Origin: a virus
Taxonomy: Duplodnaviria; Caudoviricetes
Virus record (IMG/VR): IMGVR_UViG_3300031993_000006
Span: 128,001 to 192,000 of that record
Length of the DNA: 64,000 nucleotides
Strand: one strand, 5' to 3'
A program made the translations under genes and the position numbers. The notes below the pieces were generated by a model. That model was not told the origin of the DNA. It made no database searches and saw only the letters and a list, made by a program, of their open reading frames with translations. Below, in pieces: positions 1 through 64,000 of this stretch (position 1 is the stretch's first letter; every line of letters begins with the position of its first letter).

Positions 1-26
1 GGTTCGGTGCGGGGAAGGTTGCCAAG

Positions 27-671
27 GTGTTCGGGGTGTCGGTGGAGTTTGCTGAGTGCCTGGGGAACAGTTCGATACCCGGGCGTACCCCGGTGGCGTC
101 GTTGGACGGCGATATCGGAAAGGTGAAGGAACTCGAGGAAGCTGCAGAACTGAGACACGAGGCTGCCTATCGGAATGCCGAGAACCTCCGGGAGTTCCGC
201 GACGGCGGTTCTAGGAAGCTCAAGGTTAGGATGAACCGGCTACTGGAGGTGCCCGGCATGTTTGTCCTCAAGAGGCTGATAGAGGCGGAAGAGTTCAACA
301 TCGCGGCGAAGAACTGTGCATGGAAATATGTCGACTACAACTACGACAAGAAGCGCGAGAAGTTGTTGGAGGCTATAGGGAAACTGCCTGAAGCCGGATG
401 GAAACGCTGGTGGCAGAAGGATGCGGGCGGACATGCAGCCTATATCTTCTATGTCGAGCTTCCCGGAGGTGTCCAGGTGAGCTGGCACGGTATGGATGTC
501 GGGGACATGAGGGATGTCCCGGAGGACCCTGATGGGAAGTGGGACGGACGCTTGGCGTCGACGTTGCCGAAGCTTGTAGACTGTGTGCTGCGGATGTGCC
601 CGTCGATAACGGATACGAAGTTCGACCGTGCAAGGTGCCTTGTGGAAATCAAGGCGAACATGAATAGCTAG
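27..671 (+). CDS. hypothetical protein (may start upstream of the window)
   Basis: 214-aa ORF followed by a GC-rich hairpin; no family recognised. Confidence 0.6.
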   Translation: MFGVSVEFAECLGNSSIPGRTPVASLDGDIGKVKELEEAAELRHEAAYRNAENLREFRDGGSRKLKVRMNRLLEVPGMFVLKRLIEAEEFNIAAKNCAWKYVDYNYDKKREKLLEAIGKLPEAGWKRWWQKDAGGHAAYIFYVELPGGVQVSWHGMDVGDMRDVPEDPDGKWDGRLASTLPKLVDCVLRMCPSITDTKFDRARCLVEIKANMNS

Positions 672-720
672 AAGGCGGACCCTTTCCTGCTTTGTGAACT
701 ACGCGGGCTGGCCGGGATAG

Positions 721-755
721 CCCCGGGAATTCTCGACGGATTCCCGGGGTTTCTC
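721..755 (+). terminator. probable intrinsic terminator
   Basis: CCCCGGGAAT...ATTCCCGGGG stem followed by TTTCT. Confidence 0.55.
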
Positions 756-787
756 GTATTTGGTATAGTTTACAAAATGCGACGATA

Positions 788-795
788 TATAAACT
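788..795 (+). promoter_or_regulatory. putative phage late promoter TATAAACT
   Basis: Motif recurs shortly upstream of most virion genes; resembles the T4 late consensus TATAAATA. Confidence 0.7.
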
Positions 796-825
796 ATGGG
801 GTATGTTTAACCGGGGATAACTGAT

Positions 826-1023
826 ATGCTCGAGAACAAGGCATCGATTGACTCCAAGACAATAAAGGCTCTGATGAGTGGCGTTATTAATGGTAACACT
901 GCCGAAGTGTCCCGTATTGTCGGGGCATGTGTCGAGTCTGAGTATCGTAAGCGGATAGACAAGGCCACCAAGGCTGTATTCGAGTCTATAGCCGCGAATG
1001 TCAAACCGGTCATTTTAGGATAA
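826..1023 (+). CDS. small protein, possible prohead core component
   Basis: 65 aa between a late promoter and the prohead protease, the T4 gp67/gp68 position; call rests on synteny only. Confidence 0.5.
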   Translation: MLENKASIDSKTIKALMSGVINGNTAEVSRIVGACVESEYRKRIDKATKAVFESIAANVKPVILG

Positions 1024-1033
1024 GGGGTGTCTG

Positions 1034-1747
1034 ATGATTCTGGTTGAAGACATAAATCCTGGCGTAGCCCAGTCTAAGATTCGCTACGAGGACCGTATTG
1101 GTCTTGATGGCAAGCCGGTTAAGAGGCTTATTATTGAAGGCTATGCGTTGGTCTGCGATATCTCCGGTATTAACGGGCGTGAGTATCCGAGGGATATTAT
1201 CGCGCGAGAAGTTGAACGGTTGAACCGTGAAGCTGTTCCTTATGGCCGTCTGGCTGCGGAACTTAACCATCCCCGCCTTGACCCGGACGGAAACTCCAGG
1301 GATTACCCGATATGCGAGCTTGACTTGTCTAAGATGTGCGCAGTCGTCGAGGAGCTCCGCATGGAAGGGAACAAGGTGTACTGCCGGATGGTGGTTGCCG
1401 AGGATATGGATGCCGGGCACAACCTTGCGGGCGCTTTGAAGGCCGGGTATCATCCGGGGTATTCAATCCGTGGTGCTGGCGATACCATCCCGAAGGGGGA
1501 CCACGAGGTTATTACCGACAATTACACCCTTATCACTATTGATGTTGTCGGCAATCCTTCCTTTGGAAAGTCGGCTATTGTAAATTCACGATATGAAAGC
1601 CAGGCAATGCCCAAGAATATGAAGGCGCTTACCGAGTCCGCCAACAATCTCAGACGGGAGGTGGCGGTCAACCATAGGCTCCGTGACTTGGGCTATCGGC
1701 AGTTCGAGGTTTCTGGTTTCATGCAGTTTGCTTACTCTCAGGTGTAA
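1034..1747 (+). CDS. prohead core protease (T4 gp21-like)
   Basis: NGREYP, ELNHP (catalytic His), YSIRGAG (catalytic Ser) and DVVGNPSF motifs. Confidence 0.9.
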   Translation: MILVEDINPGVAQSKIRYEDRIGLDGKPVKRLIIEGYALVCDISGINGREYPRDIIAREVERLNREAVPYGRLAAELNHPRLDPDGNSRDYPICELDLSKMCAVVEELRMEGNKVYCRMVVAEDMDAGHNLAGALKAGYHPGYSIRGAGDTIPKGDHEVITDNYTLITIDVVGNPSFGKSAIVNSRYESQAMPKNMKALTESANNLRREVAVNHRLRDLGYRQFEVSGFMQFAYSQV

Positions 1748-1749
1748 AG

Positions 1750-2655
1750 ATGGAACTCAATAAGATATTGACAGAAGAAGAACTTAAGGGATTAAATCCC
1801 GATGCGGTGGCAAAGTTGGAATCCGCACATAAGGCTGAACTGGAGCAGGTGGCCAAGAATGCTGATGCCAAGAGTGCGGCCAAGTTTGAGTCGCTTGCAA
1901 ATGCGCTTGGGCAGAAGTTCAATGAACTGGTCAACAAGGCGGTCACCGAGAGTGTCGGCAAGATGCAGAACGATGCTATCAAGAGTAGGATGGCGGTAGC
2001 GCTTACTCAGATGGCTGGAATCCTTGAGAGTATCGGCATCCCGGCGACCGAGGAAACCAAGCGTCTTAAGAAGGAACTCGAGCTCAGTACTGAGAAGATG
2101 CAGAATGCCTATGCCGAGGTCGAGAGCATCAAGAAGCAGTTGAATCAGCAGGCGAAGATTACCCGCATCTATGAGTTGACCAAGGGTTGCGACAGCGATA
2201 CGGTCAACCGATGCATCGAGCGCTTCAAGAAGGAAGACCTCCGCGCTATTGACAAGGTTGCGATTGCCAACTTCATGGACAATATGGATACCGGCGACGG
2301 AAATACCTATTCAGTCGATGTGGATATTACCAAGGTTCGCCCGGGTGAACGCCCGAATTCCGCTATCATGGATAAGGTCGAGCTTGCCCTTAGCGACATC
2401 AAGGATGATGCCGATATGGATATGCCGGGGTTCCTCGCCGAGGATAATCCGGATGTTAAGCAGCCTGTTCGCCGTAGGAATATGCTTGGTGAGGCCAGTA
2501 GGCGTCCGTTCAAGCCGGAACGGGTTATGTTCCCGGCTACCGGAAGCGCGATGATGGAAGCTCAGCAGAATAACTCCCCGATGGACGAGGATGTGCGCCG
2601 CGCGATGGAAGCCGGTGCAGCCTTCGAGGGTCTCGGGTTTGGGAGATTTGGCTAA
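1750..2655 (+). CDS. prohead scaffolding protein (T4 gp22-like)
   Basis: Directly after gp21; helical, coiled-coil-like and E/K/A-rich, with several hydrophobic-x-E sites. Confidence 0.7.
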   Translation: MELNKILTEEELKGLNPDAVAKLESAHKAELEQVAKNADAKSAAKFESLANALGQKFNELVNKAVTESVGKMQNDAIKSRMAVALTQMAGILESIGIPATEETKRLKKELELSTEKMQNAYAEVESIKKQLNQQAKITRIYELTKGCDSDTVNRCIERFKKEDLRAIDKVAIANFMDNMDTGDGNTYSVDVDITKVRPGERPNSAIMDKVELALSDIKDDADMDMPGFLAEDNPDVKQPVRRRNMLGEASRRPFKPERVMFPATGSAMMEAQQNNSPMDEDVRRAMEAGAAFEGLGFGRFG

Positions 2656-2684
2656 CCGGGAATTTCGTCTCCTTGGTTCCCGGT

Positions 2685-2715
2685 GCGGCGGGGCAGTGAT
2701 GCCCCGCCGTTTTTT
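2685..2715 (+). terminator. intrinsic terminator
   Basis: GCGGCGGGGCA-GTGA-TGCCCCGCCGT stem followed by a T run. Confidence 0.85.
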
Positions 2716-2917
2716 AATCTAGTTTAAGGCGTAGATGACCTGCTGTATAATGTCAGCTTCGCGTTAATCCTAGTGGGACGCTCGCGCCTTTAACCCCCGT
2801 GTCGAGAGGCGAGTACATTACTGTACATATATAATATAGCATCATTCGAATTGACGGTCAACGGTATGAATTAGTTTAATATATGCAAGATAAACTGTGA
2901 AAGACGGAGACTCCCGC

Positions 2918-3841
2918 ATGAATCAGATGGATTTTAACTCAAGACCACAGAACTTTAGCCGGCGTATGCCCGGCACGATGGCAATGCCTAATCAGCAGGC
3001 ACAGCCTCAACCGGGTGGCATTTATGTCAGGCCGCTCAATAACGGTGGCGCTCGCCCGATGGGTGGTGGCAATTTTGCTCCCCGTCCCGGCATAAACCCC
3101 GGGATGAATCCGGGTATGAATCCGGGTATGGGTCCTGGGCAGGGTGGATATGCCAATGGGATGAATGGTTCCTATAATCCCGGAATGAACGGTGGCTACA
3201 ATAATGGGATGGCTCAGGTGCAAGGCGGCTATGGCCGTAGGCGCAATTTCCGCACCGAAAATATTAATGCCGGTGAAACTATTGTTGGCATGGACCGGAT
3301 GACTCCTAATGGCGAACGCTGGGACCAGGTTCGTCTAGGCGATGTTCGCGATAATCTCTCCAAGGAAGAAGCCGATGCTCGTCTTGACCAGCTCGACGAC
3401 TTTATGGAACAGATGAAGGGTACGGTTGACCTCGGTGTTGCTTCTCCGGGGAACGTGGACCAGATTCAGTCATCCATCAGGCTTCTCGTCCAGCTTTTGC
3501 TTGACCCGAATTGCTGGCTCCCGACCGATGTTATCCAGAATCATCGTGACATCATTACGAAGAAAGGTGCCATCGTCGCAAAGAATTTGTGGCAATTTGG
3601 CAATGCTATTGCGATTGCTACTAGGACTAACCAGTTGCCTCCTATCGAGGAATTAATGCCGCAGGCTCGTGACCAGCGTCGTGCCGCTGCACAACAGCAG
3701 GGTGCCGGTTCTCAACAGCAACAGGTGCAACAGCAGGTACAGCAGCAGGTCCAGCCGCAGTATCAGCAGCAACAGCAGTATCAGCAGCAACAGTATCAGC
3801 AGCAGCAGTATCAGCAGCAACAGCAGGCATATCGCCGATAG
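2918..3841 (+). CDS. low-complexity Q/G/N/P/M-rich protein with a central folded segment
   Basis: ATAAACT at 2890-2896, GGAG upstream and ATG at 2918; GMNP repeats at the N-terminus and a QQQQY-type tail. Confidence 0.8.
   Translation: MNQMDFNSRPQNFSRRMPGTMAMPNQQAQPQPGGIYVRPLNNGGARPMGGGNFAPRPGINPGMNPGMNPGMGPGQGGYANGMNGSYNPGMNGGYNNGMAQVQGGYGRRRNFRTENINAGETIVGMDRMTPNGERWDQVRLGDVRDNLSKEEADARLDQLDDFMEQMKGTVDLGVASPGNVDQIQSSIRLLVQLLLDPNCWLPTDVIQNHRDIITKKGAIVAKNLWQFGNAIAIATRTNQLPPIEELMPQARDQRRAAAQQQGAGSQQQQVQQQVQQQVQPQYQQQQQYQQQQYQQQQYQQQQQAYRR
3712..3827 (+). repeat. imperfect CAG/CAA repeat encoding poly-Q with periodic Y/V
   Basis: Repeated CAGTATCAGCAGCAA-like units. Confidence 0.9.
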
Positions 3842-3850
3842 AAAGTTATT

Positions 3851-6800
3851 ATGAATACGATTAGCCTTATACATCGCAAGTACAAGGAGAGTACTGAGAT
3901 AAAGGCCGCTTGGGATTCCGGGCGGGCTTATTGGGTTGAGTGGCTTTCGACGGATTCCGAGAGGAAACCGGCGTACCACTTATGTCCTCCTGTGTACGGG
4001 TGGTACACCGAAGCGTTGAAGGTCGGTAAGATACCGGAACTCGACAATGCGGTGTATTTGGCTACTCTGACTTTCGGCCCGGAATTTCCGTATGCTATTG
4101 AGCATATATGGGCTATCCCGGAACATAGGGATGTTGTCGATACGAGCGATTATGTCAATGGTGAATTGCCGGAATTTGTCGGCAATTTGTTCTTCGTGAA
4201 TGACGGCAAAAACTGGGAATTGTACACAACTTCAAATGTTGTTCCTGATGTGGTGTGGTTCTTGGTCGATTACAAGACGGCTGAGGGAACTACGAATCGG
4301 TTTGAATACTCGATGCCCATTGCGTTTCCTACGGAATCGCGCGAGGCAGGATTCTCGTTGAAAGGTTCGACTTACCATTTTAAGAATAACACGGCTGAAG
4401 ACTGCATCTTTATCGGTGAGTTGGTTTATGATAGCGCAGTTGGCGAAATCCTAGAAGTAAACTATGATGCCGATTGCGAAGAAGGCGTTGAATGTCCGTT
4501 CTATGTTGTTCAGGACGGTAACCGGTTTTCGCTTTGGACTCGCTATACCGTAAGCGATAAGCCGCATGTAGCCTTTGATGTTCCTTTGTACATAAAGTAT
4601 GTCGATGTCGTTACTGGTGATGTTAAGGAAATTGTCAAGCACTTTACGATACACGGCATAAGCATCGATATGGTCGCCGAACCGTTTGTGAAGTATGTAA
4701 GGAATCTTGCGAGCAAGATAGATTCCACTGTACAGGTCGATATACTTGGTGGAAACTTCACCGATGATATGTCGGTACGGATTGCGTTTTCAGATGAATG
4801 GGTGGATGTTATACCGTCGAGCGAAATTTTGTTCAGCAATGAAGGTACCTGGGACAAGATGAGCTTCATTATGGACGGTAACCACGCTTATAAGGTGAAT
4901 GGCGAGGAAGTATGCGCCGTATATGACCTTCAGGTCGGATATGGCGATGCACAGGGATTTGATGGTCGTGGCGGCACGGGCGATGCCAAGATGGCGCTCG
5001 AGAATAACATCGGGCTGATTCGCTATAAGTTTGACGAATCGAATGAGGAAGCTAAGAAGATTGCATCGGCCGGTACGCTCGTGACTACGGATAAGCCGTG
5101 CTTCTATAGTTCGGAAATTTCGATGGTCTATGATGCGACTGATTCTGATGGCAATATGCAGCTCAATGGAGGTGCGGCCGGAAAGTACGGGAAGACAATC
5201 TACTGGAAAGTCAATCCGAAGGTCGATTGCGAAAAGGTAAGGTTTGTAAAGGTCAAGCTTAAGTACAACAAGCGCCTTGATTATCGCCACGGCGAGATGG
5301 TTCTTGACGGAATATATCTCAGCGACGGCGATATAGTGTGGCTCGATGGCCAGCTTGACGGAACGGGTGGCCTTTGGGTCGTGCGCGCGGGGGCTGACTG
5401 GGAAGGCTTGGCGGACTATATCAACTATCCTGACGAAGCGGCTGAATTTAGCGACCCGTGTACAAGTCCGAAGCGCACCCCGCTGGCTGTGGATGATAAT
5501 GTCTTTGTCGACCTTGGTGCCCGGGTGGGTGATTCGGTCAGTTACAGGTGCGCACAGGACGTGCCGAATAAGTATGGGATGCAGTATGTCTGCGGTCATA
5601 CAACTGAACCGGGTGACCTATTGCTCCTTACTAACCAGTCCGACGGAATGAACGGGGTGTGGGAAGTTACTTGCGTCGAATGGATTTACCGTGGCGAAGT
5701 CAATGATGACGGAAGTACTGGGTTTGATGCGAGCGATGCTATTCTTTATCAGAACAACATTGATTTCTGTGCTTGCCGTGACGCGGTTCCAAATCCGATT
5801 TTCAATATCGAGTATTACTACCTGAATGCAGGTTGCTACTTGGCGAAAGCTACTCGTAAGGTGAAGATGATTTGCGCCCGTGCGGGTGCCATCGTGCCTA
5901 ATGCGAAGGTCGTGATAACTGACTACTCGATTACCGCCGGCGCAAATGATGAACTCGTTGTGGATACCCATCGGACGGCTGGGGATGGCGAGGTTGAAGA
6001 TTGCGTAAAGCCGAATGATAATTTTGAAAAGACCAGCGGCGTTGAGACAACCGTGGTTGAACGCGGTTGCGGTGTGGATGGGACATACCTTGTAGCTCCG
6101 GACTGTAACGAGATTTGCGATTGCCCGCGTTATTATACTCTCCCGAATAATTTCAGTAATTCGTCGGTGAACTCCGGGTTTACTATCGTGTTCTGGCAGT
6201 TTGGTGAAGGTGGCTGGCACTTGTATGCGTATATCTGCCGCAAGGCGTCGGGCTCCGGCGTGGAATACCTTGTGTACCATTTGCGGATATGCGGCATTGC
6301 TACTGAGCGTATGGTCGACGAGAATACCGAGGTGTTCGTTGTTGAGGAAGATGGTTCCAGTTACCGCACGAAGGATGCTTGGTTTGTCGAGCACGGGGGC
6401 GTATTGGCTGATGGGTTCTCCATGTACGACCCGGCCTGGGTATTCGTGGTTCCTGTTTTGGGTGAAGACGGTAATCCTGTCGTTGACGAATCTGGTGAAC
6501 CGGTTACCGAGGAAACTCATTATCTCGATGCTCGCACTCTGTATCAGGTATGGGCGTTGCATGGAACGGATACTTTGCACGGAGTGGAGGGGACGAAGAT
6601 TCTTGCTCACAGGGGAATGGTGGGTACTTCCGAGGTTCCCGTTGGGATGCCCCATGTGTATGGCTTCAAGTTCTTCAATGTGCCGATAACCAAGGAGCGC
6701 TTCTGCAAGCTGTATAACGAGGGGCAGGGCGGTTGCATCTGTCAGGATACTTGGAGTGGCTTGGCTACTGACCAGTGCTATGATTCTGAAGGTGAAGTCA

Positions 6801-6922
6801 TTGACTGCGACCAGATGGCATCGGTCGGACCGGCGTTCATTACTACGGATGATGGCGAGATTTTCTTGGCTGAGCGCAACTGCTATGACGAGAGCGGACA
6901 CAAGGTCGAGTGCGAAGAATAG
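3851..6922 (+). CDS. large Cys-rich acidic virion protein (fibre/decoration-like)
   Basis: Two copies of a motif seen in phage fibre proteins (GDIVWLDGQLDGTGGLWVV; GDLLLLTNQSDGMNGVWEV). Confidence 0.55.
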   Translation: MNTISLIHRKYKESTEIKAAWDSGRAYWVEWLSTDSERKPAYHLCPPVYGWYTEALKVGKIPELDNAVYLATLTFGPEFPYAIEHIWAIPEHRDVVDTSDYVNGELPEFVGNLFFVNDGKNWELYTTSNVVPDVVWFLVDYKTAEGTTNRFEYSMPIAFPTESREAGFSLKGSTYHFKNNTAEDCIFIGELVYDSAVGEILEVNYDADCEEGVECPFYVVQDGNRFSLWTRYTVSDKPHVAFDVPLYIKYVDVVTGDVKEIVKHFTIHGISIDMVAEPFVKYVRNLASKIDSTVQVDILGGNFTDDMSVRIAFSDEWVDVIPSSEILFSNEGTWDKMSFIMDGNHAYKVNGEEVCAVYDLQVGYGDAQGFDGRGGTGDAKMALENNIGLIRYKFDESNEEAKKIASAGTLVTTDKPCFYSSEISMVYDATDSDGNMQLNGGAAGKYGKTIYWKVNPKVDCEKVRFVKVKLKYNKRLDYRHGEMVLDGIYLSDGDIVWLDGQLDGTGGLWVVRAGADWEGLADYINYPDEAAEFSDPCTSPKRTPLAVDDNVFVDLGARVGDSVSYRCAQDVPNKYGMQYVCGHTTEPGDLLLLTNQSDGMNGVWEVTCVEWIYRGEVNDDGSTGFDASDAILYQNNIDFCACRDAVPNPIFNIEYYYLNAGCYLAKATRKVKMICARAGAIVPNAKVVITDYSITAGANDELVVDTHRTAGDGEVEDCVKPNDNFEKTSGVETTVVERGCGVDGTYLVAPDCNEICDCPRYYTLPNNFSNSSVNSGFTIVFWQFGEGGWHLYAYICRKASGSGVEYLVYHLRICGIATERMVDENTEVFVVEEDGSSYRTKDAWFVEHGGVLADGFSMYDPAWVFVVPVLGEDGNPVVDESGEPVTEETHYLDARTLYQVWALHGTDTLHGVEGTKILAHRGMVGTSEVPVGMPHVYGFKFFNVPITKERFCKLYNEGQGGCICQDTWSGLATDQCYDSEGEVIDCDQMASVGPAFITTDDGEIFLAERNCYDESGHKVECEE

Positions 6923-6945
6923 ATTTTCAATGAGGAAAGAAACTT

Positions 6946-7749
6946 ATGGCTTCTCAAGATTCAATAGGAATTCAGAAGAAAATTATCGACCTTGACCCGT
7001 ACAAGGCATCGGTTGTGGAAACTGTCGCTGAAGACAGTGAAACGGGTAAAACCGTTGTGGTCGGGCAGGAAACCGTATTCGAACCGGATGAAAATCCGAA
7101 CGAGAATGCTGCGTGGGTCCCGGCTACGGTAAAGCAGGGCGGTAATACAAGGTACACGGTTCGCCTTCCTCTCCCTGTTGCCGGCGATGGCCTCTCTCAG
7201 GATTCCGACGGTAACCTCAAGGTCGATGTCGACCCGAACACGATGGAGATTCTTCCTGACGGCAAGCTCGCGGCAAAGACTGCAGTTCCGGCTGGCATAG
7301 TGTTCTCCAGTACGATTGACCCGCTGACTGAAAGTTTCCAGCCATTTGATATGACTACCGTGTCGGCTAAGGACAATGTATTGAACAAGGATGATGCGGC
7401 AAAGTTTGCATCTGGGCTTGCACCTGCTGAGGGCGAAGTCGAATTTCCGGGTTCTTGTACCTGGATTAAGGTTGATACCCTGATGCATTTCACTGTCGAA
7501 CAATACGAGCGCAGCATCTGGTCGTACCGGTGCATTTACCGGGTGGAAGTTTCTGACCGTGCCGAGCCGATTGATGTTGAATTTTCGCTGGATACGACGG
7601 AGCCTGATAGTACCATTTCAATCCCGGTTTCAATCAAGAACAACGGGAATTCTCCTATTCGTGTGAAGGCTAGCCTCAAGTGGGACAAGGCTGGTGAGGG
7701 TGAATTGGGAGTCGCGTGTATCGCCAAGATATCTATGACCGCCGTCTAG
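6946..7749 (+). CDS. putative virion fibre-like protein
   Basis: AGDGLSQDSDGNLKVDVDPNTMEILPDGKL shaft-type repeat followed by a beta-rich C-terminus. Confidence 0.5.
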   Translation: MASQDSIGIQKKIIDLDPYKASVVETVAEDSETGKTVVVGQETVFEPDENPNENAAWVPATVKQGGNTRYTVRLPLPVAGDGLSQDSDGNLKVDVDPNTMEILPDGKLAAKTAVPAGIVFSSTIDPLTESFQPFDMTTVSAKDNVLNKDDAAKFASGLAPAEGEVEFPGSCTWIKVDTLMHFTVEQYERSIWSYRCIYRVEVSDRAEPIDVEFSLDTTEPDSTISIPVSIKNNGNSPIRVKASLKWDKAGEGELGVACIAKISMTAV

Positions 7750-7797
7750 TCAACGAAAGAACTAGTTTACGGTAAAAGTAGATATAGGTGGTATCGC

Positions 7798-8697
7798 ATG
7801 GCATCAAGTGCAAAGGAAAAGAAATACCGTCGTCCTCGTCAGAAGAAAGTTCCGGCTATGGCCGCCGAGTTCGACGAGAACGGTCACCAGACCGTCCAGT
7901 CGATGATGTATGGACGCATCGACCCGAATTACCTTACCCGTTTGATTATGGAATATAAGGCGTATATGGACCCGTTCGTTGCCGAGCGGGAAGCCATTGC
8001 CGCCATTGACAAGGAAAAGGCTGCGAAGATGGTCCCGCCGGAAATGGGCTGGCATCTTGGGCGCTGCGTGGATATTATCATCAAGAAGACCCTCGGTCTT
8101 CCCCGTTGGCGCGACTATAGCTCCGGGTGGCACGAGGAAATGTACGCACACGCATTGCTGTTGGTTCTTCGTTATCTCCACCGGTTCGACCCGGCGAAGG
8201 TGACTTCCGACCCGTTCTTCTATGCCGGTATGATTGTGTGGAATGCATGTAACCAGGTGTGGAATGTCCTTGACCGGCAGAATCGCCGAATCAAGTTCAT
8301 CCCGTTGGTCGACGGCATCTATCATTCTGTCGTAGCTATGGACCAGTATGCCGGTGTTCTCGAGAAGGAAGAGAAGAAGCGGGCTGAACGCGCCAAGGCT
8401 GAAGTGGTCAACTCCGGTAGCATAACTATCGACAGCGCCGTTGACATCATCAAGGAAATCGACGAGGCTGCAGGTATTCATATCGAGGAAGACTGGCTTG
8501 CTCAGCTCAATATCAACCGCGCGATGAAGAAGATTGTCAACGGTAAGGTGATAACATTGAAGCCGTTGCCTGCTCTGGAAGCCGCATATTTGGCTAATAA
8601 GGTGGAAGAGGAAAAAGCAGCAGCCGCTCCTGAAGCCAATACGGAAGAACTTGCACCCGAAAAGGAAGAACCCGAGGTTAAAACCGAAACTGCATAA
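7798..8697 (+). CDS. late-transcription sigma factor (T4 gp55-like)
   Basis: WRDYSSGWHEEMYAHALLLVLRYLHRFDPAKVTSDPFFYAGMIVWNA matches the gp55 core pattern F.GY...W..EM..........L..FD......P..Y......NA; acidic C-terminal tail. Confidence 0.8.
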   Translation: MASSAKEKKYRRPRQKKVPAMAAEFDENGHQTVQSMMYGRIDPNYLTRLIMEYKAYMDPFVAEREAIAAIDKEKAAKMVPPEMGWHLGRCVDIIIKKTLGLPRWRDYSSGWHEEMYAHALLLVLRYLHRFDPAKVTSDPFFYAGMIVWNACNQVWNVLDRQNRRIKFIPLVDGIYHSVVAMDQYAGVLEKEEKKRAERAKAEVVNSGSITIDSAVDIIKEIDEAAGIHIEEDWLAQLNINRAMKKIVNGKVITLKPLPALEAAYLANKVEEEKAAAAPEANTEELAPEKEEPEVKTETA

Positions 8698-8741
8698 TAT
8701 ATAAACTTGCGTTTGTTACCAGACAGACGGGGTTTAATACT

Positions 8742-9212
8742 ATGGGAATCGAAATGGGTGCCGTTGGACTGTACGGCCAGAACTTTGATACGCATCCGGA
8801 CTACCGGCATGATATGTTCTATATGGTGCAGAATGTAGCCCGCGGTATCGGCGACATTCGTAGCGGAAAGGCTAACGATTTCCTGAACCGCGCCTACGAG
8901 CAGAACTGGATGCATACTGAAGATGAGCTTGCAAGGCTTCAGGACAAGTTCCTTGAGGATGATATGATTAACAATACTCCGGGTCGCGGTCAGCGCAACT
9001 ACCGCAGGATGGAGTACGATATCGAGAAGAATCCGAACGGGAAGGGTGCCGCGGAAGACCGCAAGCTTGCCGAGGAGCGCAAGGTGCTTCCGGCAGAAAA
9101 GGTTCTCGGTTTGATGAGGCAGCATCTTTATGCGATGTGCACGACCGCATCCGCCGTGAAGAGTACACCAATCAAGCAGAAGGACTACGACGGCCAGATA
9201 AAGCTCAGGTAG
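8742..9212 (+). CDS. hypothetical late protein
   Basis: 156-aa ORF after TATAAACT at 8700-8707. Confidence 0.7.
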   Translation: MGIEMGAVGLYGQNFDTHPDYRHDMFYMVQNVARGIGDIRSGKANDFLNRAYEQNWMHTEDELARLQDKFLEDDMINNTPGRGQRNYRRMEYDIEKNPNGKGAAEDRKLAEERKVLPAEKVLGLMRQHLYAMCTTASAVKSTPIKQKDYDGQIKLR

Positions 9213-9244
9213 TTCATTCTTAATCGTCCGATGGGTAAAATTTG

Positions 9245-9275
9245 AGACGGAAATTGTTTAATTTCCGTCTTTTTT
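9245..9275 (+). terminator. intrinsic terminator
   Basis: AGACGGAAATT-GTTT-AATTTCCGTCT followed by a T run. Confidence 0.85.
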
Positions 9276-9300
9276 GTTGGATTTTCCTGGAAAAGTAAAG

Positions 9301-9317
9301 TTGGCACGGTTTTTGCT
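9301..9317 (+). promoter_or_regulatory. sigma54 (-24/-12) consensus promoter
   Basis: TTGGCACGGTTTTTGCT matches YTGGCACGRNNNTTGCW at every position. Confidence 0.65.
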
Positions 9318-9354
9318 ATATGACGGCGGAAACAATTAAGCAAAGGAGCTTAAA

Positions 9355-9741
9355 ATGAATGATATGTTGAATAGGGTTGTGCCTGGTTTTGGTTTTCTCT
9401 TTGGTGACCAGGGTATCCGTGATATGTTGAACCGTCTTGACAATACTGCACAGGCGGTGAAGCAGCCGGCTTACGAGTTGAGTGAGGATGGCAAGGAAAT
9501 CTTCGTGGACCTACCGGGTTGCAAGAAGGAAGATATTTCTATTGAACTTGGTGAAGGTGGCCGGCTATCAATATCGGCAAAACGTGTTCTCGGTGGGAAT
9601 GAGAAGGAATATGGTGTCGTCCTTACATTGACCGACCGGAACTACGCGGTCGATACCGAAAAACTCAAGTATGAGGATGGCGTGTTGCATATTCCTGTCA
9701 AGGAAATCAGGCCGGAGGTAAAAAAGTTGGTAATTCGGTAA
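9355..9741 (+). CDS. small heat-shock protein (Hsp20/alpha-crystallin)
   Basis: VDLPGCKKEDISIEL and KYEDGVLHIP motifs; AAGGAG RBS. Confidence 0.9.
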   Translation: MNDMLNRVVPGFGFLFGDQGIRDMLNRLDNTAQAVKQPAYELSEDGKEIFVDLPGCKKEDISIELGEGGRLSISAKRVLGGNEKEYGVVLTLTDRNYAVDTEKLKYEDGVLHIPVKEIRPEVKKLVIR

Positions 9742-9808
9742 TTCGGGTGTAGTTTTTGCTATATTTGAAATTGCCAGAGATGGTATTCTTCTTAGAAGAG
9801 GTTAAACA

Positions 9809-9840
9809 AGAATTCCCGGGATTCGCCCCGGGAATTTTCC
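9809..9840. terminator. probable bidirectional terminator
   Basis: AATTCCCGGG...CCCGGGAATT stem between convergent units. Confidence 0.7.
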
Positions 9841-9861
9841 GTTATGGTATCTGAGATACAA

Positions 9862-10203
9862 TTACCGTTGCCGCTGACCCTGAGCTGATTTGGTGAGGTA
9901 ATTGCTGTAGTCGCTCAGCTTGTTCATCAGTTTCTGTTTGACTTCATCCGGGTGGTTGGACTTGATGATTACGTTACCGACACCTTCTAGGAAGGCCCGG
10001 TCGCTGAGACCGGAATGCTTGCGGAAGTCGTCGAGCTCGGCGAAACCCTGGGCTTCGGTAATTGCCTTGGTTTCGGCAGCCTTGCGCCTGCGGTATTCGT
10101 TGGCCATCAGAGTGATGCCTTCGGTAAGCTTTTTGATGGTCTCCGTGTTCTCGGGTGTTTCAAGGTCCTCGATACCGTTTATAAGAGCTTCTAAGCGTGT
10201 CAT
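9862..10203 (-). CDS. hypothetical late protein (possible internal head protein)
   Basis: Minus-strand ATAAACT at 10236-10242, GAGG RBS; RLEA, LTEG, ITEA and FLEG sites. Confidence 0.7.
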   Translation of the reverse strand: MTRLEALINGIEDLETPENTETIKKLTEGITLMANEYRRRKAAETKAITEAQGFAELDDFRKHSGLSDRAFLEGVGNVIIKSNHPDEVKQKLMNKLSDYSNYLTKSAQGQRQR

Positions 10204-10265
10204 GATAGCCTCATTGTAAATACTTGTTTGACTCTAGTTTATCATTTTGCTATAAACTGTGTGAT

Positions 10266-11945
10266 ATGCGGCAGTATTATTATGTCAGGGAAGTAGAGAA
10301 GATACTTATCGCCATCTACGATATGTTCGACAACATGCGGGTGAATAAGTATACGGACCCACAGAGGAAGACCATCGATAAGACGGTCGAGATTCCTCTG
10401 GTTACTCACTATTCGAAGAGTTTTGCTAATTACCTGTCTTCCACGACATCCAAGCAGATTCTCCCGATTCTCCCGGTTGCCGGTCTACGCTACATGGGCG
10501 ACTCCCGGGATAATCCCAATATGCCGCAGCCGACCTATGCAAGGGAGCTGTACTGCAAAGAACACGACTTCTGGATTCGTGACATCCAGCCGAGGGCGCA
10601 TGTGTTCCGCTTCGAGCTGACCGTGCTTACCAGTAATACCTCCGATATGTGGCAGATTAAGGAGAATATCCAGTCTACTTTTGCAGAATATCGCAGTGTG
10701 CGGATTAAGGAATTCGATTTCTGTCCTGAACACGGGATAACCATCCCGGTCCATCTAGTAAATTGGAATGACGATGTTCATGATGAGACCGAGTTGACCT
10801 CGAACGAGTCGCAGTATTTCCAGACGACCTTCACGATAGAGGCGCACGGGTGGATACACAAGGCGTACATGATTCCTGCAGAAATCCGCTATGCCCAGAT
10901 GGACTTCAATGTGGGTAACAAGATGTTAGACAGCGAGCAGATTCTTGTCTATCCCGACGAGATTGCCAAGCAGAAGCGTCGTCTGTGGGAAACGGTGACC
11001 CCTTCCCGTCGCAAGGGATTCTCCCTGCTTAAAACATTTACCAGAACCCTTATGCGCCGCTCTACGGTGGATGGCGAGGAATACTGGAGTGATGAAACTC
11101 TCAGGTATGCGATGCTTACCTATAATGAGATTACCGGGTATGACAGCAACGGTGACCCGAAGGGATTCAACCCGATAGCCGTCGGTGATGGGGAGAACGG
11201 CTATGTGGAGGAATATGTCCGCAATCCGGATGGCTCATATGCAAGAAACGAGGATGGCTCGTTGAAGACTCAGCGCGTTCCGAAGTACAGCTGGGAACAG
11301 GTAGTCGTCGATGATGTCGAACGCCCGACCGAGGTGCCGTCATTTGACCTGTTGCACCTTACCTTTGATGAGGACAGTCCGTTTGCGAAGGATGCAAGCG
11401 GGATGGGCCGTGATTTTGTGGCAATCAATGACGAAAACCGTAAGTTCGTCCCGAATATTGCTCCTGGTAACGGTACTGATGCCCCGGAAGGATACGAGGC
11501 GCTTGGTATTCAGGCTGATTCGAGCAGTGAGAGTGGTATCAGTGACTGGGGGCAGATTATCGAGTGGTTCGGCGATAATAAGGAAGGGAAAATTGACAAC
11601 CCGTTCACCTTCAAGGCTACCCTGCAGTTCAAGGAATCTACTCCGGGTGATACCGTGTTCCAGTACCTGTATAACCCTGCCGATGTCACCCTTGAAGACG
11701 GTACCGTGATTCCGGCTGGAGAAGTATGGTTTGATTGGGGCGTGATGGATTCCAAGCTCTACTTTACTTATAAGACCACCACGCAGTATCATACATTCGA
11801 GACTGATACATTTGAATTTGACAACAAGACGATTTACTCATTCTACTTTGTCTTGTATAACAGCGGCGCGTCGGGTATGTTTGGCGTAAAGACTAACCTG
11901 AACGATACGATGGTCGCGTTGATTACACACGAAGTAAAGGAATAG
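10266..11945 (+). CDS. tail terminator/sheath stabiliser (T4 gp15-like) with a C-terminal extension
   Basis: N-terminus YYYVREVEKILIAIYDMFDNMRV...IPL...LP...QIKENI resembles gp15; TATAAACT at 10251-10258 places the start at ATG 10266. Confidence 0.7.
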   Translation: MRQYYYVREVEKILIAIYDMFDNMRVNKYTDPQRKTIDKTVEIPLVTHYSKSFANYLSSTTSKQILPILPVAGLRYMGDSRDNPNMPQPTYARELYCKEHDFWIRDIQPRAHVFRFELTVLTSNTSDMWQIKENIQSTFAEYRSVRIKEFDFCPEHGITIPVHLVNWNDDVHDETELTSNESQYFQTTFTIEAHGWIHKAYMIPAEIRYAQMDFNVGNKMLDSEQILVYPDEIAKQKRRLWETVTPSRRKGFSLLKTFTRTLMRRSTVDGEEYWSDETLRYAMLTYNEITGYDSNGDPKGFNPIAVGDGENGYVEEYVRNPDGSYARNEDGSLKTQRVPKYSWEQVVVDDVERPTEVPSFDLLHLTFDEDSPFAKDASGMGRDFVAINDENRKFVPNIAPGNGTDAPEGYEALGIQADSSSESGISDWGQIIEWFGDNKEGKIDNPFTFKATLQFKESTPGDTVFQYLYNPADVTLEDGTVIPAGEVWFDWGVMDSKLYFTYKTTTQYHTFETDTFEFDNKTIYSFYFVLYNSGASGMFGVKTNLNDTMVALITHEVKE

Positions 11946-11947
11946 CT

Positions 11948-12604
11948 ATGGATATCAAGGAGAGAATGGCTAGGCAGATGCATCGGGTGAAGGTGGAGGC
12001 CGCAATTGCTGCGATGAAGACTCCGCCACCTGATTATGTGTTCAAGGAACCGCAGATGCCGAAGCCGATGTCTGAACAGCAGAAGGTGCAGGCGTTTATC
12101 GAGGACCGTACCTATGACGACATTCCGATGGAGCGGAGTAAGATTGACCCGAAGCGGGTTACATCTATGGCCGATGTTCATCGTATCGTCATATCGGAAC
12201 AGCCGAGGGAATTTGTAATTGGTCCGAAGGAACAGCTGGACCACAAGGCGCCGAACTTCCGCAATATAGGTCAGGAAGCGATAGAGGGACCGGGATACTC
12301 GGCAATCAAGGCAAATAATAGGGATGACGAGGAAGACCGGATGATTCAGATGTCCGATGGTGATAATAGCGCCCCGGCACTTCATGGAATTAAGATTGAC
12401 CTTAGCGGTAGCATCGGAAAGATGGCGGCTGCCCAGCAGGCGACCGCTCCGAGTGAACCACCCCCTCCGCCCCCGCAGTCTCAGCCGAAAGCGGCTCAGC
12501 CCAACGTAGGTACGAATGTCCCTCCAGGTACCATTGAAATGACCGATATGCAGCGGCAGATGCTTGCTGCGATGCGCGCACAGAGGGGCGCGAAGGTTTT
12601 GTAA
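11948..12604 (+). CDS. hypothetical Pro/Gln-rich protein
   Basis: Translationally adjacent ORF with typical codon usage. Confidence 0.7.
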   Translation: MDIKERMARQMHRVKVEAAIAAMKTPPPDYVFKEPQMPKPMSEQQKVQAFIEDRTYDDIPMERSKIDPKRVTSMADVHRIVISEQPREFVIGPKEQLDHKAPNFRNIGQEAIEGPGYSAIKANNRDDEEDRMIQMSDGDNSAPALHGIKIDLSGSIGKMAAAQQATAPSEPPPPPPQSQPKAAQPNVGTNVPPGTIEMTDMQRQMLAAMRAQRGAKVL

Positions 12605-12625
12605 TTAACTAAAGGAGAATGCATT

Positions 12626-13330
12626 ATGAGCATGTCAATTCAGGAAAGAATGGCTCTGCAGGCGAGACTATCCGTAGCTTCGCATCGTCAGCCCATTCCG
12701 ACGCCACCCAAGGCAGCAGCGCCGGCATCCAGTGCCGTAGAGCGTATGGCAAAGCAGGCTGCTGTCGCCGCACAGAACAAGGCTTCAGCAAATTCACTTC
12801 CTCCTCCACCGGAACCGAAGTCCGCGCCGTCGATGAGCGCCGCCGAACGCATTCAGCGCCAGGCAATTACGGCTGCCGCACAGAAGGGCTTTAACGGAAA
12901 GGCCGAGGTGAACGCTCAGGTAATCGACTACTGGCACAAGCGCTACGCCGACTTCCAGAAGAATGTTACCGAAAAGCTCGCACTCGACCCACTCTACTTC
13001 GAGAAATTCGATGCAATTACCGGGCTGCCTCTTGATGGTTCCGGTGCGGAGACCTCGGAAACGAAGGAAGGCGCCCCGGTTGAATCTGAAGCGCCTGTAG
13101 TGGGTGTTGCTACGGCCGAAGGCGAAGTCGCAATCACTGCGCCGGCATCTGAACCGGTCAAGGATATGCCGTTCCAGGCTACCCCGGTGATTAAGCCGAA
13201 GCGCGTAGCGAGTCGTAAGAAGAAGCCTGCCACCAAGCCGATTGACCCTGAAAACGATGGAGTCGAGGAACCGGTGACAAGCAATCCGTTCGGTGTTACC
13301 GCAAGTGGAGAATCTGTAGGAATCCAGTAA
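12626..13330 (+). CDS. hypothetical Ala/Pro-rich protein
   Basis: AAGGAG RBS; composition suggests mostly disordered. Confidence 0.7.
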   Translation: MSMSIQERMALQARLSVASHRQPIPTPPKAAAPASSAVERMAKQAAVAAQNKASANSLPPPPEPKSAPSMSAAERIQRQAITAAAQKGFNGKAEVNAQVIDYWHKRYADFQKNVTEKLALDPLYFEKFDAITGLPLDGSGAETSETKEGAPVESEAPVVGVATAEGEVAITAPASEPVKDMPFQATPVIKPKRVASRKKKPATKPIDPENDGVEEPVTSNPFGVTASGESVGIQ

Positions 13331-14222
13331 TGGCTTCCCAGATGGAATCCAGTATGTTTCGGCTGCTGGCCTTCGGGCTGGCAGCCTTTTTCGTAGTTGC
13401 CTTTGGGGTTGCTTTCTTGGCCGGGTCTTCGCACCTTGCATGTTCTCCCTCGGGTTCCGCTGGAGTATTCTTGGGTGTTTCCTTTGGTTTTTCGGTGCAG
13501 GCATCGGCGATGCTCTTCATTGACAGGGATAGCGGCCAGTCGAACTTGTCTTTTCGTACATTGCTGTGGAAGAATACGCCGTTGAAATTCAGTGCGGTAC
13601 TTGCGTCGTCGAATGGTTCATCGTCCTTGACGAAATCGAGTCTGATTGAGTGCTTTGCCGCGAGGTACTTTACGAGGGAAGCTGTGGCGGCAATCTGGAT
13701 TGGACTCATCAGAGCGTAGTGCTTGTTCCCACGGTACTCGTGTTCCTCGTAGAACTCGGTTTCCTTTGCCGTGCAGTATACGCTTCCGTAGGCGTCGTAG
13801 AGCTTGCTGTTCTTCATGGTGAGTGGGCCATAGTTGGAAATTTCGATTCCGATTGACTGCTTGGAGAGGGCGGTGTTCCCCCCGATGGTTCCCGAGCCGA
13901 GATGATAGCTCCAGTTGTTGTCCGGGAAAAGCTCGTAGATGCGCCCTGTACGGTCGACTACATAGGATACCGATACATGGTTGCCCGGCTTGGATAGCGC
14001 CTCGATGTCGGACATGATGTACCCGACCGTGAAATGGAGGCAGATACTTTTCTTTGTCGTGTCGGCTGGATAGTAGTAGGTTGGGTCTGTTGGACGGATT
14101 GATGTGATTTCGAACCCGCCGGGGATGGTTACCGTTCCGACTCTCTTGAATGTACGCCCGCTCGGAAGCTTCAATGTATCCGCAAAACGGTCTTCTTTTT
14201 CGGAAATTTTGGATGGATGCAT
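13296..14222 (-). CDS. N-acetylmuramoyl-L-alanine amidase (Amidase_2), probable endolysin
   Basis: ICLHFT, SVSYVVDRTGRIYEL, WSYHLG, SIGIEISN and FHSNVRKDKFD motifs; minus-strand late promoter at 14252-14258. Confidence 0.85.
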   Translation of the reverse strand: MHPSKISEKEDRFADTLKLPSGRTFKRVGTVTIPGGFEITSIRPTDPTYYYPADTTKKSICLHFTVGYIMSDIEALSKPGNHVSVSYVVDRTGRIYELFPDNNWSYHLGSGTIGGNTALSKQSIGIEISNYGPLTMKNSKLYDAYGSVYCTAKETEFYEEHEYRGNKHYALMSPIQIAATASLVKYLAAKHSIRLDFVKDDEPFDDASTALNFNGVFFHSNVRKDKFDWPLSLSMKSIADACTEKPKETPKNTPAEPEGEHARCEDPAKKATPKATTKKAASPKASSRNILDSIWEAITGFLQILHLR

Positions 14223-14293
14223 ACTGAAGTCTCCTTTTTTCTGCTGGTCGAAGTTTATGCAACGATAAACTTGCGGAAAATAACAGTGAAGGT

Positions 14294-14848
14294 ATGATTA
14301 TGGCAGTCGATATGGCTCAGGCTCAGGCTCTTAAGTTTAGGGAGATTCTCAGGGAAAATATCGAAAAACTCGTTGGTGATAGCGAGACGACCGATGCGAT
14401 TATGAACATGTGTGAAACGGTTAGTAAAATGGCTGCGGTGAACGAGAAAAGCCGGGCTATCTTGATGGAAGCTGCCGACCAGAAGGGCAATAGTTACGAT
14501 ACGCTCAAGGATATGGCGAAGTGGCTCCTTAACGAAGGTAATGACCTTAATGTGTTTCACTGGAATGTGGATAAGAATTCTAAGCATGAATTGCTTGACG
14601 AAGCTTACAAACTTTGCCGGGATAGCGGCGATAAGCTAGCCGAGGCTTACATAGCGATTATGGACAAGCCGACTGACACGCCGCCTAGCGATGAAGAGGT
14701 GCTGAATCGTCTGAAGACTTTGCAGAGCCGTATGCAGGAGGCTGTATCCAAGAATCCGAAGTTCAGCGAAGGTGTCAAGAATTACTTTGCTGATTTCGAC
14801 GAGAAGATTACGACCATTATCTACAAGTGGTCACGGTTCAGCGCCTAA
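14294..14848 (+). CDS. Dps/ferritin-like protein with an N-terminal extension
   Basis: FHWNVDKNSKHELLDEAY...DKLAEAY fits the Dps-type HW..H..LDE.Y..D.LAE pattern; late promoter at 14265-14271. Confidence 0.65.
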   Translation: MIMAVDMAQAQALKFREILRENIEKLVGDSETTDAIMNMCETVSKMAAVNEKSRAILMEAADQKGNSYDTLKDMAKWLLNEGNDLNVFHWNVDKNSKHELLDEAYKLCRDSGDKLAEAYIAIMDKPTDTPPSDEEVLNRLKTLQSRMQEAVSKNPKFSEGVKNYFADFDEKITTIIYKWSRFSA

Positions 14849-14857
14849 TCGGCATAA

Positions 14858-14869
14858 TTGCTATATTTG
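14858..14869 (+). promoter_or_regulatory. putative host-sigma (early) promoter TTGCTATATTTG
   Basis: Recurrent intergenic motif containing TAnnTTTG. Confidence 0.7.
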
Positions 14870-14897
14870 TATTACTGTCACTATACGGAGGTTCACA

Positions 14898-15488
14898 ATG
14901 GATATGGCCAAGATGCTTGCCGAGGAAAGGGAAGATATGCTTAAGCATAAGTATATCGAATCGGAGAAGGCTGGTCGCGACCTGGGTGAGCCGTCTATGG
15001 TGAAGTGGGCGAAGGAATTCGGGGAAGCGTGGCGTTTTAACTACAACAAGACGCATATGATGGACCTCGGCGATGGCACTAAGCCCGTATATTTCGGTAT
15101 TTTTCTGGACCAGAAGTCCAGGGAATATCTCCAGAATGAACTCTTTGAATATGTTCCGTCCGGGTGGCGCATGTTGTGCCACCATTGCACGATAGCATTT
15201 GGCAGCCCGGAGAAACACCCTGATGTACTCGACTTCCTTGCATTGAAACTGGCAAAGAATGTCGAACTGGAAATAGTATCCCTTGGCATCTCTGATGATG
15301 CGATTGCGGTAGGGGTTGCCGGTGATTTCAAGTCTATAAACCCGATACCGCATATCACTGTCGGTATACCGTTCGATGGAAAGCCGAAAAACTCGAATTT
15401 CATTAAGGAATGGAAAGAATTTAAAATGGACCGGAAGGTAGTCGGTGTAGTCGATGCTTACCCGAGTCACTTTGGGTGGAAACACTAG
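14898..15488 (+). CDS. 2H phosphoesterase-family protein with a small N-terminal helical domain
   Basis: Two HxT motifs (HCTIAFG, PHITVG); GGAGG RBS before ATG 14898. Confidence 0.7.
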   Translation: MDMAKMLAEEREDMLKHKYIESEKAGRDLGEPSMVKWAKEFGEAWRFNYNKTHMMDLGDGTKPVYFGIFLDQKSREYLQNELFEYVPSGWRMLCHHCTIAFGSPEKHPDVLDFLALKLAKNVELEIVSLGISDDAIAVGVAGDFKSINPIPHITVGIPFDGKPKNSNFIKEWKEFKMDRKVVGVVDAYPSHFGWKH

Positions 15489-15489
15489 T

Positions 15490-16488
15490 ATGGATAATCA
15501 GTTACAGGATATCATGCCGCAGGACGAGAACTTGTCCAACGCGCTTATGGCGGGATACAATGCCGCTAGACAGATGAATTTCAAGGATACATCTAAAAAG
15601 GTGCTTAATTTCACCCACAACGACCTGGATGGCGTCGTTGCCGGAATCGTGGTCAAGAATGTGTTCCCTGATGTCGATGTCTATCCGGTTAACTACAAGG
15701 GTAGCCCGATGTATGATACTGCGGTGGCTCGTATTGCGCAGACCGGCGCAAACTATGACTTTATCCTGTTTACCGACTGGTGTCCGGGCGTGAACGATAC
15801 GGAAATGTATGACGCGCTTCATCAGGCGCGTGTGCCGTTCCTCGTGATTGACCATCACCAGAAAGCGGAGAAGCATCCGGACGACCCGCAGGGTACATTT
15901 GTGATTGATACTTCGAAGTGCGGCGCATATAACTGCTATGAGTTTTTCGGGGATATCAAGGACTTGTCCTATCTTGATACCTTATGCGATGTTACTAACG
16001 ACCACGATATGTGGATTCGTAAGAAAGTTCCGCTTTCCGACCATCTGAATTCTTTGCTGTACCTTATCGGTACCGAGGAATTTGACCGTAAGTACCGTCA
16101 CGGTATGGATGGCTACAATTTGCTTCCTGACGATGCGGAATTAATGCGTAACCACGATGCTGAGGTGGATGCCTATCTCAATTCGTTGAAATTGACTCCG
16201 CTTCCGGGTAATGGCGTATATACTACGGTCGGCAAGTTTAATAGCGAGATTGTTCTCCGCTTGGAAGATAAGTACGACTGGATTGTTCTTAGGTCCGGGC
16301 AGCAGGATGTTCCGGGAATGATAAAACTATCCTTCCGCGCACGGAGAAAGGACCTTAATCTCGGCAAGATTTTGGATAGCCTTGGACGAGGCGGTGGCGG
16401 ACATCCGGGTGCTGCTGGTCAGGTTCTTCCTGAGGCGGATGTGGCTCCATTCATCATGGAAGTCGCAAAGATAATTACTTCAATGTAA
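15490..16488 (+). CDS. DHH/DHHA1 phosphoesterase
   Basis: THNDLDG, FTD, IDHH and GGGGHPGAAG motifs. Confidence 0.9.
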   Translation: MDNQLQDIMPQDENLSNALMAGYNAARQMNFKDTSKKVLNFTHNDLDGVVAGIVVKNVFPDVDVYPVNYKGSPMYDTAVARIAQTGANYDFILFTDWCPGVNDTEMYDALHQARVPFLVIDHHQKAEKHPDDPQGTFVIDTSKCGAYNCYEFFGDIKDLSYLDTLCDVTNDHDMWIRKKVPLSDHLNSLLYLIGTEEFDRKYRHGMDGYNLLPDDAELMRNHDAEVDAYLNSLKLTPLPGNGVYTTVGKFNSEIVLRLEDKYDWIVLRSGQQDVPGMIKLSFRARRKDLNLGKILDSLGRGGGGHPGAAGQVLPEADVAPFIMEVAKIITSM

Positions 16489-16894
16489 TGGCGATTGCGA
16501 TAACAAAAAGCAAAAGTAGACATACGGTGAACTTTTCACCGAAACTGAACCCGACCGTATCGGGTTCAGTTTTGTTTTTAGGAGGATTGATTGAACCGTT
16601 GTTGGAAATAAAATCTACACAACATATGTTGTATATTTCTGGAATGTTGTCAATCGGCCCGTTGGTAGGTGCGAAAAAGTCGAATGGGGCGTACCCGGGG
16701 TAACTCGTGAGACGGAATATTACATAACCGTCGTTGAATTGGTATTCCCGGATTGAATACTTGATAAACAGCGATTCAGCATCAAATTCGCGGTTTACCG
16801 TGCTGATTAATTTGGCGTATTGTTTGAGGAAATCTTCGGTGTCGATATTTCGGTCGCCGTGGTATGTTACTTTTATTGTATCTAGGTTTAGCAT
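16475..16894 (-). CDS. hypothetical protein with a C-terminal TM helix
   Basis: Promoter motif 4 nt before the ATG; hydrophobic tail; AT-rich. Confidence 0.6.
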   Translation of the reverse strand: MLNLDTIKVTYHGDRNIDTEDFLKQYAKLISTVNREFDAESLFIKYSIREYQFNDGYVIFRLTSYPGYAPFDFFAPTNGPIDNIPEIYNICCVDFISNNGSINPPKNKTEPDTVGFSFGEKFTVCLLLLFVIAIAITLK

Positions 16895-16959
16895 AAAACA
16901 AATATAGCAAAGAAATGCAGCCGGTTGGCTGCCTTTGCTGATTGTTGCGATTAGAATAT

Positions 16960-17376
16960 TTAGTTTGCCGGTGTAGTGGCCGGTATGGCGACCGGCTTGG
17001 CAAAGGAGTTTCGTGTCCAGGTAACACGGAGCTCTTCATAGGCGAATCCCTTCCTGGCTTCCTTGTTTTTGAGGATGATTTGTCCGCGGAACAGGATGCT
17101 GGAACGGGTTTCCGGCGGCAAGCTCATCAGCTCATTGAATGCGCCCAAAAGCTGATTCCATTTCTTGTACATCGGATTGTGCTTAAAGCGACTCATTCTT
17201 TGCACGATGCGGTAGAAGTTTCCCTTGTAGTTCGGGTGGTCGTCGTCCTGCGGGACGACAGATGGCGTTTCTTCGTCGAGGTTGGCGGTTTCTTCAGCGA
17301 TAGCCTGCACTTCGGCGGCGTCCTTTTCCTGGGCGGCCGTTACTTCTTGCATATTTTCTTCGGAAGTCATGTTCAT
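16960..17376 (-). CDS. hypothetical protein
   Basis: Promoter at 17410-17423 and AGGA RBS favour the start at 17376 over 17430. Confidence 0.65.
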   Translation of the reverse strand: MNMTSEENMQEVTAAQEKDAAEVQAIAEETANLDEETPSVVPQDDDHPNYKGNFYRIVQRMSRFKHNPMYKKWNQLLGAFNELMSLPPETRSSILFRGQIILKNKEARKGFAYEELRVTWTRNSFAKPVAIPATTPAN

Positions 17377-17528
17377 AGAAAGTTTCCTGTGGTTAGTTTT
17401 GCTATAACACAAATATAGCAAAATTACCATCGGTCGTAGCAGGGATGTTTCTCCACGGGAGTGATTGCAAGCTTGTCGAGTTCATTGAGGTTGTTGTACC
17501 AGTTTTCCTGATACTGTTTCATCGGGTT

Positions 17529-19512
17529 ACTAACAGCTAACCTAAAATCTACCTAAGCTTACTCAAATATAGCAAAATCTACGAGAAATATGTGTATTTT
17601 TAGGTTGCAAATCGGCATAAAATTTTGTATATTGTTATAAACTTGATGTATAGAGGTTCGATGAATTAGTGGCTTTCTTCATTGAACGACAATAAGAGAC
17701 CATTTATGATGGCTCGTTTGATGCTGAAAGCCACAAAAAGTATCGAACGAGCCATTTCTGTATTGTATGAGCAAGCACTGTTGGACATTGAAGGATAGGT
17801 ACGAATCGCAGTTCTCCGCTGCGTTCTATCCTATCATGCTGTCCGACACTAAGCGAGCCGAAATTATCCATAGGGCAGAAGAAATCCGTGCGGTAAGGAA
17901 CGACATATCGGAAGTGTTCTTCTCGGATATGCTCGGCTTCCAGGACATGAGCAAGTTCGAGGCGTTCAACTTCTTCAATCCTACGTTCAACACCCGGCTT
18001 TCCAGCCATTACTTGAAGAAGGCTATCGAAGAAGTATGGAAAGCATACCAGCTAAGGTTTGGTGCAATCCGCAAGAAGATTGAGTTTGTAAAAGTAGAAA
18101 AGCTTGTGCCGTCATTCTATAAGATAAATTCTCATGGACATAAGAAGGGCGAGCTGAAATCTATCGAAGTACATACCAAGAAGACCGAACTAACGAAAGT
18201 ATTGACCTGGCTTGCACGATATGGAAAGGACGAATCCGTTTACTGGCTAGAATCCGTTATCCCTACTGTTGTAGAAACCAAGCAGAAATTCTACCGAACC
18301 ATTCTTGAAAAGATACACAAGTTCGGTTTCGACCGCCTTATGCGATTGGCCTTATCCCGTAGAGAAGCTGTATATGCGAAATATATCGAACGTGGAAAGA
18401 TTACCTTTGATTCGCTCACTTTCAGCGGGCGAAGCCGTATCACGCGTCCTATAGTGGATGCCCGTAGGAACGAGACCGGAAAGTTCGACTATTTCATCGA
18501 GATTTCCTGGGACTGGTCCAGCCAGGCATACCATGGACCTAGTGAGCATACACTGTGCATCCCGTTCAAGTACAACAAGGCATACCACAAGTCACTGCAA
18601 AGATACTGCAATGGTGGAGACACTTCCTATACAATCGTAATCCGAGGAAAGGACATCCACGTAGTCCTGGCAAGGGACGGCTACCGCTACAAGAGCGATG
18701 CAGAAATTACCGAGGAGAATACGGTCGGCATAGATGTCAATTCCAAGCATAACATGTTCGCATTGAGCACCGGAGAGTTCATTCCCCATGACGAGAAGCT
18801 GATTGCCGAACTTGAAGACGAGCTGTTTAAAATCGACAACAAGCAGAAGAACTACGATGCCCGGTTCAAGGAATACGAGGAACATGATGCCTTCAAGATT
18901 TCCAGTAAGGACAAGAAGCGGATAGAAGCCATTACCTTGAAGCTGAACGAATCCAACAAGCGTAGAATTGCCACCATGTGCAAGGACCTTGCCGACCGTG
19001 GATTCAAGCACATTGTAATGGAAAATCTTACAGGATTTCAAGGAAGCAGACTAAATGCCGATGACAAGAAAGGTTTCAACTTAGGACGGTTGCATCTACG
19101 AATTGGACTGTCATCGTTAAAGGATGACGTAGAACATATATCGGCACATTATGGACTGGGCTTCTCGCTCATACAGCCAGAGTATACCTCGAAGATGTGT
19201 CCGGTATGCGGCGGTATAGACGACCGGAACCGCCAGACTCAAGAAGAATTTAAGTGTGTGGACTGCTTGCATGCCGACAATGCAGACTGCAATAGTTCAA
19301 TAAACATCAAGTTCCGCCTTACCTCGACCGTGTTAAGAGGGTACCTACTTGAAGTAGGGGATAGCGGATATAGGTGCTTCCAGCCAAAGAGCTTGTTCGG
19401 GTGGCAAGTAAGGAAGTGCCTAGAAAAGTGCCGTTGCGATGGTCTGTTCAAACGGTCCATAGGAAATCACGAAAAACTTACGATGAGTAAGTTTGAGTAG
19501 ATTTCAGTCAAC
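17529..19512 (+). mobile_element. non-autonomous TnpB element with imperfect terminal inverted repeats (possibly IS607-related)
   Basis: GGTT at 17525-17528 and 19513-19516; IRs at 17542-17565 and 19484-19507 (20/24 match); no transposase gene. Confidence 0.8.
17767..19500 (+). CDS. tnpB: large TnpB/Cas12f-like RNA-guided nuclease (577 aa)
   Basis: RuvC-I GIDVN, RuvC-II VMENL, CPVC...CVDC zinc finger and RuvC-III NADCNSSINI. Confidence 0.88.
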   Translation: MSKHCWTLKDRYESQFSAAFYPIMLSDTKRAEIIHRAEEIRAVRNDISEVFFSDMLGFQDMSKFEAFNFFNPTFNTRLSSHYLKKAIEEVWKAYQLRFGAIRKKIEFVKVEKLVPSFYKINSHGHKKGELKSIEVHTKKTELTKVLTWLARYGKDESVYWLESVIPTVVETKQKFYRTILEKIHKFGFDRLMRLALSRREAVYAKYIERGKITFDSLTFSGRSRITRPIVDARRNETGKFDYFIEISWDWSSQAYHGPSEHTLCIPFKYNKAYHKSLQRYCNGGDTSYTIVIRGKDIHVVLARDGYRYKSDAEITEENTVGIDVNSKHNMFALSTGEFIPHDEKLIAELEDELFKIDNKQKNYDARFKEYEEHDAFKISSKDKKRIEAITLKLNESNKRRIATMCKDLADRGFKHIVMENLTGFQGSRLNADDKKGFNLGRLHLRIGLSSLKDDVEHISAHYGLGFSLIQPEYTSKMCPVCGGIDDRNRQTQEEFKCVDCLHADNADCNSSINIKFRLTSTVLRGYLLEVGDSGYRCFQPKSLFGWQVRKCLEKCRCDGLFKRSIGNHEKLTMSKFE

Positions 19513-19683
19513 GGTTGAACTTGAGGTCGTGCATACGCTGGAAGCTAGCGTGTAGGTCGCCCGCTAGGTCGCCGGCCGGTTTCACCGCCTGGAACCACAT
19601 CAGGGTCTGGTTCTTGGGACGGGCTTCCTGTTCTACGGTAGCGTCATTGTAGGTAGGGTCGATGTCGAGCTTGCGGGAGTTTA

Positions 19684-20349
19684 TCAAAGTTCCAACAATC
19701 TGTCGAGTTCTTCCTTGGTCGCTCGCTTGGCTCTGGTGATTGCCGGACGGGTAAGCATCTCTTGTCCCGGTACGGCAAGCGGGTCGGGGTCCTTCTTTTT
19801 GGCTAGATGGGGGAAGTTGGCATCTTTGAATATGTCAATCGGGGTTTTCGGGTCGTCCACATCGGAAAGGTCAGGTTCATCCGGTTGTTCTTGCTTTTCC
19901 TCTTCAGCATGGCGTTTAGCTTCGGCAGCCGCCTGCTCCTGTTCTTTTTTCCAACGGTCGTGGTGCTCACAGTTGACTGATGAGTTCGAAATGTGGTCCA
20001 TTTCGGATGTGTCGTCGAGGTTGCTGAAATTCCATTTGAACCTGATGTCGGCAGCCGTCAGCTTATATTTATGGATTAGGCCGGGAGAAACCTGCCGACG
20101 AAGGAATTCGGTCAGTCGAGGGGATATCGGGCGTGGGTTTTTGGGTGGCTGGATTTTCAGGACTGCGAGATAGAATTCGTCGCATATGTCCTCGTCACCG
20201 CCTAGTTCTCGCAATATTTCTCGGGCGATGCCCGTTATTTGCATTTCGCCCATTGCGGTTGCCGGGATACGATGTTTTTTCGCGTTGATTTTCAGAAGGG
20301 TGCTTATGAACGCCTGATTGTTGATTATGAGTCTATCGATATCTGCCAT
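19684..20349 (-). CDS. hypothetical protein
   Basis: 221 aa; promoter motif at 20355-20367, 5 nt before the ATG. Confidence 0.75.
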   Translation of the reverse strand: MADIDRLIINNQAFISTLLKINAKKHRIPATAMGEMQITGIAREILRELGGDEDICDEFYLAVLKIQPPKNPRPISPRLTEFLRRQVSPGLIHKYKLTAADIRFKWNFSNLDDTSEMDHISNSSVNCEHHDRWKKEQEQAAAEAKRHAEEEKQEQPDEPDLSDVDDPKTPIDIFKDANFPHLAKKKDPDPLAVPGQEMLTRPAITRAKRATKEELDRLLEL

Positions 20350-20402
20350 AATCTCAAATATAGCAAAGAAATACCATAAACTATGAATACCGAGGTGTTC
20401 AA

Positions 20403-21164
20403 ATGAATGTGCATTTTATAACTACTGATGATATGGCCCGCTACATCATATCCCGCATGGGTGGGCAGGTCAATGAGATTGAGATGGTCGTCGAGGAGCA
20501 TCACGGTCTTGGCCATGTGTATATGGCTATCAATGATACTGCCGACTACTTCTACCGCTACTGCTTCGACGAGGCGGCTTATGTGGACTATATGCTCATC
20601 CGGTTGCAGCCGGGTGTCATCGAGTACCATGTCCCTGACGAGGTGATGAATGTGGTCGAGCTTATGCCTAGTTACGGCAATACCTTTAGCCCGATGATGG
20701 CTTGGGATGTCGGGCCGGGTGAATCGCTAATTGGTGTCGGTGGTGCCGGTATGGGCGGCCTTGGACAGTTTGACCTAGTGACTATGGCCGGCGCAATGCG
20801 GTATCTTGCAGATGTCCAGAAGTTCGCTGGTACCCAGTATAACATCAAGCTGCACCCGGTCGACCATATCTTGCGCGTATTCCCGACCCCGAAGACCTGT
20901 CGTAATGCGCTTGCTTGCGTATATACGAAGGCAAAAAAATCTGAACTTTACAATAATGTCATTTTCCGCGATATGGCGGTGGCCCGTGCGCAGATTCAGC
21001 TTGGCGATATCCTGAAGAGGGACGACTACGCAATTCCGGGTGGCGGCAAGATTAACGGTTCGCTGATTTATACCGATGCGATGACCCGGTGGAAGGACCT
21101 ATTCGACCTGATGAAGCAGGAAGCTCCGGGTCCGCTGATGATGACTGACTTGAGCGGTCTCTAA
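20403..21164 (+). CDS. neck protein (T4 gp13-like)
   Basis: YIISRMGGQVNEIEM N-terminus and LGDILKR...IPGGGKINGSLIY C-terminal motif; late promoter at 20376-20382. Confidence 0.85.
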   Translation: MNVHFITTDDMARYIISRMGGQVNEIEMVVEEHHGLGHVYMAINDTADYFYRYCFDEAAYVDYMLIRLQPGVIEYHVPDEVMNVVELMPSYGNTFSPMMAWDVGPGESLIGVGGAGMGGLGQFDLVTMAGAMRYLADVQKFAGTQYNIKLHPVDHILRVFPTPKTCRNALACVYTKAKKSELYNNVIFRDMAVARAQIQLGDILKRDDYAIPGGGKINGSLIYTDAMTRWKDLFDLMKQEAPGPLMMTDLSGL

Positions 21165-21225
21165 AATACAAGAGCCTCGGGAAATCCCGGGGCTCCTGGC
21201 GTTTAATGTGCTCATTTGGAGCAGT

Positions 21226-21909
21226 CTATTTGAATTTCAGTGATTCCGCACACTGGGTAACTGCATTGACGCTTGCTTTGCTGTAGCGGATGGCTTGCAT
21301 GGCACAGCCAACTTCGCGCAACTTCTTACGGATACCTACATATACGAGGAAGGTCGCCTTGGCGTCGGATAGTGCGGTATGGGCCTTGTCGTTGGTTACG
21401 CCGAGGATTTCACACACTGTGTTTAACCTGCGGTCCGGCCAATTATCGGGCTCAAGTCCACTAGCCTCATAAAGCAGGTCGAGTAGTTGAATGGTGTCAT
21501 CAACTCTGAAGCTATCCAGTTGGTGACGGTAGAAGTCCTTCATGTATATTTGAATGAACTTCTTGTCAAATTTGAAGTTGTGAGCGATGAGTGTAGTCCA
21601 GAACCCTTTGTTGGCGTGTTCTGCGAGCATAGCGGTCATTTTTTCTTCGACTTCTGATACAAGGAGTCCAGTTGTTTCTAGTTCTTCTAGATTGAGGTGG
21701 TTAATATCTTCGACTGCATGTTTGTCGATTGTTTTGTCGGCGAATTGGCTCGGCTTGAAGTTCCATTCCCCTTCAGCCAGAGTTTCGTACTGCAGTGTTT
21801 CGGCGTCAAGTTCATAAATACCCATGCCGATTTGGAGGATGGGATTTTTACTAGCGTAAAGACCTGCAGTTTCGGTATCTATTGAGATGATGATTCGTTT
21901 GTCGTTCAT
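21226..21909 (-). CDS. DEDDh 3'-5' exonuclease (DnaQ-like)
   Basis: IDTETAG, AHNFKFD and HTALSDA motifs. Confidence 0.9.
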   Translation of the reverse strand: MNDKRIIISIDTETAGLYASKNPILQIGMGIYELDAETLQYETLAEGEWNFKPSQFADKTIDKHAVEDINHLNLEELETTGLLVSEVEEKMTAMLAEHANKGFWTTLIAHNFKFDKKFIQIYMKDFYRHQLDSFRVDDTIQLLDLLYEASGLEPDNWPDRRLNTVCEILGVTNDKAHTALSDAKATFLVYVGIRKKLREVGCAMQAIRYSKASVNAVTQCAESLKFK

Positions 21910-21927
21910 ACGACAAATATAGCAAAA

Positions 21928-22944
21928 TTACCACTTGCCGATGAGGTCGCCGCACGGGAAGTATCCCGGGTCGTTCGTGACATCCTTGACACACTGGTCG
22001 ACTTCAGCCGGTGTAAACAGGACATCCTGCTTGAGTTGCAGCAGGGTTTCTTTGTCGAGTGCGAGCGGGTTCCCCGTGCTGGTCGGGTTAGTAGCGACGG
22101 CGGAACCGTCTGTAGCGTTCCCGAGGGATGTCGAACCGAACAGGTTGTCGATGAAGTGCTGCTGGAGCGGGTTGTCCTTGACTTCCTGCGCGACATTCTG
22201 CCCGTCGTCTGTTGCGGTGTCGATGTATGCCTTCCACCAGTACTTGTGCCACATGTACTCGTACTCCGGCCAGTTGTCGGTTATCGAGTTTACCGAGAAG
22301 AGAATATTGTTGTACTCCGGCTTGAGAAGGTCGCCTGCCTTGGGGAATATCTGCTGTGCGGTATACCCGTGGTATACGAATGTGTCGTAGCCGCGCTGCC
22401 AATATTCATCGTTGTGAAGCCCGACATCGCAAAGGGGCTTGATTCCGGCATCCATAAGGCTACGGTAGTTGCGCTCGAGGAACAGGCCCATGTGGATGGC
22501 GACTTCTGTCTTGTCGGTGAACTGTATGCCGAAGCGCTTGTAGAATTCGTTCTGAGGGTTGAAGGTAATTTGGAGCGGCATCTCGAACACACGGTCAATC
22601 GTACGGGAGTTGTCTTCCTTGGTAAGCGGGTTGGCCGAGGTGTCGAATGTCGTGGTGTAGTACAGGAAGGATGTGCCGTGGTTCTCCATGAAGTCACGGG
22701 TGAGGTCCTTGTACTTCTGCTGTGCGTGGAAAGCGTTCTGCCTGCGGTAGAAGCTGCCGTAACCGTGCCGGGTGTGTGACTCGAAGTCTGGCTTGGAATA
22801 ATGTGAGCGCGGACTGCGCTGGACGAACCCGGCAGACTTGTCTTCCCAGAAGGGCTTCGATACATTGGCCTGTACACTGAACTCCGGCACTAGGACATGA
22901 CGGGCGCGCACATAGCCTTCAATGATAAGCGGTATACTTGGCAA
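21928..22944 (-). CDS. neck/head-completion protein (T4 gp14-like)
   Basis: NPLTKEDNSR, FYKRFGIQFTD and PKAGDLL motifs; TTG start with GAGG; late promoter at 22963-22970. Confidence 0.7.
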   Translation of the reverse strand: MPSIPLIIEGYVRARHVLVPEFSVQANVSKPFWEDKSAGFVQRSPRSHYSKPDFESHTRHGYGSFYRRQNAFHAQQKYKDLTRDFMENHGTSFLYYTTTFDTSANPLTKEDNSRTIDRVFEMPLQITFNPQNEFYKRFGIQFTDKTEVAIHMGLFLERNYRSLMDAGIKPLCDVGLHNDEYWQRGYDTFVYHGYTAQQIFPKAGDLLKPEYNNILFSVNSITDNWPEYEYMWHKYWWKAYIDTATDDGQNVAQEVKDNPLQQHFIDNLFGSTSLGNATDGSAVATNPTSTGNPLALDKETLLQLKQDVLFTPAEVDQCVKDVTNDPGYFPCGDLIGKW

Positions 22945-22962
22945 CTTGTTACCTCGGGATAC

Positions 22963-23000
22963 AGTTTATATCCTGTGGGGGTTCCCGGGGTATATAAACT
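22963..23000. promoter_or_regulatory. back-to-back pair of late promoters
   Basis: AGTTTATA at 22963-22970 (minus strand) and TATAAACT at 22993-23000 (plus strand). Confidence 0.75.
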
Positions 23001-23026
23001 ACCGATAATTGAAGAGGAATGGGAAA

Positions 23027-25681
23027 ATGGCTTCAACATCAGTCGCAAGAAAGTATACGAACATATCGTTTGATGACATAAGGGCTCATCTCGTCGAAAT
23101 TGTGAAGGCCAAGGAAGGCGCCCTTGCCGATATGGGGGACAGCTCGTTTGGCAAGACAATGATTGAGCTTTTCTCCGGTTTTGGCGACCTTGCGGCTAAC
23201 TGGACAGAGGCTGCCTTTGGTAATATATTCCTTGAGACGGCGACAGCCAAGCCGGCCGCTTATTCGGGTGCTCGCTCGATTGGTTACAGTGTCCGCCGCC
23301 CGGTGCCGGCAAAGTGCTCAATCGGCATCCAGGTGACATCAATCAGGGAACACGGGACACTCAAGGTATTTATCCCGAAGGGTACCGTCTTTACGATGTC
23401 CGGTGCGACGCTCACTTCGATGGACGATATGGAGTTCATATACGACTATGATTCCGATGCCGACCAGACGGGTCTTATGGAACTTTCCCGTGGCCTCAAT
23501 GTGCTTGCCGAAGGTCAGTTCCGTACTGAAGTTCTCATTTCGAATGGCCGACAGAATCAGGAATTCCACATCAATGATGCCTCTTTCTCTGATTATTTTG
23601 GTGACAGCGACCCGAACTTCTCCGATGATGGCAATATGGCTCACCGTCCGGCCTGCTTCACGCGGGTTACCTCCGATGCGACCCTGATGGACAACATCGA
23701 CCCGGATATCGTTATCGACGACAAGTTGTACTGGCGCATTTCCCGTCGCGGATTGGAGGACCCTGCTCTTGACACGAAGTCGACTACTGGGCTTGAGTTC
23801 TCTACCGAGCAGGGTAACTACAGTACGAACTATACGGCTCTCATCGAGACCGCGAATGACGGTTCTGTTGCGATTAGGTTCGGCGATGGTCTTAAGGCAG
23901 CCATTCCGTTTGGCAATATCGAGGTCACCTACTTCTCTACTAACGGTGAATCGGGTAATATGCTTGGTGTGTTCGGTACGGCGCTCTCGACGACTGGCGG
24001 GAACATTACCATTACCACAAAGGATGGGCAGGAGACCGATGTCACCCTGAACGACCTCAATATCTGCTTGGTGACCGACATTAGGGGCGGTCTGGATATA
24101 GAATCGATAGAGTCTATCCGTAACAATGCGTCTGTTATTTTCAATACGCTTGACAGGTTGGTTACTCGTGAGGCATACAAGGTATTCCTCCGGCGCTATG
24201 CCGATGTGAAGTATGCGTCTGCCTATGGCGAAGATGTTCTTAACACGAAGCTCCTCAATGGGGGTATCAATGTGAAGTACATGAACCAGGTGCGCTTTAC
24301 GGCGCTAAAGGACCTGTACCGTAAGAAGGATGGCAAGTATTACCCGACGAACGAGGACGAGTATATGTTGGCTGGGTATAAGGTCAACGGGTTGATGTAC
24401 AACTGGCTGTATGATTTCCAGGACCCGAACAAGGAGAGCGTTGTTGAGGATGGTGCTGCAATAATTGACGGCATCCGGGGAGAACTTGATGCTACCGTGG
24501 AGAAAGCTTTGGTAGCTGCCGGAATAGAAACTCCGAGCGATGAACAGATTGCCGCGATTTCGGCTGACTTGATGAAGCTTGTGAACAAGCATGTCCCGAA
24601 AATCAAGTTGGATGATTCAGTATTCTCCGCGTTCCTTACTCCGATGGATTTCGTGGTGGAAGGCTCCGAACTCCACAATATTATGCTGGCACTGAACAGG
24701 CGCGGGATGCTTACGGTCGGCGATGGTTTCCACAACTATGTGTACCCGTCCGTCCACAATATGGAAATCAAGATGGATGTCGTGCTTTACAAGGGTAACA
24801 ACTTTACTGACATCCGCGAGCGCATCAAGAATGTGGTGTACCGGTACCTCAAGGAGAATACCGAGTTCTGCACCCCGATTTTCCGCTCGAAGATTGCATC
24901 CCTTGTCCACAGCATGAAGGAAGTTGCCGGTGTCGATGTGTATTTCCAGCCGGCGGATAGCGCTTTCGCCGAGCTTGACCTTGAGAACTATCCGTGGATG
25001 GGCGATTCGACCTCCACATTCTGCGACCCGGGCACTACGGCGTTTACCGGGATGAGCTTTACCTTGCAGGGAAGCTACCGGGGTGGTCCGCGTGTTTCCG
25101 ATGTATTCACTATGCGTGACCAGGGTAAGATTCAGTCCCAGATTGCCGAATACTACGCCCAATATGTCAAGCCGTATGTCGGTACCCGGACTACAGACGG
25201 GTGCGGCAATGTCAAGGTCGAGAACTCGATTACCGACAAGCTTATTGACCGCTTTGTTGCCTATATTTGGGAGCGCGTGATGCAGGAAATCTATGCTCCT
25301 ATCACGGAAGCGCTCGATAACGAGTACAAGTCTGGGGGTACGGATACATTGCGGTACAAGGCTATTCGAGATTCAATCAAGACTTGGGAAATGGGCAAGG
25401 ATTCACTGAAGTTCAAGAACATTTCCGGGATTACCGATATGGTCGAAATCAACGGGGTGAGGCTGTTCGACTATATGCGCTATGGTATGGACTACATCAA
25501 GCTGGTGCGCCGCGTACTTGGAGCCAAGTCTACCGAAACCCTTATCAATAGCGATACGGGCAATATCACCGAATATTCCAATGACAACGAGATTGTTCAG
25601 TTCACTATCCCGAATGAACTTATCAATCTTACTGTCGCGCAGACATCTTCACTTCTTACGGGAACAGGCAGTAGCGTATAA
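23027..25681 (+). CDS. baseplate wedge protein (T4 gp6 / baseplate J-like)
   Basis: YTNISFDDIR, ARSIGYS, IRFGDG, ESIESIRNNA and RLVTREAY motifs. Confidence 0.88.
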   Translation: MASTSVARKYTNISFDDIRAHLVEIVKAKEGALADMGDSSFGKTMIELFSGFGDLAANWTEAAFGNIFLETATAKPAAYSGARSIGYSVRRPVPAKCSIGIQVTSIREHGTLKVFIPKGTVFTMSGATLTSMDDMEFIYDYDSDADQTGLMELSRGLNVLAEGQFRTEVLISNGRQNQEFHINDASFSDYFGDSDPNFSDDGNMAHRPACFTRVTSDATLMDNIDPDIVIDDKLYWRISRRGLEDPALDTKSTTGLEFSTEQGNYSTNYTALIETANDGSVAIRFGDGLKAAIPFGNIEVTYFSTNGESGNMLGVFGTALSTTGGNITITTKDGQETDVTLNDLNICLVTDIRGGLDIESIESIRNNASVIFNTLDRLVTREAYKVFLRRYADVKYASAYGEDVLNTKLLNGGINVKYMNQVRFTALKDLYRKKDGKYYPTNEDEYMLAGYKVNGLMYNWLYDFQDPNKESVVEDGAAIIDGIRGELDATVEKALVAAGIETPSDEQIAAISADLMKLVNKHVPKIKLDDSVFSAFLTPMDFVVEGSELHNIMLALNRRGMLTVGDGFHNYVYPSVHNMEIKMDVVLYKGNNFTDIRERIKNVVYRYLKENTEFCTPIFRSKIASLVHSMKEVAGVDVYFQPADSAFAELDLENYPWMGDSTSTFCDPGTTAFTGMSFTLQGSYRGGPRVSDVFTMRDQGKIQSQIAEYYAQYVKPYVGTRTTDGCGNVKVENSITDKLIDRFVAYIWERVMQEIYAPITEALDNEYKSGGTDTLRYKAIRDSIKTWEMGKDSLKFKNISGITDMVEINGVRLFDYMRYGMDYIKLVRRVLGAKSTETLINSDTGNITEYSNDNEIVQFTIPNELINLTVAQTSSLLTGTGSSV

Positions 25682-28600
25682 TGAATCCGATTCCACTTAA
25701 TGACCGGGGCCAGTTCAGGTACCTTGACTTTGTTGCTTATCTTCCGGAATTTCTCCGTGAGGAGCCCGATGTGGTCGAGCTTGTTCAGGTAATGAGCGAC
25801 TATATCAATGACGGCTACCGAAACATCGAGGATGTCGAGGAGTTTGAGTTCAAGCTGTGTGTAGCCGAGCCGAAAGTCGAACGGGCGAAGGAAGCGCTCG
25901 CTAAGCTGCGCTCTATGTTCGACCTCGCGTCGGGTCGAAGCGACCGGGTATACTACCTATCGGTCCCCCGAGCAAATGTGAAATCCAACGAGGTGTTCGG
26001 GAAGAAGACCGGCTATACCCCGTATTATGTGGATGTTCCGCTGAGGGAAGTTGTTGACGAAATTACTGGTATACAGACTATCGATTCTAAGCTGGTCGAT
26101 ATGGAAGATGGAGATGTGGTATTCGTCAGGTATACCGCAGTTGAACCGCCTGTAACCAAGGCGTACTATCTTTCCAAGGATACAAATACTCATACAAATA
26201 CTCTCTTGGCCGACCCGGAAGGTACTAGTCAGGACCCGTTTACGGACACGAACAATACGGGTTCCCGGATGATATCGTTCAATGTCAGCGATATATCCAG
26301 CATCGGTACCAGGTATGGCGGCCTCCGGAACGGAAATACATACTTCGAGGTATTCTTCAATGCCCGGGTCAGCGATGTCAAGAGTGAGCCCGCCCGTATG
26401 CAGGTATCCTTCGATGCTGACCGTATCGATGAATCCAAGGATGATATCGTGGTCGACTACTACGGGATGAGCTATGTCGGCAATGATAAGTACTACACTA
26501 CCTTTACATTTCACGATACCAATGGGTGGGCTTGGAAGTCGGGTATTCCGGCTGGTATGTTCTATCTGAAGGATAGCAGTGGAGCAAAGCTTTCTGCTGT
26601 CGGTGAGGCGCTCAAGACGAATGAGGAGATGGCGGAGGACCCGTCGCTGTCGTATTCGTCCGAGAGGTATGCCCTTTCTAAGGATGCTACATACGATATC
26701 TATGGCGGTACTTGGACATTTGTTACCGAGACTGCGATTCCACAGGTTGATGACGGAAGGTTCTATGCGGTAAATACCCGTACTGGAAAGTGCGTCGGTG
26801 AGTTCATTTGCAGTTCGTCTAAGTCTGCCGATGGCGAGTTTGCGACATCAATGAATGCCGTATGGGTGGATGGGTATACTTCTACTATCCCGAAGGACGA
26901 AGTTATCCTTATCCAGTTCCCCCTGTTTTATAGCAAGGGTGTTCCGAATTACCGCAGCGCTGTTCCGATTGCGAACTGGGAAGTGCAAGCGTCTATTGGT
27001 GCCGTCAAGGTGGATAGCGCAGTCATTTACCGTGCGAAGAATGTCGGAACGGTTCCGGTGGACTATGGGACTTTTGAATATGATGCGCTCGATGTGAACG
27101 ACCCGATGCACTCGGTTTACATTCCGCGTGAGGTATTCTCTAAATTGTCAGCTGATATTGCTATCGGACTTCCGTTGTTCTGTGAAAATGTTCTATGGAG
27201 AGGTATTGCCACTGTAGCAAAGTGGAAGAAGGATTCTCGTGGTGGCGCTGTCGTCACGATGGCGGTTACTCTGGATACTTCTAGGGTAGGCAATACGGTT
27301 CATCTTCATAGCGGGATGCTGGGTATGATTTCAGTTACCGGCGAAACTGAGGGGACTGTCGATAACTTGTTTACAACTCCCGACCTTCTTAATGTAGCTA
27401 TTGGTTCAGGTTCTTTGTCTGGTGCGAAAGGATATGTCGTATGCCTCCTCAATGGTATCCCACACTATCCACGCTATCTCATTATCCGTGAAGTCGACCA
27501 GACTACCGGCAAGGTAACCTTTGATAGTCCGAATATCGAACCTGGGTACTATGCGTTCTATGTAATGCAGCTTGACAAGGAAACCGGCTATGTGAAGGAA
27601 TTTGGGTCGGTTAACCGTATTGGCGATAATAAGTGGAGTGGTTCCTGCAAGAGATATCGCGGCGATGTGTACACCGGCGGGCCGGCATATATGTATGACG
27701 GACAGGGGAACTGCGCTTTCATTGAAATGGGAAGCGAGGAGAATCCGGTCAGCCTGTTTACCGAGGAAACTTGGTACGAGAAGGGTGATATCGTGTATAA
27801 TCCGGGAGACGGCAAACTCTATCGCTGCCTCGTGAAAATCTATGCCGATGTCGGTGATACGCCGGACGGGATGCACGAGTTCCGCATAGAGCGGCTGGCC
27901 AATACTCATATAGAGTATTCCGAGGTATACAACAAGTTCGTACCGTACTATGGGCCGGTGAAGAGTATGGAATTTGGCGGCAAGGTGGACTACACCGGCG
28001 ATATGGATATCGCTACTCTTCCGCTTTATATTACGAAGGTGGTCGAAAACCGCTTGAAGTATGGTTGGGAGCACCGTGATTTCCTCAATTACGGCACGAT
28101 GATGAATATGAATGGCCGTGACCGTAACGGTTCGGTCGATATATTCAGTTCCGCAAGGTCAACCGGTGGCCGTGAGTTTGAGACCGCGAAGGATGCCGTG
28201 ACGGCCACTCTCAAGAGCAAGGCTAGGTGGAACATTACCTATCCTGTTGTGAAGCAGGGGGTTGCTACTGACCTGAAGGTGGATATCGATAATCAGGTAT
28301 ATGTCACGGCTGAATATGTGGAAGGCGCATGGGTTGTCTCGGTGGCATCGGCTGCCCACGGATTGGTCGAAGGTGCTCTTATCAGGGTTACTGGGTTTGC
28401 CGAGACATCGGGCCTGAATATCAATGGGTATTACCCGGTCCATGTTGTGGATGGGGATAATATCAGCTTCTCGATAACTGACTCCAGGATGATGAGTACC
28501 CGCCGCGTGATTAACTTTGAGGTAAGCGAGAATACCAGCATTGACTATATCGGCGAATATTGGGCTGACTTGGTTACTGTTGAGAAGGTTGCCGGTGAAT

Positions 28601-30756
28601 CATCGGTATATCAGGTAGCTGCTGCTAATCCGCTTGTTGGAATCACCGAAGGCGATGTTCTTACACTGGTTGACATTGATGCCGATACCGGAAAGAGCAA
28701 CGCTCCGGCCAAGGTAGAAGTTACTGTACTATCTGATAGTGTTCCGGGCGATGGGGTTATTCGATTTACTTGCGGTGCGGATATTTCTGCTTATCTTTCG
28801 GATTCGTTCCAGTTGAGACGGGCTGCCGAGGAAGGCGACTATGTGATGGTCGACGATTTGGTGTATCTTGTTGGCAATGGCTTGTGGGGATTGCGTGATG
28901 AGCACGACTTGGCGATTCCGTCGGTTCTTGTGTCCAAGCAGAACTTGATGGATGTAAGCAATACTAATCCGGAACTTGCGCTTGGCGAAGATATCGTAGT
29001 CGAGCGAATCATTCCGGAAAGCGCTGATGTCGCGATTGTCCGTATCAAACAGCCATTGCTTCACTTTACCGCGGAGAATCGTTCGATAATCGCCGGAAGG
29101 ACGATGGTCAAGATAACCAATGCTTCCCCGAGCCAGTACAACGGGTGGCATACTGTTACCGATGTTGTTGGTCCAAAGGCGTTCAGGATATCGGTTCGGC
29201 TTCCAGAAGATGATGTCATCGAGGCACAGGGTCTCAACGGGATGCCGATTCGGTTGAACGAGGGTAGATGGTATGCGTTTGCCTTGAATGGTATCGATTG
29301 GGAAAAGGTGAGCAATCGCGTGACCTATTCGCTCGACAACAAGATAACCTCGGTCAGCGACGGGCTGGTGATTACTGACCGCGACCACGGCTTTGCCGAG
29401 GGCGACTATGTGGTTGTAGGCAGTCTTTCCGATATCGTGTCGGTCGATGCATATAACAAGGATGAATTGACCGGGATATCGTGTTACCGGGTGGCCAAGC
29501 TCAATGGTACCCGTGGGGCTACTTTGGTTAATATAGATGGTACGCCGGCTACTGCCGTCGCTGAAGGCGCTGCAATCGCTCGGGGCGTCCTGCTGACTGC
29601 CCGTAGGGACGATATCGGTTCCCTCACTGGGGAATACAGCCGCAAGCTTGAATCCCTTGGAGGTAAACGCTATCGGTTCACGGTGGGGGATATCGTGATT
29701 GCGCTTGCTCAGCAGAATCCATCCGAAATTAAGTCTTGGCGCGTCAATAAGGATGGTGATTGGCTACCTGTTAGGGCCAAGCGAAGCTTGAAGGTTTCCG
29801 CATTGGGAGTCTACAGCTACGATAATGCCGCGTTTGACGGTACTGATGTCGATTCCGGTGAGGCCGCCGAGAAGTACGAGACATATAGCGATGTGGATGT
29901 GGAATCGTTTGATGCCGATGTTTATGTAGCTGGCTACCGCTGTGTTTCCCGTCCGAACTTCGCGGCTCCTGCATTGGAAGATATGGATACGACACGGACG
30001 GCTTCGCTTGAATATTCTTCTGCTGAGGACTTTTCTACGGTTTCTCCGAGGACCAATATGAAGCCCGGCTTCAAGGGCATTCCTTCGATGAAGTACCCGC
30101 TTGTCGAGAAGATTGAGCGTCTTTGCTACCTCAGGGATGCACATGTCATCGATTTCGAGCTAATCGAGTACCTCGCCCGGTTCCTCGGGTATGATATTAC
30201 GGCTCTTGGGCAGGATATCGGCGAAAGCAGTATGTACAGCACCAAGGCCGAGAGGGAACTTGCGGTTAGGGAAACCATTGCTAATCTCCCGCAGTACTAT
30301 TCATTGGGCGGTACCAAGCCGGGTATCCGTATGTTGCTTGCAACATTCGGGGTGATTGCCGATGTACTGACCCTTTGGACTGATGCGAATCGTCCGTATT
30401 CCGATATGATTCACCGCGATGAGGTTATCGAGAAGGTCGAATCCGGCAAGGGTGGTAAGTGGGTTCCGACGCCGTACATCGATGTGGTAGTCACTAACGA
30501 TAGTCGGTTGCCTCAGTTTACCGCTCGTCAGGGCGATATCGAGCGCATCAAGGAGCAGATTCGGGTATTCAAGCCGATAAATGTGGTGTTCAGGGATTTC
30601 ATCATCAAGATGGTCGATACATTGAAGCTGGACCCCATGATTTACCTGTGTGGCTCCGAGGTGAAGACTACTGCCGGAGTGGTCGTCGCCACTAATGATG
30701 ATACCCCGATAACGGTCGACTATAGCGACGATGAACTGAATAATTGTGCTTTCTAG
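25681..30756 (+). CDS. large baseplate wedge protein (T4 gp7 / P2 gpI-like) with a long insertion
   Basis: N-terminal YLPEFLRE and C-terminal IEYLARFLGY...YYSLGGTKPGIRMLL...IRVFKPIN; follows gp6. Confidence 0.7.
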   Translation: MNPIPLNDRGQFRYLDFVAYLPEFLREEPDVVELVQVMSDYINDGYRNIEDVEEFEFKLCVAEPKVERAKEALAKLRSMFDLASGRSDRVYYLSVPRANVKSNEVFGKKTGYTPYYVDVPLREVVDEITGIQTIDSKLVDMEDGDVVFVRYTAVEPPVTKAYYLSKDTNTHTNTLLADPEGTSQDPFTDTNNTGSRMISFNVSDISSIGTRYGGLRNGNTYFEVFFNARVSDVKSEPARMQVSFDADRIDESKDDIVVDYYGMSYVGNDKYYTTFTFHDTNGWAWKSGIPAGMFYLKDSSGAKLSAVGEALKTNEEMAEDPSLSYSSERYALSKDATYDIYGGTWTFVTETAIPQVDDGRFYAVNTRTGKCVGEFICSSSKSADGEFATSMNAVWVDGYTSTIPKDEVILIQFPLFYSKGVPNYRSAVPIANWEVQASIGAVKVDSAVIYRAKNVGTVPVDYGTFEYDALDVNDPMHSVYIPREVFSKLSADIAIGLPLFCENVLWRGIATVAKWKKDSRGGAVVTMAVTLDTSRVGNTVHLHSGMLGMISVTGETEGTVDNLFTTPDLLNVAIGSGSLSGAKGYVVCLLNGIPHYPRYLIIREVDQTTGKVTFDSPNIEPGYYAFYVMQLDKETGYVKEFGSVNRIGDNKWSGSCKRYRGDVYTGGPAYMYDGQGNCAFIEMGSEENPVSLFTEETWYEKGDIVYNPGDGKLYRCLVKIYADVGDTPDGMHEFRIERLANTHIEYSEVYNKFVPYYGPVKSMEFGGKVDYTGDMDIATLPLYITKVVENRLKYGWEHRDFLNYGTMMNMNGRDRNGSVDIFSSARSTGGREFETAKDAVTATLKSKARWNITYPVVKQGVATDLKVDIDNQVYVTAEYVEGAWVVSVASAAHGLVEGALIRVTGFAETSGLNINGYYPVHVVDGDNISFSITDSRMMSTRRVINFEVSENTSIDYIGEYWADLVTVEKVAGESSVYQVAAANPLVGITEGDVLTLVDIDADTGKSNAPAKVEVTVLSDSVPGDGVIRFTCGADISAYLSDSFQLRRAAEEGDYVMVDDLVYLVGNGLWGLRDEHDLAIPSVLVSKQNLMDVSNTNPELALGEDIVVERIIPESADVAIVRIKQPLLHFTAENRSIIAGRTMVKITNASPSQYNGWHTVTDVVGPKAFRISVRLPEDDVIEAQGLNGMPIRLNEGRWYAFALNGIDWEKVSNRVTYSLDNKITSVSDGLVITDRDHGFAEGDYVVVGSLSDIVSVDAYNKDELTGISCYRVAKLNGTRGATLVNIDGTPATAVAEGAAIARGVLLTARRDDIGSLTGEYSRKLESLGGKRYRFTVGDIVIALAQQNPSEIKSWRVNKDGDWLPVRAKRSLKVSALGVYSYDNAAFDGTDVDSGEAAEKYETYSDVDVESFDADVYVAGYRCVSRPNFAAPALEDMDTTRTASLEYSSAEDFSTVSPRTNMKPGFKGIPSMKYPLVEKIERLCYLRDAHVIDFELIEYLARFLGYDITALGQDIGESSMYSTKAERELAVRETIANLPQYYSLGGTKPGIRMLLATFGVIADVLTLWTDANRPYSDMIHRDEVIEKVESGKGGKWVPTPYIDVVVTNDSRLPQFTARQGDIERIKEQIRVFKPINVVFRDFIIKMVDTLKLDPMIYLCGSEVKTTAGVVVATNDDTPITVDYSDDELNNCAF

Positions 30757-30780
30757 CCGGTATTAGGAGGATAAAATACG

Positions 30781-30808
30781 GGCTACCGGGGTTACCCGGT
30801 AGCTTTTT
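30781..30808 (+). terminator. intrinsic terminator
   Basis: GCTACCGGG-GTTA-CCCGGTAGC followed by TTTTT. Confidence 0.85.
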
Positions 30809-30853
30809 GCGGATATAAACTAGATTCTTGATAGAATTATCCAGGATGACCCA

Positions 30854-33800
30854 ATGAATGATATTAAATTGACCGAACAAGGCAGGGCCCTTTTGCTTCA
30901 GGCTAATACTAATGCCGGGGGCGTAACATATTGGATTGGGTATTTTGGTTTGGCTTATGTGCCTGACCAGAGTAATTTTAACCCTAATGGTTCAACGCTT
31001 ATTGGGGCCAACGAAAAAGGCGACTACATCTACAATATTTGGCAGGGCGATTTATTTTCCGAAGGCCATATGATTGACAGTGGTAGGGCGATTACACTCT
31101 ATGACCGCAATATATCATCTAACTTCAAGTATGTCTACAACAGGGAAAAGGGTTGCAATCAGCTGGTTACCTGGACTTGCGACGGGAATGCTGATGGGTC
31201 TAATGGTGAAGAGACACCGACATATATCAGGACTGGGTTTAAGGTATATGAAGGTGTCAAGTCGGGTGATGGGAATAATGTCGGCGATGTAACTGACAGT
31301 GAGATTCCGTGCCCGGCCCCGTTGGTTTATCTTGGGAAGAATAAGAGTTATACCGATGCAGGTGAAATTAGTACTTGGGATATATTGATGAATAATATCA
31401 TCGGATATGACTGGCCGCTCAGTGGTACAGTGGGTGGTACAGGCCGACATCCGATGGTCACCCCGGATATGCGTTTTTATGACGGCAATGTGGAACTTGT
31501 AAACGATACCGAGTTTGATGCGCAGCCGGATGGCACGGTTGACCCGTTCGGTGTTATTGCTTCTCCGAATACGAGAAGTGAATACACTCTTAATCAGTTT
31601 GGTGAATTTGTAAGTGTGTCTAATTTCAACAAGGGACATGGCCATGTGTCATCCGAGGGTTACGAGATGTACACTCAGGATTCCTGCCACAATATGTCCC
31701 AGGTTACTCGGTTGTTCCCTATTGCGAAGTACGAAATCGAATCGACTCAGCCATCTACTGATGATTCTAACACTAAGACTGATGAAGCGACGACACTTAA
31801 GTACCATATTGAATTGAACCTGAATGCCGCTTATGCCGCTGAACAGGAGTACGAAAAATCTCTGCAGTATCAGGCGCCGCAGAGTTCAGATACAGTTTCT
31901 GAGGAGGAGCAGGCTGACGAGGAAATCTTTGTCGGACATCATCCTAATTCATTCAAGTTTAACCGTATTGGTATTTATGCCGTGCAGGCTACTTTGCGCC
32001 ACTTCATTCGCGAAAGCGATAGTGGTAATGATTGCAGCCAGTCGCTCTATCAGGTCGAAATATCGCCGGATAGTCCCCCGGTTCTTTTTGCGGTCATCAA
32101 TGTTGATGAACAGTATATCTCTGAGGATACTACTAAATCATACTCTACCGATTTTGCGCTTAAGCTTCTCGATGGGCAAGGTGACCGTATCTGCAAGAAT
32201 CCGGAAGTCTACTACAACTTGGCTGAAAACGAGGCTCTTACTTGGTACCAGAACCAGTTGCTTGCTACGGCTGGCCTTTCGGAAGCTATCGTTGGCCTCG
32301 GCGTCAATGTAGCGAACCTGATGAATAGGGAAGGCGGCAACAATAGTCAGTGTCCGTCCGGTAGCTCTTCTCTTGACGGGACTGAGTATGCGTCGAAGAG
32401 TCACACGCACGACTATATGCGCAACCTTGTCGATGGTAAGGTGAACTCCGGGGCTGTCCGGGGTATCGATACCTTGCCGGAAGGCGATGGTATGACGGTC
32501 GGCGAAGATTCCCTGATATTGGGTAAGAATACGGCCGGTGCTGGAAAGCTTTTGCTTATTCAGGGTGAAGATACTATATTGGATTATTCCTGTGCCGATA
32601 GTGCTGCTATTGGGAATACCCGTCTCAGCGGGTCAAATGTTCACCGTTCATTGCTATTGGGTATGAAACCGGCGTCCCGTCAGGATGGTTCCGATGAAAC
32701 AATGACGATTGAATGCGAAAATGTTATCGGGAGTACGGTAAGTGGCAATTTCGATGCGGTTAAGAATATAAAGAATTCTCTTGTATACGGTTATGGGATT
32801 TCAGAGGTATCGGTTGGCTCCGCTAACGATATCGATGCAAATGATATTATCGCTACCGATACGGCTGAAACACTCGATACGATTGCTATGCTTGACGGTT
32901 CCGAAACAGCCCCGGGTACAATGAAGTCGTTGCTTATCGGGGATAATGTCAGGTTTCCGTTTGCTACGAATGGTAGCTTGATAGTTTCTACAGATTCTAA
33001 CTTTGCCAACTTTGACACCTTGATGGATGCTGATGAGTTTAACGACAAGGTTGTTGACGGAACTATATTTGCAAATGGAAGCGGTTGGTATGTTCTTCGT
33101 ACGGTCGATGGTGGCACGAATACCGTAAAGGTATACGACGAGACGGCTCAGGCTTTCATCGATGTTCCTCTGGAAGAGGCCTCTGGACCCGATTGCACTC
33201 ATTACAATGCCGGAGTGTATGTTGATGCTGATACACTCAAGGTTAGCTATACCCCTTATTTTGTTAGAAATGCCGTGATACCTGGCATGTCAATCTATCG
33301 TACATTGACCCAAGGTAAGATGTCGCAGTATAGGGCTAATCCTGGACAGATGGAGCAATCCGTACTGATAGGGGATGATAATCATTTTGCATCTAATATG
33401 TTCCGAAGCATATTGATTGGTAATGAAAATGATTTCTCTCATTTTGATGTGACCGATTGTGTATTCATGGGTGATAGGTTGATTCACCACGAATACGAAA
33501 ACCAGGTTAACACTCTTGGAGTTAACTGGGATAATGCAAATCTTAGCTATGCAAATCATCGGCTTAATAATGTTAAGGTGTGGTCTAAATTGGGAAGTAA
33601 GGTACTTACGGCACTTTCTAAGGTGGATGATGAATTTGGGACTTCTCATTATAGCGATGCCTTTATATTCTTGGATGACGGATATAATACTCCGGAAACT
33701 ATTGGTATTTTCCCGGAGCCGACAAAGTTCAGGTCTTATGTGCCAAATACGGGTAATCCGAATGCTTCGCTTGCTGTGGTTGTTAATAGGTTAGAGAGTT

Positions 33801-34609
33801 TCTTCTACATCGACCCGACTCGATTTAATAGTGGCAATGACTCACGATATGAAGCGGTTCTAGGAACACACGATACTACTTCGGGTGATTATAATTCATA
33901 CGACAACAATAAAATCTTTGATTATTGTACGAAGGAACAAGTCGCTGCAATGATAAATAAGCCGGCCGCCCCGATGATTTATACTGGCGGTATATGCTTA
34001 GCCGGTAAACCGAATGGGGATAGGAGTAATTGGGGAACATCGGCGAGCGAAGACAATTCTGGTTTTATTAAGTTGGGTTCTGGCGTAGTCCCTTGTGCAT
34101 ATATTGATGCCCATCCTGTTTCAGACTGGAATGGCACGTCTTCGGATAGCTTTATTCCAATATCGGTTTCCGGCACGACCGTTAGTCCATATGCTGGAAT
34201 GGCTTTATGCATTGGTAATAAGCAAGAACCTGATGGAACCTTGCATCTTTCGTTATATCGCCGGCTTGGTCAGGCGCCGAATGTGTTTTCTACTTATTAT
34301 CAGGCTGATTTGCCTACCCCGTCATTTGGAACTATTTCGAAACCGTCGTATAATAGTCTGTCAATGGTTGATATGATAGATAAAGCGAATATGAGTCCGA
34401 TTTTGAGTTTTAATGTTCGCCCAACTAGTAATGATAAAGAACATTTTGCTCATCTAGTATTGGATAGTACGAGTGGGTCGGTGCGAATATTGTCATTTAA
34501 GGTGGAGCTGACTTCGGAAGACACCGAGGTTCCGTCAAATCGTATTGATGTCACAATAGATGGTTCTTCAATGAGTGCTGCGTTCAATACGTCGAACCAA
34601 TTTAAGTGA
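30854..34609 (+). CDS. tail fibre/baseplate-attached protein
   Basis: Tail-collar-fibre-like N-terminus (LTEQGRALL...FNRIGIYA...VLFAV), HTH metal motif and beta-helix-like repeats; late promoter at 30814-30821. Confidence 0.65.
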   Translation: MNDIKLTEQGRALLLQANTNAGGVTYWIGYFGLAYVPDQSNFNPNGSTLIGANEKGDYIYNIWQGDLFSEGHMIDSGRAITLYDRNISSNFKYVYNREKGCNQLVTWTCDGNADGSNGEETPTYIRTGFKVYEGVKSGDGNNVGDVTDSEIPCPAPLVYLGKNKSYTDAGEISTWDILMNNIIGYDWPLSGTVGGTGRHPMVTPDMRFYDGNVELVNDTEFDAQPDGTVDPFGVIASPNTRSEYTLNQFGEFVSVSNFNKGHGHVSSEGYEMYTQDSCHNMSQVTRLFPIAKYEIESTQPSTDDSNTKTDEATTLKYHIELNLNAAYAAEQEYEKSLQYQAPQSSDTVSEEEQADEEIFVGHHPNSFKFNRIGIYAVQATLRHFIRESDSGNDCSQSLYQVEISPDSPPVLFAVINVDEQYISEDTTKSYSTDFALKLLDGQGDRICKNPEVYYNLAENEALTWYQNQLLATAGLSEAIVGLGVNVANLMNREGGNNSQCPSGSSSLDGTEYASKSHTHDYMRNLVDGKVNSGAVRGIDTLPEGDGMTVGEDSLILGKNTAGAGKLLLIQGEDTILDYSCADSAAIGNTRLSGSNVHRSLLLGMKPASRQDGSDETMTIECENVIGSTVSGNFDAVKNIKNSLVYGYGISEVSVGSANDIDANDIIATDTAETLDTIAMLDGSETAPGTMKSLLIGDNVRFPFATNGSLIVSTDSNFANFDTLMDADEFNDKVVDGTIFANGSGWYVLRTVDGGTNTVKVYDETAQAFIDVPLEEASGPDCTHYNAGVYVDADTLKVSYTPYFVRNAVIPGMSIYRTLTQGKMSQYRANPGQMEQSVLIGDDNHFASNMFRSILIGNENDFSHFDVTDCVFMGDRLIHHEYENQVNTLGVNWDNANLSYANHRLNNVKVWSKLGSKVLTALSKVDDEFGTSHYSDAFIFLDDGYNTPETIGIFPEPTKFRSYVPNTGNPNASLAVVVNRLESFFYIDPTRFNSGNDSRYEAVLGTHDTTSGDYNSYDNNKIFDYCTKEQVAAMINKPAAPMIYTGGICLAGKPNGDRSNWGTSASEDNSGFIKLGSGVVPCAYIDAHPVSDWNGTSSDSFIPISVSGTTVSPYAGMALCIGNKQEPDGTLHLSLYRRLGQAPNVFSTYYQADLPTPSFGTISKPSYNSLSMVDMIDKANMSPILSFNVRPTSNDKEHFAHLVLDSTSGSVRILSFKVELTSEDTEVPSNRIDVTIDGSSMSAAFNTSNQFK

Positions 34610-35880
34610 ACTACGCACAGCCTAAAGGCTGCGCGCTTCGCGTTAGCCCCGTAGGGGCGCCCGCGCCTTGGACCGCCGTTCCGGCGGCGAGAATTCTTTT
34701 ACCTTCGGCAAGGATGTTGATAGCGGCGTTGAAGTCCCTATTGTGGGAAGTGCCGCATTGCGGGCACTTCCACTCCCGAACATTCAAATCTTTAACAACT
34801 TCGTTCCTGAAGCCGCAGCAGTGGCAGATTTGCGAGGAAGGGAACCATCGTCCGACACGGACGATGGTCCTCCCATACCATTCAGCCTTGTACTTCAGCA
34901 TATTCAGGAACATTCCCCAACCAGTGTCGTGCTCTGACTTGGCAAGGTCGCCTTCGGCGACCTGCCTTACATCCAGGTCCTCGACTGCAATCGTTTGATT
35001 CTCGCGAATGAGTCGAAATGATAGCTTGTGGAGAAAATCCTTGCGTTGGCTAGCAATGTGCTCGTGGAGGCAGGCGATGCGCTTGCGCAGCGCCTCTCGA
35101 CGAGCAGACTTGCTCTTTTTCTTTGAAAAAAGCTTTCTGGAGGACCGCTAGGCGGTCCTCGGCAAGTTTCATATAGCGCGGGTTGGCGACGGCTTCGCCG
35201 TCGCTCGTCACGCAGAAGTCCTTTATTCCAATGTCGATGCCTACGGCATAATCGGATTTTGGAAGCGCCTTCGGCGCTTCCTCCTCGACCAATATCGAGG
35301 CATAGTATTTTCCGGCCCGTGACCGTGTAACGGTCACATGCCGGATAACCTTGTTGGTCCAGACAACCTCGGCATAGTTCTTGAACGGGACAAAGCCTAC
35401 CTTCGGTAGGCGGAGTCTCCCGTCAACTATGCGGATGTTATCGTTGACTACATAGCTTGTGTAGGAGTCGCGGTCGCGATGTTTGGCCTTGAACTTCGGA
35501 AAGCCGACTCTATCGGCTTTCCGCTCAAAGAAATTTTTGAACGCTAGGTTCAGGTGCAACTTTTCCGAACAAAGCGCCTGCGCGTCGACTTCCCGCAGGA
35601 ACGGGAAGTCATCATAAAAATCGGTTGGCTTGGACTTACCGGCCTTGCCGGTAAGTTCGTAATACTTCTTGCGGGCCTCAAGCATGCAGTTGTATACCTT
35701 ACGGCAGCAACCGAAAGTCTTGCCGAGCAAGACTTTCTGCTTCTCATTCGGATATAACCTCACATTGTAAGCTCGCTGAAACATATCTTTTGCTATACGT
35801 GTACTATGTCAAATATAGTTTATAATGAGCCGCCTGTCATATTCCACCCTAAAGGGTGGAATGTTTCCCGGCGGTATTTC
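34606..35880 (-). mobile_element. IS200/IS605-family non-autonomous element (IS1341-like); left boundary approximate
   Basis: Minus-strand right end GAAGCGCGCAGCCTTTAGGCTGTGCGTAGTTCAC; left subterminal hairpin ATTCCACCCT-AA-AGGGTGGAAT near 35841-35862. Confidence 0.85.
34611..35784 (-). pseudogene. tnpB: frameshifted tnpB
   Basis: HTH start (RLYPNEKQ...FGCCR), GIDIG, AVEDL, CHCC...CPQC and [10 protein letters not shown]; one extra base in the A6 run at 35126-35131 breaks the frame. Confidence 0.88.
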
Positions 35881-36002
35881 TAAATATGGTAAAAATATGT
35901 GAAAACAACCGTTAAATGGCGGTTGTTTTTCTTTTTGCTCGTATTTTTCTCGCAAATGTCATAGTTTCCTCGTAGTAGAAGTCTACAAAAAGGAAATTTC
36001 AT

Positions 36003-36557
36003 ATGAAAATGACTGTTACTGAAGGCTATTTGGTCACGCTTGCCGCCATCTTGGCTAATCCGCCAGCAATCTTCGATGGTGACTGCAAGGGTTCTGTCGC
36101 AATGAACATCTACCTTGACCGGGAGTTGGCTAATCAGCACCGCGACGCTTTCCGTCAGGCTTACCCGGATGTTCCTGAGTACTATGACTACATCAAGGAA
36201 CGCAACCCCATATATGAGGCCGTCCATGTTGAGACGGTTGACCAGCTCAACAAACTTCCGGAAGAACAGCGCGCTGAAGTTATCAAAAAGGTAGCCGACC
36301 TCGATGCAAAGTACAAGGATGCTATCGAAAAGCAGCAGAAGGTTGAACGCGACCGCCGTGAAGCTCTCGCGGGTGAAGTTACGGTTGAACTCCATCAGGT
36401 TGACGCAACTGACATCAGCATCAAGACCGGCAGTATCAAGATTCCGGGCAGCGCAGCTAACCCGTGGGAAATCTGGCAGATTCTTTATGCCGATGGCAAT
36501 GGTATTATCCGTATGCCGCCTGCTACTACGGGGGCGGAGGAAAAGAAGGAGGGCTAA
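36003..36557 (+). CDS. hypothetical helical protein
   Basis: 184 aa; AGGA RBS. Confidence 0.75.
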   Translation: MKMTVTEGYLVTLAAILANPPAIFDGDCKGSVAMNIYLDRELANQHRDAFRQAYPDVPEYYDYIKERNPIYEAVHVETVDQLNKLPEEQRAEVIKKVADLDAKYKDAIEKQQKVERDRREALAGEVTVELHQVDATDISIKTGSIKIPGSAANPWEIWQILYADGNGIIRMPPATTGAEEKKEG

Positions 36558-36560
36558 TCT

Positions 36561-37703
36561 ATGGCTACTCTGGGCGCATGCCTTGTTGTTAAGAATGGCA
36601 AGAATAGCATACTCCGCTGTCTAGATGCGCTCATCCCTATGGTGGATGAGTATGTCGTTATTGACACGGGGTCGTACGACGGTACGATGGAATTGCTTGC
36701 CGACTGGCAGAAGAAGCATCCCAAGGCCAGGGTTCTTCTTGAAAAGGTCGGAAACCGGTTCCATGATGAGAAGGGCATTTTTGATTTTGGCGCGGCCAAG
36801 GGCTATGCGTTCACCCGGGCGACTACCGAGTATGTCATGTGGGTCGATGTAAACGATATCCTGCTTGACGGGGCTCACGCAAGGAAGCTCTTCGACAGTA
36901 TCGTTTCGAAATACCCGAACGCTGGAATCAGTATGCTTACGAAGGTTACTCCGACGCATACATTCCCTCGCCTAAGGATTCTCCCTAAGGCTAATGCGGC
37001 GTTCAAGGGTATCATCCACGAGATTGCCTACAATACCGACAGTACTGCACCGACTATCCACACTTCGCTTGTGTTCGAGAACTACAAGATGAGCCGTGAT
37101 GTCGTCAGGAATGTCGCCGCCTTGGAAAAGGCGTGGAAGGCCGAGCGTACACAGCGTACGGCGTTCTATATGGGCAATTCCTACTACGATATGAAGGATT
37201 TGCCCCGCGCATACGAATGGTATGTCGTGACGGCCGATACTTTCCCGGGCGAGCATAACGAGGACCGTCTCAAGGCGCTGGAACAGATTTGTGCTATCAT
37301 CGTGGCTACGAAGACTGACCTGGCTGAACTTGGGGAACGCTCCTTGCAGCTTATCGAGGAATTTCCGACCCGCGGCGAAGGGTACTACTATCGTGCCCGG
37401 TTTAACTTCGAGATGGGCGATATGACATATGCTCTCAAGTGTCTTGATAGGCTGATGACATTGCGTCCTCCGAAGCAGCACAACCTGTGGCTGGACCCGA
37501 AGGTCTATGACAAGGAACAGCTCCGGTCGCTAATCTTCTCAATCAAGGAGCAAATGCGGAGGGATATGTCGTCTCATTTGATGACGGCCGACCCTATGCA
37601 GCCCGACAATATCGATGCGGCTTACGGCTACAGCAGGATGGACGGGATGCCTGCAAACCTGAATTTCGGGACTACGGTCACTGGATTCCAGGAATTCATC
37701 TAA
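36561..37703 (+). CDS. GT2-family glycosyltransferase with TPR-like C-terminus
   Basis: ACLVVKNG...CL...DEYVVIDTGSYDGT, YVMWVDVND (DxD region) and TPR-like helices (FYMGNSYYD, EGYYYRAR). Confidence 0.85.
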   Translation: MATLGACLVVKNGKNSILRCLDALIPMVDEYVVIDTGSYDGTMELLADWQKKHPKARVLLEKVGNRFHDEKGIFDFGAAKGYAFTRATTEYVMWVDVNDILLDGAHARKLFDSIVSKYPNAGISMLTKVTPTHTFPRLRILPKANAAFKGIIHEIAYNTDSTAPTIHTSLVFENYKMSRDVVRNVAALEKAWKAERTQRTAFYMGNSYYDMKDLPRAYEWYVVTADTFPGEHNEDRLKALEQICAIIVATKTDLAELGERSLQLIEEFPTRGEGYYYRARFNFEMGDMTYALKCLDRLMTLRPPKQHNLWLDPKVYDKEQLRSLIFSIKEQMRRDMSSHLMTADPMQPDNIDAAYGYSRMDGMPANLNFGTTVTGFQEFI

Positions 37704-37778
37704 CCAAGGCGGCCCCTGGCCGCCTTTCTGTTCACCCATAATAGATAAACTACGGAAAACTGATTAGGATTTTGCCGC

Positions 37779-40700
37779 ATGAACGATATGCATAACTTAC
37801 TTCTCAAAGTGGATTCATTGACCTACAACGCAATGCAGGTGCTCAATGCGCTTATCCGCTCCGCGGTCGCCTCGGGCTCATCCAGTGGATACAAGGTGAC
37901 CAAGTACGGTAACGAACTTGTGCTTACCCGTTCGGACATCTATAAGCTGAATAACTTCTACGAGCTGTGGGAAGCCGCGGGGTTCCCGTCTGACGAGACG
38001 ACATTCAACCGGATGCTTACCGAGGCAGATGCCCGCTGGCGGAAGGCTGGCGAGGACACTACGCTGGCTACCGATGCAGTGGTCAAGCATTCGCAGATTC
38101 TGTTCATGACGGAACGGGACTCCAATAAGGTCGGTGACGGCGATACTTCTTACTGGACCGACAAGGTTCGCACTTCTGGTACGCCGAAGGCTACCGTCGG
38201 CACTGCGCCGATTCCAATCAATCTTCGGACACCTCTTTATGATGAGAACTTGTCCACCAAGTCGTTCAGTCAGTATGAAACCTATTTGTTCCCGATGGGC
38301 TACCGCAGGGCGGAAATCCTCGGTACTCCGGGTAATGGCGATGACTATCTTGCCGGTGGCGCCAACTGGACTATCGACGCGAGTGAAATCCTGTTGTTGA
38401 AAGGCAACCATATTACGCTGGGCAACATAACAAATCCGCAGAATCGCATCGATAACTACAGGGATAGCGTGAATACTATCAGCTGGGGAGTCGAGAGCTA
38501 TGCGCTTAGGGACAATTCCCTTGCATTCGGGGTAAACTCGGCTGCCGTTGCCGAGAATGCGATTGTGTTCGGAGAACACTGCATTGGTTACGGCAAGGGT
38601 TCGTTCATTGGTGGCGGTTGCAATGCCATTACGCTTGGTACATATTCGTTTGCAGCTAATCAAGATACCCGTGCTGTGGGCTTTGATTCCTTTGCAGCAA
38701 ACCACTCGACACACGCCGGAACTTGGGCATATCCCTTTAGATTCCCGGCATCGAGTACATTGACTCCGACAAACTGTACTGCCGTTGTTACCGAAGACGC
38801 CTGCTATGTTACTGATGGTACCGCGGCGACCACGGTAACCAACTATAACATAATTCGGATTAACCAGTCGGATGTCGAATATTCGGCCATCGTCGAAAAT
38901 GGTGGGGCGGTGCTGGATATCAAGGTGGGTGACCGTATTGCGATTTACGATACCGTTTATCAGAAGGGAAATCTTCAGATAAGTCCGGTTGAACTTGATG
39001 GCTACGCTCGTGATATGTTTGATACCCGGGTGACCTCGATTACGGTAAATAGGGAAAACAACCGTATCGTTTCGTATGACATTACATTGGCTGACTCGAT
39101 ACCGGTGGATAATATCAAGTATAGCCCTATTATGGGCGGTTATGTTACCGTACTGCAGAGGCAGATACCTATCTACAATTCGAAAAATCGGGTAATCGAT
39201 ACCGATAGTATGTTCGTGGGAAGCCGCTCGGCATCATTTGGTGAATCGACTATTGCTCGTGGCGAATGCCAGGCTGTGTTTGGTGTAATGAATGTGCCTA
39301 ACGATTATGCCCGGATGATAGTCGGTATCGGTAGCTACATTGCCGATGAAAATAGCAGCCGCTATCGTGCAAATGGTCTTTTAATCAGTGACTTTTATAG
39401 CTACATGAAACTTCCGACTGGTTCAAGCGTAGTCGGTGTGTCTTGTGGAACATATTCGGCAAATGACGCTGAACGGACTGAACTTCATGAAGGTGCTTTC
39501 CTGAGTAGTTCTTATGTTGGATTTGGCGAAAGCCATGTTATTACGACTGGCCGTATCGCTACACTCAACGTAACTGACGATGACAAGAAAACGGTTGGGC
39601 GGGTTATTATTGCAAATGACCCGGTGTTGATTGAAACATCTCAGTTTGTTACTGCCGAGATGAGCGCTTATCGGGGATGCGCGGTTATTTCAAGTGGTTC
39701 TTACGTTTCGGGTGATGCCACTGCGGGTGTGTTGGTTAATACATTGATTACGGACTCTCCGGTAATCGGCGGTCCGGATGAACACGGTATCGCTATCTAT
39801 GCACAGGATGGCATTGATATCCGTAATACGGCTAATTCGAACGAGCGCGGTATTAACATCGAAACCTGCAGCTACTTGACCTTGAACTTTAAGGGACTTA
39901 CCCTGCACGGGAATACCTACGGGAGCTTGACGGCAAGCAATAATGCACGGTCGTTTATTCTTAAGGGTCGCCCGGGTGACGCCAACGGAAAGACTGGGCA
40001 GCAGAATGACATTCTTTACGCCCATACGGTTGGCCGTAGCGGTTTCTATGGTGGATTGATAGGTAGTGATTTCAATGTGTATGGTTCTAGCGGCTGGTCA
40101 GGACTTGCGGCTCATATCATCAGCAGTGCATTCTATGATGATACGATTAAGAAGATACAGGTTGCTTCTATTAGCATTCCGTCTAAGCCGTCTTCCCCAG
40201 TAGGTGTAGCCCGTCCTGTTGTAACGGTTGGTACTATTACACATCCTGGTAATGATAATCAGGTCGGGGATGTCTACACTAAGGAACTCGCTTATCTCGA
40301 TGATGCTAACGGGTGGTGTATGTCTCCAATGGCTGGGTTTGGATACATGCTTGTTAATCAGAATACTCTTCCGTATGATACGATGGTGCCACCGTCCACT
40401 AGTTATAGGAATATTTATCCGGTATCTTTACATAAAACTTCGGATAATACCTGGCATACCGAAATTAATGACGAAATGTTGTATGCTGAAGTAACTCCTA
40501 TAAATCCAGCAATTAATACGATGTTTACCGAATTGTATCGCACTCATGCATTTAGCTATAAAATAAAGTATGGTGATACAACGTTGTATGAATTTATTAT
40601 GAATTATTCATTGTCCGGAAATCATCTTGATTTAACGCTACATGCTGAAGTTGGAGTCGGTATGGGCGGGACTATTGCTGCATTGACAGGTTATGATTGG

Positions 40701-41120
40701 ATGCGAGTTCCGGCTCTTATAGGATGTGCAATTCGTGGTATTGACAATATGCCGGGTGCAATTTCGTGGAAGTATTCTATGGAGCCCCCAACAATTTTAT
40801 CTCCACAGCAACGAATTTTGAATACTGTCATGAGTGGCTCTAGTTATTATCCGAATTCGGTTGCTCCGACGTATAGATTTACTGCTAATGCATTGGAGAA
40901 TGGCATTATCGTTATGAATATTTCGCCGGTTTCGTCTACTTGGAGTGGCGGATTTTACGCTCAGTTCAGCGGTGCCGTTCCATTTGAAGCGGATAATCGT
41001 TGCCGTCACGGAAAGGTTAACGATGCTTGGCGGATTGCTATGTATGAGGCGTATAACGGTAAGGTCGTGATGCCGTACAGTAGTCTAAAATCATTCCTGA
41101 AATTTGAGAATTTGACCTAA
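37779..41120 (+). CDS. tail fibre/spike with YadA-head-like repeats
   Basis: NSLAFGVNSAAVAENAIVFG...YSFAANQDTRAVGFDSFAAN repeats; late promoter at 37745-37751. Confidence 0.7.
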   Translation: MNDMHNLLLKVDSLTYNAMQVLNALIRSAVASGSSSGYKVTKYGNELVLTRSDIYKLNNFYELWEAAGFPSDETTFNRMLTEADARWRKAGEDTTLATDAVVKHSQILFMTERDSNKVGDGDTSYWTDKVRTSGTPKATVGTAPIPINLRTPLYDENLSTKSFSQYETYLFPMGYRRAEILGTPGNGDDYLAGGANWTIDASEILLLKGNHITLGNITNPQNRIDNYRDSVNTISWGVESYALRDNSLAFGVNSAAVAENAIVFGEHCIGYGKGSFIGGGCNAITLGTYSFAANQDTRAVGFDSFAANHSTHAGTWAYPFRFPASSTLTPTNCTAVVTEDACYVTDGTAATTVTNYNIIRINQSDVEYSAIVENGGAVLDIKVGDRIAIYDTVYQKGNLQISPVELDGYARDMFDTRVTSITVNRENNRIVSYDITLADSIPVDNIKYSPIMGGYVTVLQRQIPIYNSKNRVIDTDSMFVGSRSASFGESTIARGECQAVFGVMNVPNDYARMIVGIGSYIADENSSRYRANGLLISDFYSYMKLPTGSSVVGVSCGTYSANDAERTELHEGAFLSSSYVGFGESHVITTGRIATLNVTDDDKKTVGRVIIANDPVLIETSQFVTAEMSAYRGCAVISSGSYVSGDATAGVLVNTLITDSPVIGGPDEHGIAIYAQDGIDIRNTANSNERGINIETCSYLTLNFKGLTLHGNTYGSLTASNNARSFILKGRPGDANGKTGQQNDILYAHTVGRSGFYGGLIGSDFNVYGSSGWSGLAAHIISSAFYDDTIKKIQVASISIPSKPSSPVGVARPVVTVGTITHPGNDNQVGDVYTKELAYLDDANGWCMSPMAGFGYMLVNQNTLPYDTMVPPSTSYRNIYPVSLHKTSDNTWHTEINDEMLYAEVTPINPAINTMFTELYRTHAFSYKIKYGDTTLYEFIMNYSLSGNHLDLTLHAEVGVGMGGTIAALTGYDWMRVPALIGCAIRGIDNMPGAISWKYSMEPPTILSPQQRILNTVMSGSSYYPNSVAPTYRFTANALENGIIVMNISPVSSTWSGGFYAQFSGAVPFEADNRCRHGKVNDAWRIAMYEAYNGKVVMPYSSLKSFLKFENLT

Positions 41121-41138
41121 GTTAGATGAGGTTTGTAC

Positions 41139-42923
41139 ATGGCTGCATCAGAATCATTTTCCCATAAAGTAAACATCAGGGACATCAGTCCGTTGTCTCA
41201 CATTACGGCAGACCTCACAAAGGCTCTTCATAACTACGAGGCTATACTGAATGGGATTGTTACATGGAACTCCACGGATAATCCAAATGTCACCGTAAGG
41301 TTGCTGACTGATTCCGAACCGTTCTTCGTTGATTATACATTCCCTTCCCGGAAGGCTTATGCGGGGGACAGTTCGGTTATCGGAACTTCGGATATTACGG
41401 CCGGCCATTTTGGGTATGGCACTCGCCTTACCTTACCGGCTACCCGTACGGACTTGACGAAACTCCGCATAACGCTCAATGCGTCTACACGGGTGAAATG
41501 GCGGCTCTATGAGGATGCCTACATTTACCAGGAAGATTCTGATATTGCGACTTCTGCCTATGAAATCGGCACCTTGATTGCCGTCAAGGATGGCGACGCT
41601 TCGGTTATCTACATGACTCGTGTCGCGGTCAGTGAGGGCGATAGCATATCGGCGGCTTCAATTCGCGCGGTCGATATATGGAAATCTTCTATGAAGCCGG
41701 TGTATCAGGAAACTCCGGGGTTGGTTACTTATGTCCGTAATGTAACCGGTACTTTGACAGGCGCGTATGTCCTCATTGACCCGTCTATGACTTATGGGCC
41801 GACTGCGCCCAGCAATGGCTGGCACCAGATTGCCTACAATATCAATGCCTATGACAAGGACCGGACGATTTCTACTGGACAGCTTTGCCTGTTCAGTAAG
41901 CGGAGTGACCATTCTGATGCTGCGTTGTATGCCTATATAGGTGAGTCGTTTGTAAAGAAGGCTAGTGAACCAGTTGACCCGTTCATCGACGGGGAACTCG
42001 ATACGGCAAACTGGGTAGGCCCCGTGATGGTAGTTCCGGTAAAGACATTCGATGATACCAATGTGGTTTCGCATACGCCGAAGACCGACATCAAGGGATA
42101 TGTTCTCGAGGCTTTAAGTAACGAGCCGAGCCAGGTTTCTATCTTGGGCAATGTGGTTGTTCGTGAGGGTACTTCCGAGCCGCATAAGGGTCTTGGTGTG
42201 TTCAATACTTGTAACTACATTTCCTGGCCTCAGTCCGAAATGCAGTTATGGCATGACAACAAGGTATATACCGATACTGATGAGCACACGGCAAAGATGA
42301 TATTCCATCACGCCGATGATGATGTCAAGATGGTGAATATCATCAACTATGACGGCCCTGATTTGGACCGTGGCTTGGCTATCTATCTTCCGGCAGAAGA
42401 TTTGGTTACCGGGGAGAACGGTGAACCTGCCTATGTCGAGGCTCAGGATGGTGCGACATTTGAATTTATGTTCCGTATCTGGCCGAATACCAAGTTGAAT
42501 GGTGCGGAAACTGCTGACCTGATAATAAACAAGGCGCAAATCTATGTGTACACTGTTCCTACTTCGGATAGTGAGGAAGGCGCTTCAATCCTTGTGAAGC
42601 TCAGTATGGCTCGTCTGACCAACTTCTACCTGTGGGCTGAGAATGTGGCCGTGCCGAACCGCCCGGTATTCTACAAGGCGAAATTCATTTATTCTAGGGA
42701 TGCTAAGGCATGGAAGACCGTGGACTATTACCAGATTCCTGACCACATCTTCCTCTCACCGAAGGGATTTGTTGACCCATCTGTGCGCGGCGAGGATGGG
42801 GTGTATGGCAATAGCGACCCGTTCTCCGGTGTTGAGACTGCCGGGTTCCCTCTTATGCAGGACCCGTTCGGTGGCATGGACTTGAGTCCAATCAAGCTGA
42901 ACAGGATAGAAACCGAGAGCTAG
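41139..42923 (+). CDS. putative virion structural protein
   Basis: In the tail block; shares motifs with the next gene. Confidence 0.6.
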   Translation: MAASESFSHKVNIRDISPLSHITADLTKALHNYEAILNGIVTWNSTDNPNVTVRLLTDSEPFFVDYTFPSRKAYAGDSSVIGTSDITAGHFGYGTRLTLPATRTDLTKLRITLNASTRVKWRLYEDAYIYQEDSDIATSAYEIGTLIAVKDGDASVIYMTRVAVSEGDSISAASIRAVDIWKSSMKPVYQETPGLVTYVRNVTGTLTGAYVLIDPSMTYGPTAPSNGWHQIAYNINAYDKDRTISTGQLCLFSKRSDHSDAALYAYIGESFVKKASEPVDPFIDGELDTANWVGPVMVVPVKTFDDTNVVSHTPKTDIKGYVLEALSNEPSQVSILGNVVVREGTSEPHKGLGVFNTCNYISWPQSEMQLWHDNKVYTDTDEHTAKMIFHHADDDVKMVNIINYDGPDLDRGLAIYLPAEDLVTGENGEPAYVEAQDGATFEFMFRIWPNTKLNGAETADLIINKAQIYVYTVPTSDSEEGASILVKLSMARLTNFYLWAENVAVPNRPVFYKAKFIYSRDAKAWKTVDYYQIPDHIFLSPKGFVDPSVRGEDGVYGNSDPFSGVETAGFPLMQDPFGGMDLSPIKLNRIETES

Positions 42924-43021
42924 TCGCCTTGGTAAAGGATAGTTTAGTGGGTGGCGGATGCCGCCCGCTTCTTGTTTGGTAGGGCGGAATACATAAACTA
43001 TGGAAAACGAAGGTCTGATGT

Positions 43022-46000
43022 ATGAGCGAGATGAATCCACATATTGTTAAAGAAGCCGAGGGTGAAGCCTATACTATCCAACGATTCGTCACGGGGAAGC
43101 CTCTGACGGCCGATGAGATGCTCCCGGATGAACATGGGGTTTATCCGGTAAGCCCGTTAGGATTCCTTATGTCCGATGATGGGGTGCCGCTCACATCTGC
43201 ACCGCCGACTCAAATGGTGGTGACCTATCCTATTTACGACGCAAATAATGAGGAAATCACCCCGGAAAATCTGGACAATGACTGGCCGGCTATGCGGGAT
43301 TCACTTCTTGCTCAGGCTTATGTGACACAAGGCAAATATGAGATTTTCTATGGTGATACGGCCCGCTACCGCGTGATATCTCTTCGTAGGGAAGCTGATA
43401 CGCTTGTTGCGGTCATAGACGGGGAAATTATTACGTCTCGTGATAAGATTAAGTGTTTCTTCATCAATGCGACAACCGATGATTATGAACCGACGGGGAT
43501 ATTGTCGTCCGAGTCCAGAAAGTTGTTCGAGGTGGCGACCGATGGCATAACGGTTGGTGGCGACAGGACGACGATAACTCTTGATATCGGAGTGGATGAC
43601 ATAGCGTTTAGCGGAAAAGCGGGTGAAGGCAAGTTGATTCTTGGCGTTGTTGCGTATGCGAGTAATGCCTTTACCGACCAGATGAAATATATCGTTATCG
43701 ACCCGAGTAACGGTGATTCTGTTAGCGGTTTCTATATGTTTGGAGAAAGCCCCGAATCGCCGTATCGCAGGGTATTTACATACGAAACAATGTACCCTCC
43801 GGTTGAACCGGTCGATATGCCGAAATGTAATTCCCGGAACGGCTATAGCAACAAGGAAGTGGCCGATTGGGTGGAAGGTCATGTTTCCCCGATAATCCGC
43901 TATGGGTTGCATCCGTATTCCGAGGCTGGCGCTCTTGGGAAGGCTGGGGCATTCGTGCGTTGGTTCGCTTCTTGCGGTAAGGTCGATATTTCCGATGGTG
44001 GCGGCAACAATCCGGTGAGTGTGCAGGGCTTTGGGCTAGGCGCCGGATATACCGGAGAGTGTTCTGCCGGGTCGCGTGTCCCTAATGAGGGGAATCCTGA
44101 TGCCGGGTCTGTTCACAAGGAACTGGTGTTCGGCTATGGGACCAAGCACAATGCATTGCAGGTCGATGTGGGCAAGAGTGCCCTTCCTCTTGACTGGCCG
44201 TTTACTGACTTCAGCAATTACAACGGGGCTGACCGGGAGAACAACATTACAATTATTCGACACGGTGTTACTATCAACGGCGAGAAGTATGGCGCTCTGG
44301 AGAGAGAATCTACCGAGTGTCCGACTTGCCGTGGCACGGGTCTTGTCAGTGGCAATCCGTGCCCCGACTGCGGTGGCACAGGGGAATGCCCGGAATGCGA
44401 AGTATGTAACGGTACTGGCGAAGTCGATGGCCACGAATGCGAGAACTGCAAGGGTACCGGGCATACCGGGACTACCCATATCGTTATGGACCGGATGCAT
44501 GTCTGCCTATTCAATGATTTCCGCCCGAGCGATACTTTGCATGACCATGTTGATGGTACTACGGTACTGAAGAAGACGTTTATCAATCTTGCGACACCAA
44601 TTAATACGAATGACGGCGAGGAGTTCCAGGTTACTGTTTCCTTGCCGAATACCTTTATCGACTCGGCGTTCACCGGGAATGATGTCCTGAAGAACCTGAA
44701 TGGGTACTATGCGTTCATATCCCAGCCGCGCGTGTTTGTTGTGAGCGGTACCTGGAAGTTCAGCGAGACGCGGGTAACCTTTACGATTGACCGCGATATG
44801 CAGGAATTGACGCTTGACAAGCCGTTGCTCGACAAGGAAGGTAATGAACTTCCGCCCGATACTGCGGTGCGGATGAAGCTTTCCTTTGGGTGCTACCCGG
44901 CCAAGAAGTTTTCTGTTACGGGTACAGTCGATGGAACTACGGTAACGCTCGGTGAGCCTATTTCCGACAAGGCGCTCAAGGGAGCCCTTGCGCGTGAGGC
45001 TATGCGCGCGGTTCCCCGTTCGAATTCTGCCTGCGGTGCCGCTTATGTGGAGCCGAACAACGAGACTCTCCCTGAAGGTATTGAGAATCTTGGGTTGAAT
45101 GCTGTCCGTAACGAGAATGGCGCGCTCGGTGTAGATAACACGGGTGATGACGGTAATTATAACAAGGTTTACAATGCCCGCGGCGAGCACGGCCGACCGG
45201 GTGTACTCTATGAATCCGACGGTACTGCGCGGAAGGACCAGCGGCAGATAATCGCCACTGTATACCCGACAGTGACCAATACTTTCCCTTGGGCGCTCAC
45301 CCACCGCAGGAAGCTCAATGTTCTCGACCGTTTGATGACGATGGATGCCGACGCGGGTATCCATAGCCTCTATGCTAGGATTTTCAAGATGAATCAGGAT
45401 ATCGTTAACGAAATAGCCAAACACTTGAGGGTGGTGGTTGAGATTCCGGCGAAGACATATCCGATGGAAATCTTGAGCTATACCGACGGCATTCCTGCGG
45501 AGATACCTAACGATACCGATTTGTGTTCTTTTATTGGTGCAGTACTGAAGGTCGGTAAGGATGCCGAGCAGCCCGTGGCTCAGGCGAGAAGGGCGGTCGC
45601 GATGCTTGCCGAGGACTATCGGAATGCCCGCGTTAAGCGCGATACAGTAGGAAGCCTCAATGCATTGGGTATGCTTACTAGTGACTCTCCGCTTGATGAC
45701 AGTTGGAATTTTGGAACGCCGGTTTCTGCTGGTGCCGGAATGCCGAATGAGTATGATGAGATTGCGCGAAGCATCCGTCTGCGCAGCGTTCCCCCCATCT
45801 TGACTACGGCGGGTGCTTCTCCGTCGCAGGAACCTGATTCTCCGATTCTTCAGTGCTTCCCATTCCAGGACCCCGATTTTAGTTTCTATGCCGGGAATCC
45901 ATATGAATTCGGGTTGTATGATAGCGACGCGAGGACCGAGGAAGTTCCTTGCGAGATTGCGGACAAGCACAACACCCGTGCATTCGCGATGAACAGCATA

Positions 46001-47482
46001 GTCGATGCATGCTTGAAGACCGGATTCGACTGGCTCCAGTCTACCGATGCGGTCGATGACTTGATGCGCTCTGCTGAGCTTGCTGCCGTCGATATGCAGA
46101 ACGAGGCCGACCTGCTGAAGCCGCATGGCGAACGCGGCTCGGGATGTGGCTGGATGGAAGCTATTGACGCATTTACCAAGATTGTGTCCCCGGATAATAT
46201 CCCGGTTCCTCAGCTTGCTCCTGCGTATGAGTATTCCGATATTGAAGACAAGACTTATTTGACTTCCGGTGATGCTTATGGGCGCTACCGCTTGGAAAAT
46301 CCGACGGACGTTACCGGCGAGCGGTTTATCGCTACCGATTTGCCGACTAATGATGCGCTCGCTATGTTCCTGAGGGATTATGTTCCGTCCTATGCGGCTA
46401 CCCTTCCAAAGAGGAACTGGGATAGCTGGCGTGTCGTATTGCCTCAGGATGTCGGCACGGGCTCCTACAATGACGACCCGGTATATCAGACACGGGTATC
46501 TTGGAATCCGTTGGCGAATCCATTGACTTGCGACCCGGTTAGTCGAGGGAAGTATGCAGCGGATGATATTTTCATTGACCCACTTAATACTGGATTCAAT
46601 GACCCGAATATGAACCGTATCGAGCTTGACAATACGGTGAGCGTCGATGCTAGCACTCCGCCATACACTTGCGAGAGTGACTATGCTGAGAGCGCTCCGT
46701 TCTCTACCGAAACAGACAAGTGTTCCGTGAGTTACATCAGGGTATTTATGAAGTTTACCTTCTCTGCTGATGCGGGTAGGTGGTACTGCACGGATTATCG
46801 TCAGGCTCCGGTATCGTATCTCTCTCCGCTGTATGGAGCAAAGGCTCTCGAAGAGAAGCTTCCGCATACTGATGTGCGTATATGGAATCGTTCGGCTTGC
46901 GGTTCGTTTAGCTGGCGTGAGACTACTCGTCACCTGTATTCCGAATCGGCTCCGATGGAAATTAACGCGGATGCAATCGAGGCGGTTATGGGGACTGACC
47001 TCCGTCATCGCCGCCTGGCAACCCCGTATAACCCGGTGTTCTCTATGAGTAACGGAAAGACGGGTCTCGGATTGTCTGCACCTCTTGACAAGGAAGGGGA
47101 GCGTGGCGGGTTTGCTGTGCAGGAGTTCATACCGCATGCAAACTTTTGGAGCGTATATGAGCATATCCGCCCGGCGGTTAGCGTAATTCCGAAATCTGAT
47201 ATCCCGAGGTACTACAAGGATAGTGACGGGGTGAAGCATTACGACCATGAAGGTGGCATAATGTCCGATGCTGTTCTATGGGGTCAGTACGAATATCCGG
47301 AGAAGCGCAAGACCGAATATCATTTGCCGGATACTCAGATACCTGATGCTGACCTCACGATGCGTCGCTTGGTCTATGCTCAACGTAGCAATACGACCGG
47401 CGTAATGAATACCGGCGACATTCAGGTGGGTAGCAGCGCTACAACTGTACTCGCTTACTCAAATGGTGAATCACGAAATTAA
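43022..47482 (+). CDS. large putative virion protein with an embedded DnaJ-type zinc finger
   Basis: Four CxxCxGxG repeats at 44318-44461; late promoter at 42993-42999. Confidence 0.7.
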   Translation: MSEMNPHIVKEAEGEAYTIQRFVTGKPLTADEMLPDEHGVYPVSPLGFLMSDDGVPLTSAPPTQMVVTYPIYDANNEEITPENLDNDWPAMRDSLLAQAYVTQGKYEIFYGDTARYRVISLRREADTLVAVIDGEIITSRDKIKCFFINATTDDYEPTGILSSESRKLFEVATDGITVGGDRTTITLDIGVDDIAFSGKAGEGKLILGVVAYASNAFTDQMKYIVIDPSNGDSVSGFYMFGESPESPYRRVFTYETMYPPVEPVDMPKCNSRNGYSNKEVADWVEGHVSPIIRYGLHPYSEAGALGKAGAFVRWFASCGKVDISDGGGNNPVSVQGFGLGAGYTGECSAGSRVPNEGNPDAGSVHKELVFGYGTKHNALQVDVGKSALPLDWPFTDFSNYNGADRENNITIIRHGVTINGEKYGALERESTECPTCRGTGLVSGNPCPDCGGTGECPECEVCNGTGEVDGHECENCKGTGHTGTTHIVMDRMHVCLFNDFRPSDTLHDHVDGTTVLKKTFINLATPINTNDGEEFQVTVSLPNTFIDSAFTGNDVLKNLNGYYAFISQPRVFVVSGTWKFSETRVTFTIDRDMQELTLDKPLLDKEGNELPPDTAVRMKLSFGCYPAKKFSVTGTVDGTTVTLGEPISDKALKGALAREAMRAVPRSNSACGAAYVEPNNETLPEGIENLGLNAVRNENGALGVDNTGDDGNYNKVYNARGEHGRPGVLYESDGTARKDQRQIIATVYPTVTNTFPWALTHRRKLNVLDRLMTMDADAGIHSLYARIFKMNQDIVNEIAKHLRVVVEIPAKTYPMEILSYTDGIPAEIPNDTDLCSFIGAVLKVGKDAEQPVAQARRAVAMLAEDYRNARVKRDTVGSLNALGMLTSDSPLDDSWNFGTPVSAGAGMPNEYDEIARSIRLRSVPPILTTAGASPSQEPDSPILQCFPFQDPDFSFYAGNPYEFGLYDSDARTEEVPCEIADKHNTRAFAMNSIVDACLKTGFDWLQSTDAVDDLMRSAELAAVDMQNEADLLKPHGERGSGCGWMEAIDAFTKIVSPDNIPVPQLAPAYEYSDIEDKTYLTSGDAYGRYRLENPTDVTGERFIATDLPTNDALAMFLRDYVPSYAATLPKRNWDSWRVVLPQDVGTGSYNDDPVYQTRVSWNPLANPLTCDPVSRGKYAADDIFIDPLNTGFNDPNMNRIELDNTVSVDASTPPYTCESDYAESAPFSTETDKCSVSYIRVFMKFTFSADAGRWYCTDYRQAPVSYLSPLYGAKALEEKLPHTDVRIWNRSACGSFSWRETTRHLYSESAPMEINADAIEAVMGTDLRHRRLATPYNPVFSMSNGKTGLGLSAPLDKEGERGGFAVQEFIPHANFWSVYEHIRPAVSVIPKSDIPRYYKDSDGVKHYDHEGGIMSDAVLWGQYEYPEKRKTEYHLPDTQIPDADLTMRRLVYAQRSNTTGVMNTGDIQVGSSATTVLAYSNGESRN

Positions 47483-47498
47483 AGGATAAGGTAACAAG

Positions 47499-49133
47499 AT
47501 GGCACAGGTTGAACAGAAACGGATAGGCGTCCTTACACCGCTAACCGATGATGAGGTCGATGACATTATCAAGTCTACCCAGGTCGCCGACGAGTGGTCG
47601 ATAGCGATGGACTATGTTGTCCCTGATACTGACGGGGAGCCTCCGCGAGACCAGGGTACGAAGAAAATTTCGGGCAGCCGAATCGGTTTCCTTACTCGGA
47701 ACCGCTTGGTTCCACAGAATATGCTCCCGAGCATCATTGCTGATGACGCTATTTATGATGGCGAGATGGTCAAGAATGGAAATACGATGACCTTCACTGT
47801 AACCGAGGTTGGTTCTGCGCAAGGTAAAAAGTTTGTCTGCCCAAAGCCAACCGCCTCGGGTGAGTATCTGCCGAGCATCGATACAATATATCGCGATGTG
47901 CTTACTGTAGACAACCGGAAAATTTATACTCAATACCGCTATATACCGAGAACTAATGCCGGAACTGCCGACGAAACCGGTGAGTTCGTTCCTATACCAA
48001 GCGACCTAGTTATGGTTGGCGGTGAGGGTACGGTCGTAAATGATGATGTCGTCAGTAGCTATAGCCGAAAGATTGATATCAATATTGGCACTCCGTCTCC
48101 AGAACCTAATGGCGGGACAAATGTTTTGTTCATTGATACGCAGGATAATAGTCGGAAACTCGTGCATTCTACTAGCGGAGTTACTGCCGGTACATATCCT
48201 GCTACCCAGAGTACGGCACCTGGTTTCGGTGCTACGTTCAATGTGCCTAAGCTTACTGTGAATCCGACTGGCCATATGACGGTAGCTGGTGCTGATGCGG
48301 TTACCGTGCCGGCCACGGCTGCCGGTGTAGGAACTGCAGGCTTGGTAGTAATAGGTACTGATGCGGATATCAGTCCGATTGGTGCTACTCCTCCTGGCCC
48401 TAGCATCGGGTCTATTCCAAGTAGCGGATATGTCAAGGTTGCTGCGGCAGACCATGTGCATACGGCAAGCAACTTTAATTTGTTGAATACCAATGACGGT
48501 AACAAGACATACAATGGTTCGGGACAGGTCGAATACGATTTCAGGAAGTTCCTTAAGACGATACTTCCGGCGAGCGCACCGGCGGCTAGCGGTACAAAGA
48601 TACTTGTGACTACTAGCGCATCTCCTGACAGCGCTGGCTACCGGAGTACGGCGTGGGTGGATATTGATAGTGTACTCATTCCTCGCTATGCATTTATTCC
48701 ACTCGCATCGTCCAATACCATTGCTACTACTGGTACTACGCTGTCTCTTGGGTCTACCTTGACAAAGTTTTCTGCGCTTACTTTGGTGACTCCTTCATCG
48801 GGGAGTCCGACGAAGATACAGGGTCTTGTTGCTGGTAAGCTGTATGTTGTTACATTTACGCTTGTTCTTGAAAGGACGAGTGCCGGTACATACTTGGATA
48901 ACTTTACATTTGCTGTGATGAATGGCTCTACCAACGCGGAAAATGCTAGGGTCAACTTAGTTATTGACGAAACTATTACTGGTACTGGGCGGATGCCGAA
49001 TTATGTGAATGGTACGATATTCTTTACTGCTGATTCCGGCCAGACACAATGCTATTTCAAGGTAACCATAGACCGCTCTGATTGGAAGGTGAATGGTACC
49101 GGTTCGTTGATTCAGGTTAGCGAGGTGAAGTAA
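47499..49133 (+). CDS. tail fibre-like protein A
   Basis: SGVTAGTY...VPKLTVNPTGHMT, AGLV and AAADHVH fibre motifs; T/S/G-rich. Confidence 0.7.
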   Translation: MAQVEQKRIGVLTPLTDDEVDDIIKSTQVADEWSIAMDYVVPDTDGEPPRDQGTKKISGSRIGFLTRNRLVPQNMLPSIIADDAIYDGEMVKNGNTMTFTVTEVGSAQGKKFVCPKPTASGEYLPSIDTIYRDVLTVDNRKIYTQYRYIPRTNAGTADETGEFVPIPSDLVMVGGEGTVVNDDVVSSYSRKIDINIGTPSPEPNGGTNVLFIDTQDNSRKLVHSTSGVTAGTYPATQSTAPGFGATFNVPKLTVNPTGHMTVAGADAVTVPATAAGVGTAGLVVIGTDADISPIGATPPGPSIGSIPSSGYVKVAAADHVHTASNFNLLNTNDGNKTYNGSGQVEYDFRKFLKTILPASAPAASGTKILVTTSASPDSAGYRSTAWVDIDSVLIPRYAFIPLASSNTIATTGTTLSLGSTLTKFSALTLVTPSSGSPTKIQGLVAGKLYVVTFTLVLERTSAGTYLDNFTFAVMNGSTNAENARVNLVIDETITGTGRMPNYVNGTIFFTADSGQTQCYFKVTIDRSDWKVNGTGSLIQVSEVK

Positions 49134-49134
49134 G

Positions 49135-50631
49135 ATGGACCCGCAAATCTACAAGAAGACCCATACGCGAATACGGGAGCTGAACGGGCTGCCCGATTCG
49201 GAAATCGACCCGTTGGTAACTAGCGTATCGCCAGAGATAACGGGGCCGTGGTATTTTGTAGCCGATTCTACAGAAGGCGATACGGCGGGTATCGAGGCTA
49301 GCCGTGTGCTTATACTTGGGCCACAGCGGAGAGTCCCGGCGGAAAATATGTTGTCGGCGATTTCGTATTTGCCTCCCGATGGCACGGCTGTCGTCGCGGT
49401 GGATACAATGGCTCAGTTGCCTGCCGTGGGTAGCATTGACAAGATTTACCGTATTGACCACGAGCCGGGTTGCTCCGTGTTCTATGTAAGGTGGGTGGAC
49501 CGGGATTTGGAAGACCCCCCTTATAACCCGAGGTACGCTTGGGTTGCAACAAATGTTCCGCTGGAGAAGGGTGACGGTACCGTAATATCCGATGTGGTAG
49601 TGCGCGCTGGATTGCCTTATGCTACCCGTGCTGTTGATATAAATATAGGTGCTCCTGAGGCTAGGGTTAATGACATTCTTCGGATTTCGGAGTCAACGAC
49701 TAAACGGCTTGTGCATTCAAAGAGCGGAGTTGGTGATTCCGGGGCATCGGCACCCGGGGCGCAGACTATTGCTACTTTTGGTGATGCTATAAAGGTTCCC
49801 GAGTATGAAGTCGATTCGACTGGTCATGTGAAGAATTTGACTTATTCTGAAGTGACTATGCCGGACACGCCGGCCTCTACGGCCAATGCCGGATTGGTAA
49901 TGGTTGGGCAGACTTCGGATATCAAGCAAATCGGGAGTTCCGCGTCAATAGGCACGGCGAATACTGATGGATATATGCTGATGGCGCCGGCTAACCATGT
50001 ACATACTGCCAGTAATCTCGTTTTTACTAATATCCCGGTAAGCGGAAGCTTGGAATATCAGATGTCAGGCGACAAGACTTTGGATATGCTTGACTTGCAT
50101 ATCTATCCGGCCACTAATAACCTGAACGCGATTGACGCGAATATGATGTTGACCAAGGTTTCTGCGAATACTTCATTGTGGCAACCTGACCGTACGGCAA
50201 TAGCGACCAATAGCTATTCTGGAGGTACGGGTACTTATGAGATTCCTGCGGACGGTACTTCGGTTGTGATGTCGCATATTTCGAATATTGCTGAACCTGG
50301 TATCTATTTGGCTACGGCTGAACTTGGCGTGTTTATTGGGATGGCTCCAGTCAGTGGAACCCCGGTAAATGTTCCATTCGAATATGCGTGTGAACTGAAT
50401 ATGACGGGAGACCCGATAACTAGGAAGTTCAACTTCTCGGGTACACATGGAATACCTACGGTGGTTTCAGGTGAGTATTATGATACTCAGCGGGTGACCG
50501 TTTCTGCATTGCTCGATTTGACCAGTGCAAATGCGGTTGACTTGACTGCAAAAATTCAGATATACGGAACCGGCGACGGGCGTATATTTAAGGGCAACTG
50601 TACATCGTTCAAGATAGTACGGCTTAAATAG
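49135..50631 (+). CDS. tail fibre-like protein B (paralogue of A)
   Basis: LVHSKSGV...VPEYEVDSTGHV, AGLV and APANHVHTASN motifs. Confidence 0.7.
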   Translation: MDPQIYKKTHTRIRELNGLPDSEIDPLVTSVSPEITGPWYFVADSTEGDTAGIEASRVLILGPQRRVPAENMLSAISYLPPDGTAVVAVDTMAQLPAVGSIDKIYRIDHEPGCSVFYVRWVDRDLEDPPYNPRYAWVATNVPLEKGDGTVISDVVVRAGLPYATRAVDINIGAPEARVNDILRISESTTKRLVHSKSGVGDSGASAPGAQTIATFGDAIKVPEYEVDSTGHVKNLTYSEVTMPDTPASTANAGLVMVGQTSDIKQIGSSASIGTANTDGYMLMAPANHVHTASNLVFTNIPVSGSLEYQMSGDKTLDMLDLHIYPATNNLNAIDANMMLTKVSANTSLWQPDRTAIATNSYSGGTGTYEIPADGTSVVMSHISNIAEPGIYLATAELGVFIGMAPVSGTPVNVPFEYACELNMTGDPITRKFNFSGTHGIPTVVSGEYYDTQRVTVSALLDLTSANAVDLTAKIQIYGTGDGRIFKGNCTSFKIVRLK

Positions 50632-50937
50632 CTAGGCCGGAGTTCCCCCGAACTTCACCTTGTTGTGGATGAAGAACTTTATCGAGCATTCCGGGCACCC
50701 TCGGAATGTTCCTTTTATATCCACCGCGTCTGCGGGGATTTCAGGACCATCGGTATCCTGGCCGCATGATGGGCATTTGAACTTCGCTACGAACTCACCC
50801 AGCTTCCCCCGCTCGGGAATGGAAATGTCCACCGTGCCGTTGTCCCAGAACCGCACCGGGTAATCCGGATGTTCCTTCATGAACTTCGTTACGGAAACGA
50901 GCTTCGGGTTGATTTCTAGGAGTTCTTCTGGGGTCAT
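50632..50937 (-). CDS. small zinc-ribbon protein
   Basis: CPSC...CPEC; ATG overlaps the upstream stop (ATGA). Confidence 0.65.
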   Translation of the reverse strand: MTPEELLEINPKLVSVTKFMKEHPDYPVRFWDNGTVDISIPERGKLGEFVAKFKCPSCGQDTDGPEIPADAVDIKGTFRGCPECSIKFFIHNKVKFGGTPA

Positions 50938-51164
50938 ACGAGGTACTTGATTGCCGCGGCGACGCCGAAAACTCCGCCGACAAGGATTAAAATGATTATG
51001 GCTACCGCGAGCATCGCCCATATTATGCGGCGGGTGTGCCACTCGTCGGTTTCGATGTCGTATAGCTTGAGAAAGTTCATCGCGATGATGAATTCGGCTG
51101 TCGCAATGAGCCAAGCTTTTTCAAAAATATTAAGATACTGGTCGTCTGTAATTCGGGTAATCAT
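50934..51164 (-). CDS. small membrane protein
   Basis: 76 aa with a strongly hydrophobic C-terminal half. Confidence 0.6.
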   Translation of the reverse strand: MITRITDDQYLNIFEKAWLIATAEFIIAMNFLKLYDIETDEWHTRRIIWAMLAVAIIILILVGGVFGVAAAIKYLV

Positions 51165-51173
51165 ACTACAAAA

Positions 51174-51890
51174 CTACACCATTGACGAATTAAGGTCAAC
51201 ATCCTGACTCATGAAGTTGGCCTCCCCGTCTTCGTTCGTAGTTTCCGGGGTTTCGCCCGCATTGTCTACCCAGAGCTGAACGGGGATTTTTGAGGTCTTG
51301 TCGTCAAGCTGGGCAATGAACTGGTAGCCGCTCTTAGCGAGGTTCTCGATGCATTCCTTGTCGGTGCTGTCGGCGACGATGAATGTCGGCATGTCAAGCG
51401 CGTTAAGCTGTGCACGGAGTTCCTCGTTGACTCCCTGACCCTTGTACTGGTCCGATACCGCGAAGAATTCCTGCTGTACTCGCCCGTCGAGATTGAAACC
51501 GCTGAGAAGGCTATAGTAGCGCAGAGGGGCGATTCCGCGGAAGTCTTCCTTGGTGGGGTCGACGATATTTGCCGCGGCGATTGGCCACTCCTTGTCGGTA
51601 ATGTAGACGATTGCGACGGAGTTCAGTAGACGGTCGAGGGTACTCGGGGTCGCTACCGGAACACAGCTGTCGGCGGGAGGTTCGATGCTCCGCTTGCCGT
51701 CGATGACTGCCGCGATGTCCTTGAGGGTCTTCTCGTCGATATCTGAGGGGGACTTGACATATGCCTGGAACCGGCTAGGGTCGAGTTTTGGCGCTGCTTC
51801 TTGGGTGTTTTCCGGAAGGTCGCCGATGGCTTCGCAGATGGAGACTGCGGCGTCGAGGTTGTTCATCACAGTGAAGACATTATGTTCCAT
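51174..51890 (-). CDS. GNAT-fold-like protein with an N-terminal extension
   Basis: FAVSDQYKGQGV (motif A-like) and LAKSGYQ; minus-strand TATAAACT at 51935-51942 and AAGGA RBS set the start at 51890. Confidence 0.55.
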   Translation of the reverse strand: MEHNVFTVMNNLDAAVSICEAIGDLPENTQEAAPKLDPSRFQAYVKSPSDIDEKTLKDIAAVIDGKRSIEPPADSCVPVATPSTLDRLLNSVAIVYITDKEWPIAAANIVDPTKEDFRGIAPLRYYSLLSGFNLDGRVQQEFFAVSDQYKGQGVNEELRAQLNALDMPTFIVADSTDKECIENLAKSGYQFIAQLDDKTSKIPVQLWVDNAGETPETTNEDGEANFMSQDVDLNSSMV

Positions 51891-52001
51891 AGGGCCAAAT
51901 CCTTGTTTTTTAAGCGGTTCGTGCATTTTTTGCAAGTTTATATGGCTGGAGGGGCCTCTGATAATGTAGTTTTGTGCTATATTTAGAAGGAAGGGAATCC
52001 T

Positions 52002-52268
52002 ATGAATGCTAAGCTGGAAGATTTTAACGATAAGTATGTCGTTGTGCCTAATTTCAAGGCCGGCGGGTTTGGATTCATGACCATTGACCGCGGCGATATG
52101 ACCGACGCGGAATGGAAAACCTGGAATGAAATCCGGAGTACACCGGAAATCAAGGAAATTATCAACAAGACCAAGAACTCCGCCGCTATTGCTACGGCAG
52201 TAGAGACGCTGTTGGATGGCAAAGGAATAATGGTATGTCGTACAAATCAGGCTCGTCCTTCTATTTAA
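52002..52268 (+). CDS. hypothetical protein
   Basis: After the variant promoter TGCTATATTTAG at 51975-51986 and an RBS. Confidence 0.7.
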   Translation: MNAKLEDFNDKYVVVPNFKAGGFGFMTIDRGDMTDAEWKTWNEIRSTPEIKEIINKTKNSAAIATAVETLLDGKGIMVCRTNQARPSI

Positions 52269-53086
52269 CCGATGAAGATTGCGAAACGGCATTTTCCCAA
52301 TGTGAGTCTTGCCGGTTTGTAACTGAAAACACCCATTACAAGGAAGTTGTCGATGGGTGCTTCTTGCGGGTTGCGGCAACTGATGTGATAAATGCGTGTT
52401 GCGCTACGATATCCGACCCGGTTAGGTCATATCTTAGACGGAACATGCCGGGTGAGAATTGGAACAAGTACGACCATCTCCTTACCATTACGACCGGGAT
52501 GATGCGGTGGCTTACCGTTGTTGGCCATGTATGCGAATATATGGAGCGTACGCACAAGATTGGCGAAGCTAAGAAGATGCTCGAGTGGGCTAGCAAGCGT
52601 CTTACATCCTTCGAAGCCGGTTCTGATTTTGTCCAGCGCTTTCTTGACGAATTCAAGATTAAGTGTGATGGGCGTCGCGACGAGGTAGTTAGAATCTACT
52701 CTATCGCATGTGCTGCTTCGGTATTGGCTCACGAACTTGGTCATGCTTCGCTCGGGCATATGCACTATCATCATACGACACCGACAAGTATTGTGCGTAA
52801 TGATGAACGGGAAGCTGATTTGTTCGCGTCTTCCGTAATGCATTCAATCGGTAATGGCTATGTCGGGGCTATCGCAGCTGTCGCTGTCGAAGTATCCTTT
52901 GCGTGGATGACTGGTTCTAGTTCACTTTATGTCCCCAAGAAGGACCTGAAGAAACCAAATCATTATGCATCGCATCCGGTTTCATTCGAGCGTGTGCGTA
53001 ATGTCATTGAATCGTTTAATGCGGTTCTTAAGACATCCCCGAATACTGACAAGATGTTGATTAAGTTGATGGAGACGGGAAAATGA
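52235..53086 (+). CDS. zinc metallopeptidase (M48/ImmA-like zincin)
   Basis: VLAHELGH, EREAD and SHP...R motifs. Confidence 0.8.
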   Translation: MSYKSGSSFYLTDEDCETAFSQCESCRFVTENTHYKEVVDGCFLRVAATDVINACCATISDPVRSYLRRNMPGENWNKYDHLLTITTGMMRWLTVVGHVCEYMERTHKIGEAKKMLEWASKRLTSFEAGSDFVQRFLDEFKIKCDGRRDEVVRIYSIACAASVLAHELGHASLGHMHYHHTTPTSIVRNDEREADLFASSVMHSIGNGYVGAIAAVAVEVSFAWMTGSSSLYVPKKDLKKPNHYASHPVSFERVRNVIESFNAVLKTSPNTDKMLIKLMETGK

Positions 53087-53592
53087 ATTCATCATCGCCG
53101 GAAATCGAGGTGGTAATCGACAAGTTTACCGTCCAGTATATGCTTAAGGACAAGATAAACGAGAAACCGTTTATGCTTCCCCTTAAGTCATATAAGACTT
53201 CGCTGACTATGAAGGTGCCCGAGTCTATCGCCCCGTTCATCCCGGCGTTCATCCGTGGTTTCCAGGGGCTTGACCCGGAAGCGGTCGAGGCTAGAATCAT
53301 TCCTGAGTACAATGCGCCAAAGAATGTGGTTGACCGCTGGCGAAGGTTCATCAGCGAACGCTACCCGGACGTGCTGGATGAAAAGACTAGCGCGGATGCA
53401 ATCATTGACTTGGCGGTGAGTTTCAGCGTCAAGGACAAGCTGGATGCCGTTATGGATAAGCTGTGGGATACCAAGCTTTGCGAGATGTTGAAGGCTACCC
53501 CTGAAGTGCCGGAGGGGTATGGGCTTGCTGGACGATACCTTCATATCATAAATTGGCACATCAAGAACCTAGAGGAACCTAAGGATGCATGA
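53083..53592 (+). CDS. hypothetical protein
   Basis: Translationally coupled ORF. Confidence 0.7.
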   Translation: MNSSSPEIEVVIDKFTVQYMLKDKINEKPFMLPLKSYKTSLTMKVPESIAPFIPAFIRGFQGLDPEAVEARIIPEYNAPKNVVDRWRRFISERYPDVLDEKTSADAIIDLAVSFSVKDKLDAVMDKLWDTKLCEMLKATPEVPEGYGLAGRYLHIINWHIKNLEEPKDA

Positions 53593-54445
53593 GTTTTTTC
53601 TGCGATATGAGAACGCCTTCGGGCGTATAAAGTGTGACCCGAAGTGGAATTCGTTCTATTTGAACGGAAACAAGATGCTCGGCGTCACTAAGTTTGTGGG
53701 TAGTTTCATCCCTCCCTTTGATGAAGCGAGGGCTTCCATTAGTACGGCCAAGAAATGGTCAGAGAATCAGGGCCGCGAGGTCACTCCGGAAGAAGTCATC
53801 CAGGCTTGGCACCATAAGAGGGATGTGTCGACTAACCTTGGAAATGCTGTTCACGGATATATTGAAGCGGCTCTGCAGAACAAGCCGTTTGCATATCCTA
53901 AGGATGCTATAGCAAAGGCGTTCCCGAATGATACGACGGACCCGGTTCGTGAAAAGTACGACAGCATCATCAAGCAGGTCAACATTTTCCGGGAAAATTC
54001 CCGCGGAAAGTTGATTCCGGTTAAATCCGAAGCGGTTATCGGTTCTCCAAAGTATCAGGTATGCGGCCTAGTTGACCAGATTTTCTGGAATGAGACCGCG
54101 AAGGAATTTCAGATTTGGGACTGGAAGACTAACGACAAGATGGATAGGTCTTCAAGTTATAAGTTTAATCCGCCATTCGATACGACTTTGGATAACTGCG
54201 ATTACCATAAGTATTCAATGCAGCTTACGCTGTACAAGAAGATATTTATGGAAGAAACCGGTATTCCAATCGGCCATTGCTTCCTTTGTTGGTTCTGCAG
54301 TGATATTCACCCGACTGAAGGCGGTCCGTTGGTGGAACATCCGGCCCAGTTCATTCCGATTAGGGAATTTAATGCTGAAGCTGACCAGATGCTCACGATT
54401 CGTGCCCGTGACCTCGGTATAGTTGACCAGGGGAGCGTATTCTAA
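53585..54445 (+). CDS. PD-(D/E)XK exonuclease (stand-alone, Cas4/RecB-like)
   Basis: GNAVHGYIE, GLVD, IWDWKT and YSMQLTLY motifs. Confidence 0.85.
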   Translation: MHEFFLRYENAFGRIKCDPKWNSFYLNGNKMLGVTKFVGSFIPPFDEARASISTAKKWSENQGREVTPEEVIQAWHHKRDVSTNLGNAVHGYIEAALQNKPFAYPKDAIAKAFPNDTTDPVREKYDSIIKQVNIFRENSRGKLIPVKSEAVIGSPKYQVCGLVDQIFWNETAKEFQIWDWKTNDKMDRSSSYKFNPPFDTTLDNCDYHKYSMQLTLYKKIFMEETGIPIGHCFLCWFCSDIHPTEGGPLVEHPAQFIPIREFNAEADQMLTIRARDLGIVDQGSVF

Positions 54446-54756
54446 TGGATGCGGCTAAGATTGAAGTCATAAAGAAATCCTTTACACCTGAACAGGCGGA
54501 AATCTTTAATATCTTGATGGGCGATAAGGAAAAGCTCCATCAGGAATGGCTCCTGTGTAACAATTTGTATGCCAAGTGCGCAGCCGTAATTAACGCCCCT
54601 ACTACGGGTCCGGAAGTGCGGCTCGTATTGCGTAAGGCTTCGACGGATTACTGGAGCCGCCGTAGGCTCGACCTCGAGCGTACGATGGAGGAACTCGGGA
54701 TGAACGATACTCTCGTCGAATGGCGGAAGGAAATCGCGGATGCCAAGAAAAAATGA
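54445..54756 (+). CDS. hypothetical protein
   Basis: Coupled ORF (TAATG). Confidence 0.7.
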   Translation: MDAAKIEVIKKSFTPEQAEIFNILMGDKEKLHQEWLLCNNLYAKCAAVINAPTTGPEVRLVLRKASTDYWSRRRLDLERTMEELGMNDTLVEWRKEIADAKKK

Positions 54757-55201
54757 ACCCATCGGTGAAATCGATGTCGAATTGCTTGTTGCCGGTCAGC
54801 CGACGGTAAACACCGCCGGCAAGCCCGGAAATATTTATTCCCTTGCGCTACTCGAGAAGATTGCCAACGACATTAATGAGAAAGGTGTCGATATCGAGGA
54901 AGTCGCCCCTGCAGACCGGTACCACGCAAAGATTCCCCTGTGCTTCCCGTGGAAGGAAAGGGCTATGGCTGAGTCTACCAAGGCGGTCGTCGAGGACGGT
55001 CGCCTCAAGGTACACTTCAGTATTCTTGGAAACCGGTATGGCAACATTTTAAAGAAGACTATCGACAATAATAATGTAATTTATAAACCGGTGGGGAAGG
55101 GGAATGTAGTTCCGGAAAAGCCTGGGAACCCGACCTCGAACAATGTTGTGACTGATTTTGAAATCTACTATGTCACATTTGAGGTGCTGAAGGATGGCTA
55201 G
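54740..55201 (+). CDS. inactive prohead-protease-fold protein
   Basis: Colinear by eye with 1034..1747 but lacking the His and Ser motifs. Confidence 0.55.
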   Translation: MPRKNEPIGEIDVELLVAGQPTVNTAGKPGNIYSLALLEKIANDINEKGVDIEEVAPADRYHAKIPLCFPWKERAMAESTKAVVEDGRLKVHFSILGNRYGNILKKTIDNNNVIYKPVGKGNVVPEKPGNPTSNNVVTDFEIYYVTFEVLKDG

Positions 55202-56303
55202 ACTTAATGTAATAGCAAACTATAATTGCGATACTAAGACATTTGACAAGCGGAATGTTTTTTCGATTCAGGGAGTGTGGGATTGCCCTCCCATTGTTTC
55301 CTGTTTCTACGGGACGCTTGGGCTGATGAGCGGATTTATGAACCGTAACGGGGCGCACCCCGGAATCAAGTCGATTTGTCCGTTGACGCTTGCTGTGGAC
55401 GGCCCGTCGGAAAATCTTACTGCGCTTGCCCAGAAAATAGGTACTCTCGATAGCGATTCGGTCTATACGATGTTTCTCGATGAAAGTACTGTTGGCTTTA
55501 TGCTGACGATGGAAGAAGTGTTCCGGGTAAATATCGTGATTAATCGGGTTGGTGAAGGCTTTGAAAAGGAATTGCCTGCTTGCCGTGGATGGAAAGTTGT
55601 CGACCATAAAGATACTATGGGCGGATATTCGGTGTATACTTTGGAAAAAGATGCCGATGCTAAGCTTGGCGATGATGCGTTCAATCTTGACATCGATGCG
55701 CTTGAAAAGGAAATGAACCGTCCCGGTATAGCTGACCTTACTCCGGAATCGATAGAAAGTATCAATGAAATATTGAAGACTACCGAGGATGCATGGGTTG
55801 TATTTAAACGATACAACCGTGATATGATGGCATTCTTGGCGAATACTTCGGCTCCGGATGACAATGGCGAGTTCGGTGACGGATACGATGGGTGCCTGGA
55901 AGGTGGTGCTGAGGGCATGGAAGGCATTACTGATGATACGAGGAATACTCCGGCTTCTCTCGCTTTGGTCATAATATTGTCTAATACCCTTAAGCGACAG
56001 GCTGATATGGTCGTGGGAAACCGGAAGAGGATATGCGAATTGGCCAAGACTGTCGGTGCTCAGGGTGATGCAATTAAGGATATGAGTAAGAAGTTTGGCG
56101 AGTACGACCAGGTGGTATCGGATGCTTTCCGTAAGTTTGAGGAAGAGCAGGGATTGAAAAAGCAGTTTGACGAGGAGCGTTTGAGCGGTTTGACGAACCA
56201 GATAAGCCTCCTTGCGATGGAATTGCGCATCAAGTCGTGGACACCGGCGGTGTGTGCGGTAATATCCTTGGTTCTTCTTGCGGTATTCCTGTTCCTTAAA
56301 TAG
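55194..56303 (+). CDS. hypothetical coiled-coil protein with a C-terminal membrane anchor
   Basis: Heptad-like C-terminal third ending AVISLVLLAVFLFLK. Confidence 0.7.
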   Translation: MARLNVIANYNCDTKTFDKRNVFSIQGVWDCPPIVSCFYGTLGLMSGFMNRNGAHPGIKSICPLTLAVDGPSENLTALAQKIGTLDSDSVYTMFLDESTVGFMLTMEEVFRVNIVINRVGEGFEKELPACRGWKVVDHKDTMGGYSVYTLEKDADAKLGDDAFNLDIDALEKEMNRPGIADLTPESIESINEILKTTEDAWVVFKRYNRDMMAFLANTSAPDDNGEFGDGYDGCLEGGAEGMEGITDDTRNTPASLALVIILSNTLKRQADMVVGNRKRICELAKTVGAQGDAIKDMSKKFGEYDQVVSDAFRKFEEEQGLKKQFDEERLSGLTNQISLLAMELRIKSWTPAVCAVISLVLLAVFLFLK

Positions 56304-56330
56304 GAATACATTGCATTCCGTATATTTCGG

Positions 56331-56356
56331 GTCCGTCCTTCGGGGCGGACTTTTTG
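56331..56356 (+). terminator. intrinsic terminator
   Basis: GTCCGTCC-TTCG-GGGCGGAC followed by TTTTT (cUUCGg loop). Confidence 0.85.
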
Positions 56357-56391
56357 TCGTATAAACTACGGAAAAAGCAAAGGAGGCCGCA

Positions 56392-57291
56392 ATGAGCTTG
56401 GCGTCTGACATTTTAGCTGGATATAAAATTCCTATCCGTTCGATGGCCGAGGCATTCGAGGGTGCATGTAATCTGTTGCTCGAGGCGACCGATACCACGG
56501 TAACCGCCACGCCGAACAACCAGACTCAGAATCAGGCAAACAATACGGTTTCCGTGAATGTCGGTAATGTCGTGCAGAGCCAAGAGGGTTCGACTATTGG
56601 CGCTCAGATGGCTAATGCTCAGGCGACGGCAAAGAAGGTTGCTGCCGCTGAAAAGACTTTGAATGACAATAAGCAGGTTCTTAATAATCAGATATCCGAT
56701 TTGCGAGATACCTTTGCTATTGCAAGCGAGGAAAATTCACCGGGAACCACCGCGACTTCCCCTACTTCGACGACTACGGCATCCACTAACACGAGTACGA
56801 AGCTAACCGAGAATAGCCAGTTCATGCCGGCCTCGGCCACCCGTCAGACGCCGGCGATAGACTACAAGGGCTTTATGCATACTGTTCCTCACGCCGCAAG
56901 TGGAACTAACCAGCCGGATGTCTGCCCGGCACAGGTCGGCGTCATAATCAATTCAGGGGCTACCCGCGATACCGGCGAGGAAACCACTAGGCAGAAGTGG
57001 GAACCGCCCGAGTTCGCCCAGTTCAAGCCGGGTGAGCTGAATGCAGCCTTGATGCACGGCAAGGTCGGCCCGACTCCCCGTCCGGAGAACTTCAACAGTT
57101 ACAACGGGGCTACCGTGGATGACCTGAAGGAGCACGGGCAGGAGAACCAGAAGGACCCGCTCTTTATGGGTGTACCGAACTGCACCATGCCGATGCGCTG
57201 CGGTTATACCATTACCAATCCGTTGAACGCTAACGGGGTCGATGTCGGGTATGCCGACGGTGGCTCCGCGGGAGGTGCTGCAGGTGGCTAA
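56392..57291 (+). CDS. hypothetical late protein, T/N/Q-rich
   Basis: TATAAACT at 56360-56367, AGGAGG RBS; LLEA site. Confidence 0.75.
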   Translation: MSLASDILAGYKIPIRSMAEAFEGACNLLLEATDTTVTATPNNQTQNQANNTVSVNVGNVVQSQEGSTIGAQMANAQATAKKVAAAEKTLNDNKQVLNNQISDLRDTFAIASEENSPGTTATSPTSTTTASTNTSTKLTENSQFMPASATRQTPAIDYKGFMHTVPHAASGTNQPDVCPAQVGVIINSGATRDTGEETTRQKWEPPEFAQFKPGELNAALMHGKVGPTPRPENFNSYNGATVDDLKEHGQENQKDPLFMGVPNCTMPMRCGYTITNPLNANGVDVGYADGGSAGGAAGG

Positions 57292-57559
57292 GAAGAAGGC
57301 TAGGGCGAGTCTCTGGACGCTGTTCAAGCGCCTGATGCGCTCGCTGAAGATTTTCAACTGGAAGAACGAAATCGCGCTGACCAACATCGCGATGTACATA
57401 GTTTTGTACAAGGTAGCCGTTACAGATATGGATGAAATGAGCATTGGCGAGGTGGCTACCGCGATGAGCGTACTCGGGCTTTACCTTGGGAAGAAGGTGC
57501 TCAACAAGGACCGCCCAATCGAACGGGTCAAGGACGAGGAAGGAGGCGAAGCGCCATGA
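57284..57559 (+). CDS. holin-like membrane protein
   Basis: GTG start with GGAGG; basic N-terminus, two hydrophobic segments and a charged tail. Confidence 0.5.
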   Translation: MAKKKARASLWTLFKRLMRSLKIFNWKNEIALTNIAMYIVLYKVAVTDMDEMSIGEVATAMSVLGLYLGKKVLNKDRPIERVKDEEGGEAP

Positions 57560-58242
57560 ACAAGACGATGATTAATTGGATTCTCGGCATACTGATTGCG
57601 GTGCTTGCATTTGCTACCGTGGATGCTTTTCGTGTTTCGAGGCAGACTAATGCGACCAATGTCGAGTATGCTACCCGGATAGACGAGCTTACCGAAGCGC
57701 GTCATCTGGACAGTGTTGCCTACAGGTTGAACTTGGAAAGCATGAAGGCCGAATACGAGTCCCGTCTACAGGAAAAGGATTCGGTATACCGGGTAGCCAC
57801 ACAGAGTACCTCCACTCACAAGACGGTAATTCGCACTGTGTACAAGGACAGTATCCGCGAGGTGTATACCGAGAACACCGAATCGGTAGCTTATTACGAG
57901 GAGAAGATTGCTACCCTCAGGGATTCTCTCGGCAAGGCCCTCGCACAGAAGGACGGGGTTGAAGTCCAGTATGTCGAGAAGATTATCCGGGACACTATCT
58001 TTGTATATAAGACTGCAAAGGACAGCTCAGTCGCAACCAAGACTGAGATAGTGAGGCCCGCCCAGGGGAAGCTCGGCGTGTTCGTCGATGGGCATGCGTC
58101 CTATGGGAAGGACGGGTTCGGCTATGAGGCTACCGGTGGCGTCAAGTACCACATACTGGAACCTCTTTACCTGAAGGCCGGCGTACAGTACGACGGGGAC
58201 ATCCGTGGCGTTCTCGGGGGCGGCATAGAATTCCGTTTTTAG
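57556..58242 (+). CDS. spanin-like envelope protein
   Basis: N-terminal TM, coiled coil and C-terminal amphipathic beta-strands ending GGGIEFRF. Confidence 0.5.
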   Translation: MNKTMINWILGILIAVLAFATVDAFRVSRQTNATNVEYATRIDELTEARHLDSVAYRLNLESMKAEYESRLQEKDSVYRVATQSTSTHKTVIRTVYKDSIREVYTENTESVAYYEEKIATLRDSLGKALAQKDGVEVQYVEKIIRDTIFVYKTAKDSSVATKTEIVRPAQGKLGVFVDGHASYGKDGFGYEATGGVKYHILEPLYLKAGVQYDGDIRGVLGGGIEFRF

Positions 58243-58321
58243 GCATATAACACATACGGTTCGGATATGGCAACGGCAATTTGCTATATTTGTAATAGTA
58301 TCGAGGAGTTGAACAAGTTGA

Positions 58322-59623
58322 ATGAATAAAGCAGAGCGACATGTCTATGCGTGCAGCTACTCGTTGCCATTCAAGGGCAACGAGGTTATCCTGAGCGCGA
58401 TGCACAAGGCAAAATCGCTCTACAATGCGACATTGTGGCATTACCGGCAGGCACTCGACGAACACCATAAGGCCAAGGAAGAAGGCCGAGACCCGCTCAC
58501 CGAATATCCCGACTACTACAAGATGGAAAGGAAGTTCCGCGACGAAAGGCAGATTAACTACTTCTCCCTTCCACAGAAGGTAAGCCAGCAAGTGCTTCGC
58601 GACGTTCAGTCGGATTGGAAGTCCTATGTGGCCCATGTCGTAAGGAACAAGTCTTATCCGCCGGGAAGCCCGGAAAGAAAGGAGCAGGTAAACCCGCCGA
58701 AATACAAGTACCGTGACGGATATGCTAGGTTGAGGTACACAAAGCAAGCGATTTCGTTTGTAAAATACCCCGGCAAGGCAACCCCTAGCGGGATAGATGT
58801 CGGGCTTGTCATACCTCCATTCATCGACCCAAAGAAAATACAGCAGATTGACATAGAGCCGGACGGTGCCGACTATATCCGAGTGACATTCATCTACAAG
58901 GTCGAGCTGTGCGGCCTCCTTGTTGATAACGGACGTGTCATGGGCATCGACATGGGTGTCACTAACCTGGCGACGTGCGGGACGAACGTTGGCCGCGGTA
59001 TCATCATTAACGGACGGCCAGTGAAATCAATCAATCAGTTCTTCAACAAGAGACTGGCTGCATTGAAGTCGGAAAACGACATTCTTCTTAAAAAGGAGAA
59101 CGAACGGAAAGTACAGACACAGAGACATCGTATCACAAGGAACATGGAGAGGCTCTTCAGAAAACGCAAGTACAAGATAAAGGATTACCTGCACAAGGCT
59201 GCATGTCGCATATTCGACTTCGTAGCGGAAAGCGGCATCACCACGATAGTGGTCGGAAAGAATGTAGGCTGGAAGCAAGAGTGTAACATGCAGAAGCAGA
59301 ATAACCAGAACTTCGTACAGATTCCGCATGCCAGATTCATCGACATGCTCGCCTACAAGGCGAGGGAACGAGGTATCGCATTTCTCACTGCCGAGGAGTC
59401 GTATACTTCCAAATGCTCCTTCGTCGATGGCGAGGAATTGTGCCATCACGATAAATACGTCGGTCAAAGAATAAGAAGAGGACTGTTCAGGACATCGAAG
59501 GGAATCCTTGTCAATGCAGACCTGAACGGGGCGCTCAACATAATAAGAAAAGTAATCCCCAATGCATTCGCTGAGGGGATAGAGGCGGTTATAGTTCCGC
59601 CACTACGTGCTATTGTCGCGTAA
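58322..59623 (+). CDS. tnpB: TnpB RNA-guided nuclease with rearranged RuvC-II; element ends not resolved
   Basis: KAKSLYN, GIDMGVTNL, VVGKNVGWKQ, AEESYTSKCS and NADLNGALNI motifs. Confidence 0.9.
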   Translation: MNKAERHVYACSYSLPFKGNEVILSAMHKAKSLYNATLWHYRQALDEHHKAKEEGRDPLTEYPDYYKMERKFRDERQINYFSLPQKVSQQVLRDVQSDWKSYVAHVVRNKSYPPGSPERKEQVNPPKYKYRDGYARLRYTKQAISFVKYPGKATPSGIDVGLVIPPFIDPKKIQQIDIEPDGADYIRVTFIYKVELCGLLVDNGRVMGIDMGVTNLATCGTNVGRGIIINGRPVKSINQFFNKRLAALKSENDILLKKENERKVQTQRHRITRNMERLFRKRKYKIKDYLHKAACRIFDFVAESGITTIVVGKNVGWKQECNMQKQNNQNFVQIPHARFIDMLAYKARERGIAFLTAEESYTSKCSFVDGEELCHHDKYVGQRIRRGLFRTSKGILVNADLNGALNIIRKVIPNAFAEGIEAVIVPPLRAIVA

Positions 59624-59652
59624 GCAAACCAGTTTCATTATTTTCTTTTAAA

Positions 59653-61776
59653 GTGGAAACTATGATTACTTTTATCGAATATTCCAAAATTGTAGAAGCC
59701 ATGGGCGAATGGGCCAAGACCTACGCGGCTGGCGAGAATACGGTCCCCGATACTGTCTGGGACCATAACCTTGTACTTATCAAGGAGTTCGAGGCGGCCA
59801 ACCCGTCTTTCATCCTTGCGACCTCTCCGACTCGTCATGTCGAAGATGGCGCCACGGGATTCCGTAAGGTAAAGCACGATATCCCGATGATGTCCATCGA
59901 GAACTCGAACGGTATCGAACAGACCAAGGAATGGGCGAACGGTATGTTCAACGATGGCGTTAAGGCTTTTGAGGCCGAGTATAAGATTGATGGTCTCAGT
60001 CTCGCGCTTAAGTATAAGGAAGGCGTCCTTGTGGACGCGGTGACACGAGGTCAGGATAATGTCGGCGACTCCGTATTTGAGAACGCTCTTCGTGTGCAGG
60101 GGGTGATAAAGAAGATTCCTCTTGCCGACGAAGCCGAAATTCGCGGTGAAGTTGTCTGGAAATATGCAGACTTCGAACCGTACAATGACAAGCTTATCAC
60201 CGAAGGCAAGAAGGCGTTTGCAAATCCGAGAAACGGAGCGTCCGGTACTCTTAAGCTCCACGACCCGGATGAAGTCGAACGCCGTAAGCTTTCTTTCATC
60301 GGTTACTTGATTGTTAAGGGTTCCCCTAATCGTTACCAGACGGATGATATCAAGACGCTTGAATCGATGGGCTTTGAAGTGCCGGAACATCACACGGCTA
60401 CGAACTTGGATGACCTCGTTAAGTATGCCGAATCGATGCGCGAACGCCGCTTTGAGCAAGCATATCCGATTGATGGTGTCGTGCTGAAGGTCGACGATAA
60501 GGATGACCAGCCGCGTTTTGGCCGTGCAACCAAGTCCCCGAACTATTTCCGCGCATATAAGTTCCCTCCTGAAGAAAAGGAGACCGAACTCGTTGATGTC
60601 GTGCCGTCTATCGGTATGTCCGGCGCGAATACTCCGGTCTGCATCGTCAAGCCGGTGCAACTTGCGATGACTACCGTTACTCGTATCACCGGTCATAACT
60701 GGGATACAGTGGAGTACCTCGGGTTGTACAAGGGTTGCCATGTGGTAATCCGCAAGGGTGGTGAAATTATTCCGGACTTGGTAAAGTGCGTTGAAACGGG
60801 CCGTTCCAAGGACAGTTACGATGTCGAACGCGAACTCTGCGACAAGAACAAGATTCCTCATGTCAGCCCGTGGGTTCCGACGACTGAAGAAGAAAAGGCT
60901 CGCGAACGCTATATTCGCCCGGCGACTTGCCCGTGCTGTGGCAAGCCACTCAGATGTGCTGTAAACTCTGAAGGAAAGGAATTGGTCAGCTGGGTATGCA
61001 CTAACGAAAACTGCCGTGCTCAGATTGGCGGTAAGCTCGCAAATTTCGTGGGCCGTGAATGCATGAACATCATGGGTATCGGGCCGAGTATCATCGAAGA
61101 CTTGCTGGTTGCCGGAAAACTTACCTTCTTCGACGACTTCTATCATCTTACGATGCAGGATTTTGTCGATGCTTGCGGAAAGCGTGAATCCGGCGCGAAG
61201 AAACTTGTTGCCGCAATCGAGAAGTCCCGTGGCAATTATCTTCATCAGCTCATTGAAGGGTTCTCGATTTCCGGGCTCGGCCACCAGGCTGCCCCGGCGG
61301 TAGCCGACTGTGTTGACCAGGTGGGCGGCCTTGCTGCACTTGCATCGCAGGACGCCGAGTATGTTTCCGAGGTGGCGGGAAAGTTCCGTGACCTCGCCGA
61401 TACCAAGGGCGTATCCAAGGAACTTGTCGATAAGTTCCTTGACTTCATCTGGAGCAACGGGGAGCGCATCCGCGAACTCGTGATGCTTGATGTGGCACAG
61501 AAGGTGAAGCCCGTGGTGTCTATGAAGCTTGCCGGCAAGGTATGCATTATGACGGGAACATTCGACGCCCTCGCCCGCGATGTGTTCAAGAATATGGTTA
61601 CCGAGAATGGCGGTACCATCTGTGGCTCTATCACCAAGAAGTGCAACCTTGTGCTTATGGGTGACGGCGCCGGTCCGGCAAAGAAGGCAGCCATCGAGAA
61701 GCTGACCCGTGCAGGCCAGAAAATCGATGTGTACACCCCGGAAACCCTCCAGCAGTTCCTCGACTTGCTGAAGTAG
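59653..61776 (+). CDS. ligA: NAD-dependent DNA ligase
   Basis: EYKIDG adenylation motif, TRG, EIRGE, NPRN, DGVVLK, AYKFP, C4 zinc finger, HhH and BRCT; start may be ATG 59662. Confidence 0.97.
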   Translation: METMITFIEYSKIVEAMGEWAKTYAAGENTVPDTVWDHNLVLIKEFEAANPSFILATSPTRHVEDGATGFRKVKHDIPMMSIENSNGIEQTKEWANGMFNDGVKAFEAEYKIDGLSLALKYKEGVLVDAVTRGQDNVGDSVFENALRVQGVIKKIPLADEAEIRGEVVWKYADFEPYNDKLITEGKKAFANPRNGASGTLKLHDPDEVERRKLSFIGYLIVKGSPNRYQTDDIKTLESMGFEVPEHHTATNLDDLVKYAESMRERRFEQAYPIDGVVLKVDDKDDQPRFGRATKSPNYFRAYKFPPEEKETELVDVVPSIGMSGANTPVCIVKPVQLAMTTVTRITGHNWDTVEYLGLYKGCHVVIRKGGEIIPDLVKCVETGRSKDSYDVERELCDKNKIPHVSPWVPTTEEEKARERYIRPATCPCCGKPLRCAVNSEGKELVSWVCTNENCRAQIGGKLANFVGRECMNIMGIGPSIIEDLLVAGKLTFFDDFYHLTMQDFVDACGKRESGAKKLVAAIEKSRGNYLHQLIEGFSISGLGHQAAPAVADCVDQVGGLAALASQDAEYVSEVAGKFRDLADTKGVSKELVDKFLDFIWSNGERIRELVMLDVAQKVKPVVSMKLAGKVCIMTGTFDALARDVFKNMVTENGGTICGSITKKCNLVLMGDGAGPAKKAAIEKLTRAGQKIDVYTPETLQQFLDLLK

Positions 61777-61814
61777 AAAAAATATAAGCAAATATAGCCT
61801 TCACGGTTTGGAGA

Positions 61815-61828
61815 TTTTGCTATATTTG
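61815..61828 (+). promoter_or_regulatory. host-type promoter for the tRNA/ncRNA unit
   Basis: TTTTGCTATATTTG about 40 nt before the tRNA. Confidence 0.75.
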
Positions 61829-61867
61829 TAACATAAGGCGAGAGACGGTGACGCCATCGAGCCTTAC

Positions 61868-61940
61868 GCGGGAGTAGCTCAGTTGGTAGAGCGTCGCCTT
61901 CCCAAGGCGAATGTCGGGGGTTCGAGTCCCCTCTCCCGCT
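61868..61940 (+). tRNA. tRNA-Gly (anticodon CCC), CCA not encoded
   Basis: Acceptor stem GCGGGAG/CTCCCGC, D arm GCTC/GAGC, anticodon arm TCGCC-TTCCCAA-GGCGA, T loop TTCGAGT, discriminator T. Confidence 0.97.
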
Positions 61941-61946
61941 CTCTAT

Positions 61947-62278
61947 AAAGTTGGCATTGACGCGTAGCGTCCCATAAGTGACTGGCCAAATAGTGTCGTG
62001 GGGTCCTGCCGACCGAAGCGATGCTTCCCTTAGGGAGTCCGTGGATTCAGCAATGGATTTGCGGATTACTTATGGAATGGTAAGTCGGACATAGGATTGC
62101 ACACTGCACTCTAGCAAGGTGGCGTCCTGGTGGTCGTGCTTGACGGTGTTATGGCCCTGCCGAAAGGTGGAACGCGGCTATGGTGCTGTTGTGCGGTTGA
62201 TGTACTGAGCGACCCCCCGCGGTTGTGAGAAGGTCCGAAAATCTGACAAGCCGGACGCTACGTCTCAATGCCAACTTT
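61947..62278 (+). ncRNA. large structured RNA of unknown family
   Basis: 26-bp closing stem, nested helices rich in G-U pairs and two GNRA tetraloops; no credible ORF. Confidence 0.8.
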
Positions 62279-62338
62279 TTGCTATATTTGAGTAGAGCGC
62301 TAAAAAAAGCCTCTACTTTTTTCATATATAGGAATATT

Positions 62339-64000
62339 ATGGCACAGAAAGAACTTGGCCCGGGAAGTGAAGGGGATGCGTACCGATACACTAAGAAAGT
62401 GTTGAAGTCATTGCCGAATGCATCGAGAGTCGAACATATCTACCGTGAAATCGCGCACAACAAGGGAATCTCCTCGTGGACCCGTGCTTGCTATGAGGAA
62501 CTGAGAACGCAGGTCTTCCGTGACGGCCAGTGCAAAATCAAGTTTGCCCCGGGTGTCGCCCGAATAGCATACGGCGAGCTCGAGTTCGGTACTGGCGACG
62601 AAGACTTCCGTCAGCTGGCTGACCTTAGAGATTTTGTTAGAATTATTAGCATCGCGCACTTTGAAACATTTACCCGACATCTTGCGCTTGATGGCAAGGA
62701 ACTGTCATTCAAGGATTTGGTCGAGCGCTTCGGTAATACGGTTTCTGCCAACTGGAAGGAACTGAAGGCTGAACTGCGCAACATCAAGTATGGACCGCGC
62801 CGTTACCAGATAATCTGGCTGGATTCTTTCGCTACCGCGCACAAGTACTATGAATACACCAAGCCCCACAACTGGTGTCACTTGGGTAGCCTCAGCATGT
62901 TCCGAAGCTATTCATTCAACCGCAAGTCGTCCAAGGATGGCACTTCGCGCGTGTCCGTCGTGAAGCTTTATCTTGCTGTCCTTCCGGGATTCGAGACGAT
63001 GACCGAGGACAATCCGCTGTATGGCGAATCTATGCTCGGTATCGATATCGGGCCGGATGGCCGTCTCATCCATGTGAACAACAGGTGGAATCATTCGCAT
63101 GATAATGTTGACGACCGAAAGGGCGATAACAAGTATTCGGAGAAGGAACTTTCCGAGCTGCTCGGCGGTCCTTTCTACAAGATTTGCCCTCCGTTGACAA
63201 AGAGGGAAATGAACCACATTTCCGGCGAACTGAAGCGTCGCCGTGAAGAGGAGAACCGTGCGGCTGCTAACTGGGTTCGCGGGTTTGCCGACCGGGTTGC
63301 TAACGGTGTGCGCAGTAAGCCGGCCAAGGAAACTGAAAGTTTCGTCGATTCTCGCGATAATGTCGAATACCGTACCCGCAAGATTGGCGGGCTGCAGTGG
63401 ATGCTCGACCCGCTTTCACATATGATTATCTCTCCCATCAATACGCCGGAAAATATGGTGAAGCATAAGATGGCGGTCGCCAAAGATTGGGACGAGACGG
63501 ATAAGTTTAACGAGAAAGTTGCCAAGTTCAAAGCTGTTACGCAGGTGACCTATAACAAGGGCGAGGATAATACTGCGGACGATATCGATGAAGACTCTAC
63601 GGTTGAGACGGGCGAGATTGGGGAGGCAAAGTGGACCGAAGTGGGGGAGGAAGTGCGAACCTCGGAATCTTTATCTAGAGCCCCGTCTTATTGTCCGTTG
63701 GTATCAATGGAATCTGGCGGTCGACAGAATCTGTTCTTTGCTACGGACGTGACCAAGCTGTCCCGTGCATACCGTGGTTCGGCCGAACATATCGACCGAT
63801 ACCTTTCCGACTGCCTTGACTATCGCGAAAAGCGCTTGGCGGCGCTCAAGAAGAAGCCGGCGGAAAAACTCATGGGAGACGAGGTGAAGAAACCGTCCGT
63901 CTATAAGGATGATAACTATCTCACTGTGATGGAAAATGAACAGTGGAGCGCGGTCGAACTGATTACTCCGCTTGGATTCGAACCGTCGTCTCGTTCGGTT
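62339..64000 (+). CDS. hypothetical protein with a FISUMP-like (Fibrobacter major paralogous) motif; runs off the window and is missing from the ORF track
   Basis: Promoter at 62277-62290, ATG 62339 (MAQKELGPG...); in-frame FVDSRDNVEYRTRKIGGLQWM from 63341. Confidence 0.75.
   Translation, partial: MAQKELGPGSEGDAYRYTKKVLKSLPNASRVEHIYREIAHNKGISSWTRACYEELRTQVFRDGQCKIKFAPGVARIAYGELEFGTGDEDFRQLADLRDFVRIISIAHFETFTRHLALDGKELSFKDLVERFGNTVSANWKELKAELRNIKYGPRRYQIIWLDSFATAHKYYEYTKPHNWCHLGSLSMFRSYSFNRKSSKDGTSRVSVVKLYLAVLPGFETMTEDNPLYGESMLGIDIGPDGRLIHVNNRWNHSHDNVDDRKGDNKYSEKELSELLGGPFYKICPPLTKREMNHISGELKRRREEENRAAANWVRGFADRVANGVRSKPAKETESFVDSRDNVEYRTRKIGGLQWMLDPLSHMIISPINTPENMVKHKMAVAKDWDETDKFNEKVAKFKAVTQVTYNKGEDNTADDIDEDSTVETGEIGEAKWTEVGEEVRTSESLSRAPSYCPLVSMESGGRQNLFFATDVTKLSRAYRGSAEHIDRYLSDCLDYREKRLAALKKKPAEKLMGDEVKKPSVYKDDNYLTVMENEQWSAVELITPLGFEPSSRSV

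Follow-up and report, generated by a model that had tools for sequence, protein, structure and literature searches.

The element at positions 17527-19514 of the window (the whole 64,000-nt stretch of phage DNA analyzed here) is very probably a tnpA-less member of an IS607-family lineage, inserted at GG, that would be mobilized in trans and spread by homing. This family assignment is based on the tnpA linked to its relatives and on the anatomy of the element, not on the nuclease sequence. The features are listed in Table 1.

Table 1. Features of the element and its insertion site (positions in the window)
Feature	Position	Strand	Basis or remark
Left target half	17524..17526	+	G, then GG crossover dinucleotide; predicted TAM GGG (GGGT with the next base)
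Left end	17527..17600	+	TT-ACTAACAGCTAAC terminus, then ~10-bp phased AAATCTAC-type repeats
Left arm of subterminal inverted repeat	17542..17565	+	Partner 19484-19507
Outward-facing phage promoter-like motif TTTTGCTATATTTG	17564..17577	-	Repeat count in genome
Predicted tnpB promoter region	17605..17643	+	TTGCAA-N17-TATATT, then TATAAACT (phage late-promoter-like); read from sequence
Structured 5' leader RNA of tnpB	17656..17755	+	Covariation
Leader hairpin A	17656-17665 / 17678-17687		
Leader loop-loop helix	17669-17677 with 17726-17734		
Leader hairpin C	17709-17725 / 17739-17755		
tnpB, 577 aa, predicted RNA-guided RuvC nuclease	17767..19500	+	Pfam Cas12f1-like_TNB; triad; zinc finger
Predicted omegaRNA (reRNA) scaffold	19313..19515	+	Covariation; overlaps last ~60 tnpB codons and right end
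Right end	19484..19512	+	Inverted AAATCTAC motif at 19497-19504; terminus ...CAGTCAAC
Right GG crossover dinucleotide and constant T	19513..19515	+	Right-junction comparison
Predicted guide segment	19516..19535	+	Copied from right flank; IS607 rule (PMC10711439)
Upstream remnant of host gene	19513..19687	-	Codons ~85-140 of 172; 5' 264 bp deleted
Downstream remnant of host gene	17424..17528	-	Last ~33 codons, ...PMKQYQENWYNN...DRW and stop

Boundaries, empty site, and host gene

Both flanks of the element carry GGTT (17525-17528 and 19513-19516), as the preliminary description had noted for the segment 17529-19512, and blastn against 17 related viral loci gave matches spanning 17523/4 to 19515/6 and none in the flanks; the boundaries proposed earlier are common to these loci. 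The flanking DNA is unlike among the loci, which indicates that the insertions were independent, and intact IS607 junctions were found at no fewer than 11 different insertion sites. Besides, closely related phages differ in the presence or absence of the element. The left junction read G-GG in all 14 independent cases, while at the right junction GG was found in 16 of 17 cases and the next base was T in all. The constant part of the right junction is only this GG and T; the fourth base can be T, C, G, or A, and in most copies it is unequal between the left and right sides.

An empty site, which the preliminary description had suggested looking for in related phages, was located by a peptide-pattern scan. 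In a related contig (L022; 95% amino acid identity), the host gene is unbroken and GGTT occurs once (...DLKFNPMKQYQEN...), exactly as predicted for an empty site, and the two window flanks overlap on this contig by 4 nt (3163-3166) in blastn. The uninterrupted site also occurs in two further contigs (L023 and L024). An exact search with the end motifs returned already known contigs only, and a scan of genomes with alignment A5 gave one contig, from a water-buffalo caecum MAG. Among 50,697 reference phages, no match was found either by megablast of 16900-20400 or by tblastn of the 59-aa fragment. Five further large phage records with the element did not contain the neighboring 221-aa gene. Some copies (L012, L016, and partly L015) have lost a recognizable left end or the GG of the right junction, so some members of the family may be unable to move.

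The intact host gene encodes 172 aa (L022:2749-3267) and is a dispensable phage gene with the element in its 3' third. It had been claimed that excision rejoins a 91-aa ORF in frame. Excision that leaves one GGTT behind does keep the reading frame, and the gene is intact in L022, but its true size is 172 aa and the window copy has lost 264 bp (L022 2737-3000) with the start codon and 84 codons. Window positions 19678 to 19513 align to L022 3001-3166, and the downstream remnant aligns to the gene ends of L022 and L023. This second deletion already cripples the split gene.

The continuity of the frame once the element is removed would also be expected of an IStron or group I intron whose splicing from the host mRNA keeps the interrupted gene functional, and IStrons that unite TnpB and a group I intron are known (PMC10690162). 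We give this reading next to no credence: a search of both strands of 17300-19800 against Rfam, group I introns included, gave no match at E <= 1, where a ribozyme in host-gene orientation would be expected, both covarying RNAs lie antisense to the host gene, and that gene lacks its start and 84 codons as well.

The outward-facing motif that had been reported at the left end is indeed present on the minus strand. The 260-kb genome has 13 copies of the 14-mer and 25 of the 12-mer within it, TTGCTATATTTG; most of the latter lie 1-50 nt upstream of an ATG ORF on the same strand. This motif is peculiar to the window copy, and other copies of the element have AAATCTACYGAAAT there. Since it is a genuine multicopy phage promoter-like sequence, it might plausibly re-drive the downstream fragment.

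Assignment to the IS607 family

The 24-nt inverted repeat of the preliminary description stands in length and match (20/24, or 83%), but not in its terminal position: the arms are set back from the left and right ends by 13 and 5 nt, respectively, and the extreme bases of the element (ACTAAC... and ...GTCAAC) are not inverted copies of one another. Exact copies of AAATCTAC are found at 17545-17552 and 17575-17582, and the left terminus and phased repeats, presumed to be TnpA binding sites, are kept in other copies and in two tnpA-bearing elements.

These features bear on the proposal, also made earlier, that the TnpB is carried by a cut-and-paste transposon with terminal inverted repeats, a captured tnpB, and a 4-bp target-site duplication of GGTT. 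Near its ends the window copy does have the inverted repeat, with GGTT on both sides, and transposons of this type are known to have captured Fanzor2 and TnpB (PMC10711439). However, the repeats are subterminal, phased, and of the AAATCTAC type, the supposed duplication is the same at every site instead of being an arbitrary target and mostly fails at the fourth base, and neither a DDE nor any other transposase was detected in the 17 loci, two of which carry an IS607 tnpA. We rejected this reading as very improbable.

The two loci with tnpA (L010 and L011) are autonomous relatives with the same ends, of the kind that had been suggested as a target of search. In both, tnpA lies upstream of a tnpB that is 81-82% identical to the window copy, and it encodes MerR-HTH and Resolvase domains and scores 176 and 187 bits with NCBIfam transpos_IS607 (cut-off, 110). 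Both share the junctions GGGTT/AYCAAC... and ...GTCAAC/GGT (slashes mark the element ends). The window copy itself has no serine-recombinase TnpA (MerR-like HTH plus resolvase catalytic domain), its sole long ORF being the 577-aa TnpB, and we filed it as a nonautonomous IS607 derivative because such relatives have tnpA. No cognate tnpA was found in the 260-kb record (91% complete), in which the only IS607 tnpA (L035:1477-2064, minus strand) shows 34% identity and is part of another element. A tree of tnpA-bearing and tnpA-less copies indicated neither form as ancestral.

As in known IS607 elements (e.g., ISXfa1 and ISFba1, with TnpA, TnpB, and reRNA/omegaRNA), GG stands at both junctions and once in the empty site, without a true target duplication; short repeated motifs lie subterminally near both ends, which have no perfect terminal inverted repeats; and relatives carry tnpA directly upstream of tnpB. 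Furthermore, the predicted TAM position is G-rich and contains GG, and the guide RNA would run from the tnpB 3' end across the right end, its scaffold taking in the fixed right-flank base(s). The junction rule agrees with the published IS607 scheme of a GG crossover, a GGG TAM, and a right-flank base inside the guide-RNA scaffold (PMC10711439), and the TAMs of other IS607 TnpBs are G-rich (PMC11061315). The earlier suggestion of an IS607-like element with GGTT as crossover core was correct as to the family, but the core is GG(T) after a target G and not the full GGTT.

IS605 elements are characterized by a constant motif immediately 5' of the left end, and such a motif adjoins the left end here. 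An IS200/IS605-type element (Y1, single-strand "peel and paste") would have GGGTT on the left as its target or TAM, with the GGT on the right being coincidental. TnpB-only, IS1341-like elements are common, and the window TnpB scores 33.7 bits with NCBIfam IS200_TnpB versus 18.9 bits with IS607_TnpB (cut-off, 350), although both values are far under the cut-offs. Instead of a Y1 (HUH) partner, subterminal hairpins, and a free right flank, we found that the transposase linked to the relatives is the IS607 serine recombinase, that the left end consists of phased direct repeats without an IS605 subterminal hairpin, and that the right flank shows a fixed GG-T (16/17), which is not an IS605 requirement (PMC10711439). 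The motif occurs once in the empty site and is thus a sequence shared by both junctions, which also argues against an IS200/IS605 origin; we consider such an origin hardly credible.

The nuclease and its structured RNAs

The only protein encoded by the element is, as had been described, a 577-aa TnpB with the three RuvC acidic residues. These (D323, E419, and D507) and the cysteines of a CxxC...CxxC zinc finger between RuvC-II and RuvC-III (C478, C481, C497, and C500) are invariant in an alignment of 46 sequences, and the catalytic residues align to the GVD, MEDL, and NAD motifs of solved Cas12f. Among curated models, TnpB passed only Pfam Cas12f1-like_TNB, which covers the C-terminal domain, and it reached 85.7 bits with NCBIfam guided_TnpB (cut-off, 100). 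An AF2 model (pLDDT, 86) matched Cas12/TnpB folds at Z 15-21, and the modeled fold is that of TnpB/Cas12. The tnpB gene is under strong purifying selection, tnpA-less copies included (dN/dS, 0.05-0.11), and there were no stop codons in 14 copies. A tblastn search of the 50,697 reference phages with TnpB gave weak C-terminal matches only. Apparently, this TnpB represents a divergent, long, phage-borne clade, and the clade escapes the curated models.

The predicted ~205-nt omegaRNA scaffold has 63 pairs (98.3% paired, 17 of the pairs compensatory), and none of 500 shuffles reached its score. In most comparisons, synonymous divergence falls from 0.5-0.7 to 0.09-0.33 along this stretch. In the closing helix, GCC pairs with the flanking GGT, and in L040 a G-C pair is replaced by A-U. 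The structured RNA at the tnpB 3' end is thereby predicted to read across the transposon end into the flank, and the fixed GGT would form the last paired bases of the scaffold, so that the next ~16-20 flank bases would act as the guide. The 20 nt after GG are identical in the window and in the empty site of L022, where CGGG precedes them. The omegaRNA ends, guide length, and TAM are predictions. Rfam gave no match to the guide RNA, which is accordingly not RAGATH-18. Three ~300-bp mini elements in the same genome (L042, L043, and L044) consist of omegaRNA only and have no ORF.

Upstream of tnpB, the predicted promoter region is kept in all leader-bearing copies, and TATAAACTT is also found upstream of the leaders of two other tnpB types. 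The leader RNA has 36 pairs (97.2% paired, 11 with compensatory changes; 0/500 shuffles reached the score), and its G-U pairs place it on the plus strand. The leader model R1 also matches the leaders of the two other TnpB types, which are just 24-25% identical. It gave no match on the tnpA-bearing elements of L010 and L011, at L036 (a more distant clade member, P0010), or at L035 with the second IS607 element; one match in L011 lies ~2 kb away from the tnpA-bearing element, upstream of a different tnpB. A candidate pairing between the leader and the omegaRNA (17702-17721 with 19448-19467, 75%) was dismissed as chance, as the leader side is invariant and the other side varies without covariation.

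Proposed movement and homing, and comparison with known systems

IS607 TnpA excises its element as a double-stranded circle and integrates it. We propose that the lineage consists of IS607-family transposons living in large phages and that a serine-recombinase crossover at the GG dinucleotide put the element into the 172-aa gene of the 260-kb phage. The window copy retains the IS607-type ends, a predicted promoter and structured leader, an intact TnpB, and the predicted guide-RNA scaffold, and its movement would need TnpA in trans, for example, from an autonomous relative in a co-infecting phage. TnpA supplied in this way would give the circle junction ...GTCAAC-GG-TTACTAAC... and return the donor to ...CATCGGGTTGAACTT.... 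TnpB with its omegaRNA would cut uninterrupted alleles of co-infecting relatives that have both the GGG(T) TAM and a guide match, and recombinational repair would copy the element into the cut allele; such homing would also guard the element against loss. RNA-guided homing between phages is reasonable to infer here, with L022 and its 20-nt guide match as a concrete predicted target. The element obeys the published IS607 blueprint, so no new mechanism is implied.

Alternatively, TnpB and its guide RNA might be kept for the benefit of the phage, for example, by cutting co-infecting phages without insertion, in a domesticated element that no longer moves. The absent tnpA and the phage-type promoters would then be marks of domestication, and the outcome would be marker exclusion of the kind caused by T4 homing endonucleases. 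The genome without a cognate tnpA, the strong purifying selection on tnpB of tnpA-less copies, the late-promoter-like box before tnpB, the phage promoter motif gained in the left end, the guide-only cassettes in the same genome, and some copies with an eroded left end yet intact tnpB all fit this idea. We nevertheless regard it as unlikely, since the many insertion sites with intact IS607 junctions point to repeated recent movement, and close relatives differ in whether they have the element. Phage benefit and selfish homing predict identical sequence features and are therefore not separable by sequence.

Under the preferred reading of a trans-mobilized, homing IS607 derivative, the occupied allele of the window and the empty allele of L022 provide a natural test case in closely related phages with the nuclease intact. 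The predicted guide matches the empty allele perfectly, which makes TnpB homing between co-infecting phages testable, in analogy with T4 homing endonucleases. The long TnpB clade, the shared leader, and the IS607-type guide-only minis are new pointers to the biology of RNA-guided nucleases in phages.

More tentatively, and with some doubt on our part, the lineage may have three tiers: autonomous elements with tnpA and tnpB, tnpB-only elements with a late-type promoter and loop-loop leader, and the ORF-less minis of ~300 bp. If so, one long TnpB would be served in trans by several guide cassettes and would act late in infection, when it would convert or destroy empty alleles in co-infecting relatives. 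In that case the leader, being shared with two other TnpB types of such low identity, would represent a new kind of control element specific to tnpB, and the long phage TnpB clade could stand near the root of CasLambda.

Compared with known IS607 elements, the window copy differs in lacking tnpA and in the length of TnpB (577 aa versus ~390 aa in ISFba1), which falls under the IS607_TnpB and guided_TnpB cut-offs. The guide RNA is not of the RAGATH-18 type, tnpB has its own predicted promoter and structured leader, and the hosts are large phages. PATEs are ORF-less guide-RNA elements of IS200/IS605 (Meers et al., PMC10055086). Like these and IS1341-type solo-tnpB elements, the present element is nonautonomous, keeps its ends and guide RNA with tnpB being optional (the three omegaRNA-only relatives being the counterpart of PATEs), and presumably depends on TnpB homing as well as on a transposase acting in trans. 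Those elements, however, are of the Y1/IS605 type, have hairpin ends, and insert 3' of a motif, whereas the chemistry and junctions here are of the IS607 type.

Structurally, the AF2 model came closest to CasLambda (Cas12l) of huge phages (Z 20-21 over 470-488 residues; TM, 0.61), ahead of Cas12f (Z 16), TnpB (Z 15), and Fanzor2 (Z 13.5), although the higher Z may merely reflect similar size. Both proteins are phage borne, but there is no CRISPR array here. In sequence-profile comparisons, the match to CasLambda is confined to the C-terminal RuvC part (E 3e-9) and is weaker than those to Cas12f or TnpB; CasLambda does not stand out in the profile search, and a kinship at the sequence level was not upheld. 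The Fanzor2/IS607 elements of giant viruses are likewise IS607-derived TnpB homologues in large double-stranded DNA viruses and are longer than a typical TnpB. They differ in that they match the model less well and in that the host here is a bacteriophage. Besides, the E of the window TnpB is in the canonical position (IVMENL), and GIDVN takes the place of the DPG signature described for Fanzors (PMC10711439).

An IS607-family element in a large phage

The window spans bases 128001-192000 of a 260-kb IMG/VR virus record that is 91% complete, and phage hallmark genes (head-tail adaptor, DNA polymerase exonuclease, and DHH phosphoesterase) lie close to the element. The observation made in the preliminary description is confirmed; the features that merit further study are the pair of occupied and empty alleles, a leader RNA common to other tnpB genes, and guide-only mini elements. 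GGTT stands on both sides, and the 577-aa TnpB is encoded by the only long ORF. The proposed 24-nt inverted repeats do match at 20 positions, although they are subterminal, set 13 and 5 nt inside the element ends. Scanning viral contigs with a peptide pattern yielded 17 loci with TnpB homologues (72 to 92% identical). In blastn, the window matched these loci from 17523/4 to 19515/6, with no match in any flank. Because homology ends at the element edges in all loci, the boundaries first proposed are those of the mobile unit, which was found in many different contexts.

Coordinates of the features, in window numbering unless a locus is named (G000, whole phage genome containing the window; L035, L038, and L042 to L044, regions of it outside the window; L011, a tnpA-bearing relative)
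Feature	Position	Remark
GGTT copies flanking element	17525-17528 and 19513-19516	read from sequence
Inverted repeat	17542-17565 with 19484-19507	20/24 bases match
tnpB ORF, 577 aa	17767-19500	sole long ORF; Pfam Cas12f1-like TNB domain match
Leader RNA	17656-17755; L038:1501-1630(-) = G000:C1:226557-226686; L011:648-785(-)	preceded by TATAAACTT
TTGCTATATTTG, examples	9756, 14858, 16910, 17421, 17575, 20366, 21925, 58281, 61817, 62279	
Second IS607 element, complete	L035:158-2064(-) = G000:C1 about 195290-197200	past window end
Mini element 1	G000:C1:237949-238158(-) = L042:1501-1710	
Mini element 2	G000:C1:198897-199098(+) = L043:1501-1702	
Mini element 3	G000:C1:87380-87581(-) = L044:1501-1702	

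Two origins had been considered, an IS607-like element and a different, TIR-bearing transposon with target duplication. Two relatives carry additional genes: in L010, a 236-aa ORF ends one base before tnpB, and in L011, which shares its insertion site with another locus (L019), a 213-aa ORF and two small ORFs precede tnpB. Both larger ORFs are IS607-family transposases (NCBIfam transpos_IS607, 176 and 187 bits; cutoff, 110) with MerR-type HTH and Resolvase domains. Their junctions read ...G-GG-TT followed by AYCAACTG... and ...GTCAAC followed by GGT, the termini being the same as those of the window element. Across the copies, G preceded the left GG at all 14 independent sites, and 16 of the 17 right flanks started with GG; the next base was always T, and the fourth base varied. 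These junctions agree with the published IS607 scheme, in which recombination between a double-stranded circle and its target takes place at GG dinucleotides (PMC10711439). Since the relatives have IS607 transposases and share the termini, and the junctions follow this scheme, the first origin is the right one. The TIR transposon with target duplication is unsupported, the linked tnpA genes and the GG(T) junction rule being of IS607 type. The window element thus belongs to an IS607-family lineage that large phages carry; it lacks tnpA, and its design is the one already published for the family.

No cognate tnpA for it was found in the phage genome. A second, unrelated IS607 element in the same genome consists of tnpA (195 aa) directly followed by tnpB (438 aa); its transposase shares just 34% identity with the tnpA linked to the window element's family, and the ends of this second element appear different. 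On another viral contig (IMGVR_UViG_2061766007_004163, about 42.0 to 55.2 kb), two copies (L006 and L014) lie at different sites no more than ~6 kb apart, an arrangement consistent with within-genome movement. Three other copies (L012, L015, and L016) retain an intact tnpB together with the leader and omegaRNA, and their left-end repeats are lost or strongly diverged; the right junction of L015 has GA in place of GG. These may be immobilized copies.

Empty site, guide RNA, and predicted target

The 59-aa upstream fragment of the split gene matched three viral loci, and a degenerate pattern of the predicted rejoined site matched once, on the same contig as the fragment search. L022 (95% identical) carries the gene unbroken, with ...DLKFNPMKQYQEN... 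across the site; in L023 and L024 (67% identical) it is likewise intact, so that the intact homologue on which the preliminary description had staked its reading exists. By blastn, window positions 19678 to 19513 correspond to L022 3001-3166 and positions 17528 to 16900 to L022 3163-3780, the two flanks overlapping by 4 bases, GGTT on the window plus strand. The uninterrupted site therefore stands as predicted, whereas the 91-aa product does not: the full-length gene encodes 172 aa, and a stretch of 264 bp (L022 2737-3000), including the start codon and the first 84 codons, is missing from the window copy through an event separate from the insertion. This gene had no Pfam or PHROG match and, bearing two lesions, is evidently dispensable. 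The deletion maps to window 19679-19680, between short CTCC/TTCC microhomologies.

The element's final ~205 nt are conserved far above the remainder and fold as a predicted omegaRNA with ten helices. Of its 63 pairs (98.3% of cells paired), 17 show compensatory changes, and none of 500 shuffles reached the score. G-U pairs place it on the tnpB strand, and in most comparisons synonymous divergence drops from 0.5-0.7 to 0.09-0.33 in the codons it overlaps. In the closing helix, GCCGTTG pairs with CAACGGT, so that the flank GGT is included; in a divergent copy (L040), one of its G-C pairs is changed to A-U. In IS607 elements the fixed right-flank nucleotide is part of the guide-RNA scaffold, not of the guide (PMC10711439), and by this rule the guide is predicted to begin directly past the closing helix. 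The TAM of ISXfa1 TnpB is GGG (PMC10711439), and G-rich TAMs also occur in other IS607 TnpBs (PMC11061315). The 20 nt after GG are the same in the window and in L022, where CGGG precedes them; hence, the empty allele of a related phage is predicted to be a perfect TnpB target, and we infer cleavage and homing at this site.

The TnpB nuclease

The three RuvC acidic residues already recognized (D323, E419, and D507) are invariant, with four zinc-finger cysteines, across 46 sequences whose identity goes as low as 24%. Among 14 close tnpB copies there are no stop codons, and dN/dS is 0.05 to 0.11. Curated models fail to capture this protein: guided_TnpB scored 85.7 bits against a cutoff of 100, matching only residues 280 to 516. 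An exhaustive phmmer search returned, at E < 1e-30, 96 cluster representatives; the majority have 510 to 600 aa and align end to end, and the two looked up were tnpB-only, in phage-like contigs. The AF2 model (mean pLDDT, 86) matched CasLambda with Z 20-21 over 470 to 488 residues, followed by Cas12f (16), ISFba1 TnpB (15.7), ISDra2 TnpB (14.9), and Fanzor2 (13.5). The sequence profile search did not single out CasLambda among its matches, and kinship with it is a possible lead from the predicted fold.

Leader RNA, promoter boxes, and guide-only elements

The left part carries, in this order, phased AAATCTAC-type repeats, TTGCAA-N17-TATATT, and TATAAACT, followed by a leader of ~100 nt that forms two hairpins, with pairing between the two loops (GTGGCTTTC with GAAAGCCAC). 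Covariation extends to all three helices: of 36 pairs (97.2% paired), 11 are compensatory, and 0/500 shuffles reached the score. The covariance model found no leader in the tnpA-bearing copies of the element; it also matched leader sequences before two further tnpB genes, of which one (a 453-aa type) is in this phage genome and the other in L011. In both leaders the loop-loop pairing and all helices are maintained by compensatory changes. The 453-aa type is only 25% identical to the window TnpB and 24% identical to the L011 type. The leader had no Rfam match; our best guess is that it controls tnpB translation or mRNA stability.

The genome contains 25 copies of the promoter-like motif TTGCTATATTTG, against ~0.03 expected for a random 12-mer at such length, typically 1 to 50 nt upstream of a same-strand ORF and often merely 1 to 6 nt before ATG, which suggests very short leaders. 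It ends in TAnnTTTG, which we take to resemble the Bacteroidota -7 box. The outward-facing box at the left end is particular to the window element, other copies having AAATCTACYGAAAT, three or four substitutions off; this gain suggests selection for outward transcription. Its benefit is uncertain, since a separate box at 17410-17423 serves the next gene and the split gene is broken in any case.

The omegaRNA model also found three ~300-bp ORF-less elements in the same genome, all outside the window, and three similar matches in another large phage record (G001). Their left junction, G-GG-TT followed by G(A/C)TAGCAGTTAAC, obeys the rule of the window element, and the right one reads ...GTTTCAG(C/T)TAA(C/T) followed by GGT. 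All three have a TATATTTA box of their own, and in each the omegaRNA scaffold is complete (64 to 68 bits, E ~1e-17) and shows compensatory changes. The minis belong to the IS607 lineage of the window element and may supply guides in trans to the 577-aa TnpB. The left flank of mini element 2 (L043:~1290-1370) resembles the 3' part of a putative tRNA gene (GTAGCTCAGTTGG...GGTTCGAGCCC).
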